Made by a program: the position numbers and the translations under genes
Part shown: one piece after another, positions 1 through 64,000 of the stretch
Position numbering within the stretch: the stretch's first letter is position 1
Layout: every line of letters starts with the position of its first letter
The notes under the pieces: model-generated
Database searches by the model: none
What the model was told of the DNA's origin: nothing
What the model saw: the letters and a program-made list of their open reading frames with translations, nothing else
NCBI GenBank assembly: GCA_013239625.1
Contig: MU053513.1
Coordinates: forward strand, 2,778,927 to 2,842,926
DNA from: Lama guanicoe
Taxonomy: Eukaryota
Reading direction: 5' to 3'
Length of the DNA: 64,000 nt

Positions 1-1000
1 AATAAATCTTAAGTGCAGTCATGGGAAGGAAAAGACACAGTCTTCAAGGGACCACCAATAAGAAAACAGTTGGCTTCTTATGTAAGTTATGAAAGCCAGA
101 ATACAATGGAATAATACCTTAGAAGTGCTAAAAAAAAACCCCTGTCAATGTAGCATTCCACTCCCAGTGAAAATGTACCTTAAAAACAAAGGAAATAAAA
201 ACATTGCTAGAAAAAGAAAAATGAAGGCATTCATCGTCAGTAGGATTGCACTAAAGGAAACAGTAAAGAAAGTTTTCAGCTGAAGAAGTATGGTCAGAGA
301 GGAAAATATGAAAATGGAGGAAGAAATTAGGAATGACACAAAGATAAGTATGTGGGTAAATATAACTGAATATAGATGGCACAAAAAATGGTTATGTCTG
401 GGAAATTTAAAAAATACGTAGAATTAAAATGTGTGACAACAATAAAACAGAAAGGGTAAATTTTATTATTATGGAAGAGATAAAAACAATCATTTGTATT
501 AGGCTGTAATAAGTCATGGGTGAATATTTTGATCTCTTTACTATTAAAATTGTTTTAAAATATAAAACTGATAAGATATTAGATAGAAAAAATTGTATGA
601 CAAAAATCACTTGATTAATCCCAAAGAAGGCAATAAAAGCAAAAAGCATGAAAAAAAAAAAAACAAACCTCAGATGGGCTAAATAATAAACAAACAATAA
701 GAAGGTGGTTGTAAACTCAAGTATATATTAACTATAAATGGACCAGGTAGTTCAAGCAAAAGATTAATATTTTCAGGCTAGTTTTAAAAAAAGACATGTG
801 CTCACGACAGTAAGGAGGTACCATGTACCATGTACTGTGTAAATACTAACCAAAGAAAACTGGTATAGCTATACTAATATCGGCCAAAAAAGCTAGAAGG
901 CAAAAAGGATTACTCAGGCTAAACTAGGTCCTGTTATAACAAGTGCCAGTCCATTAGAAAGATATAATAATTCTAAATCTAAATGCATCCAACATTCAGA
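1..1000 (+). mobile_element. Ancient decayed L1 (L1M-type), ORF1 3' part to start of ORF2 endonuclease region
   Basis: A-rich strand with L1-like motifs (atgaaagccagaatacaatggaataatacc; aaatactaaccaaagaaaactggtatagctatactaatatc). No intact frame. Confidence 0.7.
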
Positions 1001-1164
1001 AAAACCGTAACAGTTCTCTGGAGTCTATAAGCCATACAGATAAAAGAGACAGCCTCCAAAACAGGAGAAAATTTCCAGAAGAACACCAACTAAACATAAG
1101 ATCAGAAGTGGTAATGAAGGCTAGAAGAAATAGACCGTGGATGATAGGTCAGGTCATTTTGATC

Positions 1165-1192
1165 TGTGTGTGTGTGCGTGCGTGCATGTATA
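1165..1192. repeat. (TG)n/(CGTG)n alternating purine-pyrimidine microsatellite
   Basis: tgtgtgtgtgtgcgtgcgtgcatgtata. Confidence 0.85.
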
Positions 1193-1964
1193 CTATGCCA
1201 CCCCTGCCCGCTCTTAGAGCAGCCAACTCCAATGTTTGATTCCAGGATTAAGCTCCAAGTGTGCCTATATAAAGTGGGAATTCTGAGAAATACCTCTGGT
1301 AATTTATTTTTTCTTGTGCCAAGATAAGAGGCTATGAATGATCTCTAAAGAGGACTTGACTAGTTACATGTCTCTCTTCCCTGGAACCAACGCTCCCATT
1401 ATCAGCACCCGCATTTGCTGCTAGCTCAATAGAGAGTCTCATCTGTGCTGAGTAAACAAGATGTCACTATCAATACTTGTCAATCAGGATCCTCAGACAG
1501 AAATATAGCAAACATGCATGAGGGGAACTACAGCATGAAAAGAGTCACTGACTCAACAAACAGAGGAAATAACCACCAAGGAAACAGAAGATAACAGAGA
1601 AAACAAGAAAAACAAGTATGTATATTATACATAGACACACACATTTTTTAAATCTCATAAATATTTTAAAAATATATTATCTATGATAAAAGTAGCTGGC
1701 TGCTATGAAAAATAAATGAGTAGAGCTCTTGGAAATTAAAAACAGGATTACCACAAACTTAATAAGTCAGCAGAATGGTTGAAAACTGAGTAATGAACTA
1801 GAAGATCAAAATGAGGGATTCTCTTACAAAACAGTACAGAGGACAGAGTTGAAGAGCACGAAAGAAAAAGTGACTCATGGAGAATGAAAGCCCATACTGA
1901 GTATTCATAAAGACCAAGGAAACAACTAGCCATAGCTGCATGCCTATAAAGCTGCACTTTACAG

Positions 1965-2110
1965 AAATCACTGCCTACATATGGCCATTTAAATTTACTT
2001 TTAATCAAAATATAATCAAATTAAAAATTCACTTCACCAATCTACTACCCACATTCTAAAGGCCCAAAACCACGTGTGATACAGGTGGCCACTATTTTGG
2101 ACAGGACAGT
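1965..2110. mobile_element. hAT-Charlie MITE fragment (MER3/MER33-like) inserted in old L1
   Basis: atatggccatttaaattt...aaattaaaaattcacttc...ccacgtgtgatacaggtggccactattttggacag resembles the MER3/MER33 terminal region. Confidence 0.65.
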
Positions 2111-2989
2111 GAATAAAGACTTGCAAAGGAACAAGGAGCTGACTGATGCCACTCTCTTCATCACACAGTTGAGATGCGCAGAGATTGTAGAACAATGTCT
2201 TCAAAAGTTTTAAGGAAACAAGATTTTCAACTCAGAGTTTTACACTTAAATTATTTCGTAAATGTGAAAAAAAAGTTGCCATTTCTAGATACAAATCCTC
2301 AGGATATACGGTCCCATAGGTTTTTTGAAGGGAACACTTGAAGATACGCTCCAGAGAAGCGTAAAAAAGGATGAACGTGTGAGATATAAGAAAAGATGGT
2401 TAATAGCTTAATCGGGAGGCATGTTGTTAGGTCTAAAAACAGTTGGTAATAAGGCTGTGACATTTAAGGCAATTTCCAGGATAATTACTAAGAAAATTAA
2501 AAAAAAAACAAACTGAATATATAATTGTTAACCATTTCAATAACTATAAAACGGGGCAGGAGGGTGAAAGGAACTTGAAAACATACCAAGAGTCTAATTC
2601 AGGAGGTTAATTTTGAAAAGTACTTAATGTTAACATACAATTCGAAATTATAAGTTTCTATAGCATACTTAAACATATAATATAGGAGAAAAATGGATGC
2701 ATAATTACTAAAGCAGGAATGAAGAAAAACTCAGTAAAATCAACTAAATACAGAAAAGGAGAAAAAAGAAACCATCAAAATATAAAAGAATAAATATTTC
2801 AGTTACAATAATGTGAATTAATTAAAATACCTTATTTAAAATAGAAGTTATATGGGGCACACAAATAATTTCAGCTACATGATCTTTACTACAGTCAAAC
2901 CTGTATTACAACAGCACAGAATATTTGAGCATAAACTTTCACTAGTAAAGCAAGACTGCCCCTAGCAATTGTAAATGTACTTGAGTTTA

Positions 2990-3069
2990 TTTTTTTAAGG
3001 TTATTTTATTTTTTATTTTTTCTATTGATGTGTAGTCGATTTACAGTGTTGCATTAACTTCTGGTGTAC
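2990..3069 (-). mobile_element. 80-bp 5'-truncated younger L1 3' end with 14-bp TSD
   Basis: T-rich tail followed by attgatgtgtagtcgatttacagtgttg. Perfect direct repeat tgtacttgagttta at 2976-2989 and 3070-3083. Confidence 0.85.
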
Positions 3070-5829
3070 TGTACTTGAGTTTAAGTGAAAAGAATTAAAA
3101 ATGATTATGTACTTAACAACAGAACACCAGAAACATAAGGTAAACTAATTAGAATTGTATAAGGTGGAATAAATAAATTTACAATTATATTTGGACATTG
3201 CAATTACATCTCTCTCAAAAATCAGCAAAATGAAATTGTCATAAATAAATAAGTATTCAGATTATTTGATATTCAAAATTATCATGTATTTTAAAATATA
3301 TACAGCTAGAATTTCATATCAATAAACAAAATGACCCATTTTTAATATCCATAGAATATTTATAAAAACTGACTAATAAAGCCACAAAACAAGTCACACA
3401 TTTTAAAAAGTAGAAATCACAGTCTCCATTTTCTGGTTAAAAAACAAGCCACCCTTTCCTGCAAAACAAAGAAAAACAATAACAAGAGAACTCTCCAATT
3501 ATAAATGCAAAAAATCTTTATTTTTAATAAATCTCAATTTTGAGAGGAAATCAAAATTAAAATCAAAGTCTTTTAAGAAGTGAATAATATATCAAAATGG
3601 CCAACCCAAAGATAAAATTCAATTTAAAAAGTGTGGTCTTAAATGTCCATTAAAAACAAAAATATGTAGAAAATAATTAAATAATCAACTTAATGTAATA
3701 AGCAACAAAGCAACAAAAGAATATTAAAGGAAGGACTTAATAAAAGTAGAAAGTAAATATAGCAATAATTGAAGGTAAACCTTAAAAAAAACAGGATTGA
3801 TGGATAATAGCAAAAGCTGAATCTTTGCAAGAATAAATAAGATCTATGAAAAACTGACAAGTTTAATGAGAAACTACATGAGAAAAGTTAGGTAAAAATA
3901 AAAAATAATTAACTCTTTTATATGCCAAAAGTAAAATATTAAGAGCATACTTAAAAAGTCATATTCACCAGAACAATAAAACTATAAAACACATGGTTAT
4001 AAATCTACATAAAATGTGTAAGACCTATATGAAGAAAATGATAAAATTTTACTATACAACATAAAAGGAGATGAATAAATGAAGCAATATATCATATTTT
4101 GGGGTGAGAAGAGCTCATATTTAAATGTACTGATCCTCTCAATATAAATCTACAAAGTTAATAAAATCTCAATCACAATCCCATGGTTATTAATAAATTT
4201 AAACAGATAGTTACTTAGTTTATACAGAACAATAAAGTATTCAAGAATATCATGGAAAACTTTGAAATTAAACCATAATTGGGATCTGTCTCATCAGATA
4301 TCAAATTTATAAATAAAATGATAAATGGACTTAGAAAAATAGACTGAAAGCTTTTATTATATATTTTTTAAACTTCTATATTGAAAAAGCTACCATAAGC
4401 AAAGTTAAAAGATAATTAGGAGGAAATACCTATAACATGTATAATGTACAATGGCTTATTGTTCATTTTGTACAGAGTTCTTTGAAAACATTATAAAGAC
4501 AAGCAGACACTAGAAATCTAAACAAAGGACCATTCACAAGAAAAGAAATACATGTGGCTAAGAAATTTAGGCAATATTCATCAATCTCACTAGTATAGAA
4601 GAATTGAAACTAAAATAAAAAGAGAGTATATTATTAGAAAGTAGAAAAGATTGATAGTATTTTTGAAAATGTGGTGAAGCACAAACTCAGATACTATCCA
4701 AGCATATACTCTTTTTGAAGCACTCTATCAGTGCATAGCTATCAAAATATAAAATGCACATACTCTCTGACCTAGCAACCTCACTTCTGGGAATCTCTCC
4801 TATCAAATATCTTGCGTTTATACAAAAATCATATACACTCAGCAATAGCCAAAAAAAAAAAAAAAGCAGAGAAGATTTTTTTTCAATTGTCATTTGTAGA
4901 AACCTAACTCAATTAGTTTAAGCAAAAAATAAACAAAAACAAAAAGGAAAAATCATATATCCATTAAAAGCAAACAACAAGAGAAAGAAGAAAATTTATA
5001 TATATACATATATCCATACATATATGTATGGATACGATTATTTATAGATACACATATATGTATATGTATGTGTATCTATGTATCGATATTCTCAAGACAT
5101 TTTGTTAAATAACATTTATAAAACAGCTTAAGTGGCAGACTGATGCTAGTATAATTCCATCTAATAACATGCAGCAGCAGAAAGAACGACCACCACCTAA
5201 GTGCAGGGTGTGTGCGGGTGTGCACACATGCATAGAAAAAGGGCTGGACTCATACTAGAGGTTACTTTGAGGGAGAAATGGAGGCAATCATTCACATTTT
5301 AAAATTCTATTTTCCTTAGTATTAAATTCCTCCCCTACAAAAAATCATAATATTCAAATTTGAGGTTTTTTTCTTGTACAAAGAATCAGTTAAAGAAGAA
5401 ATGATGTTTTGGTAGCATAGAGGAAGAAGAGATTAATGCCAGGAAATAATTTCTAATCTGGAGCCTAAGAGACAGTTTCTACTCTCTGGGAGGATAAGGG
5501 AGATAAATAATTCTCAGGTGGCCATGACACAAGTACAGAGGCCCGCAAGAGAAGTAAAAACAAATCGTAGGAGAAGTCAGGAGAGAGCTATGACTTCAAG
5601 TATGTTACCTAATAATTCATGTTCTTCCACCACCTACTGTTGAGAGGAAAATTCAATTCATTTGAAATCATTTATTCAAATCCCTAAACTGAATGGCATA
5701 TTGATTTTGATGTTCATTTTCACTACATTCAAGAGGACTTCGAGGTGGAGCCCTTTCCATTTTTAAGTGTCCCTGAATCACCCATGATTGTACTCTCTGA
5801 ATGTAAAAAAGCAGTCATAGTGGAGGGAG

Positions 5830-6500
5830 ATGGTGTTTTGCTTGGTTTAGTTGAATATAACAAACATTTGTGTGTCAAGTACTGTGCAGGGGCTGGAGAA
5901 GGGAAGATGAAAATTTCATGTCTTGCTCTGAACACACTTCAAATCTGTGGGGAGAACAGAGGCCTGAGATTGGAGCTGTGTCCCGGGCCCTGTGGGAGAG
6001 AAGGGGAGTGATACTCAGGTGGGGATGGAGGGAATTGGCAAAGAATTCTGAGGAGGAGCAGGCATTAAAGGAGAGACTTGGACCATAGCAGGATTTACCT
6101 GGGGAAGGAGGTGTAGAAGGCAGGTCCACGGGTGTGAGACAGTTGCCTGTAGGGGGAAGGAGTCCCTGTTTCTGGGTGGTACGTGGTAGAGTGAATGGGC
6201 AAAGAGAGGGGTGGAGTTGAGGTCAAAGAGGTGGACCGAGGTCAGACTCTTCAGGGCTTTGATTGGAGAGTTAAAGAATTTACATTTTTTACTGGGCAGG
6301 ATTTGACAGGTTTTAAGTTGTAGAGTTAGATTTAGTATACAAGTGGATCTGTCTGGTGTAAAGAAGCGGGCAGAGACACCAGTTAGGAAACACTGGCAAA
6401 AGATCCTGACGTTCTGAACTAGAGCAGGTAGGGGAAGTGAGCAAGTGTCTGAGAAACTATCTAGAAAGCCAATCGAGTTGACTTGTGCAGATGAATTCAT
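5830..6500 (-). mobile_element. L2 LINE 3' fragment
   Basis: aacaaacatttgtgtgtcaagtactgtgcagggg start followed by purine-rich L2 antisense body. Confidence 0.7.
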
Positions 6501-7152
6501 ATATACAAAGGTCTGAGACCAGTGAATGGCAAATAGTAAGCTATTTGGTACTATTCTTAGACCCCGCTATGTTATCTCTGATCTTTAGTACCTTCTGCTC
6601 CGACTTCTTGGACTATCCTTCCTCTAGTACCCCTCCCTCTGGACCCACGGCTCACTCTAATGTTCCTATGATAACACATTCTGATGGTATATGTGCTCTC
6701 TCTGGCTATGGGCTGCTGGACTGCACATCTGTGTCTCATCTGTATTGCCTTCCCCAGCACCCCGCATACTACCTCACTCAAAGTCCTCAAGACATTTTTG
6801 GCAAAGGTAGGAGCCAAAGCCCATAATATCTTACACATACTATTTTCAGCTCAAAATCATGCCTCTAATTGTAAATAAATTTGGTATGGACACCCATTCT
6901 AAAGTTCCTGCTCACAGCTCTTAGTATGTTGTGGATTAAATCATGTTCTACATACTTATGCTGTGATCTCTCAGTCTAACATGGAAAATCTGTGTCATCC
7001 AAGCCTTTGATTTCATGATTAGCAGATGACACTTCAGGACAGCCCATCATGTTTAAACTGTGCCCTGGAATATGGCTCAGCCCTCACAAAATAAACACAC
7101 TCTTCACCACCTTGAGGCTGATATTCAAAGAATTAAGAAAATCCTTTCTTTC

Positions 7153-7619
7153 CTGTAATAATTAGAATGGCCCCCTAAAAATGTCTACATCCCAATCCCT
7201 GAAACCTGTGAACATGTTACCTTACACAGCAAAAGTGAATTTGCAATTGTAATTAAGGATCTTGCAATGGAGAAATTATCAGAGATTATTCAGTCCCAAT
7301 GTAATTACAAGGGTTTTTATAAGAGAAAAAATAAGGGGGGTGGAGGCAGGAGAGACAGAAAAGAAGACGTGACAATAGAAGCAGAGTTCAGAATGATGTG
7401 GGACCATGAGTCAAGGAATGTTGAACAGCTTTGCACACATCTTGCTAGAAAGGGTAAGAAAACAAGATTCTCTCTTAAAGCTTCCGGAAGGATCAGTCAC
7501 CAATAACCTTGCCAACCCATTTTCAGCTTCTAACTCTGAACTCTAAGAAAGTAAATTTGCATTGTTTTAAATCAGTAAGTCTGTAGTAATTCTTTACAGT
7601 AGCAATAGGAAACTAACAC
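7153..7619 (+). mobile_element. MaLR solo LTR (MLT1C/D-like)
   Basis: tgtaataattagaatggccccc...gaaacctgtgaacatgttaccttacacagcaaaag...gcaataggaaactaaca. Confidence 0.85.
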
Positions 7620-8775
7620 CTTTTCCTAGCTTGAATCTCAGTGGTACAAACAATATCCAGTTTATTTGTTCCCTTTGATGTAGTTCCAATATCTCAAGAA
7701 CTACTCTTACATTTCACAGTGTCAGAGTAAGCATGGCTCCTCATTCTTTTTATGACTCTAACCAAGATATTGCTGTAGCATCAGCCCAAATAATCCCAAT
7801 ATTGTAAATTTCCACCTAAATATGGAAGTTAATTTGACTCAACCCAATTTTCTGAAGTTTTGCCAGTATTTTTGAAACCATTCTTTGACTGCAAATTTGA
7901 AAGCAGCTATAGTCATCACTCTACCCCTCTTTTTCAGCTTCCATTTTGTGTTCACATATTTGTTTATCTGTTTTTTTTTCTCTTAGACTGCACTGAGTGA
8001 TAAAAGATGCTTTCTTAGACCACCAGCATTCAAATCCCTTCACACTATATCAACAACTGAAGAATAACTCTGTTGGTGTTTCCAGAATAAATAATGCCAT
8101 TCCCATTTGTTGATGAGTTTAAAAGTGTCAGACTATTCAATTCATAGACTTTTATATTAGAAACTTCTCAGACCTAGAAGACTCTGCCCTGCTCAGTAAG
8201 GTATTTATTCTAAATCTAAATTGCCCTCACTAAGTTGATGCTCTACGCTGACCATCTGGTTTATCTTGGCAATTTTGGTATATTTTTATATGATAATAAA
8301 AATCTTTCTTACTGGTTTTTAAATGAGAAATATGCTCAGTGTTTCAGACATTATCATCAATTTTCAAATTTTCATTAATGTAAAAGTGACACTGTGTTCC
8401 AAAATCTATAAAATTTTAGAGCATAAGAGGAAGAGAATGAAACGAAATGATGGGGTATGTGCTACCTGATGTTCACCTAGAAACCTGGGGTCCAGCTCAG
8501 CCCCTGACCGGTGCCTGCTGTGAGGCCCTCCACCCTCCCTCACTGCTCTTTCTAGGGCCTCTTCTACATGCTCTAGAGGCAGACTTCTGGATGTCATGCT
8601 TCAGTAGTACTAGGGCTCAGGGACAAATTTTAAACATGATGCATCCTTCCTGAGTCTTTCTGCAGACACTCCAGGGGCTGTTTTGTGCACAGACATCAGC
8701 ATATTGGAACTTTTCTGCATTACGAATCTCTCTAAGGCAAGTTTACTAGTCAAGATAAAGAAGTGAAAGGAGTCA

Positions 8776-9570
8776 GTAAGGATATAACAGATGTTCAACA
8801 CCAGTAACCATCAGGAAAATATAAATCCAAACCACCATGACATACCATATCACACCTACTAGGACGGCTATAATTTAAAAGATAGATGGTAACAAGTAAT
8901 TGATAAGGATATGAAGAAATTGGACCTTCATACACTCCTGGCTAGAAAGTAAAATGACACAACCGCTTTGAACAACAGTCTAGCATTTCCTCAAAAGTCT
9001 ACACAGAGAGTTGTACGATCCAGCCATTCCACTCCTAGGTACAGAACCAAGAGAAATGAAAACTTACATCCACACAAAAACTTATGAATGACTATTCATA
9101 GTCGCATTTTTCATATCCAAAAAGTAAAAACAACCCAAATGTCTGTTGGCTGATGAATGAATAGGTACAATGTGGTATATTCATATAATGGAATATTATT
9201 CGGCCGTAAAAAGGAATGAAGTACTGATGCATGTGACAGCATGGATGAACCTTGAAAACATTAGGCTAAAACAAGCCAGTCACAAAGGATCACAAATTGT
9301 ATGATTCCCTTTACGTGGAATATCCCAAATGAGCAAATCCATAGAGACAGAAAGTGGATTAGCGGTTTCCTAGGGCTATTGGGGGCTGGGGACCTGAAGA
9401 GTGACAGCTAAAGGGTGTGGGGTTTCATTCTGGGTGATGAAAATATGCTAAAATTGATGATTATGATAACTGTACAACTCTCAATGTACTAAAAAGCCAT
9501 TGCATTGTACATTTTAAATAAGTGAAATTATGGCATGTCAACTATATCTTAATAAACCTGTTTTATAAAA
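8776..9570 (+). mobile_element. L1MB-type 3' end (ORF2 tail + 3'UTR)
   Basis: Canonical L1MB motifs (gatccagccattccactcctagg; atggatgaaccttgaaaaca; cttaataaacctg). Degenerate flanking repeat aaagaagtg(a/g)aa at 8757 and 9570. Confidence 0.9.
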
Positions 9571-12051
9571 AAGAAGTGGAACGAATGAATATTTCCCACC
9601 AAATTATTCCCTGAGCTGCATCACTGGTTGCATAACCCATCTTACCTCCTCCAGCCCTACCTCTTCTTTATTTAGGACCGACAGGATCAAAACCAGCAGC
9701 AGCTCCTGAGAGACATAGCACTGAACTGGCCAGAATTTTACATGTTTTGTTTTATTTGTGAAATAACAAATGGTGGGGCCATTTGCTTAATCATTTGCTT
9801 CTTCCTGAAAATTCCTGCCAGGGCCCAACTGCATGCCATTTTTCATTATTTTCGAAGGGATGTTCACCTTAAATATTTATTTCTGTTCTCTCATTGCATA
9901 CTCTAAGGCTCTGCTCCATTATGTCAACATTCATATATATTTACTTCTGCTGATTTCTGGTCATTTCTCCAGGTCCTGCCCTCCACAGAGAGGTGACAGC
10001 TGATTATCTTTATAACAGGATCTGAATGTTGCCATCTGATCCAAGCCTCCTTAGCCAAACTGTCTCCAGCCTCCCTTTTTCACTAGCTAAGCCACCTGTC
10101 TTGGACCTGAAACCCCCATTACTAGTCTCTCCTTTGGAATCAGGCAGTGAAGTCCTCCTTGAACTATAAATGTGCCTTGGAAAGGAAAGCATATTGATAT
10201 ACCCCCATGTATGTTCCCCAGTGCAGAATCAAACACAACAGCTGCTCAGTCATGTTTTTAAAGAATGAGTTGGGACGGTGTGGCACATGCAGCATAATCT
10301 AGGGAGGGTGTTGCTACGTGGATAACCTTAGCCCTGGGAAGATGCACAGAGCCAGGAAAGCCTCAGGGCAGTGAAAATCTGTTTACCTGGGTCGCTGAAA
10401 GAGGGTGAAGATCTAATGTAATAGATCTTTCACTGAATTCCCAGTTTTGCCTGTGGTGGGCCCAGGCTCCTTGTTTCCCTGGGACAAGAGTCTTCTTTCT
10501 TTACCCCATCTTAATACACTATTATTCTACTATTGAACTTCTGTCATATTGCAGCAGTAGTAGAAGTAGCTGCTCTCCCCTTGGGTACGCGCCTGCTAAT
10601 AAAGATACATCTCCAAGCGCCCCCAGATCCAGCAGGGTGCAGGGGACTACCCACTGAAGGCAGGAAAGCTCCTTCTCCAAGGGCCTCAGCAACACTCTGA
10701 AGTTTATTAGCATGTGATGTGTCAAATAAAACTCACATCACATTATTAAACAATGGTTACATCTCAAGGTAGGAGCTGAACATATTTCATCGTTTCCACT
10801 GCTGTTAAATAAGGAGGTTGCCCTCAGCAGCTCTTGACAAGTACAGTCAAATCAACACTGGCCTGGCACTGAAGTTAAGTGGCACCTCTTCCTCCCATGC
10901 ACAAGCTGCTTCATGTGTCCATTTAAAAATTGTTTCTGATGGTTACGATTAGCAAAGGTGAAAGGCTCATGATCGTGCAGCCTCAGGCCCTCCACTCTGA
11001 CTTCTATTTCCTGTGCTTGCAATATACAAGGCTGCATTTCTAGCAACGTACAGCCAGAGGGGCTGGCTCTGCTTCTCCGGGGATGCAGAGGCAATGCTGC
11101 ATCCAAATGTATTAAAGGCTTTGTGTCTTTGGAAACAAAATTCTCAAATCAGGCTGACTGAGTCTTGCCAATTTGGGCCCCAATTTAGGTTGTACTTGTA
11201 TCTATTTTGAAAATGAACAATGACCACTCCCTGTGGTGTCAATAATTGATGATACACAAGCTCTAGTGTGATTGCATGTTTAAACGTTATCTGACATACC
11301 ACCCCGCGTGTTTCAATCATAGTTTTGGCTGCCCATTTCTTACCAAAGTGTGCTAATTTTAGCACATTACTACTGAAAATAATAAAGTTTCTATTAGGTG
11401 CCAGAAAAATATTTAGCCTCATTACCTGATAGAGAATTGTTTTCTTTTTATAGGACTGTGATGTGGTGATACCCACCTCCTCACTGGCCATGCTGAGTTT
11501 CATATGTGACATGACAAGATGAGAGAGAGGTACTAGAAGCTTCTGATCTCTCTGTCATTTGACACGGCCACACCTGAAATATGCTAGAAAAAAATCACAG
11601 TGGGCATGATCCTGTTAAAGTGCTTCTCCACAGCAGAGCATCTCTCTACAGCCTAAAGCTTTCTTGAAAGTATCGATACTAATAGTCTACTTAATAGTTT
11701 AGAGACATTCCAGTTGTGAGTAATGTAACTCCAGCAACAGTAAAATCCCACTGTAATGTGGTCTGTTAGGCCACTGGACCACAGTTACGTTTGGCTCGCT
11801 CAAATCTAGAACTCCGTACAGTGAAGGCCCCATGTAGGTGGTGTTACCCTCTAGCACAGACATCTAAACGTTCCTTAAGCATCCACGGTGGCGTTTCCTA
11901 AGCTATCTGTATGTTTGATCTGCTTTTACATTTCTGTATACTTTAGAAAACAGGTTACTCTCTTGTAGTATAAGTGCATAGATCTTCACACTGAATATTG
12001 AAGCCATGGTGAATATTCATTCATTTATTCCCCCAGACATTTATTCAATAC

Positions 12052-12150
12052 TGTAGTGGGTTACATTGTGACCCTCCAAAAGGATGTCCACCTGGACCCT
12101 CAGAATGTGACCTTATATGGAATAGGGTCCTTGTAGATGGACTTAAGGTA
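12052..12150 (+). mobile_element. MLT1 LTR 5' fragment
   Basis: tgtagtgggttacattgtgaccctccaaaagg...cctcagaatgtgaccttatatggaatagggtc. Confidence 0.75.
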
Positions 12151-12499
12151 GCATCAGATGGCTTTTTCTTTGGCAAATCCTGCCTGCTGATAGTTTTTGG
12201 TGGGCCAGTTATTCTTTCTGCTCCACTTCCTTGAATTCTTTTGCTGGCTTCCTTTATCTTACTGTATAGAGCCCAAAGCACACTTAACTTTTAGGTTCTG
12301 TTTCATGTAATCTGATCTATAAGTGTAATTTAAGTTCCATCTACGCTCAGATACTGATTCAAATGTTTTAGCTTAAAAATTTTTTTGCATAACCGTATAA
12401 TATTCCTACATTTTTTCATTTACTGTAGAAATATTATAATACTGTTTACTCACTATTTTTCACACATGAACTTTTATTTTCCTGTGTTATGGTGGAAAG

Positions 12500-13075
12500 T
12501 ACACAGGTTTAGTGTAAAAAAATATCTAAGATTGGAGACACTGTGGTCTTGGGCCAGTTATCTAATCCTCACTAGCCTCAGTTTCTTCTACATAATGGTG
12601 TCATGGATTGAATTGTGCTCTCCTAAAATTCAGATGTTGAAGTCCTAACCTCCAGAACCTCAGAACGTGAACTTCTTTGGAGATAAGGTCTCTACAGAGG
12701 CAATCAAGTTAAAATGAAGTCATTAAGGTGGGCCTAATTCAACGTAACTGGTGTCGTTATAGAAAAGGGAACCATGAATACAGAGACATGCATATGAGGT
12801 GAATGGTGTGCAGAGACAGGGAAAATACAGCCATTTACAAGCTAAGGACAAAGATCTGGAACAGATCCTTGCCCAACAGTCCTCAGGAGGAACCAGCCCT
12901 GCCAGCACCTTAGTTTTGGCCTTCTAGCCTCCAGAACTGTGAGACAAGACATTGCTGTTGGTTAAGCCACCCACTCTGTGCTGCTTTGCTACGGCGGCCC
13001 TAGAAAACTAATACTAATGGCAGTACTACTACTAACCTTGAAAGGTTATTTGAGAAGATTAAGTGTGTGTCAGAT
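12500..13075 (+). mobile_element. MIR split by an MLT1 LTR
   Basis: MIR core gggccagttatctaatcctcactagcctcagtttcttctacataatgg resumes after the LTR (cagtactactactaaccttgaaaggttatttgagaagattaa). Confidence 0.7.
12599..13015 (+). mobile_element. Full MaLR solo LTR (MLT1A/B-like) with 5-bp TSD AATGG
   Basis: tgtcatggattgaattgtg...ggccctagaaaactaatac. AATGG at 12594-12598 and 13016-13020. Confidence 0.9.
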
Positions 13076-13733
13076 ATTGCTGATCACGTTCCCTTTTCTT
13101 CCTTGCCAGCAGAGCTCTGCTTTTTCTTCAGGTATCAGGAAGAGATCCATTGATCCCAAACATGTGGATATGGTGTTTGATACAGGGTGAGCACGTGACA
13201 CAGCTCCAGCTAATGAGAAGTGGGGAGACACTGCTGGCTGGGGGCAGGGTTGGGGTTCCTGGATAAGACAAATGGAGAAACACTGCCCTCTGTCACCCTT
13301 TGTCTCAAGGCTTGGAAGTGATGTGTGGGAAGACATGATGCTTGATAATGCCACAGCCGCACAGCCGTCTCAGGATGTGGGAACGCTGGGGAGGCCAGAG
13401 GTGTCACAGAGGTGCTGAACTGATCAGGAGCTCTGATTTCATTGATTGGTTGAATCAGTTCCCGTGACTCCCTGTATCCAGACTGCTTGTTATATGAGAA
13501 AGAAACTTCCATTTTTGGGGTACACTCAGCCAGGGTTTCTCAACCTGAAGCAAGCTGGGCTCCTATTTCATAGTGTGCACTCGTTAAGCACTGGCTCCCT
13601 TCGCCTCTGTCCTCCTGTCAAAGCTTCCGTAGCTTTGTTCCATTCTGCCTCTCAAGACTTACTCCTTTAGGCTGCCTTGATATCCTTCCTGCTTCTCCAT
13701 CTTTGGTTTCACTAATTTTTTTTTTAATTCTTT

Positions 13734-13734
<1 letters not shown>

Positions 13735-13772
<38 letters not shown>
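13735..13772. repeat. Compound (CT)n(CA)n microsatellite
   Basis: ctctctctctctct followed by (ca)12. Confidence 0.95.
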
Positions 13773-13836
13773 TACAGAGTCACCAGCTCAGCTTTTAATG
13801 TGTGAAAATTCCAGGGAAGTTACAGAGGAGGGAAAT

Positions 13837-13985
13837 GTTGGAGTCCAGAGTAGGCTGCCCCCAAAAGTGTCTCCATGCTTTATTGATTATTCTGAATTAA
13901 AGTGACTTAAGTACCGGCCAAGGCAAGAGGGTCCCTCTGGCCGTCCTTTCTGTCTCCCTGAAAGCAGGAAATAAAGTCTCAATTC
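13837..13985 (+). mobile_element. ERV1-class LTR 5' fragment (MER34/MER39-like)
   Basis: tgttggagtccagagtaggctgccccc...ttgattattctgaattaaag...ccctgaaagcaggaaataaa. 3' extent uncertain. Confidence 0.55.
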
Positions 13986-14589
13986 CCAGAGAAAGATATT
14001 AAGTAAGATGTTCACTTCCACGTATGTCCGACATTCTCAAATGGTTCAGTGGGGTTTCCTGGGTTAGGAGAAAGAGAGGACTCCTTTACTCCTTTTGCCT
14101 GAGACAAGGTGAATCGATTTCCTTAATTTAGAAAAACTGTATTTAGTTTGTTCACAAGCATATTTTGTTCTTTTTCTTTATTCACCTCATAAAATTTGCT
14201 TCCTTCAGTCAATCTTCCCTAAACTGAGACCTCCTCTGCTGCTGTTTCAGGGCAACAAAATGATTTAGTCTCCCTGGTGTTTGTTTTTGTGTGACTTAGA
14301 GCACAATCTCCTGGGATAAAGACCTTGCCTTTTGAAAGATTTGCCTTATAAAGTATCCTATATACATTTAGGGGCTTAGAAATTACAGAGGGAGTGTACC
14401 CAGGGCTTTGGGTATTGTCTGCAGCAGAGAAAGGATGGGAAAGAAGCTGGAGTCACTGAACAGGCTCTGGCCTTTTCCACCAGGAGGTCAGTGGTTTAAT
14501 TTGGCTTAAGGTAACAGCAAGCAAAAATCCAAATGAGGAATGGCTTGGATGAGGAGGCAGAGAGGAAAAGGAAAGGAGTGCATTTTAAA

Positions 14590-16820
14590 CTAATTTCCAT
14601 TTAATATGTTATTGCAAACACTAGAAGGAGGTTAAAAGAGAAAAAAAGAGAAAAACATGTGTCTTCCTCCACCTCCTGGGGTCCTCCCCCCACACCCTTT
14701 GGAGTAATCACTGTGTACTATTCCAGAAAAGGTTTATGAATATGTGGCCACATATAATTAGAGATAACATTTACTAGTTTTGCCTTTTTATTTTGTATAA
14801 ATGGGTTCACCGTAAATACTATTCTGCAACCTGTTCTTTTACTTCAAAATATACGTTGAATGTTTTTCCACATCCATATCCATTCCATAAATGCCTGAGT
14901 AAAAGGTGAAATTACTTTCCCAAAATTACCCCTCAGAAAAGGATAATTTGGGGGTTCCTGCAATATCTCTCAGATTATGGAGAGCTTTCCTCATTACTTA
15001 ATTTTGAACAAAAGATTGTTGTTTGGGAAAGATGCATCAGCCTGAACCAACCTCCGTCAGCAATAATTTTGAATGCTTCTTGAGGTTTCCTGATGGAATT
15101 GATTAAAACGGGGACAAAAAATTGATCAGATTAGTTTTCACTCCTGGGAGTAAGAACTCAAAATTTCAAGCTTGACATTGTATAAACAAGCCTTTCAAAG
15201 GTATTTTAATAAGTAACAGAATAGGCAGTTGTGTTGTGGAATCTCACATATACACCTACAGAATGAGTGATGATAAAGCAATTTTCCTGATGTTATGTGA
15301 CTGGGTCCTTGCGGTTTGGGATAAAGTTTCTAGAGAGAGCATCATACGAGGGCCAACGTATGCTGCATCTCAAGTAACAGATGGAAATAAGTGAAGTGTA
15401 CTCTAAAAATTATGTTAGATGGCACTTTCTTTAGGATTTAAATAATACTGACTCAAAATATGCAAACAGTGAAAACATTTCCAAAGTAATAAGTTGCAGG
15501 ATATGTGATCTTAAATGTGAATGTGTAACTAGGTTCATAAATTAAACCTAAGTAGACTTTTGACTATTTCATTTAGAAGACTAAAAGCATGTACTTTTAA
15601 GTTAACCAAAACCTTTAAAAAAATCTTCATCCTGGACAATATGAGATTGCTTTCTACTCTAGGCAACTTCCTCTGAGAGCATAATGGAAGATCGACTCCG
15701 TTCCTGAGGGCTGCCTAGTATTCCATAATAGAGGTGCACCGTGATTTGTTTTGCCAGTTGTCTGTGATGGCCATTTATATTTGATGTTCTGCAATTACAA
15801 ACAAGATTGAAATTAATTTCCTCAAATGTATCTACAGGCACCCTTGCAAGTGTTTCTATGGAATAAATTCTTCCAAGTGTAAACTCTGGGTCAATTTATG
15901 TTACAGCTGAACAGAATTTTCTATTCCTTCTTTACTTTCTCTCTTGCTCACAAGAAGTTCTATTACTGCAGCACATTTGAGTTACACTATACGTGGCGGT
16001 CAAAAGCAGCAAGGGAAATGCTTTATTATCTTATATATTTCCACTTGGAAGTTCACAAAGCCCTTCTCCTCCACCCAGCCCAGAGCACAGCAGGATCCCA
16101 CCAGGGGAGGACCCGATACAACTGAGAATCTGGTAGCTAAAAATCTGGAGGATGACTCGAAAGATAAAGGGACCATCTGGAGACAGAAAGAACCATGGAG
16201 AGAGGAGGTAAGAGAGGGCATAGGAAAGGAGATGAGAGCAGGAGCTCCCTAATTTTCATCTGAGTTGGACTCTGTGTAGTGTGCTAAGGGAGCTGAGAGG
16301 AAAAGCAAACGTATTCCCTGGATTACACTTTGTGTACACTTTGTTTCTGGTAATGGGACTCTACGTTCACACTCTGCCAGACAATATGCGTATTACTAAG
16401 AGGTAATGAGAAATACTGCCCAACTGCCCTCTAGAAAAGCTGGTTCAAATTCTACCCTAACCTAGAGTTTCCCCCATATCCTCTCCAATGTTTTGTATCA
16501 TCGACCTTTTAATTACTGCCAGTGAGTGAAAAATAATATCTCAGTGGTATTTCTTATACATAATTTTAAGTATCTTTTCTTGGTCGTTAACCAATTCTGT
16601 GTCTTATTCTTTGCCTATTTTGTTTTTGGTTGTTTATATTTTTCTTATTGATGTGTAAAGAGCCTGTTGCCTATTAAAGGAAATTAATGCTTTATCTGTC
16701 AAGTGGGGCAAATTATTCCATTTGTTATTTATCTTTTTATGCTGTCTAATTAATTAATATTGCTATACAGAAGATTTATATTCTTATGTTATTGAATTTA
16801 TCAATTACTTTTCTTACATC
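14590..16820 (-). mobile_element. Scattered antisense L1ME-type fragments (approx. 14590-14880, 15700-15900, 16400-16820)
   Basis: atactattctgcaacctgttcttttacttc; ctagtattccata; tactgcccaactgccctctagaaaagctgg. Confidence 0.6.
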
Positions 16821-17361
16821 CTCTGTTGTGAAGTGCTGTTATATTTTAAGGCCAGCTGGTTAATGTATCAGAACACAAAAGCAATCAGAATCTCATTCAA
16901 GCCAAGTGATTTTGGACAAGTCACATAAATTTCAATGTTTCTTCCTCTACAGAGAAGAAACTTAATCCTTCTGTTTTTCTCTGCTGCCCTGAGAAATGAA
17001 TGAGGCAAGGTTTATCAAAGGCTCTTGACCCTACACAGTCTACATGAGTGGTAAAGTAATTTAGATCTGCAAATAAAGGAAACAATGTGAAGCATTTTTA
17101 GAAACTGAATTCTTCCAAAATAAACACCTGAATTAGGAAAAAGTAATGCAAATTTGTGAGATCAACTAAATAGTTTTCAAAAAAATGAAGAGGATTTTAT
17201 GAAAGCTTCTTTCTCCTGTTGGTCAAAACTCCCCCAAACCATCCTGGATACTGTAGGCTATCAGGTCACCTTAGTGACCCTCACAATTAGAAAGTTCCTT
17301 TATGTGTGGTGTCAGTAGTGGAGACTGATAGTTAGGGGAAAAAAAACCTAATCACTTAGTC

Positions 17362-17850
17362 TTTAAAATTTTTTTTAACTTAATTTTTAAAAAAGTTATT
17401 ACATTTTTATACAAGTTTTAAAGGTTACTCTCCCTTTACAGTTATTACAAAACATTGACTATACACCTCATGTTGTACAATAGATCCTTAAGCCTATTTC
17501 ATACCCAATAGTGTGTGTCTCCCACTGTCCTATCCCTATATTGTCCCTCCACTTCTCTCCCTATGGGTAACCACTAGTTTGTTCTCCATATCTGTGAATT
17601 TGCTTCTTGTTTGTTATATTCATTAGTTTGTTGTATTTTTAGATTCTATATATAAGTGATATCATACAGTATTTCTCCGTCTGACTTAGTTCACTTAGCA
17701 TAATGCCCTTCAAATTCATCCATATTGCTGCAAGTGGCAAAATTATGTTCTTTTTATGGCTGAGTAGTATTCCATTATAGATAGATAGATAGATAGATAG
17801 ATAAATGTTGTTGATATATGTTGCTGATGAACACTTAGGACACTAACCCA
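17362..17850 (-). mobile_element. Artiodactyl-type L1 3' end
   Basis: gggtaaccactagtttgttctc...ttagattctatatataagtgatatcatacagtattt...catccatattgctgcaagtggc. Degenerate flanking repeat ctaa(t/c)cactta. Confidence 0.9.
17777..17803. repeat. (ATAG)n tetranucleotide microsatellite inside L1
   Basis: atagatagatagatagatagatagata. Confidence 0.95.
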
Positions 17851-18414
17851 CTAAATCACTAACCACTTACTCATCAGTTAGGGGTTCTAACCAATTAAGA
17901 ACAGAAAGAACAAGCCAATTGGTGATTACAATAGAGCATTAGTTTTATGGGTGAGTAAAAGCACGGGGGAATGTGGAAGGACTTCCTACCACTGTCTCTT
18001 GGGAACTCATGGTTCTGACTTGGCCACTAGGTACAAGCAGTAATGCAGAGATCAAGAGGGAAGAGCCCTGGCCGGGCTGCCAGAAGCAGCTCCTGTGTGG
18101 CCTGCTTACTGCACGGAGTCACAGGGGCAAAGCCCTCAGAGTGGGACAGACTGGTGTGCAGGGCACGGAAGAGCTCAGCCAAAGGGTGTAAGTTGTTACC
18201 CTGCCCTTGACTTGCCTGGTAAAGACACTCAGGCTTTCTGTATTCTCCCATTTCAGATGAGCCCTCCTCTGGGGAGAGTGAGGACACTAAGAGACAGGAA
18301 AAGTACCTTTTTTTAAATACTGCCCATGTTGAGGAGGTGCTGAATGGACTCCCTTGTCTTCCATTGGAAATATGAAGACGGAGAGAAAGAGAGAGATAAG
18401 TATTCATCCCCTAA

Positions 18415-18640
18415 GATTATGGGCTTTGATGCAGACAATCTTAGCTTTGAATCTACCAATACTCGCTGGGCAGCTTTAGGCAAGTTACTTAAACTCTCTG
18501 ACCCCTAGCTGCCTCCTCTCTAAAATGGGAAATGAATACCTACCTGTCAGGTAAGGGAGAGAATTTTAGAGACAATACATGTAAGGCACTTAGCAGAGTA
18601 ACTGGAGCGGAACGTGAACTCCATAAATGCTAGCTTTGCT
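18415..18640 (+). mobile_element. MIR SINE
   Basis: gctttaggcaagttacttaaactctctg...taaaatggg...gtaaggcacttagcag. Confidence 0.85.
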
Positions 18641-21047
18641 TCTGTATCCCCTAAATCTTTCATAAGGACCAGGCTTAGTTTTGCTTCTTCACCTTAGTGA
18701 AAGTGAACAGCCACAGATTAACCTCCCATCACGGTTTGGCTTCATGTTTTTGAAGTTAAGCAATACCATTTCTCTCACCCTCTTTCCCTGGGGCCTAGAT
18801 TTTCCAGCCTTGGACATGACTGTGGCCCTCTTCAGAACCCTCCTCTCATCCTCTTCACTTCTCTTCTTTGTGGAGCAACAGACTGGGCAATGGGCTCTGG
18901 TCTCAAAGACCAAGGAGATGCAACAGGCACAGGGACAACAGATTTCCTTCCCCTGGCCCACCTCCGCACCCCCCCCCCAGCAAGGCTGCCCACAGGTACA
19001 CCTCATACCTCACCCCCAACCAGGACCTGGAGAGTCCCTTTCTTTGAATTCTGTGGTGTCAGTGACTCCTCATTTCCTACCATTCCAGATACTGTAGCTC
19101 CCCTTCCTCAGAGAATCCTAAATTACAGTTATTAATGCTCCTGACTAGGTCCCCTGAAGAAAGCAGACCATCTGGTACCTCTGGCGAGGTTTCAAATTGT
19201 AATCGTTAAAAAATGAATCCCCCCAAATAAATTAAAAATAAAGGAACAAATACCAAACTTTTCAGTTCTTCACCCATGTGAAGAAGGCAGATGGCAGAAT
19301 GGCCCCAGCGTTGGAGAAAGCTCCCACCTGAGGCCACAGAGCAGTCAGCCTTAAAGGGCAGTGACTTCAGGATGCAGACATATGGAGAGGTCATTTGTTT
19401 CTCATTTACCCAACAGATAAGAATATGGAAATAGTCTCAGTCCATTTGTATGATAGGCCTCCTAAGCCAGTGATAAACAAATCAATACAATTAGTTTTGG
19501 CTCATCATCATTAAGGAACCTTCACTGCTGGGACCTAATTTAATTGTACCTCTTGCTTCACAGGAAAGGAAACCTCTGGAGATGGGTGGCTTCTCTTGGG
19601 GTCATAGCGGTGTGGTAAGGGGGGGGTGGCTCAGTGTCTGTATGACTCCTTGAGAACAGTGTGCATATGTAAGGCACAGCTGGGGTCTGCCCAGGATGCT
19701 TCTAAGTGCTCCTGCTACAAGTTCCTGGGAATTCATTTGAACAAATCTGCATTCTGTGTGAAGCGCAGATATAACAATGCTAACAAATTGAAACAATGAA
19801 TAAAGATTAAAATGAGGATGTCTAATCCAGAAATGAAATCAAACCAGAAGCCAGAATGCCTGGTGTGAGTCGTCCACATCCCTCTGTGATAGTGACAAGA
19901 GTTACAGAGCTGCCTCTTGCCCCAGCTTTTCCAGCTGTCTCTAGCACATTATGACTAATAAGCAGCTAATTACTCTGCAAACAAGACCTGTGAACTCAAT
20001 GTTGCTTGTACAAAGCACTCTTTGGACCAAAGCTAGTTCTTCATAGACTTAAAGGTTTGAAAAGCACCTGTCTACATCTCAGATGGATTATTTCGTATGG
20101 ACGCGGACCCATTTCACATCTTTCCACTTCCTCCCCTCACTTCCAAGTAGAACACATCTTTAAACATAAAGAGATGGTTGTCCAATTAGAATAGCTGAAA
20201 TTTTGATTTGGAAGTGATCTTAGAAATATCTGTGTGGCCAAAATCCTAAGCTTCAAATTAGGAAACTAAGGCACCGAGTAGCCAACTTATTTGCCTAGGT
20301 TACCCAGCAGGATGTGGATGGTTTGGTACTTGAATCTAAAACTCCGTTGGAGGGTTCCCTCTGCTACAGCCTAACAAGTCCCTATTTCCAAAATTCCCTG
20401 CTAAGGGAGACAAAAAACAAAATGTTTTAAAAGTTGAATTTACTCTCAACTTGTAGTCCTTTCCCACTGGGTTCCACAGAGATCATCAATGGAGAAAAAT
20501 TATTTGTCCAAGATTAACGCAGCTTCTAATGCACAGAAGCCAGTAATCAATTAAATTTTTGGAATTGACTTCATATCTCTTTCCTTTTCTAAGTACAGTG
20601 GGATACATGTTGATTTAAAAATCCATATTTAAACATATGGATATTACAACTTGGAGGTGAGTTACCTGAAAAAGTCTCCTGACCTTTATCAGACTGTGAT
20701 GTGAGAAATAATTTTTTTTATTAAGCTAGTATAATACAGGGACTGATTGTTACAGTACATAGCATTATGTAACCTGACAAATACGCAAGACTTTTCACAT
20801 CATTGTTTGAGATTACAAAGGCAGCCATAGAATACCTTCCAACCAGAGCAAGAAATTCTCCCTTAAGCACCTAATTCATATGCAACAATATTATGACAAG
20901 TATACTGTGATTTTTAGCACCCTTCTCTAACAATAGCAAAATTAACTCCTTCTGTTATTCAGAAGAAGTATTTATTCACTCCATTTTCTAACACTAGTAA
21001 AAATGTTTATTAAGTAAGTACCTAGCACACACACAATACATGCACTC

Positions 21048-21456
21048 TGTGAAGGTTAATCTTATGTGTCAACTTGACCAGGCCTCAGGGTGCCCCTAAA
21101 TTTGGTTGAACATAAATCAGTAGACTGGGTAAAGCAGATTGCCCACTTCAATCACCCTAATGTGGGTGGGCCCCATCTGATCAGTTGAAGGGCTGAACAG
21201 AAATAAAAGAATGATCCTCTTGTGAGTAAGAAGAAACTCCCCCTGTCTTTGTACTCAATATTGGCTCTTCTCGGGCTTTGGGCCTGTAGGCCCTTGGAAT
21301 GGAGCTACACATTATTGGCTCTCCTGGGTCTCCCATCTGCCAACGGCAGATCTTGGGACTTGTCAGCCTCCATATCACGAGAGCCAATTCCTTATAATAA
21401 ACCGTATATATATATTCTATCCTTTTGGCTGTGTGTCTCTGAAGAATTCTAACACA
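21048..21456 (+). mobile_element. ERVL solo LTR (MLT2-like)
   Basis: tgtgaaggttaatcttatgtgtcaacttgacc...atcagttgaagggctgaacagaa...tctctgaagaattctaacaca. Confidence 0.85.
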
Positions 21457-23869
21457 GGCCCAATGAGTGTTTGTAAATGAACAAATCGATTAGAAAACTT
21501 AATTCAAGAGACTTGACAGGACCAAAATTTCTTCCAAGAAAGAAAAACAACTTGACTTAAAAACAGGATTCTCCAGTAGAATGTCAGAAATGAGACAGTA
21601 GATATTTAAGCTGGTATGGGTCCCAGAAAGCATAGGAAGTGATTGAGATCCCACTTAGGCCTCAAAATGGATGGGAAATGTATTCAGAAAATGGAACTAG
21701 AACTGTGTTCAGAAATCCTACTACCAAGATTGAGTCTAGGTTGTGATAAACACCAAGACATTTTAACGGATATTCTACTATGTGAAAAACACCATAGAGC
21801 TGCAGAGATTTACAGAGATAGGAACAGAGACCCTACTAAGGGCCTGGGCAGAGATGAAAAAGGAGCTCTGGTGATAAAGAGGGGCAGATCTGGAGGAATG
21901 GGACAGCTACATGCACCTGCTCATATGCTCTGAGGAAATGGCCCTGCACCCACGCAAGATTTTCAGATTATGCAGATTCATGGTAAGTCTGCTGTCAATT
22001 TGAAAAAGTTCTGAATGACCAAATCCAATACCTCTTCTTTTAACACACATGGTAAAAGAACAATGTGGGCCAAATATATAAACAATGCATGTTAAACCTG
22101 TTTTGAAATCAGAATACACCATACAATAAAAACACAGAACTGATACCAAATGTTTGCACTTTTATTCTGAAAAGCTGGAAACACACCTATATATGTTATC
22201 TCATTCAAAGCAGGGACACAGGTATTCCTTTTGGTCAGTTCAGAAAGGCTCACATTTTAGAAAACTAGAAGCTTTCAAAATAACAGGGCACATTTGAGAA
22301 ATAATCAAAATCAGGAACTAATATTTAAGAGATCTTAACAGAAAATCGGGAGTAAAAGGTAGGTTTGAGCAGAGACACCAGGGAGCTGACAAGGTGACAG
22401 CTGTAGTTTCCGTGTCTTTCTTTCAAACTAAAATCATCTTTCTACCTCTGGTACCCCCTAAATTCCCTTGCCGTACAAGTCCCACTCCAAAGTCAGTTTT
22501 CTAGTGTTGTCCCCCTGTCAGTTTCTCTAGGCCTCTCTAGGTGTGCCCCATGCCCCGAGTCTTTCAGACTTCTCCAGATCTAGACGGCACAATCTACCTC
22601 TCGAGCCACCTGAAAAACTTCCAGCACAATAGTTTATATAACAGATATTCTTTACTTCCAAAGACAGCATTCAGTTTTGAAAAGTTGATGAATGATATAA
22701 GCAATTGAAAACAATCTAAAATTGAACTCAATATGGAATAAAATGATATATAAAAGTAGGTCTACTGGTCTTTTAGAAAAAAGTCAACAAATATAAGACA
22801 ATATCAACTCTCCGCTCCACATCCCCAGCCCATCCCCTCACAGGCCCAGCCCTCAGGGGGAAGTAAGCGAATAGGGTTATAGACAATCCCAGGGCACCAG
22901 GAGCTGACTCTCCTTGCAGGAAAATCAGCTAGTTGGTGGAACAGGTGATGACACATGGCTGATGAATGATATTACACTGACATTACTCTGCAGCAGATGT
23001 GCAGTAACCCAAAACTTCTCAAACTCCTGTGCTTACTACTCTTACATACGTATTTACCACCCCATGCAAATCTCCCCCTTATGCATACCCTTGAGCTCAT
23101 CTAGATTCCCTCTCAGTGTTTCCTTGAGGGTGGCTTATACTGTACTCTAGGTGGTCCTATACCATGGACTACTTTCACGCCCAAATTAGGTTTGCATAAC
23201 TATTTCCTTGTATTATCATGGTGTTACAACACGGTGGGTAGTTTGGTTTCCTAAGACACTTTGTATAGTATGGGTGTGACTTAGTGTTTGTGACACGTGG
23301 CTGCAAATCAGTTTTCTTTCAAATCACTCTAATCCAATAATCAGGTATCTAGTTTGCGATAATAGATAATGTTTTTTCTTTTTAATTTTTACTAAGCTCT
23401 TATTTTTAGGTCTGTATGTTGGTTTCCTTTTGATGTAAGACTATTTTTCTCACTTAAGCCTACTTATTCTAAAGCATCATTAAATCTGCTATTTTATTTT
23501 ACTTCCCATTAATTATGTGTTTTATTTACTCAGTGTAAGGATCTCTTGGTAATTCTGCAGGCCTATAGAACACCAATAAAATTATTCCTATTTATTAACT
23601 CACTGGGCCTCCAGTCCATTCTTAGAAGGGCAATGAGTTAACTCACTGGGAGGGAAAGAGCAAAGATCATGGAACGAGAAACCCTAACTAGCCACAGTGC
23701 AGGTTACTAACTTGTCTGAACCTTAGTTTACTCATCAAATAGGAATAATAATTTATCCTGCAAATGCCATGGGATAGTTGTATATATTAAATTGTATACT
23801 CGTATCAAGATGTCAAATTGGAAGTTTTGGTTGAACACTCAGCTTTTGTGGATAACAGATACCAAAACG

Positions 23870-24900
23870 ATTTATGAGATAAACGAGCCTCCTGGATTTG
23901 AAAAGGAGACAACTAAAACCAACCACATAATCTTAAGTGAGTTGGCTATGCAGAATATAAGAGGTTTGAGGCAGGAATTTGAGTGGGAACTTCTTCAGCA
24001 AGAGCCTTCCCCAAAGGGGTGTTTACCCCTTCACATCCAATCAAGTGAAAGAAACTTTGACAAGACCACTTGGAAACTTGGTCTGTGTCCCCTGTTTGGG
24101 ACATGTAGTGAACTGGCATCCAACATCCAGTAGCAACAATGATCTGAGAAGTGTCCCTCAGAGTTTCCTGGGGCAAAAGTTGTAAGAGTATGTACCTTAC
24201 ATTAAACATAGGCCATGTAAACAAAGGAACCAGAATAAGGTTGTGTTAGTTCCATTGTATTCAATAGGGCCTTTGAGATGGGAAAACTCCCCAAATAGAA
24301 GCTGGGGGTGGACCTTGTACCCTCATGCCTCAGGACCACAGAAAGGGTGAGGACCTAGTCAAAGGAAAATGAATCATCACCTGTATCAGGAGAACTGTGC
24401 ACTTGAGTGGTTCCCATCACTGAGTGGCGTGGGGAGTCCAAAGAACCCATGAAAGTGTTCCGTGAGGAAAAGAGTGTTAATCGGCCAGGCCCAGGGGGCA
24501 TGAGGCCAGCCTATAGCAGAAGTGGCCCTTTAAGAGCTTGCCTCTCCGCCTTACCTCTTGCTCCAATTCCAAATGGTCTATAAATAGCAGCAGGCTAGTG
24601 CAGAGAGAAGCAAGAGTGGAAAAGAAACCAAATGCATCACGTTTTCAGGCTGTGGGCCCACTGGGAGAAGAGACAGTGGCTGTAATTTTGAATGAAGTTG
24701 GCAGGTTTGACTATTACACGGGACTGGACATTTCAAGTACCAAACTGTGATAGTATTTTGTTACCTAAAGTGACCAGAATATTTTTTATTACTTAAGAAA
24801 TATCAGAAAACTCATGGGTATAGCCAAGCTGAGGTTTCATCCAGCAGTGGAAAAGAAACTGAAAATACTTTAAACAGAGAGGTGACAAAATAATTTTATT
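23870..24900 (+). mobile_element. Ancient long LTR (LTR78/LTR79-like), copy 1
   Basis: 3' block ggactggacattt...aaagtgaccag...tcatggg...tttcatccag resembles recalled LTR78/79. 5' boundary uncertain. Confidence 0.55.
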
Positions 24901-25039
24901 ATTATAGTCCACAAGTCATCAGTTTTCAAGGCACTTACAATATACACACTATATACATATATAAATATATATACTATATAATATTATGCTAAAAAAATTG
25001 AAGTCTCTACAGAGACTGCAACATAAAATAGATGAGAAC

Positions 25040-26070
25040 TTCTAAGGCCAACCCATCATGTCCAGATTTTCAAAAGACAGTTCTTTGATCCTAGAATTTA
25101 ATCCCCACTCTGAGAATCTGAGAGGGTCCAGAGTGCAGAGCAAGGGAGAAAAGGGGTGAAGGAATTTCATCAGAAAGCTCTGGCTTTGCTGAATCTCTCT
25201 CCCCGCTGCTACCCCAAGTCTGGTGAGGGGATCTTCAAACCATCACTGGGAGATCCATAGGCTGTGTTTCCCGGTCAGGAGGTAGAGAAGACTTGTGTCT
25301 AACTAACCCGTGACTAACCAGGCTGCCCTCTCCGAGTCAACCAAGGGAGGGATATGAATGTTTCCCATGGAGCAGACGAGGTTCACATGGGAGAGAGAGA
25401 GAAAGTGTGGGGTTTTCTTACATTATCCCTAAGAAGTCTTCCTAGAAGACTCACACCACGGATATGTACCCTCCAGCTCCTAAGGGCTGAGAAAAGAGCC
25501 ACAGGAGACCATCTAGACTAGAATATGCTTAGGAACATGCTTAGGATAAGGGTCCAGAAGAAGGGGCCCCGGGGGAACCTCTAAAGGGCCCACGAAACCT
25601 GCCTCAACCAGGCAGATCACCTTGAACCACCTGCCAGACTCAGAGAACTAACAGCCAGTGGAGCCAAGGTACTGCCCCCTTAACTTCCCTCCCATCTCAT
25701 CCAACCCTGAGCTGAGGTGATCTGAAACAGCAGTTATAAGGTGAGGAAAGAGATGAGCAAAGGAGAGTAGAGAAAGGGCCTAAGCCCATGGGCCCTTCTC
25801 GGACTGCACGGCTGCACCTGGGGGAGGCGAGAAGACTGAACCTTAACTCAAGTTCAGAGTTTTGATTATTCCATAGAACTGGAAATCACAGTTACTGAAC
25901 TGAGACTGTGTTTGTGACTTTAAGGCATTTTAGAACCGTTTTACCCATGAATGAGCAGAGGAATTATGGAGCCTACTAGAATTTTCATCCAGGAGCAGAG
26001 AAAAAGAATCCCTTTCCAAAAAAAAAAGCTAAAAGGATGGTAGAGAACAAAATTTGCACTTGATTGTATA
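25040..26070 (+). mobile_element. Ancient long LTR (LTR78/LTR79-like), copy 2
   Basis: 25850-26010 is visibly homologous to 24695-24860 (aagtt..gtttga.tatt..ac.g..actgga...tttcatccag). Confidence 0.55.
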
Positions 26071-26089
26071 GTAATCAGCAGTAATATAC

Positions 26090-26160
26090 TACAATGGCTA
26101 GAACAGTCCTGGCATATAGTAGGTACTCAACAAACATTTATTCATTAAATAAATGAATAA
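26090..26160 (+). mobile_element. L2 3' terminus
   Basis: gaacagtcctggcatatagtaggtactcaacaaacattta...aaatgaataa. Confidence 0.8.
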
Positions 26161-27034
26161 CAAGTTAGTTTCCTATATATATATATGGATGGACACACAT
26201 GCAAACACACACACCAGCAGCTCTGGAAACCATAAAGCTTCCTGTAGCAATACTTCCAAATAAATACATTGTAATAGTAATTATTAATGGTGGTAGTTTC
26301 CAATTCCCTGCAATCTTGATAAGCAAGGGTTGCCATGGAAAGCATTCATCCATTCACCGCCCATCCAGTCACTAATTTAGTGCTGACAAAACAACTGCTT
26401 CCTTCCAGGTACCATGATTGGCAGTGGAGATATAACAATGATGCAGCTCCTGTCTTTACAGATCTCACTGTTCAAAAGGGGAAGACAGATAAGCAAACAA
26501 ACAATTGTTCTCAGAAAGCTTGAAATTTTGACTGGGGAGGATGAGAAAGCAGAAGAAAGATGAGTGGAATTTGCCTGGGCCGGCTGCGTTCAGGCCAGCT
26601 CCGGCCCCCATTAAGGGCAGCGTGGGCTGGGGAAACAGCAGACCCGGCAAAGAACAAGAAGGGGCAGAGGTGCCAAGCGGGCACTTTGCTCTCTTCACAA
26701 ACGTGTGTAGCACTGGTTCTGGAAGCGGGAGCCAGGTGGCGTTACAGAGTCACGGACACAGGGTGGGTGTCAGCATGGGCTAGAATGGATGGCTGGGGGA
26801 GTACGGGGGCCAAAGGCCAGAATGCCTCGTAAATTGCCTTACAGTGCCTTGTATGCATTTATGCAGTCATTCATTCAGTAAGTAGTTATTAAGTGTTGGC
26901 TCTGGGCCAGCCCATATGCTCCGGGATGGGGGCTCTGGAGAAGCGTCCACGGGAAGCCCACCCTGGTCTTCCTGATCCTTAGCTATCTCTTCTTGTCAGG
27001 GCTTCCTGTTTTACCGCTTTCTTAGCAATTAAGA

Positions 27035-27250
27035 ACACAGGCTTGGAACGAACCCTATCTGAATTTTGTCTAGGTGACTCCAGTCAAGTTATTTAATTCC
27101 TCTGAACCTCATTTTCCTCAGGGGTGGAAATGCTATAGTTAAAGTGCCTCCTTGGAGAGCTGTTGAGTGGATTCAATGAGACAATGCACGTGAAGGAACT
27201 GGCGCATTTCCTTGCATGCAGGAAGCCCTGGATAAAGGTTAGCTATTTAT
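27035..27250 (+). mobile_element. MIR SINE
   Basis: gtgactccagtcaagttatttaattcctctgaacctcattttcctc...ggattcaatgagacaatgcacgtgaa. Confidence 0.8.
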
Positions 27251-28499
27251 CATGACCATTCTCTTCATTTCTTTTCTGCTCTGCTCCCTGGGAAATTGGG
27301 CACTTTATTCTATTCACTACAAATGCTGTGGTTAAAATATTCCTACTTTGTGAAGCCATTTAATATTGGCATGTGGGATATCTCCTCTTTTTTCCTCTTA
27401 ATCAGTGTTATTGTTAACAACTCAGAAGCAACACAGTGATTATGCAGAAAGAAGTGAAATCTCAGGGGCTCATAACCTTTCAGAAAATGAAAGCTCTCTT
27501 GGGCTGAATTTCCGCATGCTAGCTCTTACTGCAAAGGTGAGTTTTGTGTGTGAGTGTGTGAAGAAAATTTGATAAAATTCTCTTTGACAAATTTCTGAGT
27601 TATTGGAGCATGAAAAAAGGTGTTTCTCATACCTTGAAAGAAATTCTAGGTGCCTTTTTCAGTGCATGAATATCTCAATAAGCAGCTTGATTTTAAAATG
27701 TCAAACTTGCCACAGAACTTGGTTCTTGGGTAGGACAAACGCCTTTGATTTGTTTGAAGAAATTTGATTTGGAAATAGCCAAGTGATTAGTTGTCGGGAC
27801 TAAAGCTTTGAAGTCAGAGTATGGATTTCTATTATAGGCCCTTGCAGAGCCCCAGACATTTGCATGTAAAATATTTCTAGAACTTCTGCATATGCTTAGA
27901 TATTAAAATAAGCACGCTTAATGCATTTATAAGATCCCATCTGTCACATACACAATGCACTTTAAAACGCTACCCAATGAGGAAATATCGTCTTGTTGTT
28001 TAACCTTGATCAAACAGGAGAACGAGCACAGTGCTGATGAAATATGATGGCTGAAGTCCTAAATGCACAGTTGTATTTAATTCTGTACCTTGTGTATCGG
28101 GGATGCTGTTAAATAACAGCTCTTATGAGATCTCCATTCGAAAGAGACTCAAGAATGTGGAGCAGAACCAAAGAGAGTCAAGAATCATTTGAGCACAAAA
28201 ATAGAAGCCCAAAAAGGACCTTGGAACATCCAGTCCCCTCCTGAGGTTACAGACCTGCGGGATGTTAGGGTGGGGGGAGACCCAAGGGAGATCACCTACT
28301 CTGAACCATTCGTTTTACAAAATCAGGAAACTGGGGTCCAAATTAGTTTGTTAAAACCTTATTTGTGCTTTTCTTTCAGATATTCAGAAAATTCTACAAC
28401 TTGCTCTAGCAACAAATTCATGTGCTTAATCATCAGGAAGCTGCAACTACCTTAATTTTCTCCAATTAGGCCTATTTTCTTGTTGTATGTGGATTTAAA

Positions 28500-28650
28500 A
28501 TAACAGTACACCATGCATCTCTGTTAGTGACTAATGTTAGAACATGACGCTATGACAAAATGTTAGAAATTGGATGTAATTAATCCAGAGATGAGAAAAC
28601 TCACAGAGGACCTAACCAGAGTTTTTCAACAGATTCGCAGTTATCACTGA
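28500..28650 (+). mobile_element. L3/CR1 LINE fragment
   Basis: tgttagaaattggatgtaattaatccagagatgagaaaactcacagaggacc...tttttcaa resembles the CR1/L3 3' ORF region. Confidence 0.5.
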
Positions 28651-28694
28651 GATATATATGTATATATGATATATATGATGATGCAGCATCGGAA

Positions 28695-28900
28695 GGGTTA
28701 AAAGTGAGAGCTTGGAGCAGAGGATGTAAATTCAAGCTCTGTCCCTTACAAATTGTGAAAATGGGCAAATTATCTTCTCTAGGTCTCTATTTCTTTATAG
28801 ATAATACCAATGGATAGTATTGAAATAGTGTGTCAAAAAAAGGACTCAGAAGAGTGCCTAGCCCATTTAAACACTCACTATATGATGTTTTGATTACTGT
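28695..28900 (+). mobile_element. MIR SINE
   Basis: ggttaaaagtgagagcttggagc...tgggcaaattatcttctctaggtctctatttc. Confidence 0.7.
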
Positions 28901-31900
28901 TACTGTTATATACTATATTTGCAGGGTAATAAAAAAGGGAGCGATTACCTTTTATCATTACCTTTATTATCTCTAACATGTGATTTAAGCTCTATGTTAT
29001 TTTAAGCTGTATACACACATAAGACTTTACTGCTATAAAGAGAGTTTGAATGACTAGTATTTGGGGTAGGACTGGGGGAACTCTTAAACAGATTACAGGA
29101 GGATGTTTTTCCTCTTTCTTCCTCAGACATCAGTGGTGTGACAGCGGCTACACGTACTGTGTATCCCATGCAGTGGAATAGACTAGGTGACATTTTAGTA
29201 TTTTTTACTGTGCTTTCCTAATCTTTGTCTATCCAACATCATCTTTGAATTCCATCTTATTTTCTTAGTTGCATGAAGTATTCAATTCACTCAAAAGAAA
29301 CTTAATAACTGATATAGAAAGCCACACATACAAGGCTTGTGTCCAATCTCAAGATCCAGTTATAAGAAAGAGCTATTATTTTTATCTTTTTTTCAGAAAC
29401 ACAGAAGATAAGTCCTGCCTGTTATCACTAGAGATTCTAATTTATCTGGGTAAAATGAATTCTAAATGATTATTGATAGTGGTAACTCTTATGCAAATCT
29501 ATTTTGGATCGGTAGTTGAATGTTAATTTGCACCATAATGAAAAGCAAATCCTCTATATTCTCACTCTTGTTATTTAATACAAATTGATGTCACAACATG
29601 ACCCAGTAAAGAAAAAAAAATCTTTCTCTATTACTTCTATTTGTTAGTTTCACACATTTAATTATAGACGTAGGAGCTGTCAATTTTGTTGCTTTTATTA
29701 ACCAACAACTACAGACAACATCAGTACTTCAGGTCAGTAAGTTATGTTAAAAAATGTGATTTTTTTTTACAGGTGGATTGACCAGCAAAATGATAATTTG
29801 GATAATAGTGTTTGACACTCACAAACTCAGGGGAGTCCTTACAGGCCAATCAGGGGTAGCCAGGATCTTGTTTGATTGTATGATGTTATGTGAAGTCTAG
29901 GGAAAAAAGAAGAATGTTGACTTTGCCTCTACATTCCAATAACCCCCTCCAAAACTCATTTCCTGGAGTAAGCTCTTCTGATGATGTGAAGATCTGTGTG
30001 GAGTGGGCAGTGTTTCAGTTCTGGTGTATGTCTCCAGAACAACATTTTAAGCATATCGATACTGTGCTGGGGCGGGTATTATGAATTAGTGAACAAGAGA
30101 AAGGTCACAAATCTGACCATACAGAGAAGAAAGTCAACCAGAGAAAAGAAACCTAGAGCCACATGGCTGGGAAAATAATGGTGCTGGGAGTATCTTCATC
30201 TTAGAGCAGGAAAAACATTTCCTGTTCATTTCATGTCATCTTCTCTCATGGGTATTAAAAGCCCATTCTTTGTCTGAAGGGAGCTAGAGATACTGGGCTG
30301 TGTAGCAAGGAACCTGACTTCACTGAGGAGTTGAAGTCTTTCTAGAAATTACCTACAATAGATCAGCCATAACAGAAAAGCCTGCATACATCAAACATGG
30401 GACTGGTATTGGTTTTACCTGGGATTCCAAAAAATTTCCTGAGAAAGTAAACCAAAAGGGCCTCCAGAAATCAGAAAAGGATGTGCTTGCAAAAGCGCAA
30501 GACAGGTGGTCTACATCCAGTGAAGAAACTTCCCTACCCCAAACAAAATAACTTTTGACCACATGACATGCAGTTTAAAAGGAAATTAGCCCAGACCAGA
30601 GAAACAGAATAGGATCAGTTGAGGTTAGGGGATGAAACACACAGAGAGGGTAAGAATGAGAGATCATCCTCCACAGTGAGTAGCAGGGCCTGCAGGAAGA
30701 AGCAGCCACAGCTCCCTGTTCACCACTCCCCTCTACAGACCCTTCCAAAAAGGACCATGCTATGGATTAGTCTGGTTCAAAGACATCTTCCTTGGCCACA
30801 GGCTCATGTAGGCTTCCAATGCTGAACACAAGTGATAAAGGACAGAGCCCATGAAAGAGCAGTATCTTCAGAACAAGGTATGGAGTAAAATGATGAGAGA
30901 CCTTGTCTTTCATGTTCATTCTTTGTCACGTGTACTTAGGAGAGTGTCTGGCACATGAGAACTACTCAATAAATCTGTGTTGGGTGGATGAATGACTGAA
31001 TGAAGCGTTGAGTGGAGGTTGGAGCGTGTTCTTTCTTTTGGTGTGACTTTTGCCTTGAGAATAGATAGAGAAAGGGCCCCAAGAAAGCTGGGAGAGGCAG
31101 ACGGAGCCAGCTCTGTCATACGCAGTGGGACAAGTGTGCTCAGGCTCTCTCCACCTTGAGCTGTTTCTCTTCCCCGATAAACGTGCTTTTCCTGAGCCAG
31201 CCTTCATCGTCTATCAGATGTGCATGATGCCAAAGGCCTGGGTCCAGTGTAGGCTAAGGGTAAAAGGAACAAAAGAAGCTGCTTGCCCTAATCTGCTCCA
31301 GGCTCTACGTTATACTAAGACCAAGCCAGCCCAAGGGCACTCTGCTGGTCCAGCCTGTCTCCCAGAGGACCAGGACCTCAGCTAAGGTGCCACTCAGACA
31401 GTGGGTCACAATTCCATCTGCCTCTTTTAACATAAAATATTGGATTCACCAAAAATAGGCTCGATTAAAACATGAGAAAATATTTTGGAGTACTTAAAAA
31501 TATTTCTCCTTTTTCTCTTTGTAGTCAATGGAAAGTAGAAAGATAGGACAAAGAGAAGTGAGAAAGACACTACTGGCGTTTCTGAGAAAGCATCTTGGAA
31601 CACAAGTCAGAAAAGAAAAGCTCAGGATAATCCTAGATCATGGCTTCAGGAGAATATTTCTCTCCTGGGTCCACAGAGAGACAGGAGCCAAGGCAGGTGC
31701 AGAAGTTGAAAGAGACACTAACCACTGATGAGGATTTCCCTTCCACTGGTTGATTAAAAATGTCCTGCAAATCCCTCATCGTGAAGGGATATTCAAGCTA
31801 CTTGCATGCAGCACAGATAGATCTGAGGGCGGCCAATGGTCTGGGCTAACCAGCTGTTCATTTTCATAAAGGGCAACATGATTTTCAGTTTAGGGTTTTA

Positions 31901-32207
31901 ATGACAGCTTGTGCCTGATGCCATAAAACCCTGTATCCAAACTGCTCCTCTGAGGAGGAGAAAGAAATTTGTGCAAAGCACAAGGATATTGTTCAGAACT
32001 AATGTGCTGAATGGTCTCCAGTCCTGAAAATCATACCTAAGCTTATTGCATCTCAGTGATGGCCCTGTTCCAACAAGGAAAGCAATTAACAGTCTTATTT
32101 AAGCCGGTGTACGTCTGAATCAGAATCAGAATATTTTTCTCATTCTTTTTTTCAATACTTATTGGCATAAGGACCCCAGTAACGAACAATACAAATTTAC
32201 ACTAGAG

Positions 32208-32402
32208 CAGGGGTCTGTGAACGACAGCCTATGGGTTAAATTCAACCAGTGTTCTGTTTTCATATGTGCTAAGAATGGTTTGTATATTTTTAAAGAATTG
32301 TGTAAAATAACAGAAAAAAAAATGAGATAGAGATCATATGTGACCAGCAAGGCAAAAATATTTACTGTCTCATCTTTCACAGAAAAAGTTTGACAAATCC
32401 TG
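32208..32402. mobile_element. hAT-Charlie MITE (MER58-like)
   Basis: caggggtc...gcaaaaatatttactgtctcatctttcacagaaaaagtttgacaaatcctg with CAGG...CCTG termini. Confidence 0.85.
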
Positions 32403-32719
32403 CAACAGAACATGGCTTATTTTCTTTCATCCAAAATTATGAATAATGAAATGAGGAGGACCCAGCATGTCAGTTTCGGTTTGCCTGAAAATTTACAAAG
32501 ATTCTGTGAAACAACAGACTCTGTCCCCTAAGAGGGAAATCTTACAGATACATATACATTACAAGTGACCTGTTATTACATAATATATTAAACAATCGTC
32601 ACATTTAAATCACTGACTGAATACACTCAGACTGTATTTCCTTATGTTGTAAACATTTCCGAAAAATTACCTCAGTGATGGGACAAAAATGACAAATTAG
32701 CACTAATTCTAATGACTAT

Positions 32720-32950
32720 AGGAACCACCCACTGGGCCCTTACCAGATTAAGTGCTTCACATCCAATATTCCATTGATTTTCAAACAACACCCTGAGCCA
32801 GGTACTTTCCTCATTTTACAGATGAGGGGACTGTGGCTCACAGGGGTTAATGGCATGTCCAAGCCTCACGCTCAGTAGTGACGGGACAAGGATTTGAAGT
32901 CCATTCTAACTGACTGCAGAGCATAGGCAATAATCTTTATACTATAGAAT
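32720..32950 (-). mobile_element. MIR SINE
   Basis: ctcattttacagatgagggactgtggctcacaggggttaa. Confidence 0.8.
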
Positions 32951-34489
32951 CTCTACACAATACTGGCTCGCTTAGAAGAGATGCAGTATACTTGATTTTT
33001 CACTCTTTTTGGAGCAACCTGGCAAATGGGAAGTCGTAATGTTGCCTGCTAAGTGGATTGCAGCTTCCTCCCGGCACACAGACACAGCCGTCCTGATCAA
33101 GACACAAAAGCGCACTTTCTGAAGGTTTAAGAATCCATAAAAGGAAAGCATCTCTTGTCCTTTCTTTGTGATTTAAAAACCTGAGGTTAGGGTTTCTCAT
33201 TTTCCTTTCAAGGGAGAAGTTTTGAACGATGATCATTTCAGTTGAGTGTGTGTGTTGGGTTTCTTATTTTCACTCAAGCAGTGCAGCCTTCCTGAGGTGA
33301 AACTAAAATAAGACGCAATCCCATAGGACACTACGTTGCTTTTTTTCCCCTCACATGTGACCTCTCCCTCTCCTTTGTTTCTCCCTTCTGCTGGATGGCT
33401 CCACCTTTGCTACTGAATATGGGAGAGAGAAGTCAGAAAACACCCTTTAGGTTGGGACAGGAGGGAAGGAGAGCTGGTTGCATCTTTTTGTTTGAAACCA
33501 CTAACAGCTCCAGCCCCGACTAGGTCCTCAGTTTTCGGCCTGTGTCTCTAGCTGCTACTGGAACACGTTTACAGGGAATTTGTGCTGTCATCAAAAAAAA
33601 ACAACTGCAAACTGGACTTACCTTCCTCAAGAATCCAGTTCTTTATCTAGACATACTGCTGTCCAGATAAACATTATTTCCCAGAAGTAGCATTTCATAA
33701 TAATCTTTTTTTATTTTCTCCTCTGCACCCCCATCCAATCACCAGGTCACACTGAACATGGCCACCTAATTTTCCCCCACTTCTCTTTCCATATTTGCCA
33801 GCTCATCTTCTGATTATGTCCAAGGGCTTTTCATTTGACCCTCTGCCTTGAGACTCTACCCCTTCACATCTTACTGCAGTGTAACAGAGCTCTCAAAATT
33901 CAGAGGCTTAAAGTGATAACCACCATTTATCTGCTGATTCAAGGGAAGGGGACAGACTTCATTTCTTGATGGGAAAAGTGACAAAATAATATTGCAAAGG
34001 GCACGTAGGGTGGGAAGGCTTTTTATGTGACCATCACAACAAGATAAAATCCACAGTCTAGCACTTATGTTTCCACGTTAATGGATTCCGGCCTACTCTA
34101 AAACAGAATGGTCAGTCCTATACAAGTGAATTTCACATCCATAACTATATTCAAGGACAGATTAGGTGGCACAGGGATAGGATCTAACCCAACTAGAGAA
34201 GTCCACCTTCCTAATAGCATTGCAAATTTGTAAGAAAGAGAAAGATGATGCAATAAATCAAGAAAAGTATGGATATAAGCAATAATTTATTTGTGGTGAA
34301 GAATCTTTTTTTTGGGTGGAAAATTATTTTAAATTCCTAACTTTGTACTGTAGACCGCAGTCACTTTCAAATGGTTCCCCTTAGGCTTGTCATCCCCTGG
34401 AAGTGTTTCGCCTGTGGAAGCAAACATGACTGTCTCACTTTGTGAGCACAATTTCTTATCATATCAGAATTCTCACTCCTTTTGTCAGA

Positions 34490-35130
34490 CTATCCATTCT
34501 GGCTGGTGTCATCTTGTCTCCAGAAGTTACTGCTGTGTAACTACTTCATTTATCAGCCCTACTCCATTCCTCACTCCTGCCACTTCTTTTCTCCCTCCAG
34601 ATGAGCTTGTTCCTATTTCACAAAGACAACCAGCTATTAGTCATGAATGCTCTCAACTTTCTGCTCCCCACAACAAACATACACATCCTTAGCTTTGCCC
34701 CTCCTTGTTAACTTCACCCTAGACTCCACCTTAGAAAACAAGAAGCCCCTCCTATCCCAGGTTGATCCAACCATCCACCTCTTCTCTGAGTTCCATTCTG
34801 CCTCATCTTCTATAATATTATCCCATCAACCAATCCCTAACTTTTTTATATCTTCAACCCCTCACTCACTGAGAACCATTTCTTTTCCTCCAGCATATAA
34901 AATATTCATCTATCACCTATCTGGAATAAACTTCTTAAACTTTGCCCCCTATCTGACTATGACCTCATTTTCTCTCAGAGTTTGGGCTGGACCTTGGGCA
35001 GTTCAGCTCCAGAGCCTGTGGACTCACTCATCAGTCTTTATTGACTCAGCCATTCATCCTGTTCAGCCCACTGCAGTCTGGCTTCTGCCTTCACTGCTTC
35101 CCTGAAACTGATCCCACAAAATCACCAGGG
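34490..35130 (+). mobile_element. L2 LINE internal (RT-region) fragment
   Basis: Pyrimidine-rich body. cccactgcagtctggcttctgcc...ctgaaactg corresponds to the decayed LQSGF..TE motif. Confidence 0.7.
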
Positions 35131-36429
35131 CCGTGCTAGTTGCCAGTTTCAATTGATACCTTTTGGCTCTCGTCTAAGGTGGTTAACAAATTATTCAGAA
35201 AGAGGAAGAATAAAACTGAAAAGAAAAGAAAGAGGGCAGAGACTTTCCATCTCTTGCTCAGCTGGGAGGGCAAACCATGGGAAACCTTGCCCTTGTCTGA
35301 CGTGGCTGAGATAAAGGAAATGAATCTTTTCTCCAACTCTTCAATGGCTTATGTATTTTAGAACACATTTTTACATGGAAACATCTGAAATGTTAGTCAG
35401 TTCACATCACAAACTCACAAATAAAGGCAACGGCTCATTACACTTGCAAGTGACCCCACAAATCGATGTTTACCTTGTTAAACACCAATTTTGCTCGAGT
35501 CGTTGAATACTCTTACTAACACCTGCACAGAACATGGGCCTGCAAAGCCTTGTGGCTTTTAGAAGAACTTCATAACTCAGTTTCTTAATAACTGGTCAGT
35601 AGTGTTGGCATGTGCAGCTATTGAAAAAGGTCCCGCTTATTAAAAAAAGTAATACCCTTAATCTTGTTCAAGTTTGAAAACAGAACTTCTTAAAAAAATT
35701 GTTTGGAAATAAACATAATGACAACAAAAAGTTTCAAAAATGATGCCAAAAGCATGAAGAATGTAAAACAAAGGGGAAATAGTTCATTCTCAGATATTTG
35801 AATATTTTTCATTTCTGTCTCATTTAGATAATGTTTCGACAAATGTATATTGAATGTTAAGTGCATGCATGCTGCCCTACTCTGTGCAGAGAGATTTGAG
35901 AGAAAACAGGCCCTACTCGCCTAGGCTTTGCATGCTAGTGCTCGCTGTATGTGCAAACCGGTGAACCTCTGTTCATTCATGAGGCACGTGCTGACTGCCC
36001 TCGATGGGTGGGTATATCACTGCCTTTAAGGATCCCGCTTTCTGAATGTCCAGATGAAAATGAAGGGAGGAAACAGATACAGGAAATCTTAGAAGGCAAG
36101 CCACCACTTTATGAACATTACTCAAAAACAATGAAAGAAGGAGGACTAGGAAGTTAGAAAAGCATTATGAGCAATAAGATAAGATAAATAAGAGTTTGAG
36201 TTGTCTTTTCCTATTAAAAGGAACCAGGACTTCTTGGATAAATGGTTAGGGCAGAGTATGTACAAGATGAGTCTGACATACTTTGTCATAAAAGAAGAAA
36301 AGACTACTAGAAACATGTCAAAAAGACTCAACAACCAACTTTATGAGGTTTCCAACAGCCAAAGATGGGACAATTTAGCTTCAGTAAGGAAATACTTCTC
36401 ACAGAGTGAGATAAATATGCATAAATCCA

Positions 36430-37000
36430 TTCATTAATAATATTTATTAATTATTAAAATTGATCACCTGCAAAGGATGGTAAATTAAAAAAAAAACCCA
36501 TTTTCAATGAGCTTATAGATCACTAGAGAAAAAGACAAGAACACCGTGAATAATAATACACAGCAGGAAAAATATTTTTAAACACTTAGAGCAGCTATAA
36601 GCACACAGCAAGCACCTGATAAATATGTGTTAGATAAATGGTAAGTGCTATAACATCAGTTCATGTTAAGTGCTGTAAATATTAGAATAAGGAACTCTGT
36701 GGGTGTTTCATAAAGACAGCATTTGAACTGGACCTGAAAGAGATTCGTAGACCACCACTGACAGGCATGGAGAAAGATGCTCCAGGGCCAAGGCACAAAG
36801 GCAGGAAAGCCTAACAGATATGTGACCAGTTGCTTTTGCCAGGATTAAAAGGTTAACCAAGGAATAGTATTTTAATCAATAGGCAATAAGGACAGAAGCA
36901 TTACTGGGGAGTGGTAAGACAGGATTAAAACTTTGACTTAAGAAGGTGAATTGGTAATGGGGTATTAACGTAGATTGGAGAGGTGAGATTCTCAGAGGGA
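36430..37000 (-). mobile_element. L2 fragments
   Basis: attcattaataatatttatt; gacagcatttgaactggacctgaaag; gccaaggcacaaaggcaggaaag. Confidence 0.6.
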
Positions 37001-37019
37001 AAGAAACCAAGGCATGCTT

Positions 37020-37470
37020 GTCTTTCCATCAATAACTCACACGAGGCCTGGCTATCAGTATGTACAGTGGATATCTGTCATCTGCTTACAGCATCCAGTC
37101 GCGGCTTCTGGTAAAAGCATCTCAGCATCATCGTCCCTGCCCCATGCTCAACCCAGCTGTTTGCAGCTGATCCCAGCTCCAGGGGAGAACAGTTAACTCA
37201 GGCAAAACCCTGGCCTCAGTGATGAGTTCTTGAAATGAACATGTGACCCAGTTCGAACTAAAGAGATCAGATGATCAGATTTTATCCAAATTCTCAGAAA
37301 AGAAAACCCTTTATTTATTTATTTTTTTTCTATTGGATTTAGGTAAGCACAAGGGAAAAACCTGTTTGAAAATAGACAACACAGGAAAAAAGTGTATTTA
37401 TGTTCGTGATATAATAGTTTCTTAAGTTGTTTAAGCCATTTTCAGCTGGAATTTTCATCTAACTTACAAA
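37020..37470 (+). mobile_element. Old MaLR/ERVL LTR (MLT1J/K-like)
   Basis: ccctggcctcagtgat...catgtgacccagttc...ttgtttaagccattttcagctggaatttt. Confidence 0.55.
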
Positions 37471-39374
37471 TAAAAAGGATCTCGACTGATACAATAAGAG
37501 CTTTACTTAACGAATAAGCATAAAAACAGGTGATTGGTTTTAAAAGCAGAAATAGATGTGGTGGGAGAAGAGACCAGTCTTTGGTTAGACTGTCTACCAT
37601 TTCATGTCCCACCCCTAGATGCCAACAATCAATTAGTTTCACTTGGAACCTCTTTTGCCCATGAACTATGATTCATTTCTACCCAACCATATTATGATAT
37701 ATGTTTCTATCAAGTCAATCACAGAGAATCCCAGTACTAGGCACACAGTAGCCATGCAATAAACCCTTTGCTTGGTTTGTTGCAGAACCTAAGCTTTAGA
37801 GAGAGAAAAAAATCAAGAAAGCTCCTGTTTCCAAAAAAATAGTATAGTTTTGCTGCAAGTAAAAAGAGATTAAAGCTGGAAATGCCACTTGGCTGGCTCA
37901 ATAATCTCTGCTGGGCAAATGCTACAGAAGCAAGAGGGGCCATTTTCATTAGTGCTCACCTGGAGCAATGGCTCCAGTAAAACACACACACAAAAATCAC
38001 ATACCTGTCAGAACATTTCAAACTTTTTTCATTCTAGGAGTTTACTACAAACTGGTCACGGCCACTCTGTATTCCCATAGTGGCATTACATTGCCAAGGC
38101 TTTGGCTGTTCTGAAATAAAGTAACTGCTCTCCTCTGCCTCACCTGTCATTAAATTGGTGGGCTTTATACATCATTCATAAGCCTCCTGGTGTTATTTAT
38201 TGTGAATCTCTCTGGCTCAAGTCACATTTAAGCAACATACTAAGAAACAAGTGTTCCAGCCACTAAACAAAACTTATATAAGAAGAGAAATGATTTGAAG
38301 CATGTTCTGGATTCAGCTTCCCTTAATACAGTTAACTGGATTAGCTGCCAGGTATATGTCTCTTTGTGAATTGTTTGATAAATTTGTGACTCTTTCCCCT
38401 CAAGGTTTCTGAATTGAATTCATTCCACATTTACTGAGTGTGTTCAATATTTACTGAGCGCCTATAGTAGCCAAGAAACTGGGCTGGATCCTGGGACAAT
38501 CCACTGTTTTGTACTATTAGATATTATCCCTCAAATCTGTAAGAAAGTAACAAAAATGTAAATGACATGAAGGAGGAAACAGGAGGAGATGCAATGTGTT
38601 AGGGCAGCAATAGACAGGGAAGAAGTCTTTCAACAGTAGTCTTTTGTTAGAAGAAAAAAAAAAAACCCAACAGTTTGGGCTAACCCCCAGGCTAAATCAT
38701 TGCAATACACAACTAGAGGAATATAAAAGAAACAGATACAATAATTGTTTCCTGCATGGATAACATTATTTTACTACCTAGCTAATAATATTATAATAAT
38801 CAATGAGTTATGAGGCTGTCTCTTTTATACTACTAAGGCAGAAAAGGCAACGAGTCTTCATCTCCAGATACAGCAGTCAGGAAAAGACTATAATTTTTCA
38901 TGGGTGATGCCAGAGTATCTCCTTTCCTTCCTTCTTCCCTCTCTTGATTCCTTCATTCTCTCCTTCTTTTCTCTATTTCATAAATATTTACTCAAAACTA
39001 CTAAAAAGTTAAGAAGAAATTTCCATAGTTTTTGCTATTGTCAAATTAGATTGATTGGAAACTCCTTCTAATTAACTCCACTGGCCCATCACACTCTGGA
39101 CCTGGAATTCCATAGTCCCTCAACCTCAAATGATAGGAGTCTAGATCTGCCAGTATTACAAGCGAAGACAAAATCTTTTGGTTAAAAAAAAAAAGAATAA
39201 AGAATAGGAACAAAACTATAACTAAACTCCCCATTTATTAGTGCTTTTAGATGGGTGGGTAAAAGCATTAGCCTTGAGAGTTTACATCACTTCGTTAACT
39301 GCAGGGCTGGCATATTCAGCGATGAGAAGCTGACAAATCTAGGGGCAAATCTCCCTCAATATATTCAATAAATT

Positions 39375-39394
39375 CACACACACACACACACACA
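39375..39394. repeat. (CA)n microsatellite
   Basis: about ten CA units. Confidence 0.9.
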
Positions 39395-39854
39395 AAAACC
39401 CCCAACACTGCAGGGTGTTCTATTTAGTGAGATTCAAAGCTAGAGGATTCTTTTTGTCTCTTACTGTACGAACCCAGAAGGCTAACATCAGGTTCCTCGA
39501 TGTTATCCAAGTAACTACTTAAATCATAAGCACTAAACAATCGGAGGTAAAGGCTTTATCTAGTTGCTAACCAGGCTTCAGTGAGGGTCTTTTCTGCATG
39601 CTACATTTGTGTTTTAAAGATTTTATGAACTCAAGACTTGTCACAAACGGGCAAACTGAGCTAAACACATCCTCATTCACTGCCTACTATTGTAGAGCTG
39701 AAAAGAAGGAGGCTGGAAGGAGGGCAGGGACGAAGGGGGGGGGGAGGAGGGAGGAAGGACTGATTGATTCCAGTGTACAGAACACTATCATTTTAGTGAA
39801 AAAGATATTCAGAATAAAAGAAAGAAAAATATGAGAGTGTCAGCAAGAGCTTGC

Positions 39855-39985
39855 ATAAACATAAACACCAATAATTGGCATTTCAATGCAAGCTACTCAC
39901 CACTCGAGTTATATAAAAAAGCAAATGACCTTATCTCCACACCACTGTAGACATTCAGCCAATTGATGCAATCAAAATTGCATCT
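39855..39985 (+). promoter_or_regulatory. Candidate core promoter/enhancer motif cluster
   Basis: Tandem TAAACA (39856-39867), palindromic CCAAT-a-ATTGG (39868-39878), TATATAAA (39910-39917), TGACCTTA, TGATGCAAT (39964-39972). Motif evidence only. Confidence 0.3.
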
Positions 39986-40149
39986 TGTTTTATTTCATTT
40001 TATTTTAATTCATGTGTTACCTCTCTCTAAAATTGTTTCAGGCATCAGTTCAATCACTACATATTTGAGTACTTGTATTAAACTCAATTGAAGAAAAACA
40101 ATGTTTACAAACAACTTTCTCCTAATTAAGGCAGAAGAAAACTGGAGAG

Positions 40150-41570
40150 GATGGGTATAGAGAACAGAGAATTGATTGCCTGCTACTCTACTTCTCAGAT
40201 GACCACTATTGACAAGTTCACATCTTTTTAATTTCTTTTTTCTCATGAGCAAAAGTGTGAAAATTGGAGTCATCTTCTATGCACTGTTTTATATCTCACT
40301 TTTTTCACATAACTTTACTGTTGACATTTACTTGAGTAATACATGTTTTTCTACTTTGCTTTCATGCCCATTTAATATCAAAGTCCATGGTATGACTAGA
40401 ACGTGCTTTCTTAACCAATCTTTGTTATTGGGTATTTAGGTTTTTTCCAACAGGTCTTTTTCCGTGGATGCTTTTAGGTCTGATTCAAGTCTGGCACAGA
40501 TGTTTCCTTTTCTTTCTTTTTTTTTTTTTGGTAGGGGAGGTAATTAGGTTTTTATTTATTTAACGGAGATACTGGGGATTAAACCTAGGACCTTGCGGCA
40601 GGGATATTTTCACATTCCCTTTCTATCTCATGGTTCTTTGGGATAGAGCCCCTCCCCCAAGCCTATTTAACCCATCATATACAAGTTTTTCAGTTCATGG
40701 CCACAAGCTACACTGCTGCAATATGTTAAAAAAAAAAATGACTTCTGTCTAAATTATCCAATGAGATATTCTTACTCCAGGCACCATCATTTAGAACCCC
40801 AAAAAGAACAAGAATAGGAGGTTTCACTATCATGGAAAGATGTCTAACTCTTCTGTTTACCTATTTGGTTTCCCCTTTGCTTAAATTTCATCATTGAAAT
40901 GTAAATTTTCCAAATCCTTGACACTTTCAGGCCTCTAAGTCTTATGTTTGAACAACTACAGGTATCTTAGCAAATTTCCAATAAAAAAGTAAAACCTTTC
41001 TCATTAATATTAATCTTTACAGTTAAGCAGTTTTTAGATCCTAATTATTGTTAAATGCAAAGCAACACTATAAAACAAAAATGAAATTTAAAAGCTAAAT
41101 CTGAACACATTTTACCAAATTCCATTTCTTCATATGCATGCAATAATTTCATATCCTCATAAATGAGTTTTCACTAAGCCATATATCATAAAAGTTTACA
41201 TGTCACCAATAAGACTTCATGTATATGAATCCACGTAGATTTTTCAAAATTGAAAGAGTCTCAGTTGTTGAGTGCTTGAGTTATTTCTAACTGTTCACTA
41301 ATATAAAAAATTGTGCAGTGAACATCTTAGCTTTTTTATTCTTCTAAGTGATTTCTTCAGACTAAATTACCAGAAGTGTAAATTCAGTATCACACCATAC
41401 AGACACTTCAATGTATGACAAAATGCTTTTCAAAGCAATTATGTTGTTACCAACAGGATGTGAGTTCTGCAGTTTCCCCAACATTGTACCAGCAGTGACT
41501 GTTACACTTTTCAAAAGGAATTCTAATTGATGGATGTAAAGTGATAACTAGTCATGGTTTTTAACCTATG
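40150..41570 (-). mobile_element. Antisense L1ME-type fragments (approx. 40150-40450 and 41100-41570)
   Basis: ttaaccaatctttgttattgggtatttaggtttttttcc; tgcagtgaacatctt; taaattaccagaagtg. Confidence 0.6.
40508..40596 (-). mobile_element. 5'-truncated camelid tRNA-derived SINE (Vic-like)
   Basis: poly-T followed by ggtaggggaggtaattaggtttttatttattt...gatactggggattaaacctaggaccttg. Confidence 0.8.
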
Positions 41571-43079
41571 TGTTTCTAAGGGCTGCTCTCTCAAGAGCTA
41601 TGTGCAGGATTCTCACTTGGTGAGGAGGCAGTCAGAACAAACAGATTCATAAATAAAATGGGTCACTCCAGAGCAATTTTGGATCATTAAGTCATCTCTC
41701 CTCTTCCAAATAAAAGATGATCTAGGGAGTTGACACAAGTTTGTATCTCCTTATCTCAGAGTTGGTGTCATCATCACAATGATTTAACCCAACTATTTGA
41801 AACTGAAGGTCAGTTTTTCTGGAGACTAACAATATTCAACTTAGATTTATTTGATATTAGGGCTATTATAAACTATGACAGGGAGAAATGTTTGTTATGA
41901 CACTATTTATTTTTATATGAGTATCCTTTATACCAAGAGTCATAAGACATTTTACAGTGATACCTAAGCTAATGGTCCTTGTAGAATGCTGATTTTTCAA
42001 TGTTTGTTTAACTTGGGATGAAAAATTGGTTGTTTTATTTTCTGGCAGGTAACAGCTGACTTTCCAACAACTGCGTTAAAGAAAATAATCCCAGAGGTTC
42101 AGAAAGACCACAGACCCAGAACATCATGATTTACCCTCTCCTGGTGCATCACACAGAACTGGGGAAATGCGACACTGTGGTGAAGACAAAGGAGGAGAGA
42201 AAAAGAATAGGAAACAACAGCAGCCCTCATCAACAGGGAAAATCTGTCAACCAAGGAATATTTGTTCCCAAAAGAAGTGAAAAACACTCTCCTGCTGTCC
42301 CCAGTAAGCATGCAACTCCTCAGCTGCTTTCAGTGTATGTCTGATATAACATTTAAATGATAAAGTAAGACAATTTGAAGTTCACCATATCAAACACAGC
42401 AACGGCTCCCCAAGGAACAAGAAAGAAGAATCAATGGCTGTACTGCTGAATGCTTTAGGCCTGTAGTAGTATTTCCATAAATTAAATTTATAACTGGCTG
42501 GCTTGCTTTCTTTTGCTCTTTCATTGAAGTCAAAACATCATAACTCCCCATCGAGATGATACTGACAGTTTTCGGACAGACTGCTTGGCTTTCTCTTTTC
42601 TTTCAGCCTCAGTTCCTCATCTTAGTGCAGACACTCTGGGAAATGCTTGCTTTCAAGGAAATAAAGGGTAGGTATGGTTGTTCTAAAACCACTCAGACGT
42701 GACTCAGCTGGTCAGTGGTAAAGTCTTTGATCCTCCAAGGACACAAGTTCAAAATCTGGAATCAGGAGAAAGTCTCAAAGGGTTGTAGGGCAGATGACTC
42801 AAAATCTAAAATGCAGGCAATTCAGTGTTTCTTATTCACCTGAGGGTTTCCAAGGTCCTTTGCTAATATATAATTCATTTATTCCTCCTCCTTCTCCCTC
42901 AAATTCCATGCTCTCTCCTCTTTTACCACTTGAAGGGAGGAAATAGATCCCAATCAGATTTTTTTTCAATTTATAGAATGCCTGCATTTTAAAAAAATGT
43001 CTGAAACTTTGATTAGATCAAACACGAAGGCAGATGAGCTATCTGGCAAAGTTGATGGTGAAAACAAAGAGGCTTTGGG

Positions 43080-43340
43080 GGATGGAATGGTGGAAAGAAT
43101 GCTTCTGAGTTACATGAGGCTGAGTTCAAATCTTAGTTCTGAAGTTAACTGTGCAATCCTGGACAAGTCACTTACCCTCTTTAACTCCCAGCTTCCCCAT
43201 CTATAAAATGTAATTTAGAGCTACCTCATAGGTTAACTGTAATGACTAAACAGGACAATAATATAAAGTTGCTAACATGATGCCTGTCTGGTACAATGCC
43301 TGGCACACAACAGGCAATGAGTAAATGGCCGCTGGTTCTG
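43080..43340 (+). mobile_element. MIR SINE
   Basis: ctggacaagtcacttaccctctttaactcccagcttccccatctataaaatg. Confidence 0.85.
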
Positions 43341-43749
43341 CTATTGCTTTTGCCAGGGAATTAAATTATCACCCCATCCTTTTTCATTCTTCCCTGAGAG
43401 CACATGCCATCACCCAACTAGGACTCACAAACTGGGGGTTGGTGGCAAATTATTTAGCACAGTGATCAGTTCTCTCACTCTTCCACAAGGCTCTTCCTCC
43501 CAGGATACTTCCCACAAAGCCTAGTGAACCAGGTGATTAACAATAAAGGCTATGACTGCTTCATGGGTCTTGATCAACATCACCCACAATCACAAATATT
43601 TATGGAGTTTTTCAAGCATCTGTTGGATAGAAATAAAATATATTTGTAGGAACCAGAGGTTGTGGTTTTAAATATCTTTCCATATTGATTAATAAGACAG
43701 CTTCCTGGAAACATATAAAAATAAATAAGTCTTTTGAAATTGTTTCAAC

Positions 43750-44270
43750 TGCGTCTGTCAGAAAATTAGCTGAGGCCTAAGTCAGGGGAACTGGAAGGGC
43801 TTAAAGGAAAGCATTAGTGGGAAAGTGGTGCTCAGCCAAGACAAGCGACGCTGCAGGGGTGATTTAGAAAGATGCGGGCAGGGTGGAGAAGCCACAGCAA
43901 CATGCTGTGCCCCAGGCCTGGTAGCAGTGAGGTGCTGGAGGAACAGGAGCAGGGGGAGTGGTCCCTGGAACACAGACACAGAAACAATTGTGTAATGAGA
44001 GGGCCTGAAGGGAGCTACGATTCTCGGTACAGCAGCAGAGCCTGCCGGGCATGATCTTGCAAAGAGGGAGCGGAGATACTAAATACTCCTACCTCTCTCT
44101 CCTTCCTCCCCCTGACCTCCTGCTGGTGCAGTCACTGGCTAAACCGCACCAGAGAGCAGACAGCAAGAGAGCCCTGGGCTGCAATCCATGTGGGCCAACC
44201 TCCCAGGGCAGAGAGCAAGGTGAAGGTCATAGAATGGGCCTGGAAGGGCAAATGGAGGAACTTCAGTCTA
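43750..44270 (-). mobile_element. ERVL LTR (LTR33/LTR41-like)
   Basis: Reverse complement of ...ccaacctcccagggcagagagc...ctggaagggcaaatggagga resembles the LTR33-type 5' end. Confidence 0.6.
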
Positions 44271-45039
44271 CCCATAGACCCAGACAAGATGAAACCAAGT
44301 CTTAAAGTGGGAAAGCTCCTAGACCAGATGATTCTTTGCAGCAGGGATTGTATCTTGCCACTTTGTAACCCTATTGTCCAACAATCACTTTGCTCAGAAT
44401 AAGCACTCAACAAATGTTTGTTTTTGGAAGAGCAGTATTGCTTGGGTATTCACTTCAGTATTGGATTTTTTTCAAGAAGAACATTTTCAATTTGCTACTA
44501 AACCTATCAAAAGCTTGTCTCTGCAGAGTCATAGAGAAATATGAAAATAGACAAAGTGACAAAAGTTTGGCATGTGAAGTCAAAACTGTCTTATCTCCAA
44601 TGAGCCGTGCAAGGCAACTCTGCACATGAATGCTTTCTACAGCAAAGTCTGGCTCCCTCAGAGAAAGCTGAAGTTTAAATCCTATATTAATGCTATTGAC
44701 TGATATAAATGGAGCCCCACAATTTACCTAAAGCAGCAGTGCTTTCAGGTTAACGTTTGGAGGAGCACATTTAAGGGGTACAAAATGAAGTAATTCTGTG
44801 AATCTCAAAGTTAAGCTTCCACTATTAAATCTTTTTAAACTTTCAGTTTTTCCTATTAAAATTCTCCATGGTACTTTTATTTTTGATCAGACAATGTTAA
44901 AATAATTGTACTGGGATTAAACTTCCTAAGCCTTGGCCATAATTTTCACAAAAGCTGACTAAATATAAAACTTTAGGAACTGTTTAAGCAGGACAAGTGA
45001 TGTTTGGTCACAAGACACACATTGGGATGTCATTAAGGA

Positions 45040-45168
45040 CAGTGTATTTCAAACAGTAAGCAATAAACTTCACATAGCAATCTAGTATACACTCAGATGT
45101 ATGCTGGGTCACAGTATAAAATGTTTCTTTTAGTGTAGATGGTGGTCAAACATTTTGAAATACAATTT
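45040..45168. mobile_element. hAT-Charlie MITE relic (MER119-like)
   Basis: cagtgtatttcaaa...gggtcacagtataaaatgtttc...ttttgaaatacaat with degenerate terminal inverted repeats. Confidence 0.5.
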
Positions 45169-45939
45169 CCTAAATGTCAATGTGGCATTTGCTCTGCTTC
45201 AAACTTGCCTTAATATATGATATTTAATCAGTGCTACTGATACATATGAACCTTCTATTTATCCATCCATATGAAACAAAACAGTGTCTTTCTATGTCCC
45301 ATGCATGCTGATAAATTGCAGGCTCTTCTGATCTATTTATTTCTTTAAAAAAATGCCGACTGCTACCCACTAAATTAACTTCAAGACCCACTAATGAGCA
45401 GAGACCTACAATTTTAAAAGGTTCAATTTGGCTTAGCTTACATATAAGTGCCAACTGTGAAAAATAAGAAAGTACAAGGCAACTTAAAAAAGAAATAATG
45501 GGGACTGAAGAAACCATAGAGAAAAACAACAGAATCATTTATCCAGGGACCTATGGAGACGGCTGGGCCCATTTTATATTAAGAGTTGGGAGACAGAACA
45601 GGAAATAACATATTAATTCACTCACATACACATTTTTTCCCATTAATTCAACGATTCATTCCACAGACTTTGAGTTCCTGCTCTGTGTTGTGTCCTGAAT
45701 ACAAAGAGACAGAAGACACAGCACGACACTAGATGTTCACAGTCTGCGAAGGTGGAGACAAGGGTGGAGATAATTCCTCTGTGAAGGACAACAGCTGCTT
45801 TAGATGTATGATATGCCAGGGAAACAGAAGACCGTGTGGCCAGCATGACTGGGAAAGCCAGGTACACCGCCCACAAGAGCTCATGCTAAGATATGCGAGT
45901 CAAGACCTGCCCAGCTTGCCTTTTCAGGGCTTCAGTCAG

Positions 45940-46150
45940 GGTAACTGAGGTCTCAATCCTTTTTCTGCCTTCTACCACCTCAGTGACCTTGAACAACCTT
46001 CTGAGCTTCAGTCTCTCCATCTGTGAAATGAAAAGGTAATGATACCCAGCTAGTGGAGCTGTGATGAGGATGAAGCAGGATGATGTACAGTAAGGAGCTC
46101 AGCACAGCACCAGGAACCCAGCACATGCTCACTGCTGTTATCACTATCAC
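45940..46150 (+). mobile_element. MIR SINE
   Basis: gtgaccttgaacaaccttctgagcttcagtctctccatctgtgaaatg. Confidence 0.85.
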
Positions 46151-47082
46151 TGTCAACAGCAAGTTTGTCATTCTGCTTTCTCCGTCAAAGCTGGTGGCAA
46201 GAGCTCCCTTGCAAAATGGTATCCTGAATGACTGAACTTTTTGAGGCTGGGTCCCCCTGAACTTGTACAAACATGGCAGATACCCATGCTGAGACAGAGG
46301 GCAAGGCCATAAGTCTTTAGAGAAGAAGGATGTGGGATCAAGGCTCTGATACGAAATATCACTGGTCTGGAGTATCTTTTCCTGAAGTTTCAATACTGTT
46401 ATCTGGAGTTTTTAACTGTGTGATTTTAAATATTTTGATGCTTTTGAGGCTTAAGGGCACAGGGTATAGTTACTTAGAGATGACATGTAAAATAAGGAGT
46501 GAAGAGTTATCAAAATGCAAAGTCTGCCATGGGCAACTACAAGGGGAGAAAAAATATAAACCACAGCTCATAAATTGTGCCAAGATTCAAACTGATAGCC
46601 AATCGTTGATCACTACGTGTTTCGCATCGTTAGAGGGGTCTGTGGAGAACGTGAACTACCAGCAGATGTGGAGTATCATGAGGAACAATTTTATAGGTGA
46701 GGAGAAAAAAGAAGAGTCAGATTAAATAAGACAATGACCAATTTTGACTGCTAAGATTCAATGTCCACTTTCAGGTTTCCTAAGTTACATATTTTTGTGC
46801 TATGATCTTACTTCAATAGATATAAGATGTTCAAATATAATGATCACAAACATTACTCCTACTCACCTGACTACAGAAGCCTAACCCACCCATGATAAAA
46901 TCTGCTATCACTCTTTCTACACATTTACCCAAAATGCTTAGAGGAAATCAGAAATTTTGAGTCCCTGACCTAGTCACTGGATCTAAAAGTAATTCAGCCC
47001 CATGATCAGACTAAATGTTTCCATTGAGAATGATTCTGACAACATGAAGAAGAAAAAGAAGTGCTCTTTAAACACTCCATCT

Positions 47083-47433
47083 TGATTTTCCATCAAGATG
47101 GTGGAGTAGTAAGACCACGAGCTCGCCTGCTCTCATGATTACAACAAAACCACAACTGACTGCTAAACAACCATTGGGAAAAAAAAGACTAGAGCTTAGC
47201 AAAAAAGATCATCTTCAACTGGAAACATAAAGAGGGAACCACAATGGAATGATAAACAACATATTTATACTGTATAGCACAGGGAACTATATTCAATATC
47301 TTGTAGTAACCTATAATGAAAAAGAATATGAAAAAAAGTATGTACATGTATGACTGAAACATTATGCTGTACACCAGAAATTGACACAACATTGCAAACT
47401 GACTATACTTCAATAAAAAAAGAATGAAAAAAA
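47083..47433 (+). mobile_element. Internally deleted (probably spliced) L1: ~170 bp 5'UTR start fused to ~180 bp 3' end + poly-A, with TSD
   Basis: Starts caagatggtggagtag..gagctc (L1 5' end). Junction at 47251/47252. Ends cttcaataaaaaaa. TSD aaa(c/g)actccatct at 47070-47082 and 47434-47446. Confidence 0.85.
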
Positions 47434-47875
47434 AAAGACTCCATCTCTATGTATTAAATAAAGTAAATGAAAGATAAGAGGATGCTGGTTTGGGTTATGA
47501 CCTTGTTACTGCTTACAGCAATTTCTAATGCAAATAAATAAGAATGAAGCCAGGCCCATTTAACAATTGTCTTTGAAGGCAATGCTGACTCCTGGAAACC
47601 CACAGTGCTGAAACTTCAGATGAGATAGTGGGGCTTGGCTCTGCAGTACATCATTTATTTGCTGGAATCAAAGGTTGCCTTGTTTCTTGACAGATGGACC
47701 CAGGGGACCAATGATCAAAGGGAAAGAAATGAGAAAGGGACTTTTTAGTGAATAGCAGACAAAGAACTTAGCAACATTTATCCTTGAGACTTTTCCAAGT
47801 TGTGTGATATCTAATACAATGACCGACCAGTAGCTTCCATTTTGTCTCAGGTTTTATGCTTAAAACATCATGGCA

Positions 47876-48734
47876 CAAAGGCAACTACATTTAAAAAATG
47901 GGCAAAAGGTTTGACATGTCTCCAAAGAAGATATGTAAATGGCACATGAAAACATGCTCAATCTCATTAGCCATTATGAAAATGCAAACCAAAACCACAA
48001 CGAGATGCCAACTCACATGGATTATGACAGTTATTAAAAAAGAAGAAGAAAAATAACAAGTGTTGACAAGGATATGGAGAAATTGGAACCCTCATACATT
48101 GCTAGTAGAAATGTAAAATAGTGCAGTCACTGTATAAAACAGTTTGGCAGTTCCTCCATAATTTAAACATAGAATCATCATAAGGCACAGCAATCACACT
48201 CCTAAGTATATACCTAAAAGAACTGGAGACTGGTACTCAAACAAAACCTGTACAAGAATATTCAGAGCAGCACTATTCAAAATAGACAAAAGAAGGAAAT
48301 AATTCAAATGCCCATCAATTGATGAATGGATAAATAAAATGTGGTACATCTATTAAAAGGAATATTAGTTAGCCATTAAAAGGAATAAAGTACTGATAAA
48401 TGCTAAAACATAAACGAACTTTGAACATATCATGCTAAGTGAAAGAAGCCAAACACAAAAGACCACATATTGTATGATTCCATTTATATGAAATATTCAA
48501 AATAAGCCAATTCATAGACAGAAAGCAGATTAATGAGTGAATGTAGGGTCTGGAGAAAAGATAATAAGGAGTAACTGCTTAAGTGGTACGGCTCTTCCTT
48601 GTGTGTGATGAAAATGGTCTGACACTAGATAGTAGTGATGGTTACACATTCTAAATGTACTCAACACCACTGAATTATATGCCTTAAAATGATTAAAATG
48701 GGAACTTTTATATTATTTGTATTTTAACACAGAC
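47876..48734 (+). mobile_element. L1MB-type 3' end
   Basis: aaaaaatgggcaaaagg...ggaaccctcatacattgct...gctaagtgaaagaagcca. Flanking repeat aca(t/c)catggca at 47865 and 48735. Confidence 0.9.
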
Positions 48735-48839
48735 ACACCATGGCAGCTCCAGAAGTTCTATATAGAGTTGAGGGAAGTGCTTAAGGGCAGAAACATGTTT
48801 AAAAGGATCTAGAGGCTTTGCATCAAATTGTGTTTGCTA

Positions 48840-49960
48840 TAAGTAAACAAAGGGGACCTAATCAAACTTAAAATGCTTTTGCACAGTAAAGGAAACCGTC
48901 AACAAAATGAAAAGACAACCTACAGAATGGGAGAAAATACTGCAAGTGATGTGACTGATGAGGGCTTAATTTCCAAAATATACAAACAGCTCAAACAACT
49001 CAATATAAAATAAAGGCAATTCAATCAAAAAAATGCACAGAAGACCTAAACAGACATTTCTCCAAAAAAGACATACAGATGACCATCAGGTGTATGAAAA
49101 GATGCTAATTATTAGAGAAATGCAAATCAAAACCACAATGAGGTATCATCTCACACCAGTCAGAATGGCCATCATTAAAAAGTCTACAAATAACAAATGC
49201 TGGAGAGGGTGTGGAGAAAAGTGAACCCTCCTACACTGTTGGTGGGAATGTAAATTGGTGCAGCCACTTTGGAAAAAATTATGGAGCTTTCTCAAAAAAC
49301 TAAAAATAGAGCTACCATATGATCCAGCATATATCCAGAAAAGATGAAAACTCTGATTTGAAAAGATACATGTACCCCAGTGTTCATAGCACCACTATTT
49401 ACAATATATAAGACGTGGAAACAACCCAAAAGCCTATCAACAGAGGACTGGTTTAAGAAGACTGGTTTATGGAAGACATGTATATATACAATGGAATACT
49501 ACTTAGCCATAAAAAAGAATGAAATATTGCCATTTGTAGCAAAATGGATAGACCCAGAGAACATCATACTAAATGAAATAAGCCAGACACAGAAAGAAAA
49601 ATATTATACAATATCACTTATATGTGGAGTCTAAAAATAATACAAATGAATCTATATACAAAAAAGAAAAAATAGACTCACTGACATAGAAAACAAATTT
49701 ATGCTCACCAAAGGGGAAGGGGGTGGAATTAGGGGTATGGAATTAACAGATACTAACTACTATCCATAAAATAGATAAGTAACAAAGATTTACTGTATAA
49801 CCCAGGGAATAATATTCATCTTGTAATAACCCATAATGGAAAAAAATCTGAAAAATATATACATATATATATAAAACTGAATCACTTTGCTGTAACCTGA
49901 AACTAACAAAATATTGTAAATGAACTAAATTTCAATAAAAACAAAACCAAAAATAAATAA
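48840..49960 (+). mobile_element. Younger artiodactyl L1, 5'-truncated: ORF2 C-terminus + 3'UTR
   Basis: Frameshifted ORF2 peptides [34 protein letters not shown] and TMEYYLAIKKNEILPF..., then 3'UTR and A-rich tail. Confidence 0.95.
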
Positions 49961-50497
49961 CTGTCTTTCTAAGCATGAACATGGTTTTCACTTAGATTGG
50001 ACATTTACTTGGGATGGCTAGAAGTAAGAGATTGATGGAGATTAAGGAAGGGAAAAATTTATGGGAACTATCCCACAGCACTGAAAATGTTAAAACACCT
50101 TATAGAAGTAGCCAATCTTTCCATTTTAAAATAATCAGTATGGGATGCTATTCCTTGTAGTGGATGTACAAAAAAATAAAACAGACTGGGTGCATTCAAC
50201 CAAGTTCACATTTTGTTGTCTGTATTTATTTAAATGAGCATAGCTCATAATTTCTGCTTTCAGTGTCACCACTTTTCTTCCCTGAATTATGGAAACATTG
50301 CTAATTTTCTTCTTTGCTCCCCTGGCAATTTTAATTTTTTTGTATAGCGACAGGGACCAAGCATATCTACATACTTATAATAAGTTGCTCCCCCCAGTAG
50401 CATACAACCATTTCCATTCCATCCCCATATATTTCTCTCTATTAGACAGCAATGACTTATTGTCCAAAGACACTATTTTAATTTGTCAGACTATCTT

Positions 50498-50899
50498 TTT
50501 TTTCATTGTCTCATTTCTTTTTTGTTTTAACATTTTTTATTGATTTATAATCATTTTACAATGTTGTGTCAAATTCCAGTGTTCAGCATAATTTTTCAGT
50601 AATTCATGGACATATACACACTCATTGTCACATTTTTTTCTCTGTGAGTTATCATAATATTTTGTGTATATTTCCCTGTGCTATACAGTGTAATCTTGTT
50701 TATCTATTCTAAAATTTTGAAATCCCAGTCTATCCCTTCCCACCCTCCACCCCCCTGGTAACCACAAGTCTGTATTCTCTGTCTGTGAGTCTATTTCTGT
50801 CCTGTATTTATGCTTTGTTTTTGTTTGTTTGTTTGTTTTTGTTTTTGTTTTTTAGATTCCACATATGAGCAATCTCATATGGTATTTTTCTTTCTCTTT
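50498..50899 (-). mobile_element. Young camelid-type L1 3' end with 10-bp TSD
   Basis: aacattttttattgatttataatcattttacaatgttgtgtcaaattccagtg. TSD agactatctt at 50488-50497 and 50900-50909. Internal (TTTG)n. Confidence 0.9.
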
Positions 50900-51399
50900 A
50901 GACTATCTTGAATCGAAGTTTAAAAACAAGGAAAGGGAAGGGACCAAATTTCTCAAAACTGATAGCTTAGAAGTTGTTTCTGTATAACTTAAGCAGAGGT
51001 ATGCTCACTCCTAAGGATATTCACTGACATGCTGGGAGTATATAAATCCCAGAAATAATACAGTACATCTTCCTGAATTGTCTATTTCTCTACATGATAA
51101 GGGATCTAAGAACATTACTTTTATGTTAAAACAGATACATTATGGAGCAAGATGCAAGATCCAGGAGTATTTTTAAGATTATACAAGACTTAATAGAAAT
51201 TTCTCATTGGCTTCCAGACATTGAAGGGACAAGTTCATGCTCCTCTATCTTCAGGAATATGCAAAACACTTTGGAAAGTGCAGCACACCATACAAATCTG
51301 CAGGAAAGTAGAACTGGGCATGCTGATGGAAAAGTATCCCTTAAGGAGAAGTCACAGTCTCACTGCAGAAGCGTAGTGTGCTTTCAAGTTAGTTCACAA

Positions 51400-51550
51400 A
51401 GTGCTTTTACATATACAGTTCATCCAATCTTCACAACGCCCTTGTGAGGCTGGCATTTTATAGAGAAGGGTAAGGAAGCTCTGGGAGTTTAAGCGACCTT
51501 CATTTATAGGGATAGTAACAGTCAGACTAAGAATCCAAGGCACCCTAAAA
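51400..51550 (-). mobile_element. MIR SINE
   Basis: aatcttcacaacgcccttgtgaggctggcattttatagag. Confidence 0.7.
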
Positions 51551-51599
51551 GACAAAGCAAAATGCTGGGCTGAAAGAGGGATGGAGTATTGGTTCAAAG

Positions 51600-53290
51600 T
51601 CAGTACTTAGAGAATGGTCATGCAGCCGTGCTCATCCTTCAGAGGGGAGACAGAGTTCTCACCTGGAGTAATGAAATAAAGAACAGTGGGCACAAACCTT
51701 GTAGCTGAAACTCCCAAACATGCACACTGAATGGCAAGGTCCTCAGCATCCCAGCAAAGTTACATCCCCAGGAGACTGAGGGGTTTCCTGAAGAAACTAT
51801 GTCTCCTTAGAGTAAAACCTACACATAATGAATTGATTCCTCAAGAAAAGTTGGCTCAGCAAGGCCAAACTACCACGACATAGAAAGCTGAAGTATGCTG
51901 ACATAGAAAACAAACTTACACTCACCAAAGGGGAAGAGGGTGGAATTAGGGGTATGGAATTAACAGATACTAACTATTATCCATAAAATAGATAAGTAAC
52001 AAGGATTTACTGTATAACAGGGGAATAATATTCATCTTGTAATAACCCATAATGGAAAAAAATCTGAGAAACATATACACATATATAAAAAACTGAATCA
52101 CTTTGCTGTACACCTGAAACTAACACAATATTGCAAATGAACTAAATTTCAATAAAAACAGAAACAAAAACAAAAATCCCTCCACCCAATATACAACTTT
52201 CAATGAGCTTTTATTCTCTGCTTTATTCTTAAACATAAATCAGCAGCAAAAGATTGCCATAAAACGGAAAAGCTTCTAAAATGAAAGCCAAAAATCAAGA
52301 CAAACAGAAAAAAAGGAAACAGTAAAAAGTAATATATACACATAATATGTGCAGGAAACAGAAAAAGTGTAATGACATGATGTAAATAAAAAAGATACCG
52401 CACCCATAAAATAAGAACAGACTGTTAGGGAACAAAAATCATCTAAAAATGCAAAAGAGCACTTGAACAGGAAAAATGTAACAGCTGAATATTAAAACCT
52501 AATCATTGGAATATACATTTAAGTAAATCTGCCCAAAAGCAGAATAAAAGAACAAAGAGGAAAGAAAAGAAGAAAAACCCAAAGAACAAAGCTATATCTA
52601 ATATAGGATTAACAGAAGTTCCAGAAAGAGAAATGAAAAAAACTAGACAGGATAAAATTATCAAAGAAATAATTTAAGAAAATTTCCCAGAGTGTAAGAA
52701 CAAACCAGAATCTCCATATTCAAACTGCTGACTGAAGCAGAGCACAATTCATTTAAAAGGCCCCACACTTAAGCATATCACATGGAAGTATCTTAACTCC
52801 AGAGATGAAGACAAATTCTTAAAGTTCCTAATGAGAAAAACATCAGTTTAGGCACAAAGGAGCCCAAAATTAAAAGAGTATCTTAGGAAAACAACTTCCC
52901 AGCTAAATAATATTCGTAACAAACTATCAATCCAGTGTGAGGGGAGACTCAAGACTGTTTCAAAAAAAAAAAATGCAAAACAACTTATCTCTTCTATCCA
53001 TCCATTCTTAGGAAGCTCCTGGATGATGTAATTCAGCAAGATGAAGGATTTACTAGGAAAGAGTAAGAAAAGGGTCCGGGAACCAGAGATGCAACAACAA
53101 ACGTGACGTGTGGATCCTATAATGACAACTATGTGAGAGGCCCGGAGGACACCTTGTCCAGGTGTGGCATATGTTTGATACTCAGGAAAAAATATTGATG
53201 TGCACATGGCAGTGCTGATGGACTACTTAGAAAACTATACAAGTAAAAATACAAGGCAATTACTATCACCGGAAAAACCGTTTTTTAAAC
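51600..53290 (+). mobile_element. Ancient L1/HAL1-like 5'UTR-ORF1 relic, interrupted at 51898-52177
   Basis: ORF1-like motifs gaagttccagaaagagaa...tcaaagaaataatttaagaaaatttcccagag. Ends in caaggcaattact. Confidence 0.65.
51898..52177 (+). mobile_element. L1 3'UTR segment nearly identical to 49681-49955
   Basis: Manual alignment gives roughly 15 differences over ~265 bp. Confidence 0.9.
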
Positions 53291-53332
53291 AACTTCTAGT
53301 CCAGAGTGGAGGCACACATATAAACTGACAGG

Positions 53333-53432
53333 TTTTTGTTTTTTTTTTCAATTGAGGTCCTGGGGGTTGAACCCAGGACCTTGTGCACTCTAAGCATGTG
53401 CTCTACCACTGAGCTATACCCTCTCCCACCCC
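53333..53432 (-). mobile_element. Camelid tRNA-derived SINE (Vic-like), short form with intact 5' end and TSD
   Basis: Minus strand reads gggtaTAGCTCAGTGGtagagcac...ctgGGTTCAACCCCcagg...poly-A (A and B boxes). TSD aa(a/g)ctgacag at 53322 and 53433. Confidence 0.9.
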
Positions 53433-53472
53433 AAGCTGACAGTTTTGATATGATGTGTTTGTAAGTAAGATG

Positions 53473-53657
53473 CAGGGCTTCTCAAACTTGAACATGCATC
53501 AGAATTACCTGGAGGGCTTGTTTCAACAAAGATTTCAGGGCCCCAGTCAGAGTTTCTGATTAACAGATCTGGAGCAGGGCCCAAGAATTTGCTTTTCTAA
53601 CTCATTCCCAGGAGATGCTGATGCTACAGACCTGGGACCACACTTTGAACAGCACTA
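53473..53657. mobile_element. MER5A hAT-Charlie MITE
   Basis: cagggcttctcaaacttgaacatgcatcagaattacctggagggc...gggaccacactttgaacagcact. Confidence 0.9.
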
Positions 53658-56600
53658 ATATTGTTATGTGTAGGGTTCTCTGACACACTTGGACCAGCAT
53701 GGGCATCAGAGACTTCCTGGAGGAGATGCTCCCAGGTCGCAACTTAAATGGTTCCGACTAGTCTCTGAAGTTCTCACCAAGTTGGAAAACCATTTTCAAC
53801 TGCTATCAAAGCTTATCAGAAATTCTGGATTTACAAACTAACTGTACATACCAACTACAGACATCATGTTTCCCTGCTTTGGATTAGAATTCTCCAATCA
53901 ATACTGGTTATTTCAGACAAATCAGCAGCTCTGTTGGCATTTTTGTAAGTCTTTGATTAATAAAATGAAGAAATGGAAAAAAAATATTGCTTAAGAATTG
54001 TAGTTTGAAGACCAAAATCTTCTGAGCTAGGGGTGACTGGGAGGAGGTCGAGTAAGTTTGTGGTCCTTGATCATACAAGGAAGTAAGTCTTGATTCAGTC
54101 TAATGAGCAGAGGATACAAGTCTCCCCAGCTGGTTAAGAAAGGGCCGGAACTACTCCCTGCTGTGGCCCTGCTTCCTGTTGGATGCTGTTCCTTTGTTCA
54201 TTTTTCCTGAGCACAGGGAACAGTGGAAAGTGGAAAAGGACTAACACTAGTGATTTCCTACCAGAGCCCGGACACTATTCTATGCACTTGATAGTCCCTG
54301 CAATGGTAAAGACATCCCTAGGTGTTTAGGACAGTCAGAACGCATCAAATAAACAAACAAACAATCTCTGCTCACATATTAGACAGCTAGTTTCTCCTCA
54401 TTGATTTTTTGATGTTTTATTTTTTTCCCTAAGGACAAAAATAAAGGAGACTTATGATGTGAAATCCAGACTGTGTATACTACATCACACAGAAAGTAAT
54501 TTGCTGAGCATTGACTAGGTTGAAGGCACTGTGGTGAGCATTGCCAAGGGCAGAGAGATGGCCCAGTCATCTTCCAGATAACACAAACACTTGCCCGCGA
54601 GCACACAGGTTTGTTAGCAGGAATACCACCCCTAATGTTCAAAGTGCGTAAGCAGAGACTGATGGATGACATATCTTTGATTTAGGCATCCACAGTCTGG
54701 TCTCTCATACTGCTCTGTCTCTCTCTAGCTGAGTGACCTTGGATAAGCATCCTTTTCCTTATCTTAATCAGGAGAGAGAAAGATATCCTCTCCTTACATC
54801 ACAGGGCGGACATGGAAATCCAATGACATCAAAAGCAATAAAACAGTTTAGAAAATAAAGGTCCTATGCAAATGTATTATAACATTATTGCCATTTTTAT
54901 CTGCTGGGAATTTTCAACATTCTTTTCAAGATTAGAATGGCTTATGAGGCTCTTCATGAGCTGATTCCTGAAGACTTCTCCAGGTTCACCACAGTGTTTC
55001 ACAAACTTGCCTGTCTCTCACTGGACTGTGTGCCTAGCACAGAGCATGACCTTGAACTGGCATCAAGTAAAAACTATTAAATAAATGGGTGAGCAAATGT
55101 TGTAGAAGATGCATGAGAGGACTGGGGATTATATTTAGAGCATCCAGCTTCAGAAAAATGGGTAGATTGAAAAAAAATCTTCTAATATCCCTTTATCTAA
55201 CTCAAAGGATCTAAAATCTGACCAATTTCTAGAGAGATAAATGCTAAAGACTGGTTCCTGTGCTAGCAGCTAGCAGCTGACTCACTGGAAAGGAAAAACC
55301 CTGGGTGTGGATGGAGCATATAGTTGGTCAGGTCCAGCACAAATTAAAAGCTAACCCTCCATCTCTAGAAAGGTGACAACTTCTTTGCTTCTAATCCTGT
55401 GAGAAGTAGGAAGTCAATTCCAGTTACCTGAAACATTGGTCTGAATTACCTAGTAAAACGACTGTAATGAAAATTTGTGTTGAGAAATAATTGGAAACAC
55501 TATTTTCCACACTTAAGATGCCAAATTGCACCCATTATAGAGTCCCCTAGAGAGTGAGAGTAAACAGCACTTCACGTGAAGTATAACTCTCTTGCCATCT
55601 CCCTTGAGTGGGAGCCTCACCTCTCTGTAATGCATAAGTCAAGATCAGGCTATTTCCTATCATAATACCTTCATTTTCAAATGATTTTGTTTCAAATTTC
55701 ATAAAATAATTTTTGTAGAGCATCAGACTATGCTTTAAAAACTTGACAAGGCCAAGCGAGTTAAACCACAGGCCCCTTCACACGTTAGCCAAAGTTATTG
55801 AAAACAGAAAGTAAGATTCTTTTTGGCGTAGGGATTTTTGATGGGGGTAGCTTAGAGGAGGGGAGAGATGCTTAGGAATTACAGAGGGCCATGAGCTCTC
55901 TGCCCAGGACTTTCTAAGAAGTCCTGTCTCGAACTCTGCAATACATTCTTGCAGACAGGAGGCAGAGCCCTCCCAACTCCAGGCTGAATGAGCTGATGGA
56001 GCCATCGCTCTTCAAGGCCAGGTTGGATAGCACTGCTTTAAACCGTCCCAGAAGCTGTTTGAATTAATAATGACAGCTCTTCCTTTGGCTTTGGTTTGGC
56101 CAAGACACTTGGATCTTATAATTCAAAAGTATACTAGTAAACGTGCTGGAACAAAACCAAGTTGGTGCTCTCAAGACTTCAGAAATTGAGACTTCAAGGA
56201 AGAGAAATCTTGAGTAATCACAATTGTGATACTATAGATGTCAGAGATCACAGAAGGACGCTACAGAAAGCCAGTAATTTAAAAAGAAAAAAGGAAAGAT
56301 CTTAAACACAGTAGGAGACCATTTTGGCTTTCCTCAGCAGTCCTATGTGTGAAAAATGAGGGCTGCATTCCCTAGGAGTCTGGTGAAAGAGTTATTTCCA
56401 CTCAAATTTTTGAGTCTTAAATTCCATGAAAGAAATCCATTTTTGGATTAGCAGTCACATGCTGTTGGTGACAGTCAAAATAGGCATCCTCAAAGGGGTA
56501 GTGTCAAGATGCCCACTGAGTCGGGCCCCTTGCTGTGTGCTATGTGAATAACGCCAGGCTGGGTGCAAGATGGAGGTTCCCATCAGATAACAGATCGGCT

Positions 56601-57499
56601 CTGGGAACAGATGGAAAAAATGGGAATGCATTCTTGATTGATTGATTGAGCAAAAAGAAGCACCTAATACTTTTTCCCCTAGTCCACACCATGGCTCAAT
56701 AAAGCCCAAGATGAGTTATTTCACAGCACAGATAGGTTGCCTCTTGGATGTGTATGGAATAAAACTAATCCAGTCAACTCTGAATCACGTCATGCTAATG
56801 AACGCAAACGTGATGTGGGCAATTCAAAAGAGTGCAAAATCAGACAGTCACTTACTGTGGGTTACAGAATATACTGTATTATTTGGGATGTGTCAGGTTT
56901 ACCTTTGTGTTTGTGTTTTGTTCATGGAAATGTGAAAATTAGTGTGTAGCCTCTAAGTACACGTCAACTAGTAGAGGAGACAATTGAGGTAGGAGGTAAT
57001 CAGCTTGCAGTGAAGTATTTCTGTAGATAAATTCCAGGTGGAAAATGTTCAGCTAATTATTAGATTATAAGGGGGAAATGGACTCATTATATGAAAGAGG
57101 AAACTACGACTGATGCTGCTTCACCCAGGACACACAGTTACAGGTCCCTTACCTCTGACTCTGAGACCTTTCCTACTCAGTCCTACTACTGGCTCCATGC
57201 ACCTGCACACTGGTACTTAGAGAGGATGGGAAGAAATAAATGTGGCGGCAAAAAGCTCTTATAAACTGATGAGTGCAAGCTCCTCAAAGGGTTGCTCAGA
57301 AAACTCAAAATGCCTGAAGATTGGCATGGTCATCAAGGGAAGTTTACCCTTCCCAAGTGTGTCCCCAGCGTTCTTGGCCAGAGAAAGACCCATATTTGAT
57401 GAAGGATAATAGCACCTGTCTCAACTGGAAATTGTTCAGCTTTTCACATAGTTATTTCCCACTAATGAGTTTTGGGTGCTCACAGCAGAGGACATCTAA

Positions 57500-57750
57500 G
57501 TGCGTGGGCTGTAAGATCAAATCTGGGTTAAAATCTTGTCTTGAGCACATTTTTCCCCCTTATCGTTCTTTTGCCTGGTAGCTTAGGCAAGTAACATAAT
57601 CTTTCTGAAGCTTACTTGTCTTACTTGTAAAATAAAGATAATAGTTGTACCTGACTCGTAGGGTTACTGAGACAATCAAATGAGATAATGTACGGAAAAC
57701 ACAGCCCAGAGACTGGCATAAGGTAGCGTCCACCAAATAATACTTATTAT
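57500..57750 (+). mobile_element. MIR SINE
   Basis: gcttaggcaagtaacataatctttctgaagc...tcaaatgagataatgtac. Confidence 0.85.
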
Positions 57751-58179
57751 CATTAAAATAAAACTATAGGTCCATGCACCTTTGTTCAGTCTTTTGAGTT
57801 GAGCAAACCCACATTCTCTCATACTTCCTTAAGGCTTTGTGTCCACATTGCTTTTTGTTCTTCTTTCTACTCAGTAGCTCCTCTGCAAAAGTACATCTTT
57901 TATCCTATTTCCTCTGCCTAGTCACTGCCAGACAAGGCTGCTCATGATAAAAAACAAGTTTAAAATTTCCATGTACTTTAAATAGTGAGTCATAAAATTA
58001 ATCAGTTATAGTACATGAGGCTCTAATGTTCCTGGATGGTTTGAAGGTAAAAATCTGAAACAGAATTTGATAAGGAACAATAAGATTTTATCAAATACAG
58101 TTCTATTTTTCCGAAAAGTGAAAGGATATAACTGTGGTGGGCATTTTGCCCTTGGTATGGCCTCTGCTTTCAAATCCTG

Positions 58180-58570
58180 GTTCTTGTTGCCTTTCTATGG
58201 CAACGTGTCCTGTCCCCATCAGCTTTAATTTGGGCTGCTGTAATAACCATTTAGTGACCCTAACTGGGCTCCTTGGCTGTACTCCATTTATAAAACATCA
58301 CTTTCTGCCACAAAACTCACTTTTTGAAAATACAAACATCAGGGTCAGAAATGCTTGATCTGGCATATAATGCCCTTTCTCATCTGGTGCCTGACTACAC
58401 TTCCAGGCATCCCCTAATATTTTCCATTAAAAGAAATTCCACCAACACTGAACTCCTCTCCAGCACATTTCATACCTTCATGCCTTTGTGTTTTCACTCA
58501 AACTGCTACCTCTGCCTGGGAAGTCCTTTCTTATCTTCCCTCCTAAAAAGTCCAGAATATCTTTTGTGAA
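58180..58570 (+). mobile_element. L2 fragment
   Basis: ctgctgtaataacc...tgcccttctcatctggtgcctgactac...cctctgcctgggaagtcc. Confidence 0.65.
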
Positions 58571-58579
58571 ACCAATCAT

Positions 58580-58760
58580 ATTTATATTTTATTGAGCACA
58601 TACTGCGTGTCAGGGACTGACACATATACATTAATTCAATCCCCACTAAATCCAATGAGGTGGTAATATTATCATCTCTATTTACAGAAGAGAAAAGTGA
58701 GGCACACAGAGGTTAAGTGAAACGCCTGAAGTCACACTACTGGCAAGAGGAGCTATTTCT
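58580..58760 (-). mobile_element. MIR SINE
   Basis: attatcatctctatttacagaagagaaaagtgaggcacacagaggttaagtga. Confidence 0.85.
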
Positions 58761-60019
58761 AATCAGTTAGATTTAATCTTGTCCTCTTTCCTAGTACTGG
58801 ATCTTGTTTACACGGCCATTTTGGTGCTTGTTGCCTTTGATGTGTTAGAAGCTCCTTTTCCTTTTCACTCTTGGATTCTTGGTGTCCAGCAATGTACCTT
58901 TACGTGGATTTGGTGCTTATCTAATGGTTACTAGCTGCATGATTCCCAATAAGAAAAATACAGCTATGCTCTCTATGGATTTCCTTAACATCATGTATGC
59001 TATTGCATCTTTAGTTGCTTGTGAAATGGGTTTAGTGGCAACTGAATATAAATGAGAGTGGGTGGGTGAGAGGTCATAAAGAGTTTCAGAGATAATATAC
59101 TTTTGCAAAAGTACACGCTTCAGCCTACAGCAATAACCCAATGCCTACACACTCCTAAATCCTGAAGAGCTACTGAAGCATATACAGAGAAATTGAAAGC
59201 ATAAAGCATAGCTTTTCAAAGCCCAAACCTTTTCAAACAAACTTCCTTTTTTCATTTCTATACATTAGGTTTTATTTTAAGCTATACATATTAGGGAGAG
59301 TTAAGAGCCTCTTGAAACAGCTTAGCTTTGTCATGACAGTAACTCTTTTGCAAAGACTTTTTACTACAACATTTTCCCAGGACTCACTTCTTCCCTTTAG
59401 CTATGACAAGAAAACAAATAATATATGATATTTCATGCCCTCCAAGGACATCACTTATCTTGACCAAAGTTGAGGCAAAGAGTTACTGAGAGGATTACTA
59501 TGGAAGAGTTACTGTGCTATTACAGAAAGCCTTCAGACATCTCCAAACACCACATCTCAGCATCCATTCAACCTTCAAAAAGGGTGTGTGGCAATGAGTC
59601 CTTATTTCAAAGAAGAAAAAGTAAACTGTGGGACACTTAGCTCATAATATCACTGCTTTTCTGACTTCCAAGTTATTTATTGAGCACAGTGTTTACAGAT
59701 ATGAAAAGGATAAAACTGCCCTTTGCCCTCAGGAAAGCTCATGTTCTAGCTGGGCAGGAAGACACCTACTCAAAGAGCTACTCCGTTCCACAACTGGGCC
59801 CATATTCATGAAGTAGGAGAGCCCAGAGGAAAGACGCGCTCACTCTGCCTAGAGGTGGGCGGAGCAGGGAGGCTTTGTTGAAGGGGTGGCACTTCAGAGC
59901 CTCGGGGAGGCACCAGATCTGACCCATGGAGAGGTATGAAGGAGGCAAAGTGGGGACCACAGTTACACGTAGGATGAAAAGCGTTAACAAACATAAAGGC
60001 AAGAAGAGAAGCTTAAAAC

Positions 60020-60460
60020 TTGTTTTTTCTTTCTCTGATTTACTTCATTTAGTATGATCATCTCTAGGTCCATCCATACTGCTGCAAATGGCATTACTTC
60101 AAAAAGAGAGAGACAAATACCATATATCACACATGTGGAATCTAAAAAAATGCACAAATGAACTTATTTACAAAAGAAAAACAGACTGACAGACACAGAA
60201 AACAAACTTATGGTTACCAGAGGGGAAGCGGAGGAGGGATCAATTAGGAGTCTGGAATCAGCAGATACAAATTACTATATATAAAACAGGTAAACAACAA
60301 GGTCCTACTGTACAGCACAGGGAACTATATTCAATATCTTGTAATAACCTATAATGAAAAAGAATATATGTATAACTGTATAACTGAATCACCATGCTGT
60401 ACACCAGAAACTAACACAACACAGTAAATCAACTCTACTTCAATAAAAAATAGAATGAAA
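60020..60460 (+). mobile_element. 5'-inverted (twin-primed) artiodactyl L1: 60020-60100 antisense, 60101-60460 sense
   Basis: Antisense block tctctaggtccatccatactgctgcaaatggcatt abuts sense block gacaaataccat...cttcaataaaaaa. The two blocks are contiguous in L1 order. Confidence 0.9.
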
Positions 60461-61574
60461 TAAATCTTTGTTTTGTTGCAGCACGAGGGTGCTTAATGAT
60501 ATAAAAAGAGGAGAGAGAGGAAGACAGAGAATAATAAAAAGATTTGTTCTACTTCACACAAGGAAGGCAGAGGCTATTGCCATGAATCTTTTATGAGAAT
60601 ATTAAGAAAGAAGAAGTCTGTAGGAATTGAATACAATTAAATGATTTATTACAAAGTCAGGATATGTTGTTTGATAGCATACCACATAATGATGAATAGG
60701 AGTGATTATTTAAGGAAAACCATAAGGCCTTCTTAAATGGACCAGAAGTCATCAGTATTTGAAAAATTAGTATCAAGGTTTGGTTCAAAACTTTAGAAGA
60801 TAAATTATCTCAGGCAAAAATAAGTTTAGATTAAGACTTGATCACACTTAGGATATTCAGTTCTTTATATTTTGACATTAAATCTTCAAATAAATTCTAA
60901 CTGAGAGCCTATTATTAGCAAGTAGATTCTTACAACTGATTTTAGAAATTGAGAACATACAAAAATGAAAAAAGCTCCAAATGAAACTAATTTTATTATT
61001 AATGTAAAATTATGTCTAGTTTTTTTCCGTAACAAGGAATTCATCAAGTTTAAAAAAAAAGACATTGAACACTCAGAGTCAACCAATGATATATTTATTA
61101 GAGAACAAATTCACCTTGGAAATTGGAAAAAATACATCTGTGAGAATAATCAGGCAATAGAAAACCCACTGAACAGGGTTGCCAAGGGGCAATGATATGA
61201 ATCCTAACCCAAGGTTAGGAAATGTCTCACTGGTTTTGTCGTATTGCACTTTCTGTTGGAATGGGTACACGGAAGTGAACAGGATTACTGGGCAGAAGGG
61301 GTTTGCAGAACCCTGTGTTGGCAACAGTAAGAACAGGTCAGCCGAATGCACAGCACACTGCACCCACGCGGAACTTCTGGTCAGAGCAAGGCTCCACTTT
61401 CCATCATGTCACCTGGGTTGGGGACTGGAGATAAAATTCCTAGAATACGAAATGGTTCCTAAAATTGGTGCTACCATAGTCAATAGTTATGTCAGTGTTC
61501 AAAATGGGGACAATTTTTATAATTAAAAAATCCTCACATATGTTGTAAATCATCCTAGACAAAAATAAATTTGA

Positions 61575-61745
61575 ATTGTATGTAAGGTCTTTGTGTTTCA
61601 ATTTTCTTATCTGTGTGAGTGTGTGTGTGTGTGTGTGTGTAGGGGAAGGAATATTTTTCCTCACAAAGTTATTGTAAGGATTAAATGAGATACTGTGAGA
61701 AAAATAATTGGCAGAGTGCCCAGTACAAAGCTAAGGATTTGTTAA
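61575..61745 (+). mobile_element. MIR relic carrying a (TG)n microsatellite (61612-61640)
   Basis: tgtttcaattttcttatctg(tg)n...cctcacaaagttattgtaaggattaaatgagata. Confidence 0.8.
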
Positions 61746-64000
61746 ATAATTTTTAAAAATGAAGCCCTAACCTTCATTAACCTTCATAACATAACCCACT
61801 GTATGTTAGAGGCTTATTTCCAATATTTGATGTATTAAATAAGGACTAAAACACCATAAACAGGTAAAACAGAAATGTTGACCATGACTTCTTGAGAGTT
61901 ACATGGTCCTCATTCAATGAAAATGTCGTGATCCAGGATAGCTCAATAGTAAGCAGACACTGGTTAATTCATTCCAAAAGAAAGCAACATCCCGTTAGGT
62001 TCAAATTCACAACCCATAGCCTTAATGACCAGCAGTTTCCCAAATGTGATATTCGGCTGCACCTCCAGGTTCTTGGGGAATTACTGCCATCCTCAATTAT
62101 CTGACCTGTAATTCAGCTTAGAACTCAGCCTCATTTGATTATTAGCAGTCTGAGCTTAAGTGAGTTTGGAAAATTGCATATTGACACTGAGAGAATTTAT
62201 ATTTTTTGTAGTCAAATGATTTAAGGCAAAATAGATGGGATTATAAATTTCATTCAAAGGAGTTTTAAAAACAAAGAAAGTGATTTTGGTTTTTACTCCA
62301 ATTTGAGGAGCTTTAGAAAAGGGTGAAGCATAAGGCAATAGGTCTGTTGTCAACTGATATTCTCCGCGATTCATTGATATTTAACCATCAAGGGAAAGTA
62401 ATTGACCAGTACAATCATGAACACAACAAAATTAGTATTATTTTGAAGTTGCACTGAAATATTGACCAGATTGTTATGGAAACTCCTTTTTCAGGAAGGA
62501 AAAAAACATTCATTTTAGGGGATTTATAGTTAAGTCTTCTTAGCTTTGGCCAAATAACATTATTCAGGGAAAGAACTACCAGGGCCTCAGCACGTACAAT
62601 TCACATTTTAAGATTTTTTCAATTATTTACCCAGCATGCAGGACAGTCATTATCCATGATCTATCGTTCAAACACGGGAATGGCAAACCTCTAAGACTTC
62701 CTTTAACCTTTGCTCTAGCAACTAAATAAGAACGTTTCTGATTTCTGAAAGAGGAGACGCTAGATTTTTCTCACCATCAGCCACAGGCACACTTTTCATA
62801 AATTTGTTTTCCACAAATATGTTTGTATTTAATCATTTATTTCCCCATGTACAAGCTCTTAATAATAACAGTTATATCTTTCATCCTATATATATATTCT
62901 GAAATTGTTTTTAGATTCATAGTACTTGATACTTTCAACCAACTCTTTGATATATATCTTTAATATTCTTAACCTATATACTTACTGAATACCGAATATG
63001 TAAGTTATTAACTTAACTTTACACATAAGGAAAATGAGACACTGTGAAATTAAGTGACTAAGAGTATTAAATATGAATTACCAAAATACAAAATGGCAAT
63101 AAACAGTCATCTTCCAGTGACAGCTCATAGTGTGCAGTTGGACACACGTATCAACCAATCCCAGTGAATTCAACACAAAGACAAATTTGTTCACATGACA
63201 ATTAAAAAGTGGTTTGCTGGAACTTTCACTTCTCTCTCTACCTTGTCCTGTAAACAGCTACATTTTCTAAAATACTTTTTTAATAATCCTGCTTTGCATT
63301 TAGTTGTTAACATGCCTGCATCCCTCACTAGAAAAAACACTTTAAGGAAATTTCCATGTTATTCATTATTGCAGCGTTCTTAGCACATAGTAGATGTTCA
63401 ATAAATGCCTGTGTCATAAATAGACAAAAGGCTGATTTATCATACTTATGTGAGTTGATTCCTTAGGATGGAAGCTTATGTTTAGTTAACAGCCTGATAG
63501 ACTAAAGTGCTTGGAAAATAACAGTCATGAAATAAAGTCATGAAATACCATGTCTATGTTCATTCACATGTATACAATGGGCAAGCGACACGTTTACGGG
63601 CATGTAAAAATGTACCTGCTTTCTGGCCAAAGGTTATGACCTGTCTCTGATTCTTGCTGCTTAAGACAAGTTCTAGGCAATGTTAATGGTCACATCCGTT
63701 GGAAAGAAACCTGGGAGCCCGGATTTTATTTCATCCAGGGGGCCTGCCTGGGCTCGCTGTTCGAGGCCGTTACCTGTGAGGAGTGAGCAAGTAGCAACAC
63801 TCATCACGCAGCGTAAGGGAGCTTGCAGTCATCAATAAGAGTGATCAGCCAGAAGCTAAAATAAGTAAATAAGTGAATGAATGAATAGATAAGATAAAAA
63901 AAAACCCTCTAGTCACAATGTGATGCTATCATAACCAATCAGCCTCATCACATCCCACCCTTATCTGCTATCAAGAGCAGCTTTCAAAAATGATTGTCAT

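What the first reader, a model, noticed from the sequence alone, without database searches (positions are those of the whole stretch)
47070..47446. Mini-L1 made of the extreme 5' and 3' ends, joined at an apparent GT-AG splice junction (SpIRE-like, possibly a non-autonomous family)
Seen: a ~350-bp insert between 13-bp TSDs (aaa(c/g)actccatct) at a TT/AAA endonuclease-type site, ending in poly-A. Its first ~170 bp switch abruptly at ...ccacaatggaatg|ataaacaac... (47251/47252) into an L1 3'UTR. Other L1 3'UTR copies in this window have an AG immediately upstream of that same position (aaaatAG|ataag at 49773-49774; aaacAG|gtaaacaac at 60288-60289). The 49.7-kb copy also has a TACTAAC branch-point-like motif at 49751-49757. 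Recalled knowledge: the first part resembles the start of an artiodactyl L1 5'UTR, which continues ...gatg|GTAGGA at this point, and spliced integrated retrotransposed elements (SpIREs) are known from primate L1. Inference: an L1 RNA lost both ORFs as one ~6-kb intron and was retrotransposed in trans. If it keeps internal promoter activity it could propagate as a SINE-like, non-autonomous camelid element.
Basis: partly seen in the sequence, partly recalled or inferred. Interest (0 to 1): 0.75.

Follow-up and report, generated by a model that had tools for sequence, protein, structure and literature searches.

The report
L1 ends joined by RNA splicing
This 351-base insert holds only the first 160 and last 180 bases of an L1 jumping gene, most likely because the whole coding middle was spliced out of the RNA before other L1s copied it back into the genome, and at least one other locus has the same join.

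Summary
Confirmed. 47083-47433 is one retro-insertion (13-bp TSD, TT/AAA site, A-tail) made of an L1 5'UTR head and an L1 3'UTR tail joined at 47251/47252. Unspliced tails have AG just before the join (4 of 4 window copies; loose-end consensus in 4 of 4 sequencing runs). An unspliced homologous head, aligned gap-free over 52 codons as a spurious antisense ORF (host unnamed), forces GT at exactly 47252-47253; pig L1A consensus heads read GTAGGAGGGG there. Microhomology is one base. A contig 14% diverged carries the same join in register, so it is not unique. Best reading: spliced ORF-less L1 RNA, retrotransposed in trans, probably made repeatedly from full-length parents; a self-copying SINE-like family is untested (no genome held). 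The camelid parent's donor was not read directly, and the acceptor lacks a pyrimidine tract. It works like a SpIRE but is neither published class. This scan has already noted the same kind elsewhere in this genome and in three other genomes (AI notes, unchecked). Side finding: three published cattle L1 'subfamilies' look spliced at a matching donor.

The parts
47070..47082 (+). Left target-site duplication, at a TT/AAA endonuclease-type site
   Evidence: 12 of 13 bases match 47434-47446; chance 7 of 20,000
47083..47091 (.). Nine extra 5' bases, likely a micro-inversion of the RNA's 5' end (twin priming); alternatively a decayed family leader
   Evidence: Perfect 10-bp inverted repeat 47077-47086 / 47092-47101, six bases of it in the TSD; 7 of 63,940 window positions share this geometry. 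Against: one paralogous contig aligns from 47082 (record 2) and P0008 has a similar leader
47092..47251 (+). First about 160 nt of an L1 5'UTR (exon 1), with the AAGATGG start motif at 47095-47101
   Evidence: About 2,300-2,500 single-copy depth equivalents at the best bin in three DNA runs; homologous by eye to pig L1A1-A6 heads; 32 of 52 codons identical, gap-free, to P0014
47251..47252 (+). Head-tail join, likely a GT-AG splice junction; G47251 fits either side
   Evidence: P0014 forces GT at 47252-53; unspliced tails end in AG at this column; X4 record 29 crosses it in register
47252..47433 (+). Last about 165 nt of an L1 3'UTR (exon 2), AATAAA at 47412-47417, A-rich tail
   Evidence: 74-82% identity to four other L1 3' ends in the window
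47434..47446 (+). Right target-site duplication
49591..49957 (+). Comparator: unspliced L1 3' end with AG at 49773-74 and TACTAAC at 49751-57 (branch A at -19)
50516..50796 (-). Comparator: L1 3' end of another subtype, AG at the join column, no TACTAAC
51898..52175 (+). Comparator: L1 3' end 93% identical to the 49.7-kb copy, AG and TACTAAC present
60107..60464 (+). Comparator: closest L1 3' end in the window (82%), AG at 60288-89

Best explanation
The insert is a TSD-flanked, A-tailed copy of the two ends of an L1, likely made when the spliceosome removed everything between a GT donor about 157 nt into the 5'UTR and an AG acceptor in the 3'UTR, after which proteins of another L1 likely reverse-transcribed the 350-nt RNA into this site. 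Steps: (1) transcription of a full-length L1 (or HAL1) from its own start - inferred from the intact 5' end; (2) one GT-AG splice removing ORF1 and ORF2 - boundaries shown in homologues, the splicing itself inferred; (3) target-primed reverse transcription in trans - hallmarks shown, trans action follows from the lack of ORFs; (4) the same splice probably happened many times in transcripts of full-length parents, so the copies are mostly dead ends rather than descendants of a master mini-element - inferred by analogy, untested. Splice origin about 0.88; the whole statement including step 4 about 0.68.
For: Acceptor: AG at the join column in 4 of 4 other window copies and in the loose-end consensus at 47251 in 4 of 4 runs (613, 509, 444 and 172 records, agreement 0.55-0.61). 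Donor: P0014, 1 of 10 phmmer hits, aligns without gaps over 52 head codons (32 identical; 2 of 11 beyond the join) and its residues force GT at 47252-53 and GG at 47255-56 and 47258-59, the pattern of pig L1A1-A6 heads, 6 of 6 of which read GTAGGAGGGG within one base of this register (compared by eye). Two head-only contigs stop matching at exactly 47251 (records 12 and 28). Recurrence: X4 record 29 (163 nt, 23 other letters, 9 gaps) spans 47146-47315, and its distances to the end (72 at 47244, 68 at 47248) show no net gap across the join; the locus's own contigs differ by 0-1 letters in the DNA runs, so this is another locus. Microhomology is one G. A random deletion would start at GT and end at AG about 0.3% of the time. 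A donor at a matching distance is used in cattle: BosL1A6-A8 stop exactly where BosL1A1-A5 continue with GTAGG, and two of the three resume points are preceded by AG. Human L1 RNA is heavily spliced, most so in testis (PMC2896524 passages), and spliced L1 RNAs retrotranspose (PMC5860796).
Against: The donor was not read in a parent known to be from this genome: P0014 has no named host, the loose ends behind 47251 were among 1,639 rows not shown, and P0005 and P0007 cover the region only with apparent frameshifts. The acceptor is A-rich with no pyrimidine tract, and TACTAAC is present in only 2 of 4 window copies, which are 93% identical to each other. That this head type and this tail type lie on one full-length parent is assumed. 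Pig L1B tails have GG, not AG, at this column and resemble the window's last head bases, which allows another parse four bases earlier. Only one paralogous join is shown as a listed contig. Step 4 has no direct test, and earlier scan notes claim hundreds of copies, more than human SpIRE classes reach (131).
Confidence: 0.68

Rival explanations
1. Splice-born master element: one or a few spliced copies kept enough promoter activity in the 160-nt head to be transcribed and copied again, forming an ORF-less, Pol II, SINE-like L1 family.
For: The head keeps the transcription start region and the tail keeps a polyadenylation signal; the join recurs in register; earlier scan notes report from over 100 to several hundred copies in four genomes (AI notes, not tested here); bipartite ORF-less LINE derivatives do amplify in other clades.
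Against: About 80% or more of the 5'UTR is gone (pig L1A 5'UTRs 931-1959 nt); human SpIREs that keep 97 nt have reduced promoter activity; summed depth over the join was only about 20-33 single-copy equivalents against about 2,300-2,500 for heads (rough, not a bound); record 29 differs from this copy by about 7 net bases of indels in the head, which may mean different parent subfamilies (inferred). This copy is itself decayed (2 CpG left in the head).
Confidence: 0.2
2. Reverse-transcriptase jump or RNA recombination: ORF2p skipped from the 3'UTR to the 5'UTR of the same or another L1 RNA during TPRT, and the GT-AG ends are a coincidence.
For: Template jumping is a proposed source of internally deleted LINEs (PMC6740152 passages) and of L1 chimeras (PMC13174262 passages); the acceptor is weak; the likely 5' micro-inversion shows that this insertion was not a plain TPRT event.
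Against: Only one base of microhomology; GT and AG both fall exactly at the join (about 0.3% by chance); a second locus has the same register.
Confidence: 0.07
3. Post-insertion DNA deletion of a full-length L1 at this locus, with the second contig being an old segmental duplicate.
For: Old L1 copies decay by internal deletion (PMC5872511 passage); the flanks of record 29 were not seen.
Against: Exact GT-AG ends and no microhomology; no listed contig or joint shows a longer allele in three DNA runs (15 of 81 joints shown); 14% divergence from record 29.
Confidence: 0.05

Closest known systems
SpIREs of human L1 (Larson et al. 2018, PMC5860796; abstract, Introduction, one Results section, first part of Discussion and passages read)
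   Same: L1 RNA spliced at a GT donor early in the 5'UTR, then inserted with TSD, poly(A) and an endonuclease site; recurrent identical joins; a small share of 5' ends (about 1.8% in human).
   Different: [quoted passage not shown]
Bipartite ORF-less non-autonomous LINEs / SIDEs (RIME, NARTc, Vingi and RTE derivatives, Bov-A, Persaeus; PMC5786205 and PMC6740152, passages read)
   Same: Only the 5' and 3' ends of a LINE, no ORF, dependent on the parent's proteins, presumably Pol II.
   Different: Reported for RTE, Ingi, Vingi, R2 and CR1, not for the L1 clade, and ascribed to internal deletion or template jumping; self-propagation is shown there and not here.
HAL1 (half-L1; pig HAL1_SSc = L1A6 in PMC6501411 supplement 1, sequence read)
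   Same: Non-autonomous L1 derivative; the pig element has a homologous head and a similar 3' end.
   Different: HAL1 keeps ORF1 and is about 3 kb; this element has no ORF. A HAL1 could be its parent.
SpORF2 and other spliced L1 RNAs (Belancio et al. 2010, PMC2896524, passages read; the 2006 paper was not held)
   Same: Splicing from the 5'UTR donor removes large internal parts of L1 RNA; frequent in testis.
   Different: SpORF2 keeps ORF2 and is described as RNA; this is a fixed genomic copy lacking both ORFs.
Processed pseudogene
   Same: Spliced, polyadenylated RNA copied in trans by L1 proteins, with TSD and A-tail.
   Different: The source gene is L1 itself.

Membership tests
SpIRE (Larson 2018) | L1-derived insertion with TSD, poly(A) and endonuclease-type site | tested here: met
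SpIRE (Larson 2018) | Missing segment begins with GT in the unspliced element | tested here: met
   Met in homologues: P0014 forces GT at 47252-53 gap-free; pig L1A within one base. Not read in a parent assigned to this genome.
SpIRE (Larson 2018) | Missing segment ends with AG in the unspliced element | tested here: met
   4 of 4 window copies; loose-end consensus in 4 of 4 runs
SpIRE (Larson 2018) | Same join at independent loci | tested here: met
   X4 record 29, 14% diverged, in register; its flanks were not seen
SpIRE (Larson 2018) | Belongs to a published class (intra-5'UTR or 5'UTR/ORF1; ORF2 kept) | tested here: not met
   Acceptor is in the 3'UTR and no ORF remains
SpIRE (Larson 2018) | Splice reproduced in cells; promoter activity reduced | not testable with these tools
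   Needs a reporter or RT-PCR; RNA run X15 holds contigs only and cannot show transcription
Bipartite non-autonomous LINE (SIDE) | Only LINE 5' and 3' ends, no ORF | tested here: met
Bipartite non-autonomous LINE (SIDE) | Propagates from its own copies (clade with shared private mutations) | not testable with these tools
   No genome held; collections held no copies
HAL1 | Encodes ORF1p | tested here: not met
   351 nt; longest stop-free frames 52 aa (+) and 85 aa (-); the 85-aa frame has no Pfam match
SINE | tRNA-, 7SL- or 5S-derived head with Pol III promoter | tested here: not met
   No Rfam match in the element; the only match in the window is a tRNA-like SINE at 53353-53423; the head is L1 5'UTR

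The most novel reading that the evidence does not exclude
A splice-born, ORF-less 350-nt L1 derivative that became a self-copying Pol II 'SINE' in camelids: the first bipartite non-autonomous family of the L1 clade, arising from a 5'UTR donor that is conserved in position across even-toed ungulate L1s and that also produced whole spliced L1 subfamilies in cattle.
Probability: 0.2. Interest if true: 0.72.

Novelty: new variant of a known kind. Interest (0 to 1): 0.47.

Why it matters
It extends SpIREs beyond primates and to their limit: one splice that removes both ORFs and leaves a SINE-sized RNA that L1 proteins still copy. That gives a fossil record of germline L1 splicing, a host route for disarming L1, and a concrete path by which an L1 could give birth to a non-autonomous parasite of itself, something reported so far only for other LINE clades. 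It also warns that counting L1 5'UTRs as full-length insertions overcounts, and that some published L1 'subfamilies with 5'UTR deletions' (cattle BosL1A6-A8) may be splice products. The dead-end versus self-copying question can be settled with one assembled genome.

Tried and rejected
No whole genome was held. Pattern scans for the head end gave 0 viral hits, 4 metagenome and 7 prokaryote-genome loci, all chance, none with BLAST similarity to the window; a tail pattern gave 0 viral hits; phage and plasmid BLAST gave nothing. Word-based protein searches with spurious frames gave four tail-only hits or nothing; the full phmmer search then worked. Nine of its ten hits were not used for the donor: P0009-P0013 start inside the head, P0008 and P0006 lose similarity before the join, P0005 and P0007 appear frameshifted between the match and the join. 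A full-text motif search found four unrelated papers. Supplements of the camel TE paper and the horse L1 paper could not be read and may hold closer parents; the supplement of PMC5381506 had no hit. An alternative parse with the join at 47247/47248, using a tail variant like pig L1B, needs a one-base deletion and is contradicted by G at 47248 in record 29 and by the majority loose end; set aside, not excluded. Summed depth as a copy number: first read as an upper bound of about 25 copies, then dropped, because the tool warns against it, filters records and can miss short unitigs. The RNA fold is not unusual (z = -1.37). No host gene was found: 92 of 157 stop-free frames of 68 aa or more were scanned against Pfam with one sub-threshold hit. 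RNA run X15 covers the locus as contigs only and is not evidence of transcription.

Full report
Observation. A 351-nt insert (47083-47433) lies between 13-bp repeats that match at 12 bases; 7 of 20,000 random 13-mers in the window have such a partner at that spacing, and the rebuilt empty site reads TT/AAAC. The insert ends in AATAAA (47412-47417) and an A-rich tail. From 47252 it matches four other L1 3' ends in the window at 74-82%; the first 169 nt have no relative in the window. The window appears non-coding (92 of 157 frames scanned). A camelid host fits the roughly 2.0-2.1 billion letters of the DNA runs, the absence of a repeated young SINE and the low SINE share published for camelids (PMC8605555 passages); earlier scan notes also call this genome camelid. 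I did not establish the species.

The acceptor. All four other tails in the window have AG at the join column. When contigs of three DNA runs and one RNA run were laid on 46960-47559 at 80% likeness, the loose ends before 47251 gave an A/T-rich consensus ending in ATA before G47251 in 4 of 4 runs (613, 509, 444, 172 records; agreement 0.55-0.61). So unspliced tails read AG directly before the point where this element's tail starts. The site is atypical: no pyrimidine tract, and a TACTAAC with its A at -19 in 2 of 4 window copies and in the X14 consensus only. Pig L1B tails have GG at this column, so the acceptor is lineage-specific.

The donor. No genome was held, and the table of loose ends behind 47251 was not shown. 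Three lines still place a GT there. (a) A phmmer search with a stop-free antisense frame of the head returned 10 spurious ORFs. One, P0014, aligns without gaps over all 52 head codons (32 identical) and drops to 2 of 11 beyond the join; its residues force GT at 47252-47253, GG at 47255-56 and 47258-59 and GC at 47261-62. Its host is not given. (b) Six of six pig L1A consensus heads (PMC6501411 supplement 1; passages and part 1 of 56 read) are homologous by eye and continue GTAGGAGGGGC or a close variant seven bases after CCACA, where the window's head stops eight bases after it; this is the same letter pattern that P0014 forces. (c) Two head-only contigs stop matching at exactly 47251 (records 12 and 28). 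The two sides share one base, G47251, as the usual exon-end consensus predicts. A random deletion would have GT and AG ends about 0.3% of the time.

Recurrence. X4 record 29 (163 nt) aligns from 47146 to 47315 with 23 other letters and 9 gaps. Its distances to the end, 72 at 47244 and 68 at 47248, leave no net gap across the join. The locus's own contigs differ by 0-1 letters in the DNA runs, so this is a second locus; its flanks and TSD were not seen. The same column suggests join-spanning contigs in X1, X14 and X15 (33, 36, 38 letters), but these could not be told from the orthologue. Summed depth at 47248 was about 20-33 single-copy equivalents against about 2,300-2,500 at the best head bin; the tool warns that this is no copy number, and short or filtered contigs are missed, so I take it only as a hint that joined copies are a minority of heads. 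Earlier scan notes report the same kind of element 2.3 Mb away in this genome (over 100 copies claimed) and in three other genomes; I could test only that more than one locus exists.

Age and state. Both flank-to-element joins are present in runs of three organism labels, and the left one also in the RNA run (records 1, 8, 9, 16, 17, 25, 32); no empty-site joint is among the 15 of 81 joints shown. Fourteen per cent between two copies gives about 14 Myr at the rate quoted in PMC8605555 or about 30 Myr at a typical mammalian neutral rate (recalled). The head keeps 2 CpGs. This copy is an old, likely dead insertion.

The 5' end. Most paralogous heads start matching at 47093-47096. Bases 47077-47086 and 47092-47101 form a perfect 10-bp inverted repeat, six bases of it in the TSD; 7 of 63,940 window positions have that geometry (noticed after the fact). 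This fits twin priming (PMC2837659 passages): the top-strand end would pair with the AGATGG motif and copy the last nine bases of the RNA backwards, giving a purine-rich 5' end like the pig heads. A decayed family leader remains possible (record 2 aligns from 47082; P0008). I put the inversion at about 0.65.

Mechanism. Shown: TPRT hallmarks, head and tail identity, GT and AG in unspliced homologues, a second locus. Inferred: that the spliceosome made the join, that head and tail came from one RNA, that the parent was a full L1 (pig L1A1 is 5.8 kb) and not a HAL1 (pig HAL1_SSc, about 3 kb, has a homologous head and a similar 3' end), and that copies arise anew from parents. The last step rests on analogy: human SpIREs lose most of the 5'UTR and are dead ends, and this head keeps about 160 nt of a 5'UTR that is 931-1959 nt in pig L1A.

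Comparison. It works like a SpIRE and meets the structural tests, but it is neither published class, both of which keep ORF2. In shape it is a bipartite ORF-less LINE, a kind reported for RTE, Ingi, Vingi and R2 (PMC5786205 passages) and CR1 (PMC6740152 passages), not for L1; membership needs self-propagation, which I could not test. It is not a HAL1 or a Pol III SINE. Searches of the held library and passage searches in the camel, pig, cattle, dog and horse papers showed no description of a 5'UTR-to-3'UTR spliced L1. Belancio 2006 was not held, Belancio 2008 was not read, Repbase and Dfam could not be searched, and two supplements were unreadable, so prior description is not excluded.

Side finding. 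In the cattle consensus table of PMC13582161 (first 400 letters of each row seen), BosL1A1-A5 continue with GTAGG about 154 nt after AAGATGG, while BosL1A6, A7 and A8 stop at exactly that base and resume further on. The resume point of A7 is preceded by AG within A6, and that of A8 by AG within A7; A6's could not be seen. The paper calls these variable 5'UTR deletions. They look like intra-5'UTR SpIREs at a donor matching ours in position, though the head type differs.

Verdict. Real, splice-derived with about 0.88 probability, a new variant of a known kind. Interest 0.47; 0.72 if the copies prove to be a self-propagating family (about 0.2).

Noticed in passing
window 47077-47101: Perfect 10-bp inverted repeat between the TSD end plus first insert bases and the L1 start motif; likely a nine-base twin-priming inversion at the extreme 5' end.
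   Followed up: partly
PMC13582161 supplement table, rows BosL1A6-A8: Three published cattle L1 subfamilies break exactly at a GTAGG donor about 154 nt into the 5'UTR; two resume after AG. They look like unrecognised SpIRE subfamilies.
   Followed up: partly
PMC6501411 supplement 1: Pig HAL1_SSc shares the head type and has a similar 3' end; pig L1B tails have GG instead of AG at the acceptor column, a natural negative control.
   Followed up: partly
window 49681-49957 and 51898-52174: Two L1 3' ends 2.2 kb apart are 93% identical, far closer than to other copies: a local duplication or a young sister pair.
   Followed up: no
window 53353-53423 (-): tRNA-like SINE head, the only Rfam match in the window; resembles the camelid tRNA-derived SINE (name Vic-1 recalled, not tested).
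   Followed up: no
window 46984: All four runs have one more A than the window here (table 4): an allele or an assembly error.
   Followed up: no
table 5: Several contigs run from the L1 3' end back to 47250-47271, i.e. tandem repeats of the last 150-170 nt of the tail elsewhere in these genomes; some restart near the acceptor column.
   Followed up: no
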